The notes under the pieces are model-generated. The model did no database searches. It saw only the letters and a program-made list of their open reading frames with translations, and had not been told where the DNA came from. Source: Scyliorhinus canicula (lineage: Eukaryota). From it: a stretch of DNA of 64,000 bases. Shown here one piece after another: positions 1 through 64,000 of the stretch. The first letter of the stretch is position 1. Each line of letters begins with the position of its first letter. Location: the NCBI RefSeq assembly GCF_902713615.1, contig NW_024055490.1, forward strand, positions 467,262-531,261, read 5' to 3'. The position numbers were made by a program, and so were the translations under genes.

Positions 1-11359: not shown

Positions 11360-11851
11360 TTAAGTACCTTGTACATTTTGTACCGCAGCACGTATTGATC
11401 CATTCTGCTTTGCGTTAAAAGAACAGGTAACGAGGAGTCTTTGTCCTTGGACTTTCTGCAAGAGCAGGCCATGATTTTCGTCCATCTCCTCAGTTGAGTG
11501 CCACCCTCTGCCGGTAGGTAGATATTCTGGTTTTAAAGTTACAATACAATTTGCGGTATGATAGACCATAATAAGACCATAAGACTATTAGACATAGGAG
11601 CAGAATTAGGTCACTTGGCCCATCGAGTCCGCTCTGCCATTCAATCATGGCTGATATTTTCAACCATAGCTCTCAAGATTTCCCAAACTATTCCTCTCTT
11701 GATCTACACAAGGTCAGAGACATGTCCGGTAAATAGACATGATTGCTTGCCTGAGCATGGGATCAATTCCTTCTCGGAAAGGAACCTCAGTGATGCTGTA
11801 AACACTCACTCAGGGTTGTGTACGGGGCTTTAGGTTTTCTCGAACGCTGTT

Positions 11852-12563
11852 TCTCAGTGCGCAGTAATAGACCGCCCCATCCTCCACATCGAATGCGCTT
11901 ATACTGAGGTAACCGTTCTGTTTAGATTTGTCAGCAAACGCCAGATATCGTCCTGAACCCACATCTTTCTTCATTGCTGAGTTGTTGGTGATAATCCATC
12001 TCGGTGGCTGTGCCGGTTTCTCCTGATATCATTGCATTTTGTACATGTTGGGGCCTTTATATTGGCAATTTAATTTCATTGAAGCCCCTTCTGAGACTGT
12101 TATTGTCACTGGTGACTGAGATACTGGATTGAACATTGCCGGCCTGCGAAAGTGAAGGACTGAAATGAACAGATTGTTGTTCCTTTATAAAGTTAGAGTT
12201 TGTTCAATTAAGAGGTGCTTTTTAGCGTGGCCACTCCACTTAGCCTGTACATCTAGGTTGTGGGAGTGAGAATGTTCAAACACCACACGGACAGTGATCT
12301 GGGACCGGGATCGAATCCGTGTCCTCAGTGCAATGAGGCAGCAGTGCCAACCATTGCGCCACCGTGCCACCCTGAGTTTAAACAGAGTTGATACAAATTT
12401 GCTTTTATCTGCGGCATTTTCTGGGACCTCTGATGCAGGCACTTCATAGACATTCCCGATCGTTAATTATACTCTAGCCTATGTGTATTAATATGCTAAT
12501 CTGGTTTAATTACCACTATAACTATTTACTGTGCCAAAGCGCCGCCAGTATTATCACAACCAT
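11852..12563 (-). pseudogene. TCR alpha/delta-type V pseudogene (V-a, family 1)
   Basis: Leader MVVIILAALWH at 12530-12563; V exon 11852-12143 with frameshifts and Trp41 TGG>TGA; ends DGAVYYCALR; RSS 11813-11851 has heptamer AACAGCG (C1 lost); SINE in intron (~12190-12372). Confidence 0.88.
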
Positions 12564-12734
12564 GTCTGACTGAATCTCTCCCAGTGAACTGGACTGGACT
12601 GAGTCAGGGATTGTGTCGGAGAGAGGGAACTTAGTGCAGTGCAGGGAGAGGGTCTATTGTGACATCACTCGCCTCCCATCCTATCGGCTTGGCCGACACC
12701 ATCAGGTGAGTTTCTGACGCCCGTGCTTGTATTT

Positions 12735-12750
12735 GGCGCCCTCTGCTGCC
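12735..12750 (-). promoter_or_regulatory. CTCF-type motif upstream of V-a; CRE-like TGACATCA at 12660-12667
   Basis: GGCAGCAGAGGGCGCC on the minus strand; same module at 39849, 46713, 50391. Confidence 0.6.
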
Positions 12751-13212
12751 GGATTCGGTTTACTCCGTGTTAGAATTCGGCTGTTCAGTCGATTCAGTGT
12801 TGACTGCAATGCATATCAGGGCGGGAAACCTAGACAGAAATCTAAATTCCAACTGTTTGTACACTATCTTTGTCACTATAGGTGTTTCTAATCAAAAAAT
12901 GATGCTTAATCATCCCTGGAGTTCTCGGTTCACACCACGGATGCGACGAAGTCGAAAGAATGCCAAGACTTTGGTGGACATGCGGAGGTTAGAACTCAGA
13001 ATAATAGCAAGGCTCAACAGACTAGCTTTCTTTATTTTTGTTCTGACGAAAAAAGGGGAACGTTGCTTTTTTCAGAGACCAGATTGTCTGGAATTGTTTT
13101 CATTAGCTGAAGGTTAAATGTCCTATAAAGAAGATTGGTGAATGATATTTCATGCAGCAAGCGTTTGTGAGACAATGAAACGTTATAGAGGGCTTTGAAT
13201 AGATCAGCACCG

Positions 13213-13284
13213 AGGCACGGGCGGGATTCGAACCCGCGATTTTTGGTTTACGAAACCAACGCCTTTCCTCTTGGCCACCGCACC
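13213..13284 (-). tRNA. tRNA-Thr-CGT: tRNA-Thr(CGT), apparently intact
   Basis: GGTGCGG/CCGTGCC acceptor, TTGGT-TTCGTAA-ACCAA, GCGGG-TTCGAAT-CCCGC. Confidence 0.88.
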
Positions 13285-13829
13285 TTATGCAAGAAATTGA
13301 TGTTGATTGCACTGTGAGTTGTTATCATTTGGAGTCTGGCGCAACAATTGATGAGAGAAGAAGAATCAATAGAACATTTCAAAAAGTATTGTCAGAACTT
13401 GAGAACGGAAAACCCCGCGGGATTTAAATGCAGGGTGAAAAGGGCAATAGAAAAAGTTATTTCAAATAGGCGCAGGTAGCGTCAGTTCAATCTGCCCCCA
13501 CCCCTCCGACACTATATTGTTCTCAGTGAGTTGAGCAGGTGCAGGACGGTCACGGGCTGCTGGATGCTCAACTGTGGCTATTTCCGCTCCATCACTTGTG
13601 ACTGCAGCTGATAACCGCCGCACACCTTTTCAGCTTTGTGTCTGCGGTGCACCGGTCACAGTTTCCGTTTGATGCCCTCGCTCCAACACCATTGGGATAT
13701 TCTAGACATTGCTGCCGCTGCTCGATTCCTGTCATTGGTTGGATCAGCAATGCAGTGGGACCTGAATCTGGATTGCTGCTCTGACAGATAATTGCCGGCC
13801 CTGAAGAGCGATTGATTCAGGAAATATCG

Positions 13830-14330
13830 CGGGGAACCGCCTCGTCACCCTCCTCGTTATGATCTCGCTACTCAGTATTTCCTTCACTGCAAAACCCCCA
13901 TTCTCCCCTTACTGAGTAACCAGATATTATTGTTAATTAAATAATAATGAGTATGGTGCAGGTGACCGTTACGTTGGTCAATATGAGGCTGATTCTGAAT
14001 TTTGAGATTATTATTGTTTTCTGTTCGTTTCTATCAGACTGGAGCCGCCAAGACCCAGTGGAACATCTGGACGCTGAAATGAGGGTTGAAGAGGATACTG
14101 ACGCCACACAGCAGTACAATCGATACTGACGATCCTGATACACAGTCAGCATCCGGGCACGGTTCATATTCCGTCTGATTGGAGAGAATGTGCGTAGCAG
14201 CAAATGTAGAAGTGATCGCAATATGGCACATATATAGAGAAATACCAGCACACAAATATAGAGATCCCTATATGTGTCTGTGCCGTCAATCACATTATAG
14301 CAGAAAGGCAGTGGGTCCCAGAAACAAACC
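13830..14330 (+). pseudogene. TCR V pseudogene (V-b, family 2), internally deleted
   Basis: DWSRQDPVEHLDAEMRVEE resembles V-i/V-k FR1; leader lacks ATG; degenerate RSS CACATTA at 14291. Confidence 0.72.
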
Positions 14331-14459
14331 GACACCGAGAGGGGTAGGGGTATGTGTGTGTGTGGGGGGGGGGGGGTGATATTAATCTCTCAAGGTGGAT
14401 GCGAGAGGGCGGTCAGAAAGACCATTGCCATTTATTATTATGTGAAAATGGAGCAAGAT

Positions 14460-16353
14460 GGGTTATTGGGTTGGATTTGTTTATTATGGAGGTACAGTGA
14501 AAAGTATTTTCTGCAAGCAGCTCAACAGATCATTCAGTACATGGAAGAAGAGGGAATTAAACAAAATTCAACAAAATACAAGAAAATACATGGGACTACG
14601 TGATAGGGCAACACAAGATATACAATGTAACTACATATGCATTGGCATCGGTTGAAGCACACAGGGTGTAGTGTTAATGAGGTCAGTCAATAAGAGAGTC
14701 ATTTAGGAGTCTGGTGACAGTCGGGAAGAAGCTGTTTTTGAGTCTGTTCGTGCGTGTTCTCAAACTTCTGTATCTCCTGCCCGATGGAAGAAGTTGGAAA
14801 AGTGAGTAAGGCGGGTGGGAGGGATCCTTGATTATGCTGCCCACTTTCCCCCGCAGCGGGAGGTGTAGATGGAGTCCATGGATGGGAGGCAGGTTTGTGT
14901 GATGGACTGGGCGATATTCACGACTCTCTGAAGTTCCTTGCGGTCCTGGGCCGAGCAGTTGCCATACCAGGCTGTGATGCAGCCCGATAGGATGCTTTCT
15001 GTAGTGCACGTGTAAAAGTTGGTAAGGGTTAATGTGGACATGCCGAATTTCCTTAGTTTCCTGAGGAAGTGTAGGCGCTGTTGTGCTTTCTTGGTGATAG
15101 TGTCGACGTGAGTGGACCAGGACAGAGTTTTGGTGATGTGCACCCCTAGGAATTTGAAACTGCTAACCATCTCCACCTCGTCCACGTTGATGCTGACAGG
15201 GTGTGTACAGTACTTTGCTTCCTGAAGTCGATGACCAGCTCTTTAGTTTTGCTGGCATTGAGGGAGAGATTGTTGTCGTTACACCACTCCACTAGGTTCT
15301 CTATCTCCCTCCTGTATTCGGACTCGTCGTTATTCAAGATCCGGCCCACTCTGGTCGTATAGTCAGCCAACTTGTAGATGGAGCTGGAACCAAGTTTTGC
15401 CACGCAGTCGTATGTGTACAGGGAGTAGAGTAGGGGGCTAAGTACCCAGCCTTGCGGGGCACCGGTATTGAGGACTATTGTGGAGGAGGTGTTGGTGTTC
15501 ATTCTTACTGATTGTGGTCTGTTGGTCAGAAAGTCAAGGATCCAGTTGCAGAGTGGAGAGCCAAGTCCTAGGTTTTGGAGCTTTGATATGAGCTTGGCTG
15601 GGATTATGGTGTTGAAGGCGGAGCTGTAGTCAATAAATAAATGAATGAAAAATGAAAATCCCTTATTGTCACGAGTAGGCTTCAATGAAGTTGCTGTGAA
15701 AAGCCCCGAGTCACCACATTCCAGCACCTGGTGCAGGAATCGAACCGTGCTGTTGGCCTGCTTTAAAAGCCAGCGATTTAGCCTGGTGAGCTAAACCAGC
15801 CCTTGGAGTCTGATGTAGGAGTCCTTGTTTTCGAGATGCTCTAGAGATGAGTGTAGGGCCAGGGAAATGGCGTCTGATGTTGACCGGTTGCGACGGTATG
15901 CGAATTGAAGTGGGTCCAGGCATTCCAGGAGTATGGAGGTGATGCGCTTCATGATCAGCCTCTCGAAGCACTTCATTACAACTGACGTCAGGGCCGCCGG
16001 AGGGTAGTCATTGAGGCATGTTGCCTCATTCTTCTTTGGTACCGGTATGATGGTGGTCTTCTTGAAGCAGGTGGGGACCTCGGTGTGGAGTAGGGATAGG
16101 TTAAAGATGTCTGTGAATACCTCTGCCAGCTGGTATGCGCAGGCTCTGAGTGCATGACCAGGGATCCCGTCCGGGCCCGTCGCCTTCCGTGGGTTCACTT
16201 TCAGGAAGGCCGATCTGACTTCGGAAACTTGATGGTGGGTATGGGTGAATTAAGAGCTGCTGGGGCACTCGACAGCGGATTGTTTGTTACCTGCTCAAAC
16301 CGAGCATAGAATGCATTAAGTTCGTCGGGAAGGAATGCGCTGCTGCCAGAGAT
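14460..16353 (-). mobile_element. Rex1/Babar retrotransposon, RT region with frameshifts, interrupted by a SINE
   Basis: ORFs 15791-16198, 15146-15727 ([33 protein letters not shown]), 14832-15185, 14683-15009. Confidence 0.92.
15640..15805 (-). mobile_element. Short tRNA-derived SINE (GGGGCTGGTTTAGC family)
   Basis: Paralogs at 16947, 25133, 36002, 63425, 63855. Confidence 0.8.
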
Positions 16354-16527
16354 ACAGTAAGAAGTCTTACAACACCAGGTTAAAGTCCAACAGGTTTGTT
16401 TCAAACACGAGCTTTCGGAGTGCAGCTCCTTCCTCAGGTGAATCACAAAACAGAATCATTTAACCTGGTGTTGTAAGACTTCTTACTGTGCTCACCGCAG
16501 TCCAACGCCGGCATCTCCACATCATGG
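16354..16527. mobile_element. Penelope-type LTR fragment (family B) with 31-bp inverted repeat
   Basis: Arms 16354-16384 and 16459-16489; paralogs at ~28801-28893 and 58722-58895. Confidence 0.7.
16406..16440 (-). ncRNA. Minimal type I hammerhead ribozyme motif (canonical core)
   Basis: CAC CUGAGGA A GGAG-CUGCA-CUCC GAAA GCUC GUG: stem I CAC/GUG, palindromic AGCU stem III, CUC cleavage triplet. Confidence 0.75.
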
Positions 16528-16946
16528 CCAGAGATATTGCTCGACCCGGTCCGGTTATGTAGATCTTTGGGCATTTTTTCTGAGGGATTCTTCTCCAGAG
16601 ACCGCTGAGATAGGCCCGTTGAAGATTTTAAGACAGATGTGGTTGGATTCTCAACTGAAAAGGTAATCAAAGGTTATCCGGGGTCGGTGAAATGTGAATC
16701 TGATGTCATGTTCGCATCTGTCACGAAATTATTGAATGTTTGAGAAGGCTCAAGGGGATGAATAGCCAACTCCTGCTCAACATTCGTCTGTTGGCAGGTC
16801 CGTGAGGAGGTGTCACAATCTCCCGAGTTATCGAGGGAGACACAGCATCGTTGAGCTATTCCCCAGCTCGGCGCCATGAAGGATATTACAGCGATAGAGG
16901 CAACTCCATGCCGTAGCCGGTGCACGGTATGTGTTATCAGAACAGG

Positions 16947-17115
16947 AAAATCTCTTATTGTCACGAGTCCGCCTCAAATGAAATTACTCTGAAAATCCCC
17001 TCGTCGTCACATTCCGGCGCCTGTTCGGGGAGGCTGTTACAGGAATCGAACCGTGCTGCTGGCCTGCTTGGTCTGCTTTCAAAGCCAGCGATTTAGCCCT
17101 GTCCTAAACAGCCCC
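16947..17115 (-). mobile_element. Short SINE (GGGGCTGGTTTAGC family)
   Basis: Paralog of 15640-15805. Confidence 0.8.
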
Positions 17116-17149
17116 TAAAAACATATCATCCAGGAGTGGAACAACAATT

Positions 17150-17167
17150 CGTCTTTGGGTGGGATCA

Positions 17168-17223
<56 letters not shown>
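17150..17223 (-). pseudogene. tRNA-Asn(GTT), probable pseudogene
   Basis: GTCTCCGTGGCGCAATCGGTTAGCGCGTTCGGCTGTTAACCGAAAGG...; C56>T and two acceptor-stem mismatches. Confidence 0.85.
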
Positions 17224-17896
17224 AACAGGATCACAACTCTGTGCATTTCAACAGTGACGGCCAATCCTCTGATTGCCAGGGACCGAATGAGAATGCTGGC
17301 AATATTGGTCCCCTGAGGCGGTGCGGAAAATATCTGGAAGGAGCGTACACATGGTCCCGCGGGCATGGACATTTGTGTGACGTGGAATCATCACAGGCCC
17401 GTGGATTTTACAGAACTCACTTGGACAGCACCACACTTTCTTTGAACCACATCCCTTATCTGGGAACCTCCATAACAGAAAGCAGGAAGAGTCAAACTGA
17501 TTTGATGTATTTTCGATCAGAAAGTCGATGTTCCGCTGAAGACTACTGGGGGCTCAGACTCATTGGCATAAGGTCGACCTAAGTTAACGGTCCTGGAAGA
17601 TTTTATTATCCCCACATCTGAGAAATGTCATTACTGCTGCTCGGAAGTGGATATTCCAAGCTTAAATTTACTGTGCATCGCGACATGCTGATTAATCTCA
17701 CGAATCCGAAACGGTTCCTCTATTGACCTATACAAGGACAGAGACGGCAATACAATTGTGGAGAAATAGACCTGAGTATTTTTCTGAATCCAGATCAAAC
17801 CATCCTCCGGTACAAGGGCAGGAACGCAAATTTACTGGATTGGAAAATACTCTCTGAGGCTTTCGTACGTGGTTGTAGCTGCTTTGTGACACTGTG

Positions 17897-18139
17897 CTCA
17901 TTGCACAGTAATAGACCGCCCCGTCCTCCACACTGAGCGCGTTTATATTGAGGTAACCATTCTTTTTAGACTTGTTGGCAGCCGCCAGATATCGTCCTGA
18001 GATCTCCTCTTTCTTCATCGTCAATATGTTAATGATAACCAATCTCGGCGGCTGTGCCGGCTTTTGCTGATACCATAGCATGTGGTACATCGTCCGGTCT
18101 GTATATTCGCAATCTAACTGCACTGAACCCCCTTCTGAT
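17897..18139 (-). pseudogene. 5'-truncated TCR V (V-c, family 1) with good RSS
   Basis: SEGGSVQLDCEY..WYQQKPAQPPRL..EDGAVYYCAMS; RSS 17858-17896 CACAGTG-23-ACGAAAGCC; leader and start of FR1 replaced by unrelated repeat. Confidence 0.88.
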
Positions 18140-18257
18140 TTCTAACCTGTCCCGGTTTTTATGAAAGGTGATGGTGAAAGACGAATTTTGTTGTCCCGTC
18201 GACAAATACCGCCTGACTCCCTGAGATGTTGCAGTACTTTTGGCGTTGTTGTTTTGG

Positions 18258-18308
18258 CACATTCGCCTAACACGCGAAAGGTCCCCGGTTCAAAACCGAG
18301 CAGGAATA
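18258..18308 (+). pseudogene. 3' half of tRNA-Val(AAC)
   Basis: CACATTCGCCTAACACGCGAAAGGTCCCCGGTTCAAAACCGAGCAGGAATA with array-type downstream flank. Confidence 0.8.
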
Positions 18309-19987
18309 TTTTGCTTCTCATTTTGTGAGACGAATGTTTGCACAAAATACGTTTCTTCCTCAATCTCGCTGGTTCGAGCAACATGAGATTTGGTCTCGCA
18401 TGAGATATTAAAATTCCTGCAGCAAAGTTAGAAATACTGAATTTTCAAGACGCCAAAGGAAGAAAAGCCTTTCCTATTTTTCCACGATTCGAATATTAGC
18501 AGTTTGTTCATCCACCACAGAATCTTTTGGGCTTACAGATGCTGATGAACATATTTAATCACCATTTCAAACATGTCTAAATGTACGATAAAAACAACTT
18601 ACTGCGGATGCGTCAATGGGAAACACAAACAGAAAACACAGGACAGTCTCATCAGGTCTGACAGCCTCTGTGGAGAGAAATGGCAAGTGTCGTTTCGAGT
18701 CTGGGTGACTCTTTATCGATGCTGGACAACGGGATCTTTGGTCAGGTGTAGACTGGCGGTGTGTGTGGGGATAGTAGGGGTGGAGGGGAGCGTGAAGCAT
18801 TGGGCCTCGACAGACGGCCAGCGATGGGTGGAGAATAACACAAATTTGTTGGGTCAAAAGAAAAAGGGAATGTAGATGTTTCTAATCAGTGTTATGAACG
18901 GTGCTGACAGAGGCGATTAGGAGATTAGAATGTGTTAATGGCAGAGTACAATGAGGAACAAGGGGCGGATTTCCCAAGAGGGATGTGATTGGCTTGGGGA
19001 ATGGGGAGGGGGAGACAATGGGAGAGGAAGACATATTAATGGAAGCAATGAAAATAAATTGATGGAAATAAACATGTGGTGAAGTGGGAAGAGTGATTTC
19101 ACGGTGCGAAGTTGTTGAGCCTACTGTAAAATCCGCAAGGCTGTACCGTGTCTATTCGGAGGATGGGGTGCTGTTCCTCGGCGTTGTGCTGAGCTACACG
19201 GGAACATTGCAGCAGGCCGAGATCGGACATGTGGCCATGAGAGCAGGATAGTGAGTTCAAACAGCAAGCGACAGGAGAATCTGCCGCCAGCTTGTCGATG
19301 GAGCGAAGGTGTTTTGCAAAGCGGTCACCCAGTCGGCATTTAGTCTCTGCAATGCAGAGTAGATGGCATTGGGATCAGCAAATGCAACAGGCCAGATTGA
19401 AGGATGTCTTATAGTAATGTGTACTCAAAAGGACAGACACAAACGATACTGTAACTGACTTAGAGGAAATGCCAGAGACTTAACTGAACCAGCTTTGAGA
19501 AAGAAAAAACGGTCTTCCTGGTGGAGAAACAGGAAAAGCCAGTGTGGGAATCCAGGCTCAAAGTTGATTTACAATTATCCCCCCTTTCTTCCACATGAAC
19601 GGTATTTAGGCTGCAGCATTTTACACACCAAAACACAAAGAGGTCAAATATTTTTAAAAAACGTATTTGTCAATTCTTCAACTCAACTGAAGCATTGAAT
19701 AACGAAACAAATATTGAGTAAAGTCGGTTGCTTTTTTCTGCAGGATTTAAGAATGCTGCATTAATAATAGAAGAGAGCATTCCGCCGTTAGAGATTTGCT
19801 GAACAAATGCTTCAGTTCAATATAGGTTCTTCTTCTGGCTTGTAAGTTTAGACATCTATTTTAAAGAAACAGACGTGTCCTTGTAAGAAGTGACATGGCC
19901 TCTCAGCCGAACTATGCGAAGCTGCAACAAAGCAGTTGAAGATGTGTTGAAGGTGACACAGGTCCGTTGGCATCTCCGTTGCCAGCT

Positions 19988-20060
19988 GTTTCTGTAGTGT
20001 AGTGGTTATCACATTCGCTTGACACGCGAATGGTCTCCGGTTCGAAACCGGGCAGAAACA
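19988..20060 (+). tRNA. tRNA-Val with GAC anticodon (paralog of the TAC copies)
   Basis: Loop TT-GAC-AC; upstream flank equals those of 204 and 7568; TTTT at 20071-20074. Confidence 0.85.
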
Positions 20061-20148
20061 TTCCAGAGAGTTTTCAGTTTAGTCTGTTTCTAAATAGTAT
20101 CTCGATCTCGTAACTGGTTCTCGCATAATGTATAAAATTCCTGCAGCA

Positions 20149-23100
20149 GCCACGGACAAGGGCTCGAAACAGGGAACTGCTGCAAGCACCCACCCAGTAC
20201 GGTCTGTGGGTGAAGGGGCCCACCGGAGTGCAGGGGACTACCCGCGTGGCGGACACACAGTGGACGGCCATGGCGGGTGTCCCCGGGACAAGGGGGAACC
20301 CCGGAGCGCAGGGACCCGACCGCATGGGGAGAGCAGTGATAGTGGACATCCTGGACGGCCTCCTAACAAAGGGAAACCCCAGAGGGCAGGGGCGCGTCCA
20401 CCGGACAAATATGGTTAACCCCATAGGAGCAAGGGGGCAGAAGCCCCCCACCAGAATAGTCACCTGGAACGTAAGGGGACTTAACGGCCCAGTGAAGAGA
20501 TCTAGGGTCCTCACGCACCTTAGAAACATGAGGGCCGACATAGTCTTCCTCCAAGAGACGCACCTGAGGGAGCAGGACCAACTGCGGGTAAGAAAGGGCT
20601 GGGTGGGACAAACCTATCATTCCTGTTATGGGGCAAGGGCCAGGGGGGTGGCGATCCTGATTGGCAAGAGGACAATGTTTAGGGCGACAAAGACGGTTAC
20701 GGACCCAGGGGGATGGTATGTCATGGTCAGCGGGGCCCTGGATGGGGCGCCGGTAGTTCTAGTTAACGTGTACGCGCCTCATCACGAGCTTCATCCAAAA
20801 GACCATGGCAGAAATCCCGGACATAGCGACGCACCGACTAATCATGTGGGGGGGGGGGGGGGACTTCAACTGTGTACAGGACCCAAAGACGGACAGATCA
20901 AACCCCAGAACGGGGAAAACCTCAAACATGGCAAGGGAACTCAGTCACTATATGGAGCAGATGGGAGCAGTGGACCCCTGGAGATTCGCCCACCCGGGGG
21001 AGAAAGAATTCTCTTTCTTCTCCCCAGTACACAATGTGTACACCAGAATTGACTTCTTTGTGGTGGGGAAAACGGTGCTTCCAGGGATAGACAAGGTGGA
21101 ATATTCCGCAATTGTGATATCAGACCACGCCCCACACTACATGGACGTACGGCTGGAGACGGGAAGGGCCCAGCGCCCCACATGGAGGCTGGACGGTGCC
21201 TTACTAGCTGACAAGGCCTTCAGCGAAAGGATAGCGCGGGCCATAGCGGAATACACGGAGAACAACCAAAACGGGGAGGTCTCATCCTCCACGTTCTGGG
21301 AAGCGCTTAAGGCCGTACTAAGAGGGGAAATCATTGCCTACAAAGCGCAAAGAGATAGGGAGGAAATGGTGGCTAGGCAGAAGCTGGTCGACTCCATACT
21401 GGAGGTAGACCGTAAATACTCCGAGGCCCCGACCGTAGAGCTCCTGGCGGAGAGAAAAGAATTACAAAGGAACTTTGACCTGCTCTCCACCAGGAAAGCA
21501 GTACACCAACTCCGCCAGGCACGCGGGGCCCTGTACAAACACGGAGACAAAGCCAGCCGCCTGTTGGCACACCAGCTGAGAAAGCAGGCAGCCAGCAGGG
21601 AAATTGCGCAAATCAGAGGTGCCAGAGGCACATGGGAAACAGAACCAGAGAGGATTAACAAAACCTTCAAGGCCTTCTACCAAGAGCCAAACACCTCGGA
21701 GCCCCCAACGGGGAAGGCTGGGATGAACCGGTTTCTTGATGGACTGGACATACCAGTCGTGGGAGAGGGCAGAAAACGGGATCTGGAAGCACCACTAGCA
21801 CTGGGAGAGATCATGGAGAGCATTAGCTCCATGCAGACGGGGAAGGCGCCGGGACCGGACGGATTCCCGGCGGACTTCTACAAAAAATTCGCGACAGCGC
21901 TGGCCCCGCACCTGCGGGAGATGTTCACAGACTCGCTAGCTAGGGGCACACTGCCACCCACGTTAGCACAGGCCTCAATCTCGCTGATACCTAAGAAAGA
22001 CAAAGACCCAACGGAATGTGGGTCATACAGACCCATATCTCTGCTGAACGCAGACGCCAAAATACTGGCCAAAATCCTAGCCAAAAGGCTAGAAGACTGT
22101 GTACCTGAGGTGGTCACAGAGGGCCAGACGGGCTTCGTCAAAGGTAGACAGCTTACCGCGAACATCAGGCGCCTGCTGAACGTGACAATGACCCCCTCCG
22201 GGGAGAGAACACAAGAGGTGATCGTCTCCCTGGACGCAGAAAAGGCCTTCGACAGAGTCGAATGGAAATACCTCATAGAGGTACTGGAGCGGTTCGGGCT
22301 TGGAACAGGGTTCACCGCTTGGGTAAAGCTCCTATACAACGCTCCCATGGCGAGTGTATGGACCAACAATACCAACTCCCAATACTTCCAGCTGCACAGG
22401 GGCACCAGACAAGGATGCCCACTGTCCCCGCTGCTGTTCGCACTAGCAATCGAACCGCTAGCAATCGCGCTCAGGGCAGCAAAAAATTGGAGGGGATCCG
22501 AAGGGGAGGTAGAGAGCACAGAGTCTCACTCTATGCGGATGATCTGCTCCTCTATATCTCGGACCCACAAAGCAGCATGGACGGAATCATAGCGCTCCTG
22601 AAAGAGTTTGGAGCCTTCTCGGGCTACAAACTCAACATGAGCAAAAGTGAGATCTTCCCAGTACACCCGCAAGGGGGGGGGGGCAGCACTAAAGGGCCTG
22701 CCGTTCAAACAAGCCCGAAATAAATTCCGCTACCTGGGGATCCAAATAGCCCATGACTGGAAAGGGATCCACAAATGGAACCTCACCAGCCTGACGGAGG
22801 AAGTTAAAAAGGACCTGCAAAGATGGAACACACTCCCGCTCTCCCTCGCGGGGAGAGTCCAGACGATCAAAATGAACGTACTGCCCAGGTTCCTTTTCCT
22901 GTTTAGATCCATTCCGATCTACATCCCCAAGGCCTTTTTCAAAGCGCTGGACAAACATATCATGGCGTTCGTATGGGGGGGGGGTAAAAATGCTAGGATC
23001 CCAAAGAGGGTCATACAAAAAACAAAATCCAGGGGGGGGCTAGCCCTCCCGAATCTACAATTCTACCACTGGGCGGCAACAGCCGAGCGAGTAAGGGGAT

Positions 23101-24578
23101 GGATCCAGGAGCCAGAAGCCGAGTGGGTGCGTGCGGAGGAGGCCTCCTGCATGGGAACCTCCCTCCGGGCCCTCGCCACGGCAGCACTCCCATCCCCACC
23201 CAAAAAACACTCCACCAGCCCAGTGGTGACAGCCACCCTCCAATCCTGGAACCAACTGCGGCAGCAATTTGGCCTGTACAAAATGTCGGACAAGGCTCCC
23301 ATCTGCAACAACCATAGGTTCAAACCAGCACTGACCGACGCCACCTTCAAAAGGTGGAGGCAGGACGGGGGGACACTGACAGTCAGGGACCTATACACAG
23401 ACGACAGGATCGCAACACTGGACGAACTGACAGAGAAATTTCAGCTAGCTGGGGTGAACGAGCTACGGTACCTGCAGCTCAAAAACTTCCTACGAAAGGA
23501 GACAAGGACGTACCCACAACCGCCACGACAGACACTATTGGAAGACCTACTGGACGCAAGTATCCTAGAGAAAGGGAACTGTAGTGACATGTATGACCGA
23601 CTGGTAGACAGGGACGACACCGTACTGGACGCAACAAGAAGGAAATGGGAGGACGACCTGGGGATGGAGATAGGGTGGGGACTCTGGAGCGAAGCACTGC
23701 ATAGGGTCAACTCCACCTCCACGTGCGCAAGGCTCAGCCTGACGCAACTAAAAGTGGTACATAGAGCCCACTTAACGAGAAACCGTATGAGTAGGTTCTT
23801 CCCGGAGGTGGAGGACAAATGTGAGCGGTGCCAGAGAGGCCCGGCCAACCACGCCCACATGTTCTGGTCTTGCCCCAGACTTGTGGAGTACTGGACAGCC
23901 TTCTTCGAGGCTATGTCCAAAGTGGTGGGGGTGAGGGTGGAGCCATGCCCGATAGTGGCGGTCTTCGGGGTTTCAGACCAGCCAGATCTATTCCTGGGGA
24001 GGAGGGCGGACGCCCTTGCCTTTGCCTCCCTGATTGCCCGCCGTAGAATCCTGTTTGGCTGGCTGTCAGCAGCACCACCCAGAGCTGCAGACTGGCTGTC
24101 CGACCTCTCGGAATCTCTCCAAATGGAGAAAATCAAATTCGCCATCCGAGGGTCGGACGACGGCTTCCACAGAACGTGGGAGCCATTCATGCAACTGTTC
24201 CGGGACCTGTTTGTGGCCAACGTACATGAGGAAGAATAGTCGGGTGGCCAAGAAGCAGGGGAAAATGGGCGGGAATCGGGGGAAGGTAGCCGGGGGGAGG
24301 GGGGGGGGGCTACGGGCTCGGTATGGGGGTTTGATGGCAAGCCAAAGCCCAAAACCAAACTATAAATAAATGCCTATAAACATGTGCCTCAGCCATATTG
24401 GGGAATGTAAAATATGTATGCTGGCTAAAGGGGGCGGCCACAATTATTGTTATGAAGATGCTTACCTGTAAATATTCATGTTAAATTTTTGTGTTTTCCT
24501 TTTTTTTTCTCTCTCTCTAATAACTTGTAATTTGTCATATATAAAATATGAAAACTCAATAAAAAAACATTTAAAAAA
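20149..24578 (+). mobile_element. L1-clade LINE, 5'-truncated, poly(A) tail, 15-bp TSD
   Basis: TSD AAAATTCCTGCAGCA at 20134-20148 and 24579-24593; AATAAA 24558-24563; empty site in sister unit ~18408-18425. Confidence 0.95.
20411..24239 (+). pseudogene. L1 ORF2 (APE endonuclease - RT - Cys/His motif) with ~3 frameshifts
   Basis: TWNVRGLN..FLQETHL; GDFN..DFFVV..SDHAP; KAPGPDG..YRPISLLN..LDAEKAFD..GTRQGCPLSP; LYADD; CERC..HAHMFWSC; shifts near 20780, 22490, 22680. Confidence 0.92.
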
Positions 24579-24853
24579 AAAATTCCTGCAGCAAAGCCAG
24601 AAATGCTGAATTTTCAAGACGCCAGGGGAAGAAAAGCCTTCCCTATTTTTCCACGATTCGGATATTAGCAGATTGTTCATCCACCACAATAATCTATTGG
24701 GTTTACAGATGCAGATGAACATATTTAATCACCATTTCAAACATGTCTAAATGTACGATAAAAGCATCTTACTGCGGATGCGTCAATGGGGAACAAAAAA
24801 AGAAAACACAGGGCAGTCTCAGCTGGTCTGGCAGCCTCTGTGGAGAGAGATGG

Positions 24854-24894
24854 CAGCTGACGTTTCGAGTCTGGCTTACTCTTTGTCAAAGCTG
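24854..24894 (-). ncRNA. Minimal hammerhead motif, family A (U3:A8 core, GUC site)
   Basis: CAGCU UUGACAA A GAGU-AAGCCAG-ACUC GAAA CGUC AGCUG. Confidence 0.7.
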
Positions 24895-25132
24895 GAGAAC
24901 GGGCAATAGGGTCAGATTCAGGCTATTGTGGCTGGGGCGGGGCTGACGTGACGCATTGGTCCTCGGTAGAGTGTCAGCGACTGGTGGCAAATGACGAAAA
25001 TGTGTTGGACAGAAAGGAAAGGGGAATGTAATTGAGGCTAATCAGGGCTACGAAAGGTGCTGATGGCGCATTAAGAGGTCAGAATGTGTTAATGGTAGGA
25101 CAAAAGTAAGCAGCGAGGCAGAGGAAAATTAG

Positions 25133-25272
25133 ATTAAAATCGCTTATTGTCACTAGTGGGCTTCAAATGAAGTTACTGTCGCCACATTCCGGCGCCTGTT
25201 GGGGGAGGCTGGTACTGGCATATCGTGGTCCGCTTTCAAAGCCAGCGATTTCGCACTGTGCTAATCCAGACC
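25133..25272 (-). mobile_element. Short SINE (GGGGCTGGTTTAGC family), internally deleted
   Basis: Paralog of 36002-36180. Confidence 0.72.
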
Positions 25273-25956
25273 CTGCAATAGAGATCAGATTGCTCAAGTG
25301 GGATCGGATGGGCTGGATGGAGGGGCAATGGTGAGGGCAAAACATATCGTTGGAATTAATGAAAATAAGTTGATGGAAATAAACAGGTGGTTAAGGGGGT
25401 AGAGAGAGTTCACAGTCTGAGGTTGTTGAACTGAATGTTAAGTCGGGAAGGCTGTAACATGCCTAATCAGAGGATGAGGAGCTATTCCCCCAGTTTCTGC
25501 TGGGTTTCTCTGGAACATTGCAACAGGACAGGGTCGAAATGAAGACATACATAATAAATAAATACGTGAATGTAAATGGGGGATTGGGAATGTTTCACTG
25601 TCAAAATAAATATTGGTTAAAAATAGACTAGCGATTCAAGAAGGCAATTGACCATCAACGTCCCAATAGCAAATAGCTGTGGGCAATAAATGCTGGAGCA
25701 GCCAGGGGTGGTCACATCCCCGAATGAATGAAATGGAACAGACAGAGAGCTCCCGGAATCCACCAGAATAGAGATAAGTGAATGTCCACTCATAGACAAG
25801 CGTTTCGAAAATGTTTCGATTTTCTCGGGAACGTATTGGTTCCCTGCAGTTTGAGCTCAGCTTCTCAAAGCAAACCCAATGTGAATGAATCCCGCCGTCT
25901 ACGCCGCAAAGAAATGAAGAAAACATGTTGCTTGACCAACGAAAACCCTCATCAAA

Positions 25957-26032
25957 AGGCTCATCCGGGATTTGAACCCGAGACCTCTCGCAAATTCCTA
26001 CAGCGAGAATCATACCCGTAGACCAACGAACC
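25957..26032 (-). pseudogene. tRNA-Pro-derived gene with an 11-nt anticodon loop
   Basis: GGTTCGTTGGTCTACGGGTATGATT CTCGC-TGTAGGAATTT-GCGAG AGGTCTCGGGTTCAAATCCCGGATGAGCC. Confidence 0.8.
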
Positions 26033-27969
26033 CCTCGAAAGTAACCATAGCATACCGTCATTGCCATCGAAAGTCGATCTAACATCTGCGGAGAAAGCGG
26101 AAAATACTGGAACTACTCAGGGAGTCAGGCGGCATTTCTCGACAGGACAACAAAGTGGGTCTTTCACCATCACCTTTCATTAAAACCGGGACAGGTTAGA
26201 AATGTAGTACGTCTTAACCAAGTGAACTCCCGGAGGGAGCAAACAGAACAACAGGAAAGGGCTCTGAAAGGGGGCAAGTCAGGAGAGATTAAATGGGAAA
26301 AGGCCTTGGCTTCCCTTGCCACAGAATGAGGTCCGCATCGAATCAGAGAATGATTAGAAGGGACACTCAATTGATGTGCTAAAAAATATTGATTTTGGTG
26401 GTATATATCACTAGTAATTGTTTCTAAAAGCAGCAAACAAAATCTTCCCGATTACATGAAAAATTAGACAGTGAGAGATGAATTTTATTTATTATGATGA
26501 ATTTTATTTACTGTGTTGCGATATGTTTACATCCGTACTTCCACCAAGATTCAACGGAACCTTTCAAAGGAGAATTGTGAAGGGAAGCATCATGGCTAAT
26601 GTGAGGTGTGAAAGGCGATTGGGACAGCGTTTTCAAATAGACACAGGAAAACTGAATCCTCATTCCGTTCCCTAAATCTCTATGATTCATGAGCGTTCAT
26701 GTCACTCCCTCACTGTTTGTTCTCAGTCACTTGAGCAGTGAGCAGGTGCAGGATGGTCACAGGCCTCTGGAGATTGAACCGTCGCTATTTCCACTCCAGC
26801 AGTTGATCCGCCGCACAGTTTGATCAGTTTAGAGTCTGCGGTGTCCACGACCACAGCTTCCGTTTGCTGCTCTCGATCTGAACCGATTGTGCTGGTGGAT
26901 ACATCGCTGCCTCTGGCCCCTTCCTATCACTACTTCTGTAAACAATGCAGTGGTGCAGGAATCTGTATGGCTGCGTCAGCAGATAATTTCCTGCATTGAA
27001 TAACCATGGAAGAACATTAGTTGTTGATCTAAAGTGCAACCACAAATGCTGTGTCTGATTCTATCATATAAACATATAAAGTAGATGGAATGAGGCAGGA
27101 ACTCAGAAGTAAATATAGTTTACATGAGTCAAAGAGGACAAAGATCTCAGGGATCGAATGCGAAAATTTGGGAACACGATGCTGATGATGTTACAGAGTT
27201 AAAGGATCCAGGATTTATCAACAACGACGCAGGCATTAGAAAAGATACAGCAAGTGTAAATATGTATATATCGCTGTTGGGAATGCTGTTCAAACATATG
27301 GATGGTTCTGTTACTCTTCTTTCATTTGGTATTAACCGCACAGACAGAGTGTGGGAGGGATTGGGAAAGATGAAGCAGGGATGAAAAACAATAATCCTGA
27401 CCAGAGACTTCAGCAACTGGAGCAAGTGCACGAGAAACGTTGCCGGGAACAGAATCCATCAATCAGCTTAAGAAAGAAGTGAATAAATATCGGACCAGTA
27501 ACTAGAAATTTAAAAATGATGAAATCTATGGAACAAGCAGATAATTAATCAGTGGATAACTCCTTAAGCGAGACAATACAAAATAATGGACCGAATTTCC
27601 TCTCTTTGGGCTGTAAAACACTATGATTATAAGATAATCAATGGCTCTGCTCAGTCAGACAGGACACAGAGCACTGACTATCTGAATCATTGTAACCTGG
27701 TGCTACACACAGGAAGCAGAGAGGTTTGGAATCAGTGACGGTTCAAGTGGTCTATGGATTGAGAAACAGCCAATCGCTCAGTGGCACCGTGAGTAACGCC
27801 AGGTAACGACATCCCATAATAGTCCAATCGGTGACAATGTGGCCCCTCAGTCTCACATTGAGGGGGAGCAAGTCCCAGTCTGGAAATCAGACCCGGATTG
27901 ATCCGCCTTTTGTCCACTTCCATCATCGTGACCAGGAATTCCAGGAAAGAGCTGTTTCCAGCTGGAACT

Positions 27970-28352
27970 ATGAAGCTGCTGATATTGGGTGAGTTTATTT
28001 TCTTATCTGATGCATTGTTTTAACAATCACATAACACCGTGTGGTTATGTGGATTTTATTTTGTTCCCAGCTGTTCAGTGTGAGGATCAGAACTCCCACC
28101 CTGAGCAGGCGGTGTCTCGGGAAGGGGATCGGGCTGAACTGAACTGTCGGATCTCCATTGGTTCTGGCTATTTCGTAGTCTGGGACAGACAGACACTGAG
28201 AGGGGCTCCCACATTTATCGCCTCCATTTACCGGGAGACTAAGACCAAAGGACGCTACACCCTGTCCTTTGACAGAACAAATAAGTCCAATACCATCTGT
28301 ATAGATGAGAGCGCGGTCCAGGACTCCGGAATGGATCTCTGTGTGAAGCAGA
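27970..28352 (+). CDS. TCR V segment, open but atypical (V-d)
   Basis: Short leader exon 27970-27988 (MKLLIL, GTGAGT donor); V exon 28071-28352 with both Cys and Trp, but WDRQ and DSGMDLC; RSS 28353-28391 CACAGTG-23-ACAATATCT. Confidence 0.75.
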
Positions 28353-28996
28353 CACAGTGCCACACAGAGCGGATCCGGCTGGACAATATCTTGTTCACTG
28401 TCGGGTCTCCGCTGCCCCGTTAACCTTTCCCCAAACCAGAACCTTTAGAGATGCGCGTGATGATCATAAATGTTACTTTCCCATGTTCAAACTTCTATCT
28501 GGACAATCTTCCAACACAAGGGCAGCACGGTAGCGTTCTCAACCTTAGGAATAACCTCTGTTATAGCTGTTACAGGAGATATAGAGGAACAGGGCAGGTT
28601 AAGTAATGTTCTCTATTTAATTGTCCCAAACTACAAAGTTAAGACACAGGCAGAAAATCTGACTCTTCTTTCTCTTTCAAATACTTAGCTTGACGTGCAA
28701 GAGAAAGATAGATAATGAATGATGCAGATAGATAGAAAAATTGATAGATGGTTAGATAGTCATGGGAACACAGACAGACAAATAGAATGGTAGATAGATT
28801 CAGTAAGAAGTTCCGAAACAAAGCTGTTGGACTTCAACCTCGTGTGGTAAAACCTCTTACTGTCCCACCCCAGTCCGGCATCTTCACATCATGATAGATA
28901 GACTGTTAGATTAGCCTATTCTGCCTATATACTCAAGCACTTTATCTATTTCTCCTTGGACATATCGTGATGTTAATTTTATTTCTGTTTTAACAG

Positions 28997-29268
28997 CTGT
29001 TCCTTGTCACTCAGAGACATTTCAGATATCGATATCTCGGGTAACACAATGTCAGACTATCTCGCTTCATCACAACGCTACTTCCACTACAAATGACTGG
29101 TGCCGGAAGTTCTCCAATCAAGCTCCCGAGTATCTGGTCTCCACACTAGGAGGTTAAAGAGTTCAGGGAAGGTTTAAAGTATCACTGGACCTTGAGAAAG
29201 GCTCCACCACTCTCAGTGTTAACACAGTTGAGCTGACAGACTGTGCGGTGTATTACAATGCAGTGAGA
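28997..29268 (+). pseudogene. TCR V pseudogene (V-e)
   Basis: WCRKFSNQAPEYLV..stop..GRFKVSLDLEKGSTTLSVNTVELTDCAVYYNAVR; damaged RSS CACTGTG at 29269. Confidence 0.8.
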
Positions 29269-31504
29269 CACTGTGTAACAAAGAGTTGAGAACCCTGTAC
29301 CCTGCTCACTCGATATGGGGACTGCAGAGACATGTAGTGAATGGGCTTTAGAAGTGAGTGTGATACAAGCAAAATCGATTAAAAGGTTCTTCCTTATGGA
29401 CTTAAAACATATGCTTTATTGTTCCTAATAATCTAATTGGCAGATAATCCTCAGTAGAAACACGTAAATCATTGGATGATACATTGGCTTACTGGAATTT
29501 GGTTACCATCATTGTTTAATGTTTAGGGAACCTTCAAGCCTTCCATTGTTCCGAAATTAACATTCCAAATTGATCAGTTGTGGATATATCAGTTTATTTC
29601 GTTAAGCTATTTATGCAAATAACAAGTACTTTACAAATGACGTAGGCACGCCAGAAGATTGAGGCAAATGAGCTCGCGTCAATCCGAAATAGCAAGTGTA
29701 GCAAAAGCAGTGTGATGGAAAATGCCTCAGATGCGGTAATAAAGACATCAAAGTAATAAACCCCGTAATAAGTTGCCACAATAAAATCTCCCCAATATTC
29801 GAGGATAAATCGAGAATCGCTGCTTGACAGAGAATATTCCACTAGATGGCGCGCTAGGACAGTATCTGTGTCCAAAATTTACAGAGGCGTCAGTTCACCG
29901 CCGTCTCAGCTGACAGCTGAGAATACAGGAAATGTCTATGCTTCGTGTCATTTCCCGGTAAACGATATGTATTTAGGGCAAGAGCCTATGTATGAATTAC
30001 AGAAGCTCTGGTACAGAGCACGTTTCTGGGCCTGAGGCTCTGGAATCCAGCCCCACTTCAGGACTTTCTGGATCGCAGTCTGGTTAAACCGATTGATGAT
30101 CAGCTTGTAAATTCTTCCAAGATGCCCATTGACAGGTCGTAAGAGCTGGAGAGTTTTTCTAGTCAACCAAAATGCAGGAGGCAATTGAAATAACTGCAGT
30201 CAAACATAATCATGGGTCAATCTAATGGAAGGCAATGGTCAACCAGCGCCACCTGAGGTGATGGTACCTGGAGGATGAGGAGGATGACAGTGGAGACTTA
30301 GACAGTGAACAGAATAAATTGTTTTATTCCAATATCACTGGGTGGTCTGACTAAGAGATTTAACAGGTTTCAAATCAATGTGATTCCTCAATATATCATA
30401 GAGAGAGAGAGAAAGGGATGTCCACCAAATCGTCACAGAATGTTCTGGTTACTATTTGCAAGAAGGTCAAAGTGCCAGGAAAATACCTAGGCTCTCAAAT
30501 CCCTTCGCTCAAGCATTAGGATGACAACACTTTCTGTCGGAGAACTAAACATTCCCAATGACCTCCCTGTTAATAATATCGCCGACATCACAACACCGAC
30601 TTCAGTGGGAATGAACTTCCTGAGGTTGAAAAGTGCTTTCGGACATCCGGAGTCGGTAAATGGTGTGACATCAGTAAAAGTCCTTCTTTGGTTTACCGAG
30701 GAATAATTTACTCCAGGGGTTAAAATAATTGTCCTCCTTTTTCCATGAAGATCATTAATTTGTTATTAATTCCCTTTTCTTTATTCCTGTCTCCTTTTCC
30801 CGGATTGGATTAATGAGTGGTCACCACGTTCTGGGATTTTCCAGGATTCTATCTCCAGCCTGTTCAGAGGTTCCTTCCTCTCAACAGGACACCGGCAGTC
30901 CGTCAGGAACAAGAATCCTGGAGTTTACCGAGGAGACGGTGCATCCCACAGGGAATGCTGCACTGTCAGAGTTCCTGGCCTCTGGATAATATGTTAAATT
31001 GAGGACACCGCCTTCCTCCGGAATGTGTCTCTGTGCGAAGCTAACACAGTGAGACATATAACAATGGAGGCATCTATATCTCACGGCAGCCATTTCCAAA
31101 AAAATGAGCAGGAGAAATGCCCTGTCCAATATCCATCCACCAATCACAATTACTGTAACAGCGAGGCTATTAAATATTACTGTATGGAATGATATGCTCT
31201 GTCCAATTGGCTGCAAGGTTTTCCACATTGTATTATAACAGTGACGGTGAAACACTTTGCAACCTGAAGCTCTATAAATATTCTAACGTGCATTCACGAA
31301 ACTGGCCCCTTCCATTGCTTTATTTTCGCATTAAATTTATTAGTGCTAAAAGTGTATGTTCGAATTGAAAAGTTGAGATATCACCTCGATTTCAGGCTCC
31401 ATTACAGATTCGCCGCTGATGACAGCGTTTGCCTCACGCTCTGTTATGCTGAATGGCACTTTGACAGTTTTTGTACAGGTTCAGCCCAGCTCTATGTCTC
31501 TGTG

Positions 31505-32397
31505 GGCCTCAGTGCGCAGTAATACACCGCGGAGTCTGTCAGCTCTGTTTTAGACACATTCAGCAGGACGGTGCGGATTGTATCATTGAGCTCCGCGGAA
31601 AAACGGTCCCCTGGGTATCTCTCTGTGTTCCCGGTGTATTTACTAATCTGCAGCAGGTACTCCATGGATCGACTGGGATACTGACGGTACCAGAATAGAT
31701 AAAGATTGCTCGTGCTTGTAGCTGTATAATTACAGAATAACTGAACATCTTTTCCTTCACTCACTGTGACAGCAGCCGGTGTCTGAGAAACGGAATCTCC
31801 TCGACAATGTCCTGTAAGAACCCAGAGTGATTTTCAATTAAACAATGCGAATTCACTGAATCTATACCGCAGAATCGTCCCGTCATCCTGAACAATAGCC
31901 TCAGAGAGTGAACAGACAGCAGAACAGAAATATATATCACACAGCTTAGTGGCTGTAACGGGAAATTGTTTGGAAATTGTAAATCTTTTAAGTCCGGTCT
32001 TTCTAACGAGGTCCGGTCCTCAGCTTCAGTACTCTAACTGGAAGCGGAAAGTACTAACGATCTGTGGGTTTGACAGTCCGCTGTTTGTCAATGTCATTCA
32101 CGAGGAGCAGAGAAGCTTCAATCTCAGCCCAACTCTTCCGCTCTCATTCCCTTGGGAAATGTGCCGACTTCCAGCAAACAGCGTTCTGTGCTGAGACCAG
32201 CAAGATCCGGATGACTTTTCGAAGTTGGGGTCAATCTATTTGTCCGACCACCCACACCCACCCCCTTGTATTGAGCGACCTGCCTGACAGAATGTCATGT
32301 ATGGAAAAGCTGTGACAGAAAGAGTTGTGCAACTTGTGAACTTACCGGTTAAAAGAGCGGCCGCTGTGAGGAATAAATACACAGTAACAGGCGACAT
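31505..32397 (-). CDS. TCR alpha/delta-type V gene, apparently functional (V-f)
   Basis: Leader 32346-32397 MSPVTVYLFLTAAALLT, GT-AG intron, V exon 31505-31811 GHCRGDSVSQ..C..WYRQYP..DSAVYYCALRP; RSS 31466-31504 CACAGAG-23-ACAAAAACT. Confidence 0.93.
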
Positions 32398-32919
32398 GTT
32401 TGCAGAGAGATCGTGGCAGCTTTGAACAGAAATGGTTGAGGCTGAAATTGTTTTCGTCAAGAGTTGAGAAGAGGTTGAGTCACATCCGAGTGCCTGGTGA
32501 TTGGTACATTGCTCACAACGTCATCGGGTCACATCCAATTGCCTGTAAGCTATTTTTCTCTTCAATTCAACCAATGTTCTCACAGGGCATTGGTTCTCCA
32601 ATTCATCCTATTGGCGAAGATCGAAAGCAACAAATTAAATTGATTAATCTCCATGCTAATCCTTAAATAGGTTAACAGGAATAGGCTTATTTATAATGTG
32701 AGGTGGGCAGTTGTTTCGCCCAGAGCTGGACAAAGGACATTCGAATGAATTTGGTGGGCATTGTTGTTAACAATGGCGTTTGGATGAGAACTCTGTATTT
32801 TGCGTCAACGTTCGGCCTTGCGAATATGATGATATACTGAGCCGTCAGCAACATAAATGTGCAGGCTAACTGGATTGGCCATTCGAAAACTGTCCCTTAG
32901 TGTCCAAAGATGTGCAGGT

Positions 32920-33265
32920 TCATAGATCATAAAATTTACAGAGCAGAAAGAGGCCATTCGGCCCATTGAGTCTGCGCCGGCTCCTGAAAAAAGCACCCTA
33001 CCCAAGGCTAACACCTCCACCCTATCCCCATAACCCAGTAACCCCACCCAACACTAAGGGGAATTTTGGACCCTAAGGGCAATTTATCATGTCCAGTCCA
33101 CCTAACTTGCACATCTTTGGACTGTGGGAGGAAACCAGAGCACCCGGAGGAAAGCCACTCAGACACGGGGAGGATGTGCAGACCCCACACAGACAGTGAG
33201 CCAAGCCGGAATCGAACCTGGGACCCTGGAGCTGTGAAGACATTGTGCTATCCACAATGCTCCCG
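32920..33265 (-). mobile_element. HE1-like V-SINE
   Basis: Head, V-domain and CR1-type tail on the minus strand. Confidence 0.8.
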
Positions 33266-33374
33266 TGCAGGTCAAGTGGGGTTGCAGGATGAAGGCTGGA
33301 TCTGGACCAAGGTAGGGTGCTCATTGAAAGGGTTGGTGCAGACGAGATGGGCAAAATGCCTGACCCAGCACTTC

Positions 33375-35045
33375 AGCCCAGCCTGACCCTCCCACTCCAG
33401 TCCAGCCTGACACTCCCACTGAAGTCCAGCCTGACACTCCCGCTCCAGTCCAGCCTGACCCTCCCACTCCAGCCTGACCCTCTCACTCTAGTCCAGCCTG
33501 CCCCTCCCACTCCAATCCAGCCTGACCCTTCCACTCCAGTCCAGCCTGACCCTCCCACTCCAGTCCAGCCTGACCCCCCACTCCAGTCCAGCCTGACACT
33601 CCCACTCCAATCCAGCCTGCCCCTCCCACTCCAATCCAGCCTGACCCTCCCACTCCAGTCCAGCCTGACCCCCCACTCCAGTCCAGCCTGCCCCTCCCAC
33701 TCCAGTCCAGCCTGACCCTCCCACTCCAGTCCAGCCTGACCCCCCCCCGCTCCAATCCAGCCTGCCCCTCCCACTCCAATCCAGCCTGACCCTCCCACTC
33801 CAGTCCAGCCTGACCCCCCCCACTCCAATCCAGCCTGCCCCTCGCACTCCAATCCAGCCTGACCCTCCCACTCCAGTCCAGCCTGACCCTCCCCCACTCC
33901 AATCCAGCCTGACCCTCCCACTCCAATCCAGCCTGACCCTCCCACTCCAGTCCAGCCTGACCCCCCCCCCCCCCACTCCAATCCAGCCTGCCCCTCCCAC
34001 TCCAGTCCAGCCTAAACCATCCACTCCAATCCAGCCTGACCCTCCCACTCCAGTCCAGCCTGACCCCCCCCCCCCCACTCCAGTCCAGCCTGACCCTCCC
34101 AATCCAGTCCAGCCTGTCCCTCCCACTCCAACCCAGCCTGACCCTCCCACTCCAATCCAGCCTGACCCCCCCCCCCCCCCCACTCCAATCCAGCCTGACC
34201 CTCCCACTCCAACCCAGCCGGACCCCCCCCCCCCCACTCAACTCCAGCCTGACCCTCCATCTCCAGTCCAGCCTGACCCTCCCACTCCAGTCCAGCCTGA
34301 CCCTCCCACTCCAACCCAGCCTGACCCTCCCACTCCAGTCCAGCCCGACCCACCCGCACCAACCCAGCCTGACCCCCCTCCCACTCCAGTCCAGCCTGAC
34401 CCTCCCTCTCCAGACCAGCATGACCCACCCACTCCAGTCCAGCCTGACCCCCCACTCCAGTCCAGCCTGACTCTCCCACTCCAGTCCAGCCTGACCCCCC
34501 ACTCCAGTCCAGCCTGACCCTCCCACTCCAGTCCAGCCTGACCCTCCCACTCCAGTCCAGCCTGACACCCACTCGAGTCCAGCCTGACCCTCCCACTCCA
34601 GTCCAGCCTGACCCCCCCCCCCCACTCCAGTCCAGCCTGACCCTCCCTCTCCAGTCCAGCCTGACCCTCCCACTCCAGTCCAGCCAGACCCTCCCACTCC
34701 AGTCCAGCCAGACCCTCCCACTCCAGTCCAGCCTGACCCTCCCACTCCAGTCCAGCCTGACCCTCCCACTCCAGTCCAGCCTGACCCTCCCACTCCAGTC
34801 CAGCCTGACCCTCCCATTCCATTCCAGCCTGACCCTCCCACTCCAGTCCAGCCTGACCCTCCCACTCCAGCCTGACCCTCCCACTCCAGTCCAGCCTGAC
34901 CCTCCCTCTCCAGTCCAGCCTGACCCTGCCTCTCCAGTCCAGCCTGACCCTCCCACTCCAGTCCAGCCTGGCCCTCCCACTCCAGTCCAGTCTGACCCTC
35001 CCTCTCCAATGCAGCCGGGCCCTCCCATTTCATTCCAGCCTGACC
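33375..35045. repeat. 24-bp minisatellite (CCCTCCCACTCCAGTCCAGCCTGA)n, roughly 70 copies
   Basis: 8-aa periodic translations (GVGGSGWT, EWEGQAGL); variable poly-C tracts. Confidence 0.97.
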
Positions 35046-35908
35046 CTCCGCCGTCCGATCCCACTCGACACCTGAGCCTCCCATTCCCTCCTCTTTGTTC
35101 CTTCGGATGCCCCCTGGTCTGACCCGGCCCCATCTTGTGATCCGACGCACGTCCGGTCTGAGCAAACCCCCTCCCTTGCTGTTCGATCACGGCGCCCCCC
35201 CCCCCCACCCCCGTCCCCGTCCGATACCCCACCTTGTCTGTCCCACCTGCCTTTTTAATTGTCCCTTGAAACACTTCCCTTCCGCCTGGTAGTGCCGCAA
35301 AAATCGGTGCTTCTTACCTCGCTGCACCTCAGCTGCCCCACACTGGACAGAGATAGTCAGCTTCTTGATTAATAAGGGAGCCAGGGTAATGCGGAGAAGG
35401 CAGGAGATTGGGTATGAGAAGAACATCAGCTGTGTTTGACCGGCGGAGCAAACGTGATGGGCCAAATGGCCTCATTCTGCCCCAATGTCTTATGGCCTTA
35501 GGTTCCAGAAATGGGACAGGTATTTTTAAGCGCACGTTGTAGTGATTGTAGCTGCCACCAGAGGGCAGTGGGAGACTGGGTGAGTATCTTTAGTGAAGAA
35601 AATGTGATGGAGGGAGCCAATGCGGAAACAGAAACATTATTTTAACACTCATATGAAACTTGAATCTTTAAAAAAGTTATTTATTGTCATGTGTTTTCAC
35701 TGCTGCTATTACTGTTGGGATGTTACAAATGTCCGATAGAGAGACGAGTTCGCATTTGACGGGTTCAAATTGGAAAATGATATAAGGACTCTCATCAGGA
35801 TCTTCGTCTTCTCAAACCGACTGGTCAGATTTGCAGGAAGAGTAGGTGAGCAAAAGGCACCGCTATCGTTGGACAGCAGACATGAAGGTGAGAATTAGTC
35901 TCTGAGCT

Positions 35909-35983
35909 GTTTCTGTAGTGTAGTGGTTATCACATTCGCCTAACCCACGTGAAAGGTCCCCGCTTCGAAACCCGGCAGAAACA
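35909..35983 (+). pseudogene. tRNA-Val(AAC) pseudogene
   Basis: Val body with 2-nt insertion in the anticodon loop and two T-stem mismatches. Confidence 0.82.
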
Positions 35984-36001
35984 TCAAGTTCTTCACATTT
36001 A

Positions 36002-36180
36002 GGGGCTGGTTTAGCACACTGGGCTAAATCGCTGGCTTTTAAAGGAGACCAAGGCAGGCCAGCAGCACAGTTCAATTCCCGTACCAGCCTCCCCGAACAG
36101 GCCCCGGAATGTGGCGACTGGGGCTTTTCACAGTGACTTCATTTGAAGCCTACTTTGAAGCGATTTTCATTTATTTTTTT
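36002..36180 (+). mobile_element. Short SINE (GGGGCTGGTTTAGC family)
   Basis: tRNA-like head GGGGCTGGTTTAGCACACTGGGCTAAATCGCTGG..AGTTCAATTCCC. Confidence 0.82.
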
Positions 36181-36548
36181 CATCTCCCGCAATAACATAG
36201 CTGTAACAGGAAGGAGGGAATACATGTTCTCATTCGTTACTTTTTCGTGAACTGCAACTTGTCGGCAGTTCAAGTGAATAATTGCACCGTGTCCTTACCA
36301 GTATCCACCGCCAGAGAGCAGAGTGATGTATGAAAAGTATTTAAGGTGGGAGGACAGGTGCGTGTTCAGAGGCAGTGCAAGCTGGTGTCAGTGTGAAACG
36401 TGGAGACTGGGTGGTTAAACCCTAAGAAATGCTCAGCTCATTTATTTAGTTCAACAGAAACACGTCGCTGAGCTCCCGGTTAATTTTTCAGAATATAGTT
36501 TTCACCTCCCGGTTCTGAGCCGAGCTCGGTATTGCGTGTGAACTGATA

Positions 36549-36881
36549 ATGCTTCGGGTTCACACAGGCATTTTGCTGTGTTTCACGCTGATCTGCACGG
36601 TGGTGAGCGGAGAAGATGAGGTGCAGCAGCTCCCTGGGTGGATGGTTGTTAGTGAAACGGGTAATGTGTCCATGAACTGCACCAGCAGCAATGCATTTAA
36701 CATCGTACGCTGGTACAGACAGTACCCGAACCAGGCACCCCAGCATCTGGTGATGGCCACAAGAGGAACCGATCAACACGGGAGGATTACAGCTTCAATC
36801 GGTGGAGACAACAAGCTCAGTATCCTGACTGTGAGAGAGGCGCATGTTACAGACGCTGCCACCTATCTCTGTGCCGTGAGG
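36549..36881 (+). CDS. Intronless leader-V TCR gene, apparently functional (V-h)
   Basis: MLRVHTGILLCFTLICTVVSG continuous with EDEVQQ..C..WYRQYPNQAP..DAATYLCAVR; RSS 36882-36920 CACAGTG-23-ACAAAAACC (perfect). Confidence 0.9.
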
Positions 36882-38039
36882 CACAGTGTAACTAACAGAG
36901 GGAGACCCCATACAAAAACCTGCACCGTCTTACAAAGCCGCTTCACTGTGGCTGCAATATCGGCGTTTCATGAAGCGGGGTGTTGTATTCCATGGGAAGC
37001 GGGAATGAGAACAACACGTAAATAGAAGCGGAAGAGTTAAAGAGGGAGAAATATGAAGAGAGTTGGAAATATAGTCGAAGAATGGAAAGTGTTAACATAT
37101 TAACGGAATGAGTGAAAGAACAGCACGGAACATTCTGTAACAATGAAAAGTGAAGTGGAAAAAAGTGAAAAATAACGATTGTGATGCATAGAGTTAACGA
37201 TCAGTTAAAATCATAAATGAAGTGACTCAGAAATAATGTAAAACGGCCTTAACATCATTCAACCTTCCTTGATAATTCGACATTTTATGGTTTGAAAAGC
37301 GGCTTCTGAAGGAGTGCCATTGGATATTGCTCTATAAGTAAATTTCCACCCATTCCACCATTCTGCCCATGTAAATCCTCCCACTGGGAACCCCGCCAGA
37401 GGGCGAGGTGGTCCCAAAGTATTTCCTGTTATCAACGTCAAACTATCGACAAAGGACTCGCGGTAACGCTGCGAGCTGCCGTCCTGACAACAGCTTGTTC
37501 AAACTCTGATACACATTTTCTGCCCTGTGATAGTGGAGATCTTTCCCAGTTTGTTATTGCTGCCTCAGCTGGGGTCCCGGGATCTGTATTTCTGTAACCT
37601 TTTCCTGAAATCCACAACGAACATCAAACTGGATTGTTTTTCTGTTTGTCAGGGTGTGGTGAGTACGAGGGCTTCGAATGTTTACAATTTAGATAAATGA
37701 CTTGGAAGTAATAGTTGCTCAATCTGCTGACCACAGAGAGAGATGTAGGAAAGTAAATGTTGAAGAGGACCTTAGGGGCCTATAAAAGGGCATGGATAGG
37801 GTAAGTGAATGGACAAAGATCTGGCAAACAGAATATAATGTGGAAAATATGAAATTATTAATTTTGGGAGGTAGACACACAGAGAAGCTGATTATCTGAG
37901 GAATTGCAGTGGGCTGAGAGTCAGAGGGATCTGGGTTTCCGAGTGCATGAATGACAAACGCCAGTTTACAGGTGTAGCAAATAATGAGAATATTGTTGTT
38001 CATTGTGAGGTGAATTCATCACAAAAACATGGAGGTTAT

Positions 38040-38378
38040 GCAGCACGGTAGCATGGTGGTTAGCATAAATGCTTCACAGCTCCAGGGTCCCAGGTTCGAT
38101 TCCCGGCTGGGTCACTGTCTGTGTGGAGTCTGCACGTCCTCCCGTGTGTGCGTGGGTTTCCTCCGGGTGCTCCGGTTTCCTCCCACAGTCCAAAGATATG
38201 CGGGTTAGGTGGATTGGCCATGCTAAATTGCCCATAGTGTCCTAAAAAGTAAGGTTAAGGGGGTGGTTGTTGGGTTACGGGTATAGTGTGGATACGTGGG
38301 TTTGAGTAGGGTGATCATTGCTCGGCACAACATTGAGGGCCGAAGGGCCTGTTCTGTGCTGTACTGTTCTATGTTCTA
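38040..38378 (+). mobile_element. HE1-like V-SINE inserted in a CR1 fragment (37740-38039), GTTAT TSD
   Basis: Full-length paralog of 1362-1695; GTTAT at 38035-38039 and 38379-38383. Confidence 0.88.
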
Positions 38379-38567
38379 GTTATAGAGGGTATGAGTGGGA
38401 TCACATCTGGGATACTGTGCAGTAGGGCGCGATTTGTTACAGTTTTCTAATGGTCTCCTACTGTGACTGTCACCGTGGAGGCTGGATTGCTGTTTCTTTG
38501 CTGAGCACTAACTGGAACCCTGACTGTTGGGTTTTTGTACGGGACCCGCTATATCTGTAGCAGTGTG

Positions 38568-39069
38568 GGCTGCAAGGCACAAAGATACAGTGCGCGATCA
38601 GACATCAGCGTGTTGCCTATCATTAGCTCGCTAATCTTGGCAGTTTTATTTAAGGTAGCTGAAACACGATCGGTGATATCAGGGTGTCTGTAAATGTTCT
38701 TCCCCAGAACACGAAGAATGTATTGTGGAGCCTTCCCGGGACTCTGACTGTACCAGTACACATACGGGTTAGAAGTGCTTGTCTTCAAATTGCAGGTTAG
38801 TGTGACATTACTTTCTTCTTCAATCTTTACTTCAGCATCCGGCTGCTCCACTGTGTCCTGGTGGCTCCAATCTGACGTAAAAATTAGATTAAGAGCAACA
38901 ATCAATATCAGCTTCAAATTGATCAACTTAATCTTCAACATCACTATTGTTTTCACCAACAATAACGTCAGGATTAGAGCAGCCAGGAGGAGAATGGAGT
39001 TTTACTGGGAAGGAAATACTTACTGAGAAGTGAGATAATGATGAGCATCTGACCGAGCCGGTTCTCCAT
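38568..39069 (-). CDS. TCR V gene, family 2, apparently functional (V-i)
   Basis: Leader 39024-39069 MENRLGQMLIIISLL; V exon 38568-38871 WSHQDTVEQ..C..WYSQSPGKAP..DRALYLCALQP; RSS 38530-38567 CACACTG-22-ACAAAAACC. Confidence 0.92.
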
Positions 39070-39627
39070 CATCCTTCCTGAGTCTGGAACTCTGCAGTGA
39101 GAGGAATCCTCTGTCAGAGGCAAAAATACCGATCCCCGTCACACTACACTGCTGATCCAGCCAATGGCAGCGACAGCAACTTCTCCACTGACACAATTGT
39201 GTCAGAGCGAAAGCAGCAACCGCAAGCTGTGGGCGGGGATACCGCAGACTCAGAGTGAGGCTTGTGCTGACTCTCAGCTGCACTCGGAGCGGAAATAGGA
39301 AGGGATGAATCTGCAGAAGACTGTGACCATCCTGCACCAGCTCACTGTTCAAACCACTGAGAAGAAATCGAACGGGAGGGACATGAAGCCCATTTAAACA
39401 CGGCTTCTGACACTAGACACTGTGTCACTGGATCTGCAAATAGTCTGCCTGTCAATGTAGAGCATCAAAAGAGCAGAAGGATAAATACATCTGCTAATGT
39501 TTGTTCTTCGTGGGCCTGGGATGAAATTAACCCGGCTGATGGAGGTAAACCTCTATTAACTGTATGAGTGTGCGTAAATTCTCATCAATCTGTTAAACTG
39601 TACTGATGAGTATAATTTAGTACTTAT

Positions 39628-39862
39628 TGCGCAAGAGCACCGCCAGTATTATGAGAAACGTGTCTGATTGAATCGCTCAGTGAATGGGAATGAAATGAGT
39701 CAGATTTTTGGAAGGGGAGAGGGAACCGGGTTCTGTTCAGCTCATTGTTCCGCCCACACACAGCAGGGGGCCAGGCCCATTGTGACATCACTGAGGTTAC
39801 CTCTGTTGTTGGTTTTTTGTGACTTTCCAATCATCATGCTTGGGCTTTGCGCCCTCTGCTGG
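39628..39862 (-). pseudogene. Orphan family-1 V leader and promoter (no V exon)
   Basis: ACG TTT CTC ATA ATA CTG GCG GTG CTC TTG CGC A|ATAAGT (start codon and donor both mutated); TGACATCA 39783-39790; CTCF-like 39849-39862. Confidence 0.75.
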
Positions 39863-40164
39863 TGGATTATGTCCAATCCGGTTCCGAATGGGGGTTACTG
39901 GATGGACTTAAGGTTTATAATATAGTAATCTTTATCGTCACAAGTAGGCTTACATTAACACTGTAATTATTGATTTGTTTGTCAGAACATCAATGTCAGG
40001 AATGGGAATTGACTATTTAAATCTGGATCCTGCTCATTATTTATTTCTCTGACCCAGGTCCAATCCATTGCACTGGGGGTCCGGTCGCACCTATCCCAGA
40101 TCTCGAACAGGAATCCAGTGCGTTCTGGATTTCCAGTCCCATGAGCCAGCCCCAACCGTCATTC

Positions 40165-40607
40165 GCAGACAACATGAAAACGGCTGGTGTGCTAAATAGC
40201 GAGGAGGAAAGGTTTAGATTGCAGGATGATATAGACGGAGGGGCCAGATGGCCAGAACAGTGGCAAATGGAATTTCACCTTGAAAAGGGTGAGATGATGC
40301 ATTTTGGGAGAACTAACAATGCAAGAAAATACACAATGGACGGCAGGACGCCAAGAAGTATAGAAGCAAGGGGGAAGCTTGGGGTTCATGTCCGTAGATC
40401 CCCGAAGGCAACAGGACAAGGACTTAAGGTGGTGAAGATGACATATGGGATGCTTGTCTTTATTAGCCGACGCATGGAATATAAGACTCGGGAGGTTATT
40501 ATGGAGCTGTATAAAACGCTGGTTAGCCCGCAGCTGGCGTATTTTGTGCACATCTGGTCGTCACATTATGGGAATGATGCGATTGCACCAGAGAGGTGCA
40601 GAGGAGA
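40165..40607 (+). mobile_element. CR1 LINE RT C-terminal fragment
   Basis: RLQDDID..WQMEFHLEK..MHFGR..MELYKTLVSPQL. Confidence 0.85.
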
Positions 40608-41474
40608 TTAATGAGACAACGTATATTTAAGAAACTCATTGGATATGCACTAAGTGCTTGGAGGTGATTCTGAGAGATGCGAGAAGGTCATGTTCTATGA
40701 ATATTTATTTTTTCCTTTCGATTAGTGTTATTTTAGCAGTGTCATGATAAAATAAATCAACCTACAGCGTGATTTAATGGGGAAAAAAGTGTCGTTTGGG
40801 GCGCAATTGGCAGAATGTTTCTCAATGGCCGCATTGGCAAGATCGCAGCCCGTATTTAAGGGCACTCGGTGTTGGAAAGTAGCCCCCATCAGCTTCTCAC
40901 CATTACTGGCTGCCACGTCGTCAGATTCGCTGGATCGCACCTCATCTAAGGAGGGGAGCGGGCTACTCTTAAATCCTCCCTCACCATTCACTGCAGTCAA
41001 CACACAAGCATGGCAATATGCAGAACTGCCCCTCGCTTTGGCGATGCCTACCTGGCCAAGCTTCTCGATGTTGTGGATGCATGAGATGGGACATCCTGTT
41101 CCGGGGGGGGGGCGGGGGGTCAGAGGGCCAGCAGCAGAGGCACCAATACCACCTGGGAGGAAGTGATAACGACTGTCACTGGGACAGCATGGCAAGGGGG
41201 ACCGTCGTCCAATGTAGGAAAAAGACCAATGACCTCCAGTGACCTGCAAGGGTAAGTTACCACCTCCCTCTTGGCATCAGGTCCGCCTGCCACCCCTCAA
41301 ATCCAACCCCCCCCCCACCCCCAACACATGGCTGGCTGACACCTTGCACGCACTGGTCTTTGTGCTTGCTCCTCAGAGCTCACTGGCACTTAGCATCACA
41401 ACCCCTTGATGTCCAGGTGAGGTGCCCACACATACCATCTGCTATAGAACTCCCCCCCCCCCCCATCCCCGAGG

Positions 41475-42030
41475 CATGGAATATTAGAGTAGGGACGTTG
41501 TTTGGAGCTGTGTAGAATGCTGGTTAGCCCGCAGCTGGAGTATTTTCTGCACATCTGGTCACCACATTATGGGAAGAATGTGATTGCACCAGAGAAGGTG
41601 CAGAGGAGATTAATCAGGAAGTTTTCTGGGCAGCAGTGTTTCAGTTGTGAAGAGAGGTTGAATAGGCTGGGATTATTGCCCTTAACGCAGAGAATGTTGC
41701 GGAGGATCTGATCGTGGTGTTCAAAATTCTGAAGAACATAGATAGGAAGAAACTTTTCCCCTCAGTAGAGCGGGCAATAACCAGGGGGCATAGATCTAAG
41801 GTAAGGGATAGGCATTTGGAAGGGATTTAAGCGTAGTTAGAACCTGGAACACACTGTCTGTGTTCCAGAGACGGGAACACTCACAACACTTAAGAAGCGT
41901 TGAGATGAGGACTTGAAACGCCATCACATACAAAGCTACGGACCAAGTGCGAGGAAATTGCTTTAGACTAGATGGATACTTGATGGTCGGAGCAAACACA
42001 ATGGGCCAAAGGGCCTGTTTTTTGCTGTAA
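41475..42030 (+). mobile_element. CR1 LINE 3' fragment
   Basis: MELCRMLVSPQLEYFLHIWSP..CEERLNRLGL; CR1-type 3' UTR. Confidence 0.8.
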
Positions 42031-42809
42031 AACTCGACGACAAAGGGGCCTGAGGCAGGGAAACTGATGATGGCGCCACACGGCCGCCTCTCCTTAGTTG
42101 AAAGAAAGTGAAGGAGAGACTGAACGGAGTTGCTGAAATGTAAGTGGGTTGTTAATGAAGATCACACGGAGCTGTTTCCTCGAGCAGATCCTTAGATAAT
42201 ACAACCATTGATGAGAAATAAAGACCAGGGCAATTCCGTCTATTATCGACACTGCGATGTATTAAACTATAGAGGGCGGATCTAAATAAAGGCAGAAGAA
42301 GATTCAACAGTAACTTTAAGAAGTAATTAAACAAATGTAACGGGAATAACTGGGGTATGTAGAAAATGCTGTTTTTGAAAGAAGAATAAGATAATGATTT
42401 CAAAGTGTCTCGGGCAGAATAGATCGTGTGGCCTCCTCGCTGACTAGAGGATTCTAGATTCTAGTCCATTCATCTCCCTCCCGATCTATTTCTTCTCAGT
42501 GACTTGCACGATGAGCAGGTGCAGGATGGTTACGGTGTAGGGAAGATTCAACCGTCGCTATTTCCGCTCCATCAATTCCGAGTGCAGCTGAGAGTCACCG
42601 CACACTTCACTCAATATTCAGACTGCGGTATCCCCGCCCACAGCTTCCGGTTGCTGCTCTCACTCTGACCCAATTGTGTTACTGGAGAGGTTGCTGCTGC
42701 CTGTTCATTCCTCTCATTGGTCGGATCAGCAATGCAGTGTGACGGGGATCTGTATTTCTGTCTCTGACAGGTGGTTTCTCTCATCATAGAGTTACAAACT
42801 CAAAGTATC

Positions 42810-43312
42810 ATGAGCAACCGTCTCGCTTCGCTCCTCATCATTATCGCACTTCTCAGTAAGTATTTCCATCCCAGTAACACTCCATTCCCTTCCTGAGTGT
42901 TGTAACCCAAATGTTATTTTCGGTAAAATGACAGATTGTTTTGCTGATTATTTTATTGCTTAATATGAGGCTGACTCTGATTGTCATTATCGCTGTTGCT
43001 TCTATTAGAATGGAGCCAGCAGGACACAGTGGACCAAAAGGAAACTGAAATAACGGTTAAAGAGGAAAGTGAAGTCACATTAACCTGCACCTTGGAAACA
43101 AGCGATCCTAACCCTTTTGTGTACTGGTACAGTCAGCAGCCCGGGAAAGCTCCAAGCTACATGCTTCGAATTATTGGGCTGACTGTGCAAAGGAACACCG
43201 AAGTCAGCGATCGGTTTTCTTCTATGTTTGATAAAAAGAACAAGACTACCGAGCTAACGATCAGTAACACAATGATCTCCGACAGCGCCGTGTATATCTG
43301 TGCCATGCAGCC
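42810..43312 (+). CDS. TCR V gene, family 2, apparently functional (V-k)
   Basis: Leader 42810-42855 MSNRLASLLIIIALL; V exon 43009-43312 WSQQDTVDQ..C..WYSQQPGKAP..DSAVYICAMQP; RSS 43313-43350 CACACTG-22-ACAAAAACA. Confidence 0.92.
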
Positions 43313-45169
43313 CACACTGCCGGAGATATGGTGGACCCCGTACAAAAACACCACACTGGCAGTTCCAGCTGCTGATCAGCAGGAGGCGCCCCCCCCCCCC
43401 CATATTGTTCCCTTTCCATAGTGAGCGTAGCAATGTCGTAGTCAATATTTTCCCGCTTCTGGACTGTGATAGAAAAATTCAAACATGATTCATTAGGTAA
43501 GCAAAACTAAGCTTTATTTACGGACTACAACTGCTAGCAGTATGGCTGAGACTTGAAGTCGGAAGGCAGTCAAGTACAAACTGCTGGTTCCCTTCCAAGT
43601 CTGCAATATCACAAAAGAATAAGACGATTTTTATACATTATAGGATCAAGATAACATGAATACAGCTTGGTCAGGAATTTGATCAAAAGTAAAACATAAG
43701 TAATAATCATTACAATGGCGTCACCTTGCTGACCTTTAGAGGACTCGAGGTCTCACGTCATTATCTTGTCTTTGTTTTAAGAGATGGAGCGAATTTATTT
43801 AAGTACAGAAAGAGACCGTTTTTTAGCTTATTGTATGTATTTAGACTGCTCTGGTCTCATGACGAACGTGCCTTATCCGAGTTTAGAGTCAGCCAGTTCT
43901 CAGGTCAAGTTGACCTTGGCTGCTTGTATTTGTGCCTTAGGTTATGTGAAGTCAGTTTAAATTCAATTGTACCAATAACATGACTAGTTTTCCCATCATG
44001 CCATTATTTGCTTCGCACAATACCACAGCAACAATTGTAACAAAACTCAACTCTCAGAAACATAAATAGTGACATCCACCTGCACAGTTATACCAGTTTA
44101 TGTTTACAACTCGCATTCATAACAGATATTGTATTGATGAATCGATCTGCGATACCTTAACTCCTGTTTCTTGTTCATATCCTGGTGTACAGACTCACTC
44201 ATTCAGTAAACTATACAGACTCCCTCACTCAGTAAACTATACAGGCTCCCTCACTCAGAAACCTATCAGGTCACACTGAGTGACAATAAATGCAGCAACT
44301 TATATCACTCTCGAGGTTTTCACACGGTAAAATCTCCCAAGGGGTGTCACAGGAACTATGGACTTATTCGGTCATATGATCATAAGTTTGGTCAAAGAGT
44401 TTGGTTGTAAGGAGAATTTCAAAGGAACAATGACTGTCCTTCCTATGAGGGACATAGATGGGAAGAAACGTTTCACCTTAGTAGATAACCAATGGGCGTC
44501 GATTAAAGATAAGTAGTTTAAGATTTCGAGGGGATTTGAGGAAAAACGTTGTCATCCAGCCGGTGGTGGGAATCGGGAACTAACTGCCTTCACCTCCGAC
44601 TTTAATCACTGCATCATCGCTGGCCGTGCCTTCAGCTGCCTCGACACAAAGCTCTGAAATTTCCTCGCTAGACGTTTTCGCCTTTCCACTTAAAGTCAAA
44701 GAGCCATATGGCTTTACAGCTCAGAAAGAGGCCCTCCGGCCCAGTGTGCATGCGCTGGCCATCAAGCACCTTTCTATCCTAATTCAATTATCCAGCAGTT
44801 GACCCATAGCCTTGTATGCTCTGGCGTTTGAAGTGCTTATTGAAATGCTTCTTAAATGTTATGAGCCTTCCCGCCTCTACCACTCCTTCACGCAGTGAGT
44901 TCCAGATTCCCATCACCCTCTGGGTAAAATTGTTTCCTCAAATCTCCACTAAATCCTGCCCCTTAACTTAAATCTCTGCACCCTGGTTATTGACCCATCT
45001 ACTAAGTTCCCTCCTATCTACCCTATCTATGCCCCTCATCATTTTCTTACATAAATATCAACATTAAGGAAGACGGTGTCTAAAAAGCTGCAATTTAGAT
45101 TTTTGAGACACATTTGTGGCTCCGTATGTATTTCGGTAAATCCTTAATCAACTCAACATCCGAATTCTC

Positions 45170-45208
45170 AGCTTTGACAAAGAGTCACTCAGACTCGAAA
45201 CGTTAGCT
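45170..45208 (+). ncRNA. Minimal hammerhead motif, family A (U3:A8), in a solo pLTR
   Basis: AGCU UUGACAA A GAGUC-ACUCA-GACUC GAAA CGUU AGCU. Confidence 0.7.
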
Positions 45209-45927
45209 CCCTTCTCCCTCCACAGATGCTGCCAGACCTGCTGAGATTGTCCAGGTTTTCAGATTCCAGCAATAATCTGCTTTTATTTACATTATCGATC
45301 GGCAAGTCGATTTGTATTCAAGCCTAAACCCGGCATCATCTGCTCCCCATGTTACGGACTGATAATGCTAGCCGTGTTGTGAGGTGAATCTCTGCTATTG
45401 TACATTTCATGTGTTAAGTATCGCAGGAATTTTTTTTTTGGGTCATCGCGAATCGCTCTTGAGGGGGAAGTTAAGAGTCAACCCCATATCATTACTCTCG
45501 GTGTCTGCATTTCTAGTCCAGTGACAATACCACATTGCCACCGCCTCCCCCTGATCCATTCTGCATTTCGTTACATACCGGGTGTTGAGGAGTCGGTGTC
45601 CCTGGGCTCAGCTGAGTTAAGGCTTCTGGAAGAACAGTCCGTACTTTTCGGCTATACTAACTCCACATGTGAGATCTTCCCTCTGCTGCGTGGTGGATAT
45701 TCCGGGGTTAAATGTACTGTAAATATCGCAGCATGATAAGGCACAACATTCTCCAAACGGCTCCTTTGTTGATCGGCACAAGGGCGAAAGCATTAAAAAA
45801 ACCTGGTAAATACACCTGACAGAGTTCGAACAGCGGGGATCAAATTCTTTGCGCATAATGAAACTTAGTAGAGCTGTACAGACTCGCTGAAGTTCTGTAC
45901 GGTGCTCGAGCTGCTATCTACGCTGTG

Positions 45928-46422
45928 CCTCACTGCACAGTAATAGACCGCCCCGCCCCCCACACTGAGGCCGCTTATACTGAGGGAACCGTTCTGTTTA
46001 GACTTGTCAGCAACCGCCAGATGTCGTCCTGAAACTGTTTCTTTCTTCAATGCTAGGTTGTTAGTGATGATCCATCTCGGTTGTTGTGCCGGTTTCTGCT
46101 GATACCATTGCATGAAGTCCATACTCTTGTCTGTATATTCACAATTAAACTGCACCGAATCCCCTTCCGATGCGGTTAGTATCACCGGTGACTGAGTTAC
46201 TGGATCTGTGCATATTCCGCCTGTGAAGGTAGAGGAATTAAATATCAACTGATGAAAACTTGCCAGTATCTGAGAGTTTGTGAAACCTCCCAACTGCGCA
46301 TCATATCGATAGTTTCGAGTGCAATTATATTGCCATCGATCTGTATCAATATGCTAATCTGCCTCGATGGTTACTATCCAGGACTTACCGTGCCACAGCG
46401 CCGCCAGTATTATCAGAAACAT
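45928..46422 (-). CDS. TCR V gene, family 1, open reading frame (V-l)
   Basis: Leader 46389-46422 MFLIILAALWH; V exon 45928-46220 GICTDPVTQSP..C..WYQQKPAQQP..GGAVYYCAVR; RSS 45890-45927 CACAGCG-22-ACAGAACTT (weak nonamer). Confidence 0.88.
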
Positions 46423-46930
46423 GTCAGACTGAATCTCTCTCAGAGATTGTGAAGGAGAGAGGGAGCCCGGGCTCTGCTCAGCTCATTGAAGGTGCGGAGG
46501 GTTGGAGGGGAGCAGGAGTCTATTGTGACCTCACTGGTCTCCCAGCCATACAGGGGAGAGGGAGCCCGGGCTCTGCTCAACTCATTGAGGAGGCAGAGGC
46601 GTTAGAGTGCAGGGGGGGGGGGGGGGGGGGCTACTGTGACCTCACTGGTCCCCCAGCCAAACAGGCTTCAAAGAAAACATCACGTGGGTTTATGACGCCC
46701 GTGCTTGAATTCGGCGCCCTCTGCTGGCAAATTCTGTTAAATCGAATTTTTCTATTGAGTGGGTTCAGGGTTTGCTGCAAAACATACCAAGATTCGAATG
46801 CAACCCAGCAATCTAAATTGGAGCTGTTTAGATACTGTCTTTGTTACTGTTAATGTTTATGCCTGAAAACTATGCTAAATCTCCGGAAACCATTGCTGGA
46901 ATCTTCTGTCTCAATCCAGGGTATGTCAAA

Positions 46931-47002
46931 TATTCAAAGGACAAGACGACCGAGCTAACGATCAGGAGCACAATGATTTCCCACAGCGCCGTGTACGTAT
47001 GT
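46931..47002 (+). pseudogene. 3' fragment of a family-2 V fused to a SINE
   Basis: KDKTTELTIRSTMISHSAVYVC matches V-k FR3; SINE head starts right after the Cys codon. Confidence 0.75.
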
Positions 47003-47320
47003 GGGCGGCACGGTAGCACAGTGATTAGCACAATGGATTCACAGCTTCAGGGTCCCAGGTTCTATTCCCGGCTGGGTCACTGTCTGTGCGGAGCCTGCAC
47101 CTTCTCCCCTGTCTGCGTCGGTTTCTTCCGGGTGCTCTGGTTTCCCCCAGAATTCAAAGATGTGCAGGTTATGTGCATTAGCCATGCTAAATGCCCTCAA
47201 AGGTTGTGTTAGGTTGAGGGGATGAGGTGGGATGTGGGCTTGGGTGGGATGCTGTTTCCAGGGGCATTGCGAACTCGATGGGCCGGGTGGCCTGCTTCTG
47301 CACTGTAGATTCTATGATTG
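47003..47320 (+). mobile_element. HE1-like V-SINE
   Basis: GGGCGGCACGGTAGC head, V-domain, CR1-type tail. Confidence 0.82.
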
Positions 47321-47681
47321 TACGAAATAGTGGCAGGGAGGTTCAGTTGTATCAGATCCCTTCTCGTTGGAGGGAAGTGTCTTCCCTCTATATTGTTCTC
47401 AGTGACTTGAGCAGTGAGCAGGTGCAGGATGATCAACTGTCGCTATTTCCCCTCCCTCACTTGAGACTGCAGCTGCTAACCGCCGCACATTTTGTATCAA
47501 CTTTGAGTCTGCAGTGTCACCGGTCACAGTTTCCGTTTGTTTCTCTCGCTCCAACACCATTGTGATATTCTAGACATTGCTGTCGCTGCTCATTGGTTTG
47601 AGCAGCCGTGCATTGGCTCCTGAATCTGTATTTCTGCTCTGACAGGTAATTTCCTGAGAGTAGCAAATTCAGGAATTGTCG

Positions 47682-48035
47682 CGGGAATCGCCTCTCCTCA
47701 TCATCTCATCTCTCCTCATCACTTCTCAGTATTTCCCTCACTGCAAATCCCCCATTCTCCCCTCACTGTGTAACCTGATATTACTGTTAAGTAAATAATA
47801 ATAATGATGATGATGGGGGTGGCCGTTATGCTGGTCAATATGAGGCCGATGCTGAATTTTATTTTTCCCGTTGGTTTCTGTCTGTCTGGAGTTACCAGGA
47901 CCCAGGGGAACAGCGGGGAGGCTGAAATAAGGGTTGAAGAGGACAGTGACGTCACACAACAGTTCACAGTTAATACAATAGATCCTGACAGGTACAGTCA
48001 GCATCCGGGTACCCTGCACCGTTCATGTTTCATCT
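47682..48035 (+). pseudogene. Family-2 V pseudogene, 3'-truncated (V-n; paralog of V-b)
   Basis: EAEIRVEEDSDVT and flanks match 13830-14190. Confidence 0.7.
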
Positions 48036-48410
48036 GATGGGAGGGAATCCGCGCAGCAGAAAGGGATAGATGATCTTACTATGGCTCACATACAGATAAA
48101 TAAATCCCTGTACATAAGTATATCTTGTTACCGACCGAGGCACAGCACTGTTGAGCTGTCTGGCCGCATGAAGAGGTAGGATCTACAATGGTGTAGACAG
48201 CTCAATGTAGCAGCAGGATCAGGGTACTGACGACCAGAACAGGCTCTGTTAATTTCAGCAGAGCCGGTCAATCCTCTGTTTGCCAGCGATACTCGGGTGA
48301 AAGGCAAAGTCAGTAATATTGGATCCCCACACCCCACCCCGCGACAGTGCAGCAAAAATCTGTAAGGGCGCGACAAATACAAGGCTGTGGCGGACCTGGG
48401 CGTTCATGAC

Positions 48411-49082
48411 TTAAGAACATAAGAACTAGGAGCAGGAGTAGGCCATCTGGCCCCTCGAGCCTGCTCCGCCATTCAATGAGATCATGGCTGATCTTTTGTG
48501 GACTCAGCTCCACTTTCCGGCCCGAACACCATAACCCTTAATCCCTTTATTCTTCAAAAGACTATCTATCTTTACCTTAAAACATGTAATGAAGGAGCCT
48601 CAACTGCTTCACTGGGCAAGGAATTCCATAGATTCACAACCCTTTGGGTGAAGAAGTTCCTCCTAAACGCAGTCCTAAATCTACTTCCCCTTATTTTGAG
48701 GCTATGTCCCCTAGTTCTGCTTTCACCCGCCAGTGGAAACAACCTGCCCGCATCTATCCTATCTATTCCCCTCATAATTTAAAATGTTTCTATAAGATTC
48801 CCCCCCCTCATCCTTCTAAATTCCAACGAGTACAGTCCCAGTCTACTCAACCTCGCCTCATAATCCAACCCCTTCAGCTCTGTGATTAACCTAGTGAATC
48901 TCCTCTGCACACCCTCCAGTGCCAGTACGTCCTTTCTCAAGTAAGGAGACCAAAACTGAACACAATACTCCAGGTGTGGCCTCACTAACACCTTATACAA
49001 TTGCAACATAACCTCCCTAGTCTTAAACTCCATCCCTCTAGCAATGAAGGACAAAATTCCATTTGCCTTCTTAATCACCTGT
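48411..49082 (-). mobile_element. CR1 LINE 3' end
   Basis: KKANGILSFIARGMEFKTREVMLQLYKVLVRPHLEYCVQFWSP; (CTTATGTT)-type tail. Confidence 0.92.
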
Positions 49083-49689
49083 TATTGAACTACTTCTGGT
49101 AGTTTTTAGCGCTCACCATGAGCCACCGTGAAGCAAGTCCCGTATCTGAGTGACTCCCTAGCAGCAGGCAATAGGTGTTTTCTAATGAAGCCTAAAGCAG
49201 ACACCATGGTCCTACATGATAATAATTATGTTGCTCTGTGATGTTCTGTTGAAATTTTTATTCTGAATTTCCTGTGTTAAATACAACAGCAGAGTTTGAC
49301 TCATTCTCTGTTTTATTCCAGGGCCAGGCTCAGTGCAATTGGGCTCATCTGAGTTAACGGTTCTGGAAGAGCAAGCTACAATTTCTGGCTACATTATTTC
49401 CACAGCTGAGAGCTGTTATTAACCCTGCTGGTAGCCCGGTATTTCAAGTTTTAACTTAGCATGTTCATCGCGGCGTGGAAATGTGTATCATGATTTCCCA
49501 AATTGCTCCTCCGCTGACCTATAGAGGAGCAGAGAGACCAATATAACGATTTGACAAATACACCTGGCTGTCTTCGTGAATCCAGAATCAAACAATTTCC
49601 GGAGACAGGAGCAGGAAAGCAGTTTTAGTGGAGCTTTAAATACTCGCTGAGGTTTTTGTACGGGGCTCTAGCTGCTCTCTAACGCTGTG

Positions 49690-50203
49690 CCTCACTGCAC
49701 AGTAATAGACCGCCCCGTCATCCACACTGAGGGCGCTGATATTGAGGTAACCGTTCTGTTTAGACTTGTCAGCAGCCGCTAGATATCGTTCTGAAACCAC
49801 GTCTTCCTTCAGAACAAATACATTGGTAATAATCCAGATTGGTGGCTGTGCCGCTTTCTGCTGATACCATTGCATGTATTCCATACCGGAGTCAGTATAT
49901 TCGCAATCTAGCCGCACCGAATCCCCTTCTGTCACGGTTTTGTCATCGGTGACTGAGTTACTGGATTTGTGCTTAGCCCGCCTGCAAAGGGAGAGAAATG
50001 AAACATCAATAGTTTAAACATAATTGATCGAAATGTGTTTGTATGTGTGTCAGTTTGTGGAAACTCAACTCTACTCATCATCTGGATATTTCTGATCGTT
50101 AATTATATTAAATGTTATTGCAATCTATAACCTGCTAATCTGGCTCCATGAACATTATCCATTACTTACCCTCCAACAACGCCGCCAGTATTAACAGAAA
50201 CAT
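49690..50203 (-). pseudogene. Family-1 V with a single 1-bp deletion in an A run (V-o)
   Basis: Leader 50170-50203 MFLLILAALLE; exon 49690-49981; ATGACAAAACCGTGA shifts frame in FR1; RSS 49651-49689 CACAGCG-23-ACAAAAACC. Confidence 0.87.
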
Positions 50204-51399
50204 GTCTGACTGAACCTGTCTGAGTGAATGGGAATGGAATGAGGCAGAGATTGAGAGGAGAGAGGGAACCCGGGCTCTGTTCAGCTCAATGTTCCACCCA
50301 CACAAGCCCATTGTGACATCACTCTGGCCGCAACACCAATTGGTTTTGACAATGCCGTCACGGAACTTCATCATCCCCATGTTTGAAGGTGGCGCCCTCT
50401 GGTGCCGGATTAGTTTCATTTCTGTTGGAATGCAGCCATTGAATGGATTGAGGGTGTATTGAAATACACAAGAAAACACGAAAATTTCCCAGAAATCTAA
50501 ACTGGATCTGTTAGGAAGCAGTTTTTACGAATGTTGATGTTTATGTCAGAAATGGATACTAAATGGAAGAAATCTTTGCTGGCCGTTTCTTTCCAAATCC
50601 TGTGCACGCCAAATGAGAAGTAGTGTTAGACGTTGGATAAAGTGCGGATGTCAACTATTTAAATATTACCAGGGACGAGAGCCGTTTATGCAAAAGAACG
50701 TTGGCTTCATTTACTTGTAACAAAGGAGGTGGAAGGAAGTCGCAAACGTTTTACTGAAAAACATGCATTTTCGATAGCTTGATCGTCTGTAATTGTTCCC
50801 ATTGGCAGCAGATCCAATGACAAACGATCCCGATTTCACGGCAAAATATGACAGAGAATCATGTATTTATTAATAATATTCCGACTTGTTAACATCTGGA
50901 ACACGACACGTAAAATTATGAAAGAAGATTGAATGGCAAATTTCAAAAGGGGATTGTCATAATCTGAAAAGAGAAAACAATATGGAAAATGTGGGATGTG
51001 AAAAACGATTGGGACAGCATTTTCAAATAGGCACGTGTACGGTAAACCGAATGCTCGTTCCGTTCCCTAATTTTCTATATTTCTGGGCGATTCATGTCAG
51101 TCCCCCGCTAATTGTTCTCACTCAGTTGAGCAGTGAGCAGGTGCAGAATGGTCACATGCCTCTAGAGATTCAACAGTCGCTATTTCCGCTCCACTAGTCT
51201 CGCCTGCAGCTGATACCAGCCGCATCGTGTGACTAGTTTAGAGTCTGCGGTGTCCCAGGGAGCATTTCCGTTTGCTGCACTCATTCTGAAACGATTGTTC
51301 TGTTGGACACATTGCTGCACATGGTCCATTCGTGACATGGAGTAGGTCAGCAATTCAGTGGTCTGGAATCTTGTATTTCTGCTCCACCTGATCACTTCT

Positions 51400-51695
51400 A
51401 ATAATAATAATCTTTATTGTCACAAGCCAGGCTGACATGAACACGGCAATGAAGTTACTGTGAAAAGCCCCTAGTCGCCACATTCCGGCGCCTGTTCGGG
51501 TACACAGAATTCAGAATGTCCAATTCACCGAACAGTACGTCTTTCGGGACTTGTGGGAGGAAACTGGAGCACCCGGAGGAAACTCACACAGACACGGGAG
51601 AATGTGCAGACTCCGCACAGACAGTGACCCAAGCCGGGAATCGAACCCTGGCATCTGGGGCTGTGAAGCAACAGTGCTACCCACTGTGCTACCGT
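51400..51695 (-). mobile_element. V-SINE
   Basis: Paralog of 11050-11359. Confidence 0.8.
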
Positions 51696-52754
51696 GCTCA
51701 CAATGTACTGAAGAGGGACTAATTCAGGATCCGTCTGGTTCCACTCCTCAACATGATCTTACTTCTCAGAAAATATTTCCCTCACTTTAAAACTCAATTT
51801 TTCCCTGACTGATTTTTTTCTCTCAAATATCACTGATTCTACTTGTTTGTCTAATAGTCCTATTTTTCTCAAATCCTTGGAGCACTTCATATTTCATTTC
51901 AACTTTTGTAATTTACCACAATTTCCTCTTCAGTTACCTCATGGGACACTACGTGCCTCTTACCCCTCCTATTTGGGCTGTGTGCAGTTAAAATGGCAGC
52001 CAGAAGCTGGTCTCCTCAGAAACCCCGGAATTAACACACAGTAACATTGGCTTTTTCTCATCACTGCTTCCATGTGATAGACTGACCCCTAAAAGACAAT
52101 GTACATGCCCTTGTCTTTAAAAAACAATGAAGTCCTGATTCCACACAAGAAACCTGAGATCTTTGTTTTTTTCGAAGCATCTCTTGGTCCTCTATACGTG
52201 ATATGAAACTAAGCATTGAACAAATAGCATCGAGCGTAGTTCAGTTGACCATTCGAACCTTCAGTAAGGTGACCAATGATCAGATTGGGGCTTGAGGTCC
52301 AATTTCCTTCATGACCTTCAAAAACGGGAACTCGTTTGAAAATCAGATGCTTTCTTAGAGATCAAAAGCGACATCGGTTTTTTTCCAATCAGGCACAGTT
52401 GAAAATGTTTACCTTGAAAAAGCAGCAATGGCGGGAAGAGAGAAAGTCCCTGAATTCAGTTTCTCGCATAAACCTCAGGAATTGTCGTACTGGTTTGGAA
52501 CCATTTGCCAATCTTTTTGACAAATTGCTGGATCCAATTAAAGAATTATCTGCATAGAGTCATCCCTTATTAATATTTGTGTAATTTGCAATATATGGAA
52601 AGCTGTCACTTGATTACAATAATGGTCTGTCTACCAATGTTTGTTTTGTGTTTGCATGTCTATGTGTGTGTGTGTTTGTGTGACAGAATGTATGTTATGT
52701 GTGTATGTCTGTGTGTTGGAACTGCGTGCGTGTATGTGTGCATCATTGCCTTCC

Positions 52755-53040
52755 GTTTAGGCACACTGTTGCTTCACACTGCTAGGGACTCGTGTTCGAT
52801 TCCCGGCTTGTGTCACTGTCTTTGCGGAGTCTGTTCATTCTCCCCGTGTCTGTCTGGGTTTCCTCCGGTTTCCTCCCACAAGTCCCCAAAGACATGCTGC
52901 TAGCTGAAGTGGGCATTATGAATTCTCCCTCAATGCACGTGAAAAGGCGCCGGAGTGTGGCGACTAGGGGATTTTCACAGTAACTTCATTGCAGTGTTAG
53001 TGTAAGCCTACTTGTGACACAAATAAAGATTATCATTATG
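52755..53040 (+). mobile_element. V-SINE
   Basis: Paralog of 11050-11359 in plus orientation. Confidence 0.78.
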
Positions 53041-53344
53041 TAGAAATATCTTTAATTTACGAACAGGTTATAAATTCTCCAAACACATATTTACAGTTTT
53101 TCATGTAAAATGAACAGAAAACACTTTCCAATACCTGCACCTGTTTCTCTCGACTTTTTAATGATTTAGATATATTTGAAGTCAGACAATTTCTCTCGGC
53201 TTTTTAATGATTTAGATTTATTTGAAGTCAGACGATCTCTGGGGTTTAAAAAGTTCAGACCCCCCCCCCCCTTCCTACGTCATCTCTCACTTTTATCACT
53301 GCGGCAATGTTTTGTACGAGGTTCCCCCTGGTTCTGTCACTGTG

Positions 53345-53868
53345 TCTCTCAGTCCGCAGTAATACACCGCGCTGTCAGACAGCCGCAGCTCCCGCATGCT
53401 GAAATTCCCCTCACTCCTCGAAGTGTCCAAAGATGCTGAAAATCGACTACCCACACCCACTGCTCTGGAAACATGTCCATAATTAGGAATATAGATCCGG
53501 AATGAGGGGGCTTTGTCCCGGTCCCGAGTTACAGCTGTGAATAATATGAAGCAGCAATGATCGAATAGATGTAGATAGTAGTCACCGACTCTCCTTCAAA
53601 CTGTATCAATGTAACCGACTCCTGTGAGACTGAATCTGCGCCACTATGACCTGCACAAATTTAGAAACAAAGGGTATTTAAACAAAATATCATTCTGTTA
53701 TATCAATGTTATCAAGGTGCCGGCATATATTGCAAGTATGGAGAAATAACAGTTAAATGGAAGATTGCCATGCCAGTACACCATGAAAGGGCAGGTTTTG
53801 TAACTTGGGCTCTAACCTGTTAAGAGAGCCGCAGCTGTGAGTAATGAGTAAAAAGTAACTCACAATAT
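53345..53868 (-). pseudogene. TCR V pseudogene (V-p; leader related to V-f)
   Basis: Leader 53817-53868 with ATA start and TGA; exon 53345-53650 Cys23>Tyr and frameshift; ends SDSAVYYCGLRD; RSS 53307-53344 CACAGTG-22-ACAAAACAT. Confidence 0.85.
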
Positions 53869-54554
53869 GTTCACCTTCCGGTGGCTTTGAATTTAATGAA
53901 TTTCCCTGAATTATTTTAAGTCAGAATTCAGAAGCTCCGATCTTTCTGTCGATTGCCTCATTCCTGACACTCAACGGGTGACACCCAATCAGATCACTCT
54001 TCTTTTATCCTGCAATTCATCCAATCAGCGTAAAGTTCCTTTGTTCGCCAACACATGACGTCAGAGGAATGCACATGGAGCCACTTGGAACTGTTCTCAC
54101 AACAGCGAATTCGACAGAAGAACAAAAGAGAATAAAATGTGGATTTCGAGTGGGCCATTCGATTCTTCGAACCTACTCCGCCAATAAGGTCGTCGTTAAT
54201 CCATTTGATATCCACGTCCCTGCGTTGTCCCCAAATTCCTCACTTATCTTCATGTCTGCAAATGTATCGATATCCGTCTTGAAGCAGTTCAGCGACTCAT
54301 CAACAACTATTGTCTGATGTATCCAATTCGGAGAGCGGCTCGGTCACAATTAAACCGACGAAATAATGGCATTTTACATAGACCTACACATATTCAGCAA
54401 CATTAAAAGGGATTGTTCGGGTAAGCTGGTGTTTCGAATGCGCTTTTGGTTATATTAACAGTTCACAATCCAGGTTACAGATCTGATTCAGTGAGAGGAG
54501 GTGAGAGTGCCTTGTTGGTTTTTGTACAGGCTGACTTGCCTCTGAAGCAGTGTG

Positions 54555-55001
54555 GGTCTCAGAGCACAGAGATACACGGCGGAGTCAGAGACACGAACCT
54601 CGACGATCTTTAACTGAACGGTTTTCTTGTGTTTGCCCAAATCAGCAGAAAAACGGTCTGGGACGTCTGAAGACTTATCCCACTGTCCCTTTCCGTAGAT
54701 CTTCAGCAAATATCTCGGAGGTTCGTCGGGGTATTGGAGGTACCAGAAGAGAGTTGGCATAACGCTTTTAGTTGTGTAATTACAGTTCAATATTACCGCC
54801 TGTCCTTCCAGAACCATTAATTCAGGCGAATCCTGGGAAACTGAATCTTGGCCTCTGGTTCCTGTAACAACATATAGAAGGTGTCAGAAATCTGGGAGTA
54901 AATATAACCCATGAAATACAGACTGAGGATTTAAGCTCACGCTCACCGGGCAGCAAGACCTGCAAGACCATTATTATCAGTAAAGCACACAGGGAGCACA
55001 T
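54555..55001 (-). CDS. TCR alpha/delta-type V gene, apparently functional (V-q)
   Basis: Leader 54947-55001 MCSLCALLIIMVLQVLLP; exon 54555-54861 GTRGQDSVSQ..C..WYLQYP..DSAVYLCALRP; RSS 54517-54554 CACACTG-22-ACAAAAACC. Confidence 0.93.
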
Positions 55002-55155
55002 GGTTCCTGATTGGTCAGTAAACAGCGACACTGTTTCAAATATGTTGTTGTATCGAGCTTTATGTTGAAGAGTAAACTCAGATCAGAAACAAGTTTCAAT
55101 TATTGGAAAGATAAGGGACGTTTCTCAGTCCCGCGATTGGTTTTTCTCTCATATA

Positions 55156-55167
55156 TGACGTCAGCTG
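55156..55167. promoter_or_regulatory. Perfect CRE overlapping an E-box upstream of V-q (second CRE at 54056-54063 upstream of V-p)
   Basis: TGACGTCAGCTG ~155 bp upstream of the V-q ATG. Confidence 0.6.
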
Positions 55168-55464
55168 TGGACCAATTGCTGTCCGTTGAGTATTAAATAG
55201 TGTTGGCTCCCACCAATCACATTTCACCCCTTGATGTGTTTGTCTGTCTTTCTCATTGCGTTGCTCTGTCTCAAATTATCAATCAGTCTGCCTCTTTCTC
55301 GTTTGAACTCACTTTCCTTCGAATTCAATGTCTTTATTTTCCTTAAGGTAGACTTTGCACTCGAAGTAAAATGAAAAGTAATAAAATTCAAAATCAGTTC
55401 AGTGAACATAAATTAGTGAATTCCGCCCAACGGATGAACATAATGAATAATTACTGCTGTAATT

Positions 55465-55710
55465 AATAATAACAATCTTTATTACTGTCACGAGTAGGCT
55501 TACATTAACACCACAATGAAGTGACTGTGAATATCCGCAAGTCGCCACACTCCGGCGCCTGTTCGGGTACACAGTGGAAGAATTCAGAATGTCCAATTCA
55601 CTTAACAAGCACGTCTTCCTAGACTTGTGGGAGGAATCCAGAGCACCCGGAGGAAACCCACATAGACACGGGAAGAACGTGCAGGCTACGCACAGACAGT
55701 GACCCAAGCG
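55465..55710 (-). mobile_element. V-SINE
   Basis: Paralog of 51400-51695. Confidence 0.75.
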
Positions 55711-56434
55711 GTAGTCTAACGTGGGGACTTGGCTCTGTGCAGCAGAGCCAACTCTGCCCAGTTGAACCGGGAATTATTATTCACCCAACTCCAAACTCCA
55801 AACTCCAAACACCGATGCCGTTCCACTGGGCTCACTGCAGTCCTGCTGAAATGCTGATTTCACTCAGTCACTAATTTACGCCGTTAATAAATTCGGACAG
55901 AGATGAGGAGATTTTTTTCTATCAGAGGGTTGTGCGACTTTGGAACTCTGTCTTAGAAAGCGGCGGAGGCGCTGGGTCATTGAACATTTTCAAGGTGGAG
56001 TGAGATGGATTTTTGTGGGGTAAGGGAATTAAACATTATTGGGAGTAGATGGGAATGTGGAACTCGGTACAAAAACAGATCAGGCGTGAATTTATGGATT
56101 GGCGGAAAGGGCACGACTGTCAGAATAGCCAACTTCTGCTTCTATTTCGTATGTACGTTATTCACCTGGGAGGTCTGTAGGTGTGTGCCTCAGGGGGCCA
56201 GAAAATTATTCAATTTGATCCTGGATGAAAATGATCGCCAGATGTCACATTTCTCAGCTCCGGCAATCATTGACCTCAAGGAGACATAAACGTTAAAAAG
56301 AGGCTGTATTGACTTGTTTATTCTTTCTACGTTTTCTCTGGGATACAACCCCACGTGTTATCCTGATACTGAAACCTTGATTGTCGACCTGCTCCAGTTT
56401 GTATATGAGCCCCGCCGGGCCCTCATCCACTGTG

Positions 56435-56915
56435 GGTCTCAGCGCGCAGTAATACACGGCGCTGTCTATCATCTTCAAATCTATCAGGGACAAGTGAAAA
56501 GTGCTTTGTGTCGGGTTGTGTTTCCCGCTGAATTGTTCAACGCCGGGAGCCGTCTCGTTAAACCCATTATTATCAGCTCTGAGCAGATACAGAGGAGCTC
56601 GGTGTGGATACTGGCGACACCAGAACAGATAATATACTGCAGCTGAACTCGATACCGAGTAACTGCAGGGTATTGCTCAATCGTTCACCCTCTTCTGCTT
56701 CAATTCCTTGTTCTGACTGGGTCACTGAGTCTTCGTCACTCATTCCTGAAAATAAACAACAAAAATACCGCGGGTTAGAAGGACTAAATGGCAGAGGATA
56801 TGTATCCGGAGATGAAACTGGAAAAATATGACAATTGGGGAATTTCGATAAAGGTTCAATATAACGCATCTGTGATCAGGATAATAACCAGAGACAGACA
56901 GAGTTTCACCCTCAT
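56435..56915 (-). pseudogene. TCR V pseudogene (V-r): 1-nt FR1 frameshift and GT>AT donor
   Basis: Leader 56870-56915 MRVKLCLSLVIILIT; exon 56435-56745 EDSVTQ..(shift)..CSYS..WCRQYP..DSAVYYCALRP; CACAGTG at 56428-56434. Confidence 0.87.
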
Positions 56916-57781
56916 GGTTCCAGTCTGAATTTCAGAAACAGAGACAGTGGTCACTGAATGTACCAGAGCTGCACTTGTAAAAGTTGAAACAGTCAGAGGG
57001 AGGCTGTGAGGTCGAATGCGGTCCCCTCTCCGCCCATGTTCACGTCTTAAAACAGTCGCTTCCTCTCGAAGGGGATCGTGATCGTTCATAAGTGATCAGA
57101 GAGCGCCCTCCCGTGGCCAGCCCACCGCATATTGGAAACTGACACACGGGCACAGGGTAAGACCAACACGGATAGAGATATACAATAGTACAGATATATG
57201 CCCAGAAACTAAAATAACTTCCAACGTGAGTCCACATAAAGTTAGAAGTGTTCTGGAGATTTTTGATACATATTAATCTGAGCAGCTAACGACGAAAACA
57301 AGTGACTATGTCCGCCTCTCGTGTTCAGCGGAAGCCTCGTATGCAGCACAGAATCAACACAAACATAGACACAGTGACAAGTAAACACAGCGATAGATCC
57401 CGAAACTTATCTATTCACACAGACAAACACTGAAGACGATAAGCAAACAGATTATCACAGCCATAGACACAGAAAAGAGCAATGTAGTCAGAGACGCTGC
57501 CAAAAACCTTCGACAGAGTAAGCTTTCCGAAATAGAATTCCCTGAGGTTCTGTCGGTGTGGTAATGTCGTGTTGGATATCCATTGCTATTGAACTGTTCA
57601 TTTCAGCAGTATTAACACCCGGAATGTATTTCCCATTAATCGTAATCATTGTTTTGTAAAAACGACCCGACAGTAGACCCTTTTAATAAAAGCAAATTAT
57701 TGCGGATGCTGGAATCTGAAACGAAAGGGAAAATGCTGGAAAATCTCAGCACGTCTGGCAGTATCTGTAGGGAGAGAAAAG

Positions 57782-57819
57782 AGCTAACGTTTCGAGTCCG
57801 ATGACTCTTTTTCAAAGCT
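57782..57819 (-). ncRNA. Minimal hammerhead motif, family A (U3:A8), in a solo pLTR (~57690-57820)
   Basis: AGCU UUGAAAA A GAGUC-AUCG-GACUC GAAA CGUU AGCU. Confidence 0.68.
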
Positions 57820-57829
57820 GGGAGTATTG

Positions 57830-58165
57830 AGAAGTGCATGATAAAATAGGACTGAGTCAGCATGGATTCGTCACTGCCTCACAAATCAGTTAGAATTCTT
57901 TGAGGAGGTAACGAGGAAGTTAGTAATAGGAGAACCAGTGGACGTGATCAATTGGGATTTTCAAAAGTCCTTTGACAATATCATACAAGAGGCTGTTAAA
58001 TAAGATAAGAGCCCATGGTGTTTAGGGAAAGATACTGGCATGGAGAGAGGACTGGATGACCACAAAAGGTAGAGAGTGTGGACACAGGGGTCTTTTTCAA
58101 GGAGGGTCTGCGTTAGAACCACAGCTATTCACAATGTGCATTAATGATCTGGAACAATGAACAGG
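57830..58165 (+). mobile_element. CR1 RT fragment followed by a V-SINE (58165-58435)
   Basis: SQHGF..LEFFEEVTRKL..PVDVI..DFQKSFD-like translation. Confidence 0.72.
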
Positions 58166-58468
58166 ACGACATGGTAGCACAGTGGTTAGCACTGTTGCTT
58201 CACAGCGCCAGGGAATCGGGTTCAATTCCGGCCTTGTATGTCTGTGGAGAGTTCCATATTCTCCCTTTGTCTGCGGGGATTTCTTCTGGATGTCCCAGTT
58301 TCCACTCACAGTCCAAAGATGCGCTGGTTGGGTGGGGTTATGGGTAGACCTCGGTAGGGTGCTCTACAGAGGGTCGGTGCAGACTCGCTGGGTCGAATTA
58401 GCTCATTTTGCGCTGTAGTGATTCTATGGTTCTACTAAGCGTTAATGGATGACTGTATGTTTTTCAGG

Positions 58469-58670
58469 AACGTACATTCTGAATGTTTCCGTGACATGAG
58501 TGGGGCCGGAGAGGATAAGACAGAATCTGCACCCATTCGAGGGCCGTCGAATCTGCACTGCCCATCCGAAAGAGCACGCTCTTTGGGTACGCCAAATAAT
58601 GTAAATATTTTCACATTGAACGGCTGCAGCTCACTGACAGCGCTGTGTGCTGTGTGCTGGGGACAACACA
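58469..58670 (+). pseudogene. Heavily decayed V remnant (V-s)
   Basis: IERLQLTDSAV..C-like FR3 followed by CACACTG at ~58666. Confidence 0.4.
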
Positions 58671-58721
58671 CTGAGAAAGTCCCCGGAATAACTCGATCCA
58701 GTACCGTTTGCTGTGACCGTG

Positions 58722-58895
58722 ATATGGACGGCGTGGGCCTGGGGAGGCACACTAAGAAGTCTTACAACGCCAGGCTAAAGTCCAACAGGTTTGTGTCCAT
58801 CACTCGATTTCGGAGCGTAGGTTCTTCCTCAAATCATTCACCTGAGGAAGGAGTTGCGCTCCGAAAGCTAGTTCGATGCAAACCTGTCGGAATTC
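58722..58895. mobile_element. Family-B Penelope-type LTR pieces head-to-head, with hammerhead motif at 58840-58872 (+)
   Basis: AC CUGAGGA A GGAGU-UGC-GCUCC GAAA GCUA GU; degenerate inverted copy at ~58801-58834. Confidence 0.68.
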
Positions 58896-59094
58896 AATGG
58901 GAAATGCATGAAAGCCGACCACCAGGTGGCGCATCCCACCACATTTCACTTTGCAGGTACCAGCATTATTTTAACTGCTGCATTGTCTTTTGGTGGTTTT
59001 CTGTGCCCCTTGCCGCTTCTCACACATGGAAATGGATTAAATACTGTCCAGTTGCCTCACTTAGTGGCCGGGTGTTACATAAACAGTGATAGAT

Positions 59095-61620
59095 TGGGAA
59101 ATAGTGACGTACAAAGTGACCTTGATATCATTAAACTTAAATCATTGAAAACAAGCATGCAGATGCATTGGGCAAGTGGTCTGTTAGCCTTCTTTGCAAG
59201 AGGACTTGAGAACAACAGTAAGGCTCTTCAAAGCATTGGTAATACCACAACTGGAGTATTGTGTGAAGTTTTTGTCTCCTTAACTCAGAATGGAAATATT
59301 TGCCATCGGGGAGTGCACCGAAGGTTCATAAGATAAATTTCTGGGATGGCAGGGTTATTTGGAAAGATTGACTCGACCAGGCCTGAACTCAATGGAATTT
59401 AGAAGAATGAGGGGGTTCTCTATGAAACATATCAGACTCTTATAGAGTTGGACAGACAGGATAGAGGGATGATGTTTCCTATGCATAAGGAGTCTAGAAC
59501 AAGGGATCACAGTCTCAGGGTAGACCATTTAGGACTGAGATAAAGAGAAACGTCTTCATGCAGAGGCTGCTGAACCTGCAACATTCTCCAACACGGGTAG
59601 CTGTGGAGGCCAAATCACTGAATATATTTAACATCAAATCGATTATTTTCTCTACTCTAAATGGGACAAGGCGTGTGGGGAGAGAGTAAGAGCAGGGTGC
59701 GGAGATAGAGGATCAGCCAACATATTACTGAATGGCGGAACACGCTCGAAGGGCCGAATATCCTACACCTGCTCCTATTGTCTATATTTCTACGTTTCTG
59801 TGTTTCTCATATTCCGATGGAGCACGGCACCTTTATGTCATGTTAAGCAATTTTTCTATTATTTCTGCCCCAGATCTTACCCAAGAACATTGGAAGGTAA
59901 CACATTGAGCAGGGGCAATGTGGGTTCAAGGTTAGTGTGAAACACGCTGGAGTGGAGCAAGTGTTTAATTCCTTTTCAAGCAAGATAAATAATCAATCGG
60001 GATTTTAAGGTTGATCACCTTCACATCAGGTTTAGGTTGTTAGGTCAATTCACTTGCACACTTCATCACATTTCAAAGTACATCAGTGGAAATGGCTTCT
60101 TGATCAATTGAGCCAGCAAGAATTTGTTAACGGGAAATCTCGTTTAATTAAGTTATTTGAGCTTTCTGATGAGGAGTACAGTGGTTGACATCGGTATTAC
60201 AGAATTCCAACTTTCGTAAAAACCCTACAGTGCGGGAGGAGGCAGGTCGGCCCATCGAGTCTGCACCGACCCTGCAAAGAGCACCGTACCAAGGTCCACT
60301 ACACCATTCTATGCCCGTAACCTGCATATACCTGGACACTAAGGGAAAATTTAGCACGTCCAATCCACTCCATCTGCACAGCTTTGGATTGTGGGAGGAA
60401 AGTGGAAGAAAACGGGGAGAAAGTACAAACTCCGCACAGACATACGCCCAAGGCCATAATCGAAACTGGGTCCTTGGCGCTGTAAGATTGCAGTGCTAAA
60501 CACTGTTCCACCATGCCGTAATGGTGCGGCTGAACTTCCAAAAGTCATGTCATACCATACTGCACCACTGCCTTGTGAGCAGCAATGGAGATCCGGGGGT
60601 GAAATGCACAGTTGCAATATGGATACAAAATTGCTATGAAACAACTCGCAGCGTTGATCATTGTTTTTGGAGTGAAAGGAAGTTTGAAGTGAAGTGAAGT
60701 TTCCAGGGATCGGTATTACGGCCCTATGTATTACAAATGAATGATCTAGACATGGTTGCGAGGGAAGATTTTCGAAATCTGCGGACATTACGAAAATTGG
60801 AGGTGTAGTGAACCGGGATAGTGTACAACGTTGGTGGAAAGGGCAAAAACATGGCAGATTGATTTAATGCGCAGAAGTATTAAGTAATTCATATGGGAGG
60901 CAGGATACAGAAAGGCAAAATAAAATAAAAGGAATGATTCTCAAGATGGTGCAGGAGTAGCGGGACCTATGCGTAGGTACATTATTGATGGTTAAAATTA
61001 CAGATTGAGTGAACGGTTGATATAGCACCGAATGAAGGTAATTATCAATGGGGATATAGCATACAGAGGAAAGGACGTTATGTTAAACCTGTCTGAAACT
61101 CGGGTTCGGACTGAACTGAGGTATTGGGGGATTCGCACATAGGGAGAATTCGGGTGGATGCGGAAAATATTTATGGGAATGGGTCCAGAGATTAGGAACT
61201 TCATTCAGGAAGATAGATTTGAGAAGTTGCGACTGTTTCTCTTGACGAGCAGGTTAAAAGGTGACCTGAGAGAGGTATTAAAAATCACGAGTGTTCTAGA
61301 CAGAGTAGATAAGAGGAATTGATCCCATTGGTGGGAGGGTCGAGTACCAGAGAGCACAGGTTGAAGGTAATTGGGAAAAGAGTCATGGAGACATGAGGAG
61401 AAACATTTTCACCGAATGAGTGGTTAGGATGTGGAATGGACTGTTTGAGGGTATGTTAGAGGTCGGGTCAATTAACGCTTTCATAGGGGAATTGAATTGT
61501 TCTCTGAAAAGGGAAACCAATGCTAGGTTACAGAGAAATTAGAAGTATTGCATCAACCGCCCCTTTTGTTAGTCAGCACATGCATGCTGGGTGGAAGGGC
61601 CTTTGGCTGCATTGGAAACA
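59095..61620 (+). mobile_element. Decayed CR1 fragments with an embedded minus-strand V-SINE (~60215-60515)
   Basis: CR1 RT C-terminal and 3' UTR similarity to 40165-42030. Confidence 0.65.
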
Positions 61621-62039
61621 CTCTCAGACTGTTTTTAAAGGGACGGCAGTGGGTTAGCTGCGATGTCACTGGGTTAGTAATTAAGATGCCCAACATAATT
61701 CTTTGAGGCCCTGTGTTCAAATCCTACAACAGCTGAAAGTTGAATTTTAAAATGCAAACAAGTGACCCAATAAGCTAATCAGCTCAGGGATTTAGAGATG
61801 GTCAATAAATGTTGGCCTCGCCACTGAGGCCCACATCGCATAACTTCTTTGTGTTTAAATCAGAAACTGCAATAGTACAGTTTGGCCAGTTGGTGGCCGT
61901 GTTGCAGCGAAAGATGGATGGGCCTGGACCCAATCAGTGACACCGTGATTGCTGACACTACATGAAGCAGAGATTGTCTCATTTATTACGACAATGGACT
62001 CTGTCGGTGTTCAAATTAAACGAGACACCGTCTTTGAAT

Positions 62040-62250
62040 ATATTCGGCTAGCTCAGTTGGTTGGACAGCTGGTTTCTGATCCAGAACCAGGCCAACAGCG
62101 CTGGGTGAATTCCCATACCGGCTAAGGTTATACATGAAGGACTTGCCTTCCCAACCTTATCCCCAGCTTCAGGATAAATCACCACCAATTAGCTCTCCCC
62201 CTCAAAAAGGAAAGCAACTTATGGTCATCTGGGACTATGGCGACTTTACC
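62040..62250 (+). mobile_element. tRNA-derived SINE-like element (third family)
   Basis: GGCTAGCTCAGTTGGTTGGACAGCTGG tRNA-like head. Confidence 0.5.
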
Positions 62251-62559
62251 GATAAAGCTCGGTCATGTTTCTGATTTTATGGCTGCAGGTCTCAGTTGTT
62301 ACCGTACTCGGCTCAATCCCAGCTGTTAACATGTTGAACCAAGGTCCCCTTTATATTACGCTCAGCACTTCGTAAGTTACAACTGCATTGAATCATCTCT
62401 CGGATAATATGAGAATGGTTCGTGTCCCAATTCGTACTTCACTGATACGAAACCAGAAAATGTTCCTATTTGTATTACATGAGGATCTGTCTCAGTTATT
62501 ACTGTAATATAACCTGCCACATTCCTCAGGGTAGGGGTCGAGGCACAACCATCATCAAT

Positions 62560-63075
62560 GGTCATCATTGCATCATCAATATTCTTCTTTAACTCACATA
62601 GTCAGAAATAAGGATGTTCTCTGATGATTGCACAATTTAAACCACCATTCGACCCCTCACATACTGAAGCAGCCTATTACTAAATTCAACAAGATCTGGA
62701 CGATATTCAGGTTTGACCGGCAAGTGGCAATTACAGGCAATGTCCATCTCCGACAAGAGAGGATCGAACCATCGCTCCCTGACATTCAATGGAATTATCA
62801 TCGCGGAATCCCCCAACATAAATATCCTGGGGATGACCATTGACCAGAGACTGAAATCGAATAGCCCAATAAGTACGGTGTCTGCCAGAGCACGTCAAGT
62901 CTAGGAACACAGGACAAAACAGCCTCTTTGATTGATATCACTTCCACAAACATCCAATCCCTCAACCACCGACAAACAGTGAGATTATGTAATATTTCCA
63001 AGATACACTCTCAAAACTTACTACGGCGACAGAGGCAGCACCTTCCAAACCTACGACCACTGCCATCTAGAAGAA
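62560..63075 (+). mobile_element. Decayed non-LTR retrotransposon (L2/CR1 group) 3' fragment
   Basis: RT C-terminal-like remnants (ILGMTIDQRL; QSLNHRQTV); family uncertain. Confidence 0.45.
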
Positions 63076-63424
63076 CAATGCGACAATGCGCGTGTATTTG
63101 TGTGATCATAATTGTAGAAGTACTTTCAACAATAATAACCGGAATAGGTCAAACATAACAATACAAAAAACAGCCTCACATTCCGAACTGACAGGGATAC
63201 AGATTCCAGAAATCCTAATAGAGAATTAGAGTATTAAAGCATGAATGACAGGTTAGCTATTGTACATACAACACCGAGGTAGCGTTTTTGCCACTCGTAT
63301 TTTAAAAGATGGAACTAAAATAGCGAAGTCATTGCTGATTATGAACGTACAAAATACAGGGTTTGATGCAATTTTAACAGTTGCAACCTTCAGTGTATTA
63401 CACATCTCAGGATCGAGTCTGATG

Positions 63425-63598
63425 AAATGAAAATCGCTTATTGTCACGAGTAGGCTTCAATGAAGTTACTGTGAAAAGCCCCTAGTCGCCACATTCCTGC
63501 GACTGTCCGGGGAGGCTGGTACAGGAATCGAACCGTGCTACTGGCCTGCGTGATCTGCTTTAAAAGTCAGCGATTTAGCTGAGTGAGCTAAACCAGCT
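63425..63598 (-). mobile_element. Short SINE (GGGGCTGGTTTAGC family); another copy at 63855-64000
   Basis: Paralog of 36002-36180. Confidence 0.8.
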
Positions 63599-64000
63599 GA
63601 CGATGATGCAGTGAATATGTACTGCAGCCAATCAAACGTGTGTCTCAAATAACCGTGTCTGTGTGAGAGACAGTGCCTATTGATACAATAGCAAATGGTT
63701 TTCCTCATGTTGAATTAGTACCATTGCAATGTGAATTGGATGAAGATAGTGTCAGGCAGATAAACCCGAAATTGATGTAACTGTTCTGCCTGTCTGGCAG
63801 AATCTGAGGAGAGAAAAAGAGTTCACGTTTCATGTCACTGACACAACATAACAATAACCGTTTATTGTCACAAGTCGGATTCATTGAAGTTACTGTGAAA
63901 AGCCCTGAGTCTCCACAAACCGGCACCTGCTCGGGGAGGCCGGTCCGGGAATTAAACCCGCACTGCTGCTTTATTCTGCATTACAAGCCAGCCAGCCGAC

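Follow-up and report, generated by a model that had tools for sequence, protein, structure and literature searches.

A leader split between two exons counts as the universal mark of an antigen-receptor V gene, V-gene finders are designed around it, and a 2025 paper on sharks describes this layout as "canonical ... found in all AgR genes" (PMC12227049). Departures from it are nevertheless on record in chicken and opossum. In chicken, leader and V region occupy a single exon in the V-alpha-1 (TRAV1) and V-gamma-1 (TRGV1) families, this being the case for all but three TRAV1 genes and for most TRGV1 genes (PMC10972964); TRAV1-26, for instance, carries a contiguous 78-nt signal-peptide feature, while TRAV2 and TRAV3 are split (PMC10972964 supplement). 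The unsplit leader of V-alpha-1 and V-gamma-1 has been called an "unusual characteristic" (PMC8456604), and many single-exon members of the two families have been assigned no more than ORF status (PMC10972964). In opossum, TRMVj is without a leader intron, and the origins proposed for it include intron deletion or retrotransposition of a spliced transcript (PMC2275272). Both precedents, the bird TRAV families and marsupial TCR-mu, had been named in the original prediction for the locus described here, and both turned out to be real. For sharks, the literature searched, which was a limited library, yielded no description of V genes with an unsplit leader.

The stretch of DNA analysed, 64,000 nucleotides of the Scyliorhinus canicula genome and hereafter the window, holds about twelve TCR-type V segments distributed over both strands. 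The segment at 36549-36920, hereafter the target, is very probably a germline, apparently functional V-alpha-type TCR V segment belonging to a shark V family that would lack the leader intron altogether. Reading the ORF on the + strand, an uninterrupted frame runs from the ATG at 36549 to 36881 and translates as MLRVHTGILLCFTLICTVVSG followed immediately by EDEVQQLPGWMVVSETGNVSMNC...WYRQYPNQAPQHLV...TDAATYLCAVR, the mature part beginning EDEVQQ. The leader MLRVHTGILLCFTLICTVVSG (36549-36611; 63 nt, 21 residues) is contiguous with the V region and combines a basic n-region, a 10-residue hydrophobic core with a hydropathy of 2.71, and V-x-G at positions -3/-1. The start-codon context (36537-36548, + strand, gaactgata at the boundary with the ATG) has a purine at -3, and "TGATAATG" or a close variant of it is present in all four germline family members. 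The V region itself (36612-36881, + strand, 90 codons) encodes an intact V-set domain, apparently of V-alpha type, with the first Cys in "SMNC", the Trp in "RWYRQ" and the second Cys in "TYLC" (Y-x-C motif); relatives carry Pfam PF07686. When compared with solved structures, almost all of the best 60 matches listed are TCR alpha chains, headed by human TRAV12-3 and 12-2 (E 6e-16). The corresponding lists for the neighbouring segments V31 and V46 are dominated by multi-domain scFv entries and give no guidance on their class.

The V region is followed on the same strand by a recombination signal sequence consisting of the heptamer CACAGTG (36882-36888), which is invariant in all four aligned germline family members, a 23-nt spacer (36889-36911) and the nonamer ACAAAAACC (36912-36920), which reads ACAGAAACC, ACTAAAACC and ACAAAAACC in the relatives. 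As a whole, this 23-RSS (36882-36920) shows 0 mismatches to CACAGTG-N23-ACAAAAACC and is the sole perfect match in the 64-kb window, shuffled sequence yielding a mean of 0.91 matches with 3 mismatches permitted. Neither a J-like FGXG motif nor a poly(A) was found 3' of the RSS. V-set residues, an open frame and a 3' 23-RSS together identify the target as an unrearranged germline segment; a germline-joined or retrocopied V of the opossum TRMVj or catfish joined TCR type was considered and rejected, as the target keeps its RSS intact and has neither a J nor a poly(A). The original prediction, made from the letters and their reading frames, thus holds for the basic anatomy: a hydrophobic leader running in frame into the V domain without an intron, a full-consensus RSS, and no joined J or poly(A).

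Compared with the described systems, the target resembles chicken TRAV1 and TRGV1 in having leader and V in one exon and a germline 23-RSS, in sharing this layout with its whole family, and in lying at a locus whose other families have two exons. It differs from them in leader length, 63 nt against 75-78 nt in four single-exon TRAV1 entries, in its perfect RSS, the RSS or the signal peptide being poor in many of the chicken genes, and in its occurrence in sharks rather than birds. The absence of the leader intron is likewise shared with opossum TRMVj, although that gene is germline-joined to D and J and has no RSS, whereas the target is unrearranged with a complete RSS. The canonical split-leader TCR or Ig V gene, composed of L-part1, a phase-1 intron, an 11-nt L-part2 and the V domain, agrees with the target in V domain, RSS, total leader length and the "VSG" leader end, but differs in possessing the intron.

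The expected position of the phase-1 leader intron lies between 36600 and 36601 (36594-36611, + strand; TGC ACG G / TG GTG AGC GGA, the slash marking the boundary), and the target has neither an intron nor an AG there: the bases preceding the boundary read "gcacg" in place of the AG canonical at 11 nt before the V region. In this respect too the earlier reading, in which the site of the usual 11-nt L-part2 lacked an intron, is borne out. An in-frame ATG and a whole signal peptide are contiguous with the V region, with no L-part2 acceptor between them. The frame is open back to an ATG lying exactly 63 nt 5' of the V region, which equals the usual 52 + 11 nt and is therefore compatible with precise intron loss. 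A donor-like hexamer, GTGAGC, is present inside the leader at 36603-36608, corresponding to Val-Ser codons; the idea that it is a relic donor was rejected, since it is absent from three germline relatives.

Six neighbouring V genes of the window provide a real contrast, in line with the original prediction. In V31, V38, V43, V46, V49 and V54, a hydrophobic leader exon ends in phase 1 at a GTAAGT or GTGAGC donor; the intron that follows is 85-534 nt long and leads to a pyrimidine tract, an AG and an 11-nt L-part2, and the frames of their V exons shut within 12-17 codons upstream without reaching an ATG. Thus V31 (31507-32397, - strand) has its leader exon at 32397-32346, a 534-nt phase-1 intron, and an 11-nt L-part2 with the V exon at 31811-31507, while V38 (38570-39072, - strand) has its leader exon at 39072-39024, a 152-nt phase-1 intron with donor GTAAGT, and then an 11-nt L-part2 and V exon. 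The leader comparison is drawn from these six genes; V18, V53 and V56, as well as the pseudogenes V12 and V29, are uninformative for the leader.

Another way of reading the target would place a true leader exon further upstream, spliced in phase 1 into the in-frame AG at 36566-36567 (+ strand; cacacAG followed by gc) or elsewhere in the leader, with the ATG at 36549 being incidental. Indeed, the phase of this AG is 1, and four germline family members all retain it, but 24 of the 63 leader positions are likewise invariant. Its pyrimidine tract is weak compared with those of real acceptors in the window, and its use would produce a 44-nt L-part2 against the 11 nt of the six split-leader neighbours, leaving it an unsupported candidate for a cryptic acceptor. 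The 2.5 kb upstream of the target yielded no leader exon that is hydrophobic, ends in phase 1 and has a good donor; the candidate that could be put forward, ATG...CAG/GTATTT at 35492-35519, is non-hydrophobic.

More decisive for this question are the relatives of the target, which were sought by a scan of 1.8 billion representative proteins; in three clusters the alignment to the query begins at residue 1 or 3. The closest, with 66% identity to the target, is a germline ORF on a 1-kb contig that runs through its own RSS (P0012; locus L002, JGI metagenome 3300026616, contig Ga0262470_19728). Because of its closeness to the window gene, this contig is taken as shark DNA, evidently host DNA in a microbiome sample; its 5' end consists of a repeat-like stretch of the kind found upstream of the window V gene. 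A gene model of the bamboo shark Chiloscyllium punctatum (P0015; locus L001) has 55% identity, and a nurse shark V-D-J-C cDNA (P0017) has 56% and begins MSQIYRFLLLLATLIYTEVTG followed directly by EDEVMQLP. The cDNA in turn led to a second C. punctatum gene (P0160; locus L003), which occupies a single 429-nt range. In all, the protein identities of the unsplit relatives span 48-66%. In the databases searched, no TCR V-gene name is attached to any of the four germline family members: two are entered as "hypothetical proteins" without a name, a third is likewise a nameless ORF from a metagenome, and the product of the window gene is without a record.

The three germline relatives share one anatomy, consisting of "TGATAATG" or a close variant, a leader of 21-22 codons, the V region, CACAGTG, 23 nt and a ACAAAAACC-like nonamer. 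All three are colinear from the ATG, and the trait follows the family: L001, L002 and L003 are unsplit, while the V31, V38, V43, V46, V49 and V54 families and the V31-like gene of L003 (L003:12928-13215) are split. This V31-like bamboo shark gene lies 2.6 kb from the unsplit member and keeps a leader intron of 714 nt; its leader exon reads MSPGSMCLFLAAAAVLT, against MSPVTVYLFLTAAALLT in the V31 gene of the window. The neighbourhood of an unsplit gene and an intron-keeping V31-family gene is conserved between the bamboo shark and the window.

Of particular value for the placement of the true leader is the nurse shark cDNA. Its 21-residue leader starts at the same Met, is colinear with the germline leaders of the target and L003, and includes the codons upstream of the AG at 36566-36567. 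From this colinearity it follows that the mature leader of the family should be the very sequence that adjoins the V region in the genome; in this nurse shark relative, splicing adds no coding sequence from further upstream. The result that was to refute the original prediction, a cDNA splicing an upstream exon into the AG near 36567, is hence contradicted at the level of the family. The four-way DNA alignment of the germline members leads in the same direction. Between -150 and -13 upstream of the ATG, identity is 38% with gaps in 43 of 164 columns, whereas the last 12 nt before the ATG show 65% identity and the 63-nt leader 64%, both with 0 gap columns; the corresponding values are 71% with 2 gap columns for the V region and 79% with 0 gap columns for the RSS. 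The start context and an indel-free frame are therefore kept in four germline genes, in contrast to the sequence further upstream, and the retention of leader length and frame at such divergence is what would be expected of neither an intron nor an untranslated stretch. Taken together, these observations make an upstream leader exon very improbable. A non-coding 5' UTR exon may nevertheless lie upstream of the target ATG.

As to when the intron disappeared, the original prediction offered two possibilities: a precise loss through recombination with cDNA of a germline transcript, or an ancient single-exon V lineage. It had also called for a phylogeny, and in the maximum-likelihood tree built here with shark and Callorhinchus milii sequences the five unsplit sequences form one clade (100/99), apart from the split-leader families of the window. 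Within it, a subgroup (96/89) unites the bamboo shark sequences with that of the nurse shark, and the window gene and L002 branch outside this subgroup. As the unsplit layout is shared with bamboo shark genes and with a colinear nurse shark cDNA, it should be older than the split of the two shark orders concerned, and the intron was probably lost before carcharhiniforms and orectolobiforms diverged. The ancient lineage thus fits, within sharks, with unsplit family members in two orders; the family may have lost its intron by way of a cDNA or through a genomic deletion. A fresh cDNA-mediated loss in the target gene, on the other hand, finds no support. The leader length of 52 + 11 nt is exactly what a precise excision predicts; but a recent event confined to the target, whether retrocopying or recombination with cDNA made from a germline transcript, would have to be reconciled with the same layout in the bamboo shark genes, in L002 and in the nurse shark cDNA at 48-66% protein identity, as well as with the missing poly(A) and the retention of the native RSS and of the V31-family neighbour, and is barely conceivable.

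The opposite possibility is that the unsplit layout is much older, either predating the split of sharks and chimaeras or being homologous with the single-exon chicken V-alpha-1 lineage. The nearest outgroup in the tree consists of nine V models of Callorhinchus milii, which are 41-48% identical and sister to the unsplit clade (91/98). Several features could be read in favour of greater age: the C. milii models open upstream to an in-frame Met, their leaders show some likeness to that of the target family (e.g., KFHKQIVLCL vs RVHTGILLCF), and chicken TRAV1, in a comparison by eye, begins QVQQ and has "DAA.Y.C" like the target family. Yet each of the nine C. milii models has, as the two residues before "VSG", one of P/T/S/A/Q and then one of G/D/E. 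A conserved NCAG/G acceptor 11 nt before the V region would encode just such a pair, which suggests that chimaeras keep the leader intron and that the loss took place on the shark stem. It should be noted that these relatives are protein models (including A0A4W3IEC8 and A0A4W3GW07), from which intron status is deduced through the protein alone. Identity to chicken TRAV1-26 amounts by eye to roughly a third, a level that does not exceed the identity to the window's split families. An origin of the layout before the parting of sharks and chimaeras, or in common with birds, is consequently unlikely.

The reading preferred here, a shark family of V-alpha type with an undivided leader, implies a simple route to expression. 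A single exon, ending at the consensus 23-RSS, would hold the 5' UTR and start codon together with the complete 21-residue signal peptide and the V region; RAG would join the target V through this 23-RSS to a partner with a 12-RSS; transcription would begin just upstream of the target ATG; and the sole splice then required would be that from J to the constant exons. The canonical phase-1 intron would have been lost by the family after the parting of sharks and chimaeras and before the carcharhiniform-orectolobiform split.

Some hints as to expression of the target copy come from a word index of sequencing runs. Over 36400-37000, the share of sampled words present in five small same-species runs, which come from two studies, is 0.26-0.46, although these runs may be DNA. 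The interval 36480-36600 contains 91 possible 31-mers, of which 88 either cross the AG at 36566-36567 or lie 5' of it. Of 8 that were sampled, 4 occur in each of two same-species runs and 2 in each of another two, and here as well the runs may be DNA. If the small runs are RNA, the result would hint at transcripts whose 5' ends lie some tens of bases before the ATG and in which the AG is not used for splicing. Three large runs with a second species label (X25-X27, organism B) contain 3 of the 8 sampled 31-mers of 36480-36600, and the label appears to denote a close relative carrying a near-identical leader region. In protein searches, no same-species TCR chain using the target V was found, even with the length window widened to 295 aa.

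These data bear on the possibility that the target is an intact but unused ORF gene, silent or never rearranged, in which the unsplit leader would be functionally meaningless. The chicken gives this idea some substance, many of its single-exon genes in both families being of the ORF-only class. Against it stand the intact frame with its hallmark residues, the plausible signal peptide and the perfect consensus RSS, together with the leader-region words in four small same-species runs from two studies and the expression of a family member in nurse shark, so that an unused gene is quite unlikely; we infer that the target copy itself is expressed.

Less straightforward is the chain to which the family contributes. 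The nurse shark cDNA, the only cDNA found for the unsplit V family, joins its V region to "YYFGAGTKLTVLE", with a "DR" D-like stretch and a beta-type J, and to "HPVKFPKVTILKPSPAELREKRKATVV", a constant-region stretch identical to the constant-region start of "T-cell receptor beta chain [Ginglymostoma cirratum]". In the tree, P0161, a bona fide V-beta of the nurse shark, falls very far from the target family, and the germline members in the window and in the bamboo shark appear to sit among alpha/delta-type V genes. The cDNA may stem from an ordinary V-beta family that happens to be of V-alpha type, from a rearrangement in trans, or from a chimera formed during cloning. It is tempting to speculate that the unsplit V-alpha-like family serves TCR beta in sharks, through V segments of the alpha/delta array joining D-beta/J-beta in trans or through seeding of the family into the beta locus, but this is a tentative idea and rather doubtful at present.

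The target is a member of an old shark V family with a rare, already known layout, and is of use to comparative immunology and to annotation. A whole shark V family without a split leader, stable since before two orders diverged, would mean that the loss of the leader intron is tolerated, and unsplit leaders are now seen in sharks besides birds and opossum TCR-mu. Shark genes of this kind will be overlooked or wrongly modelled by annotation pipelines that insist on an acceptor 11 nt 5' of the V region. The family can moreover serve as an intron-free standard of comparison in a single locus, against which the role of the leader intron in V expression or in somatic hypermutation of shark TCR could be assessed.

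Several further features of the surroundings may be recorded. A tandem array of 1.7 kb (33358-35049), built of about 70 copies of the 24-nt C-rich unit GCCTGACCCTCCCACTCCAGTCCA with 83% matches, lies 1.5 kb upstream of the target V and accounts for a local GC skew of -0.33. Closer to the gene, about 450 bp upstream, a degenerate tRNA-like sequence (35913-35985) is immediately followed by a tRNA-derived SINE-like element (36000-36110). Between 11852 and 56628, V29, V36 and V43 are on the + strand and the nine other V segments on the - strand; V38 (-) and V43 (+) belong to one family and point away from each other, and with such mixed orientation some V genes of the window would need inversion to rearrange.
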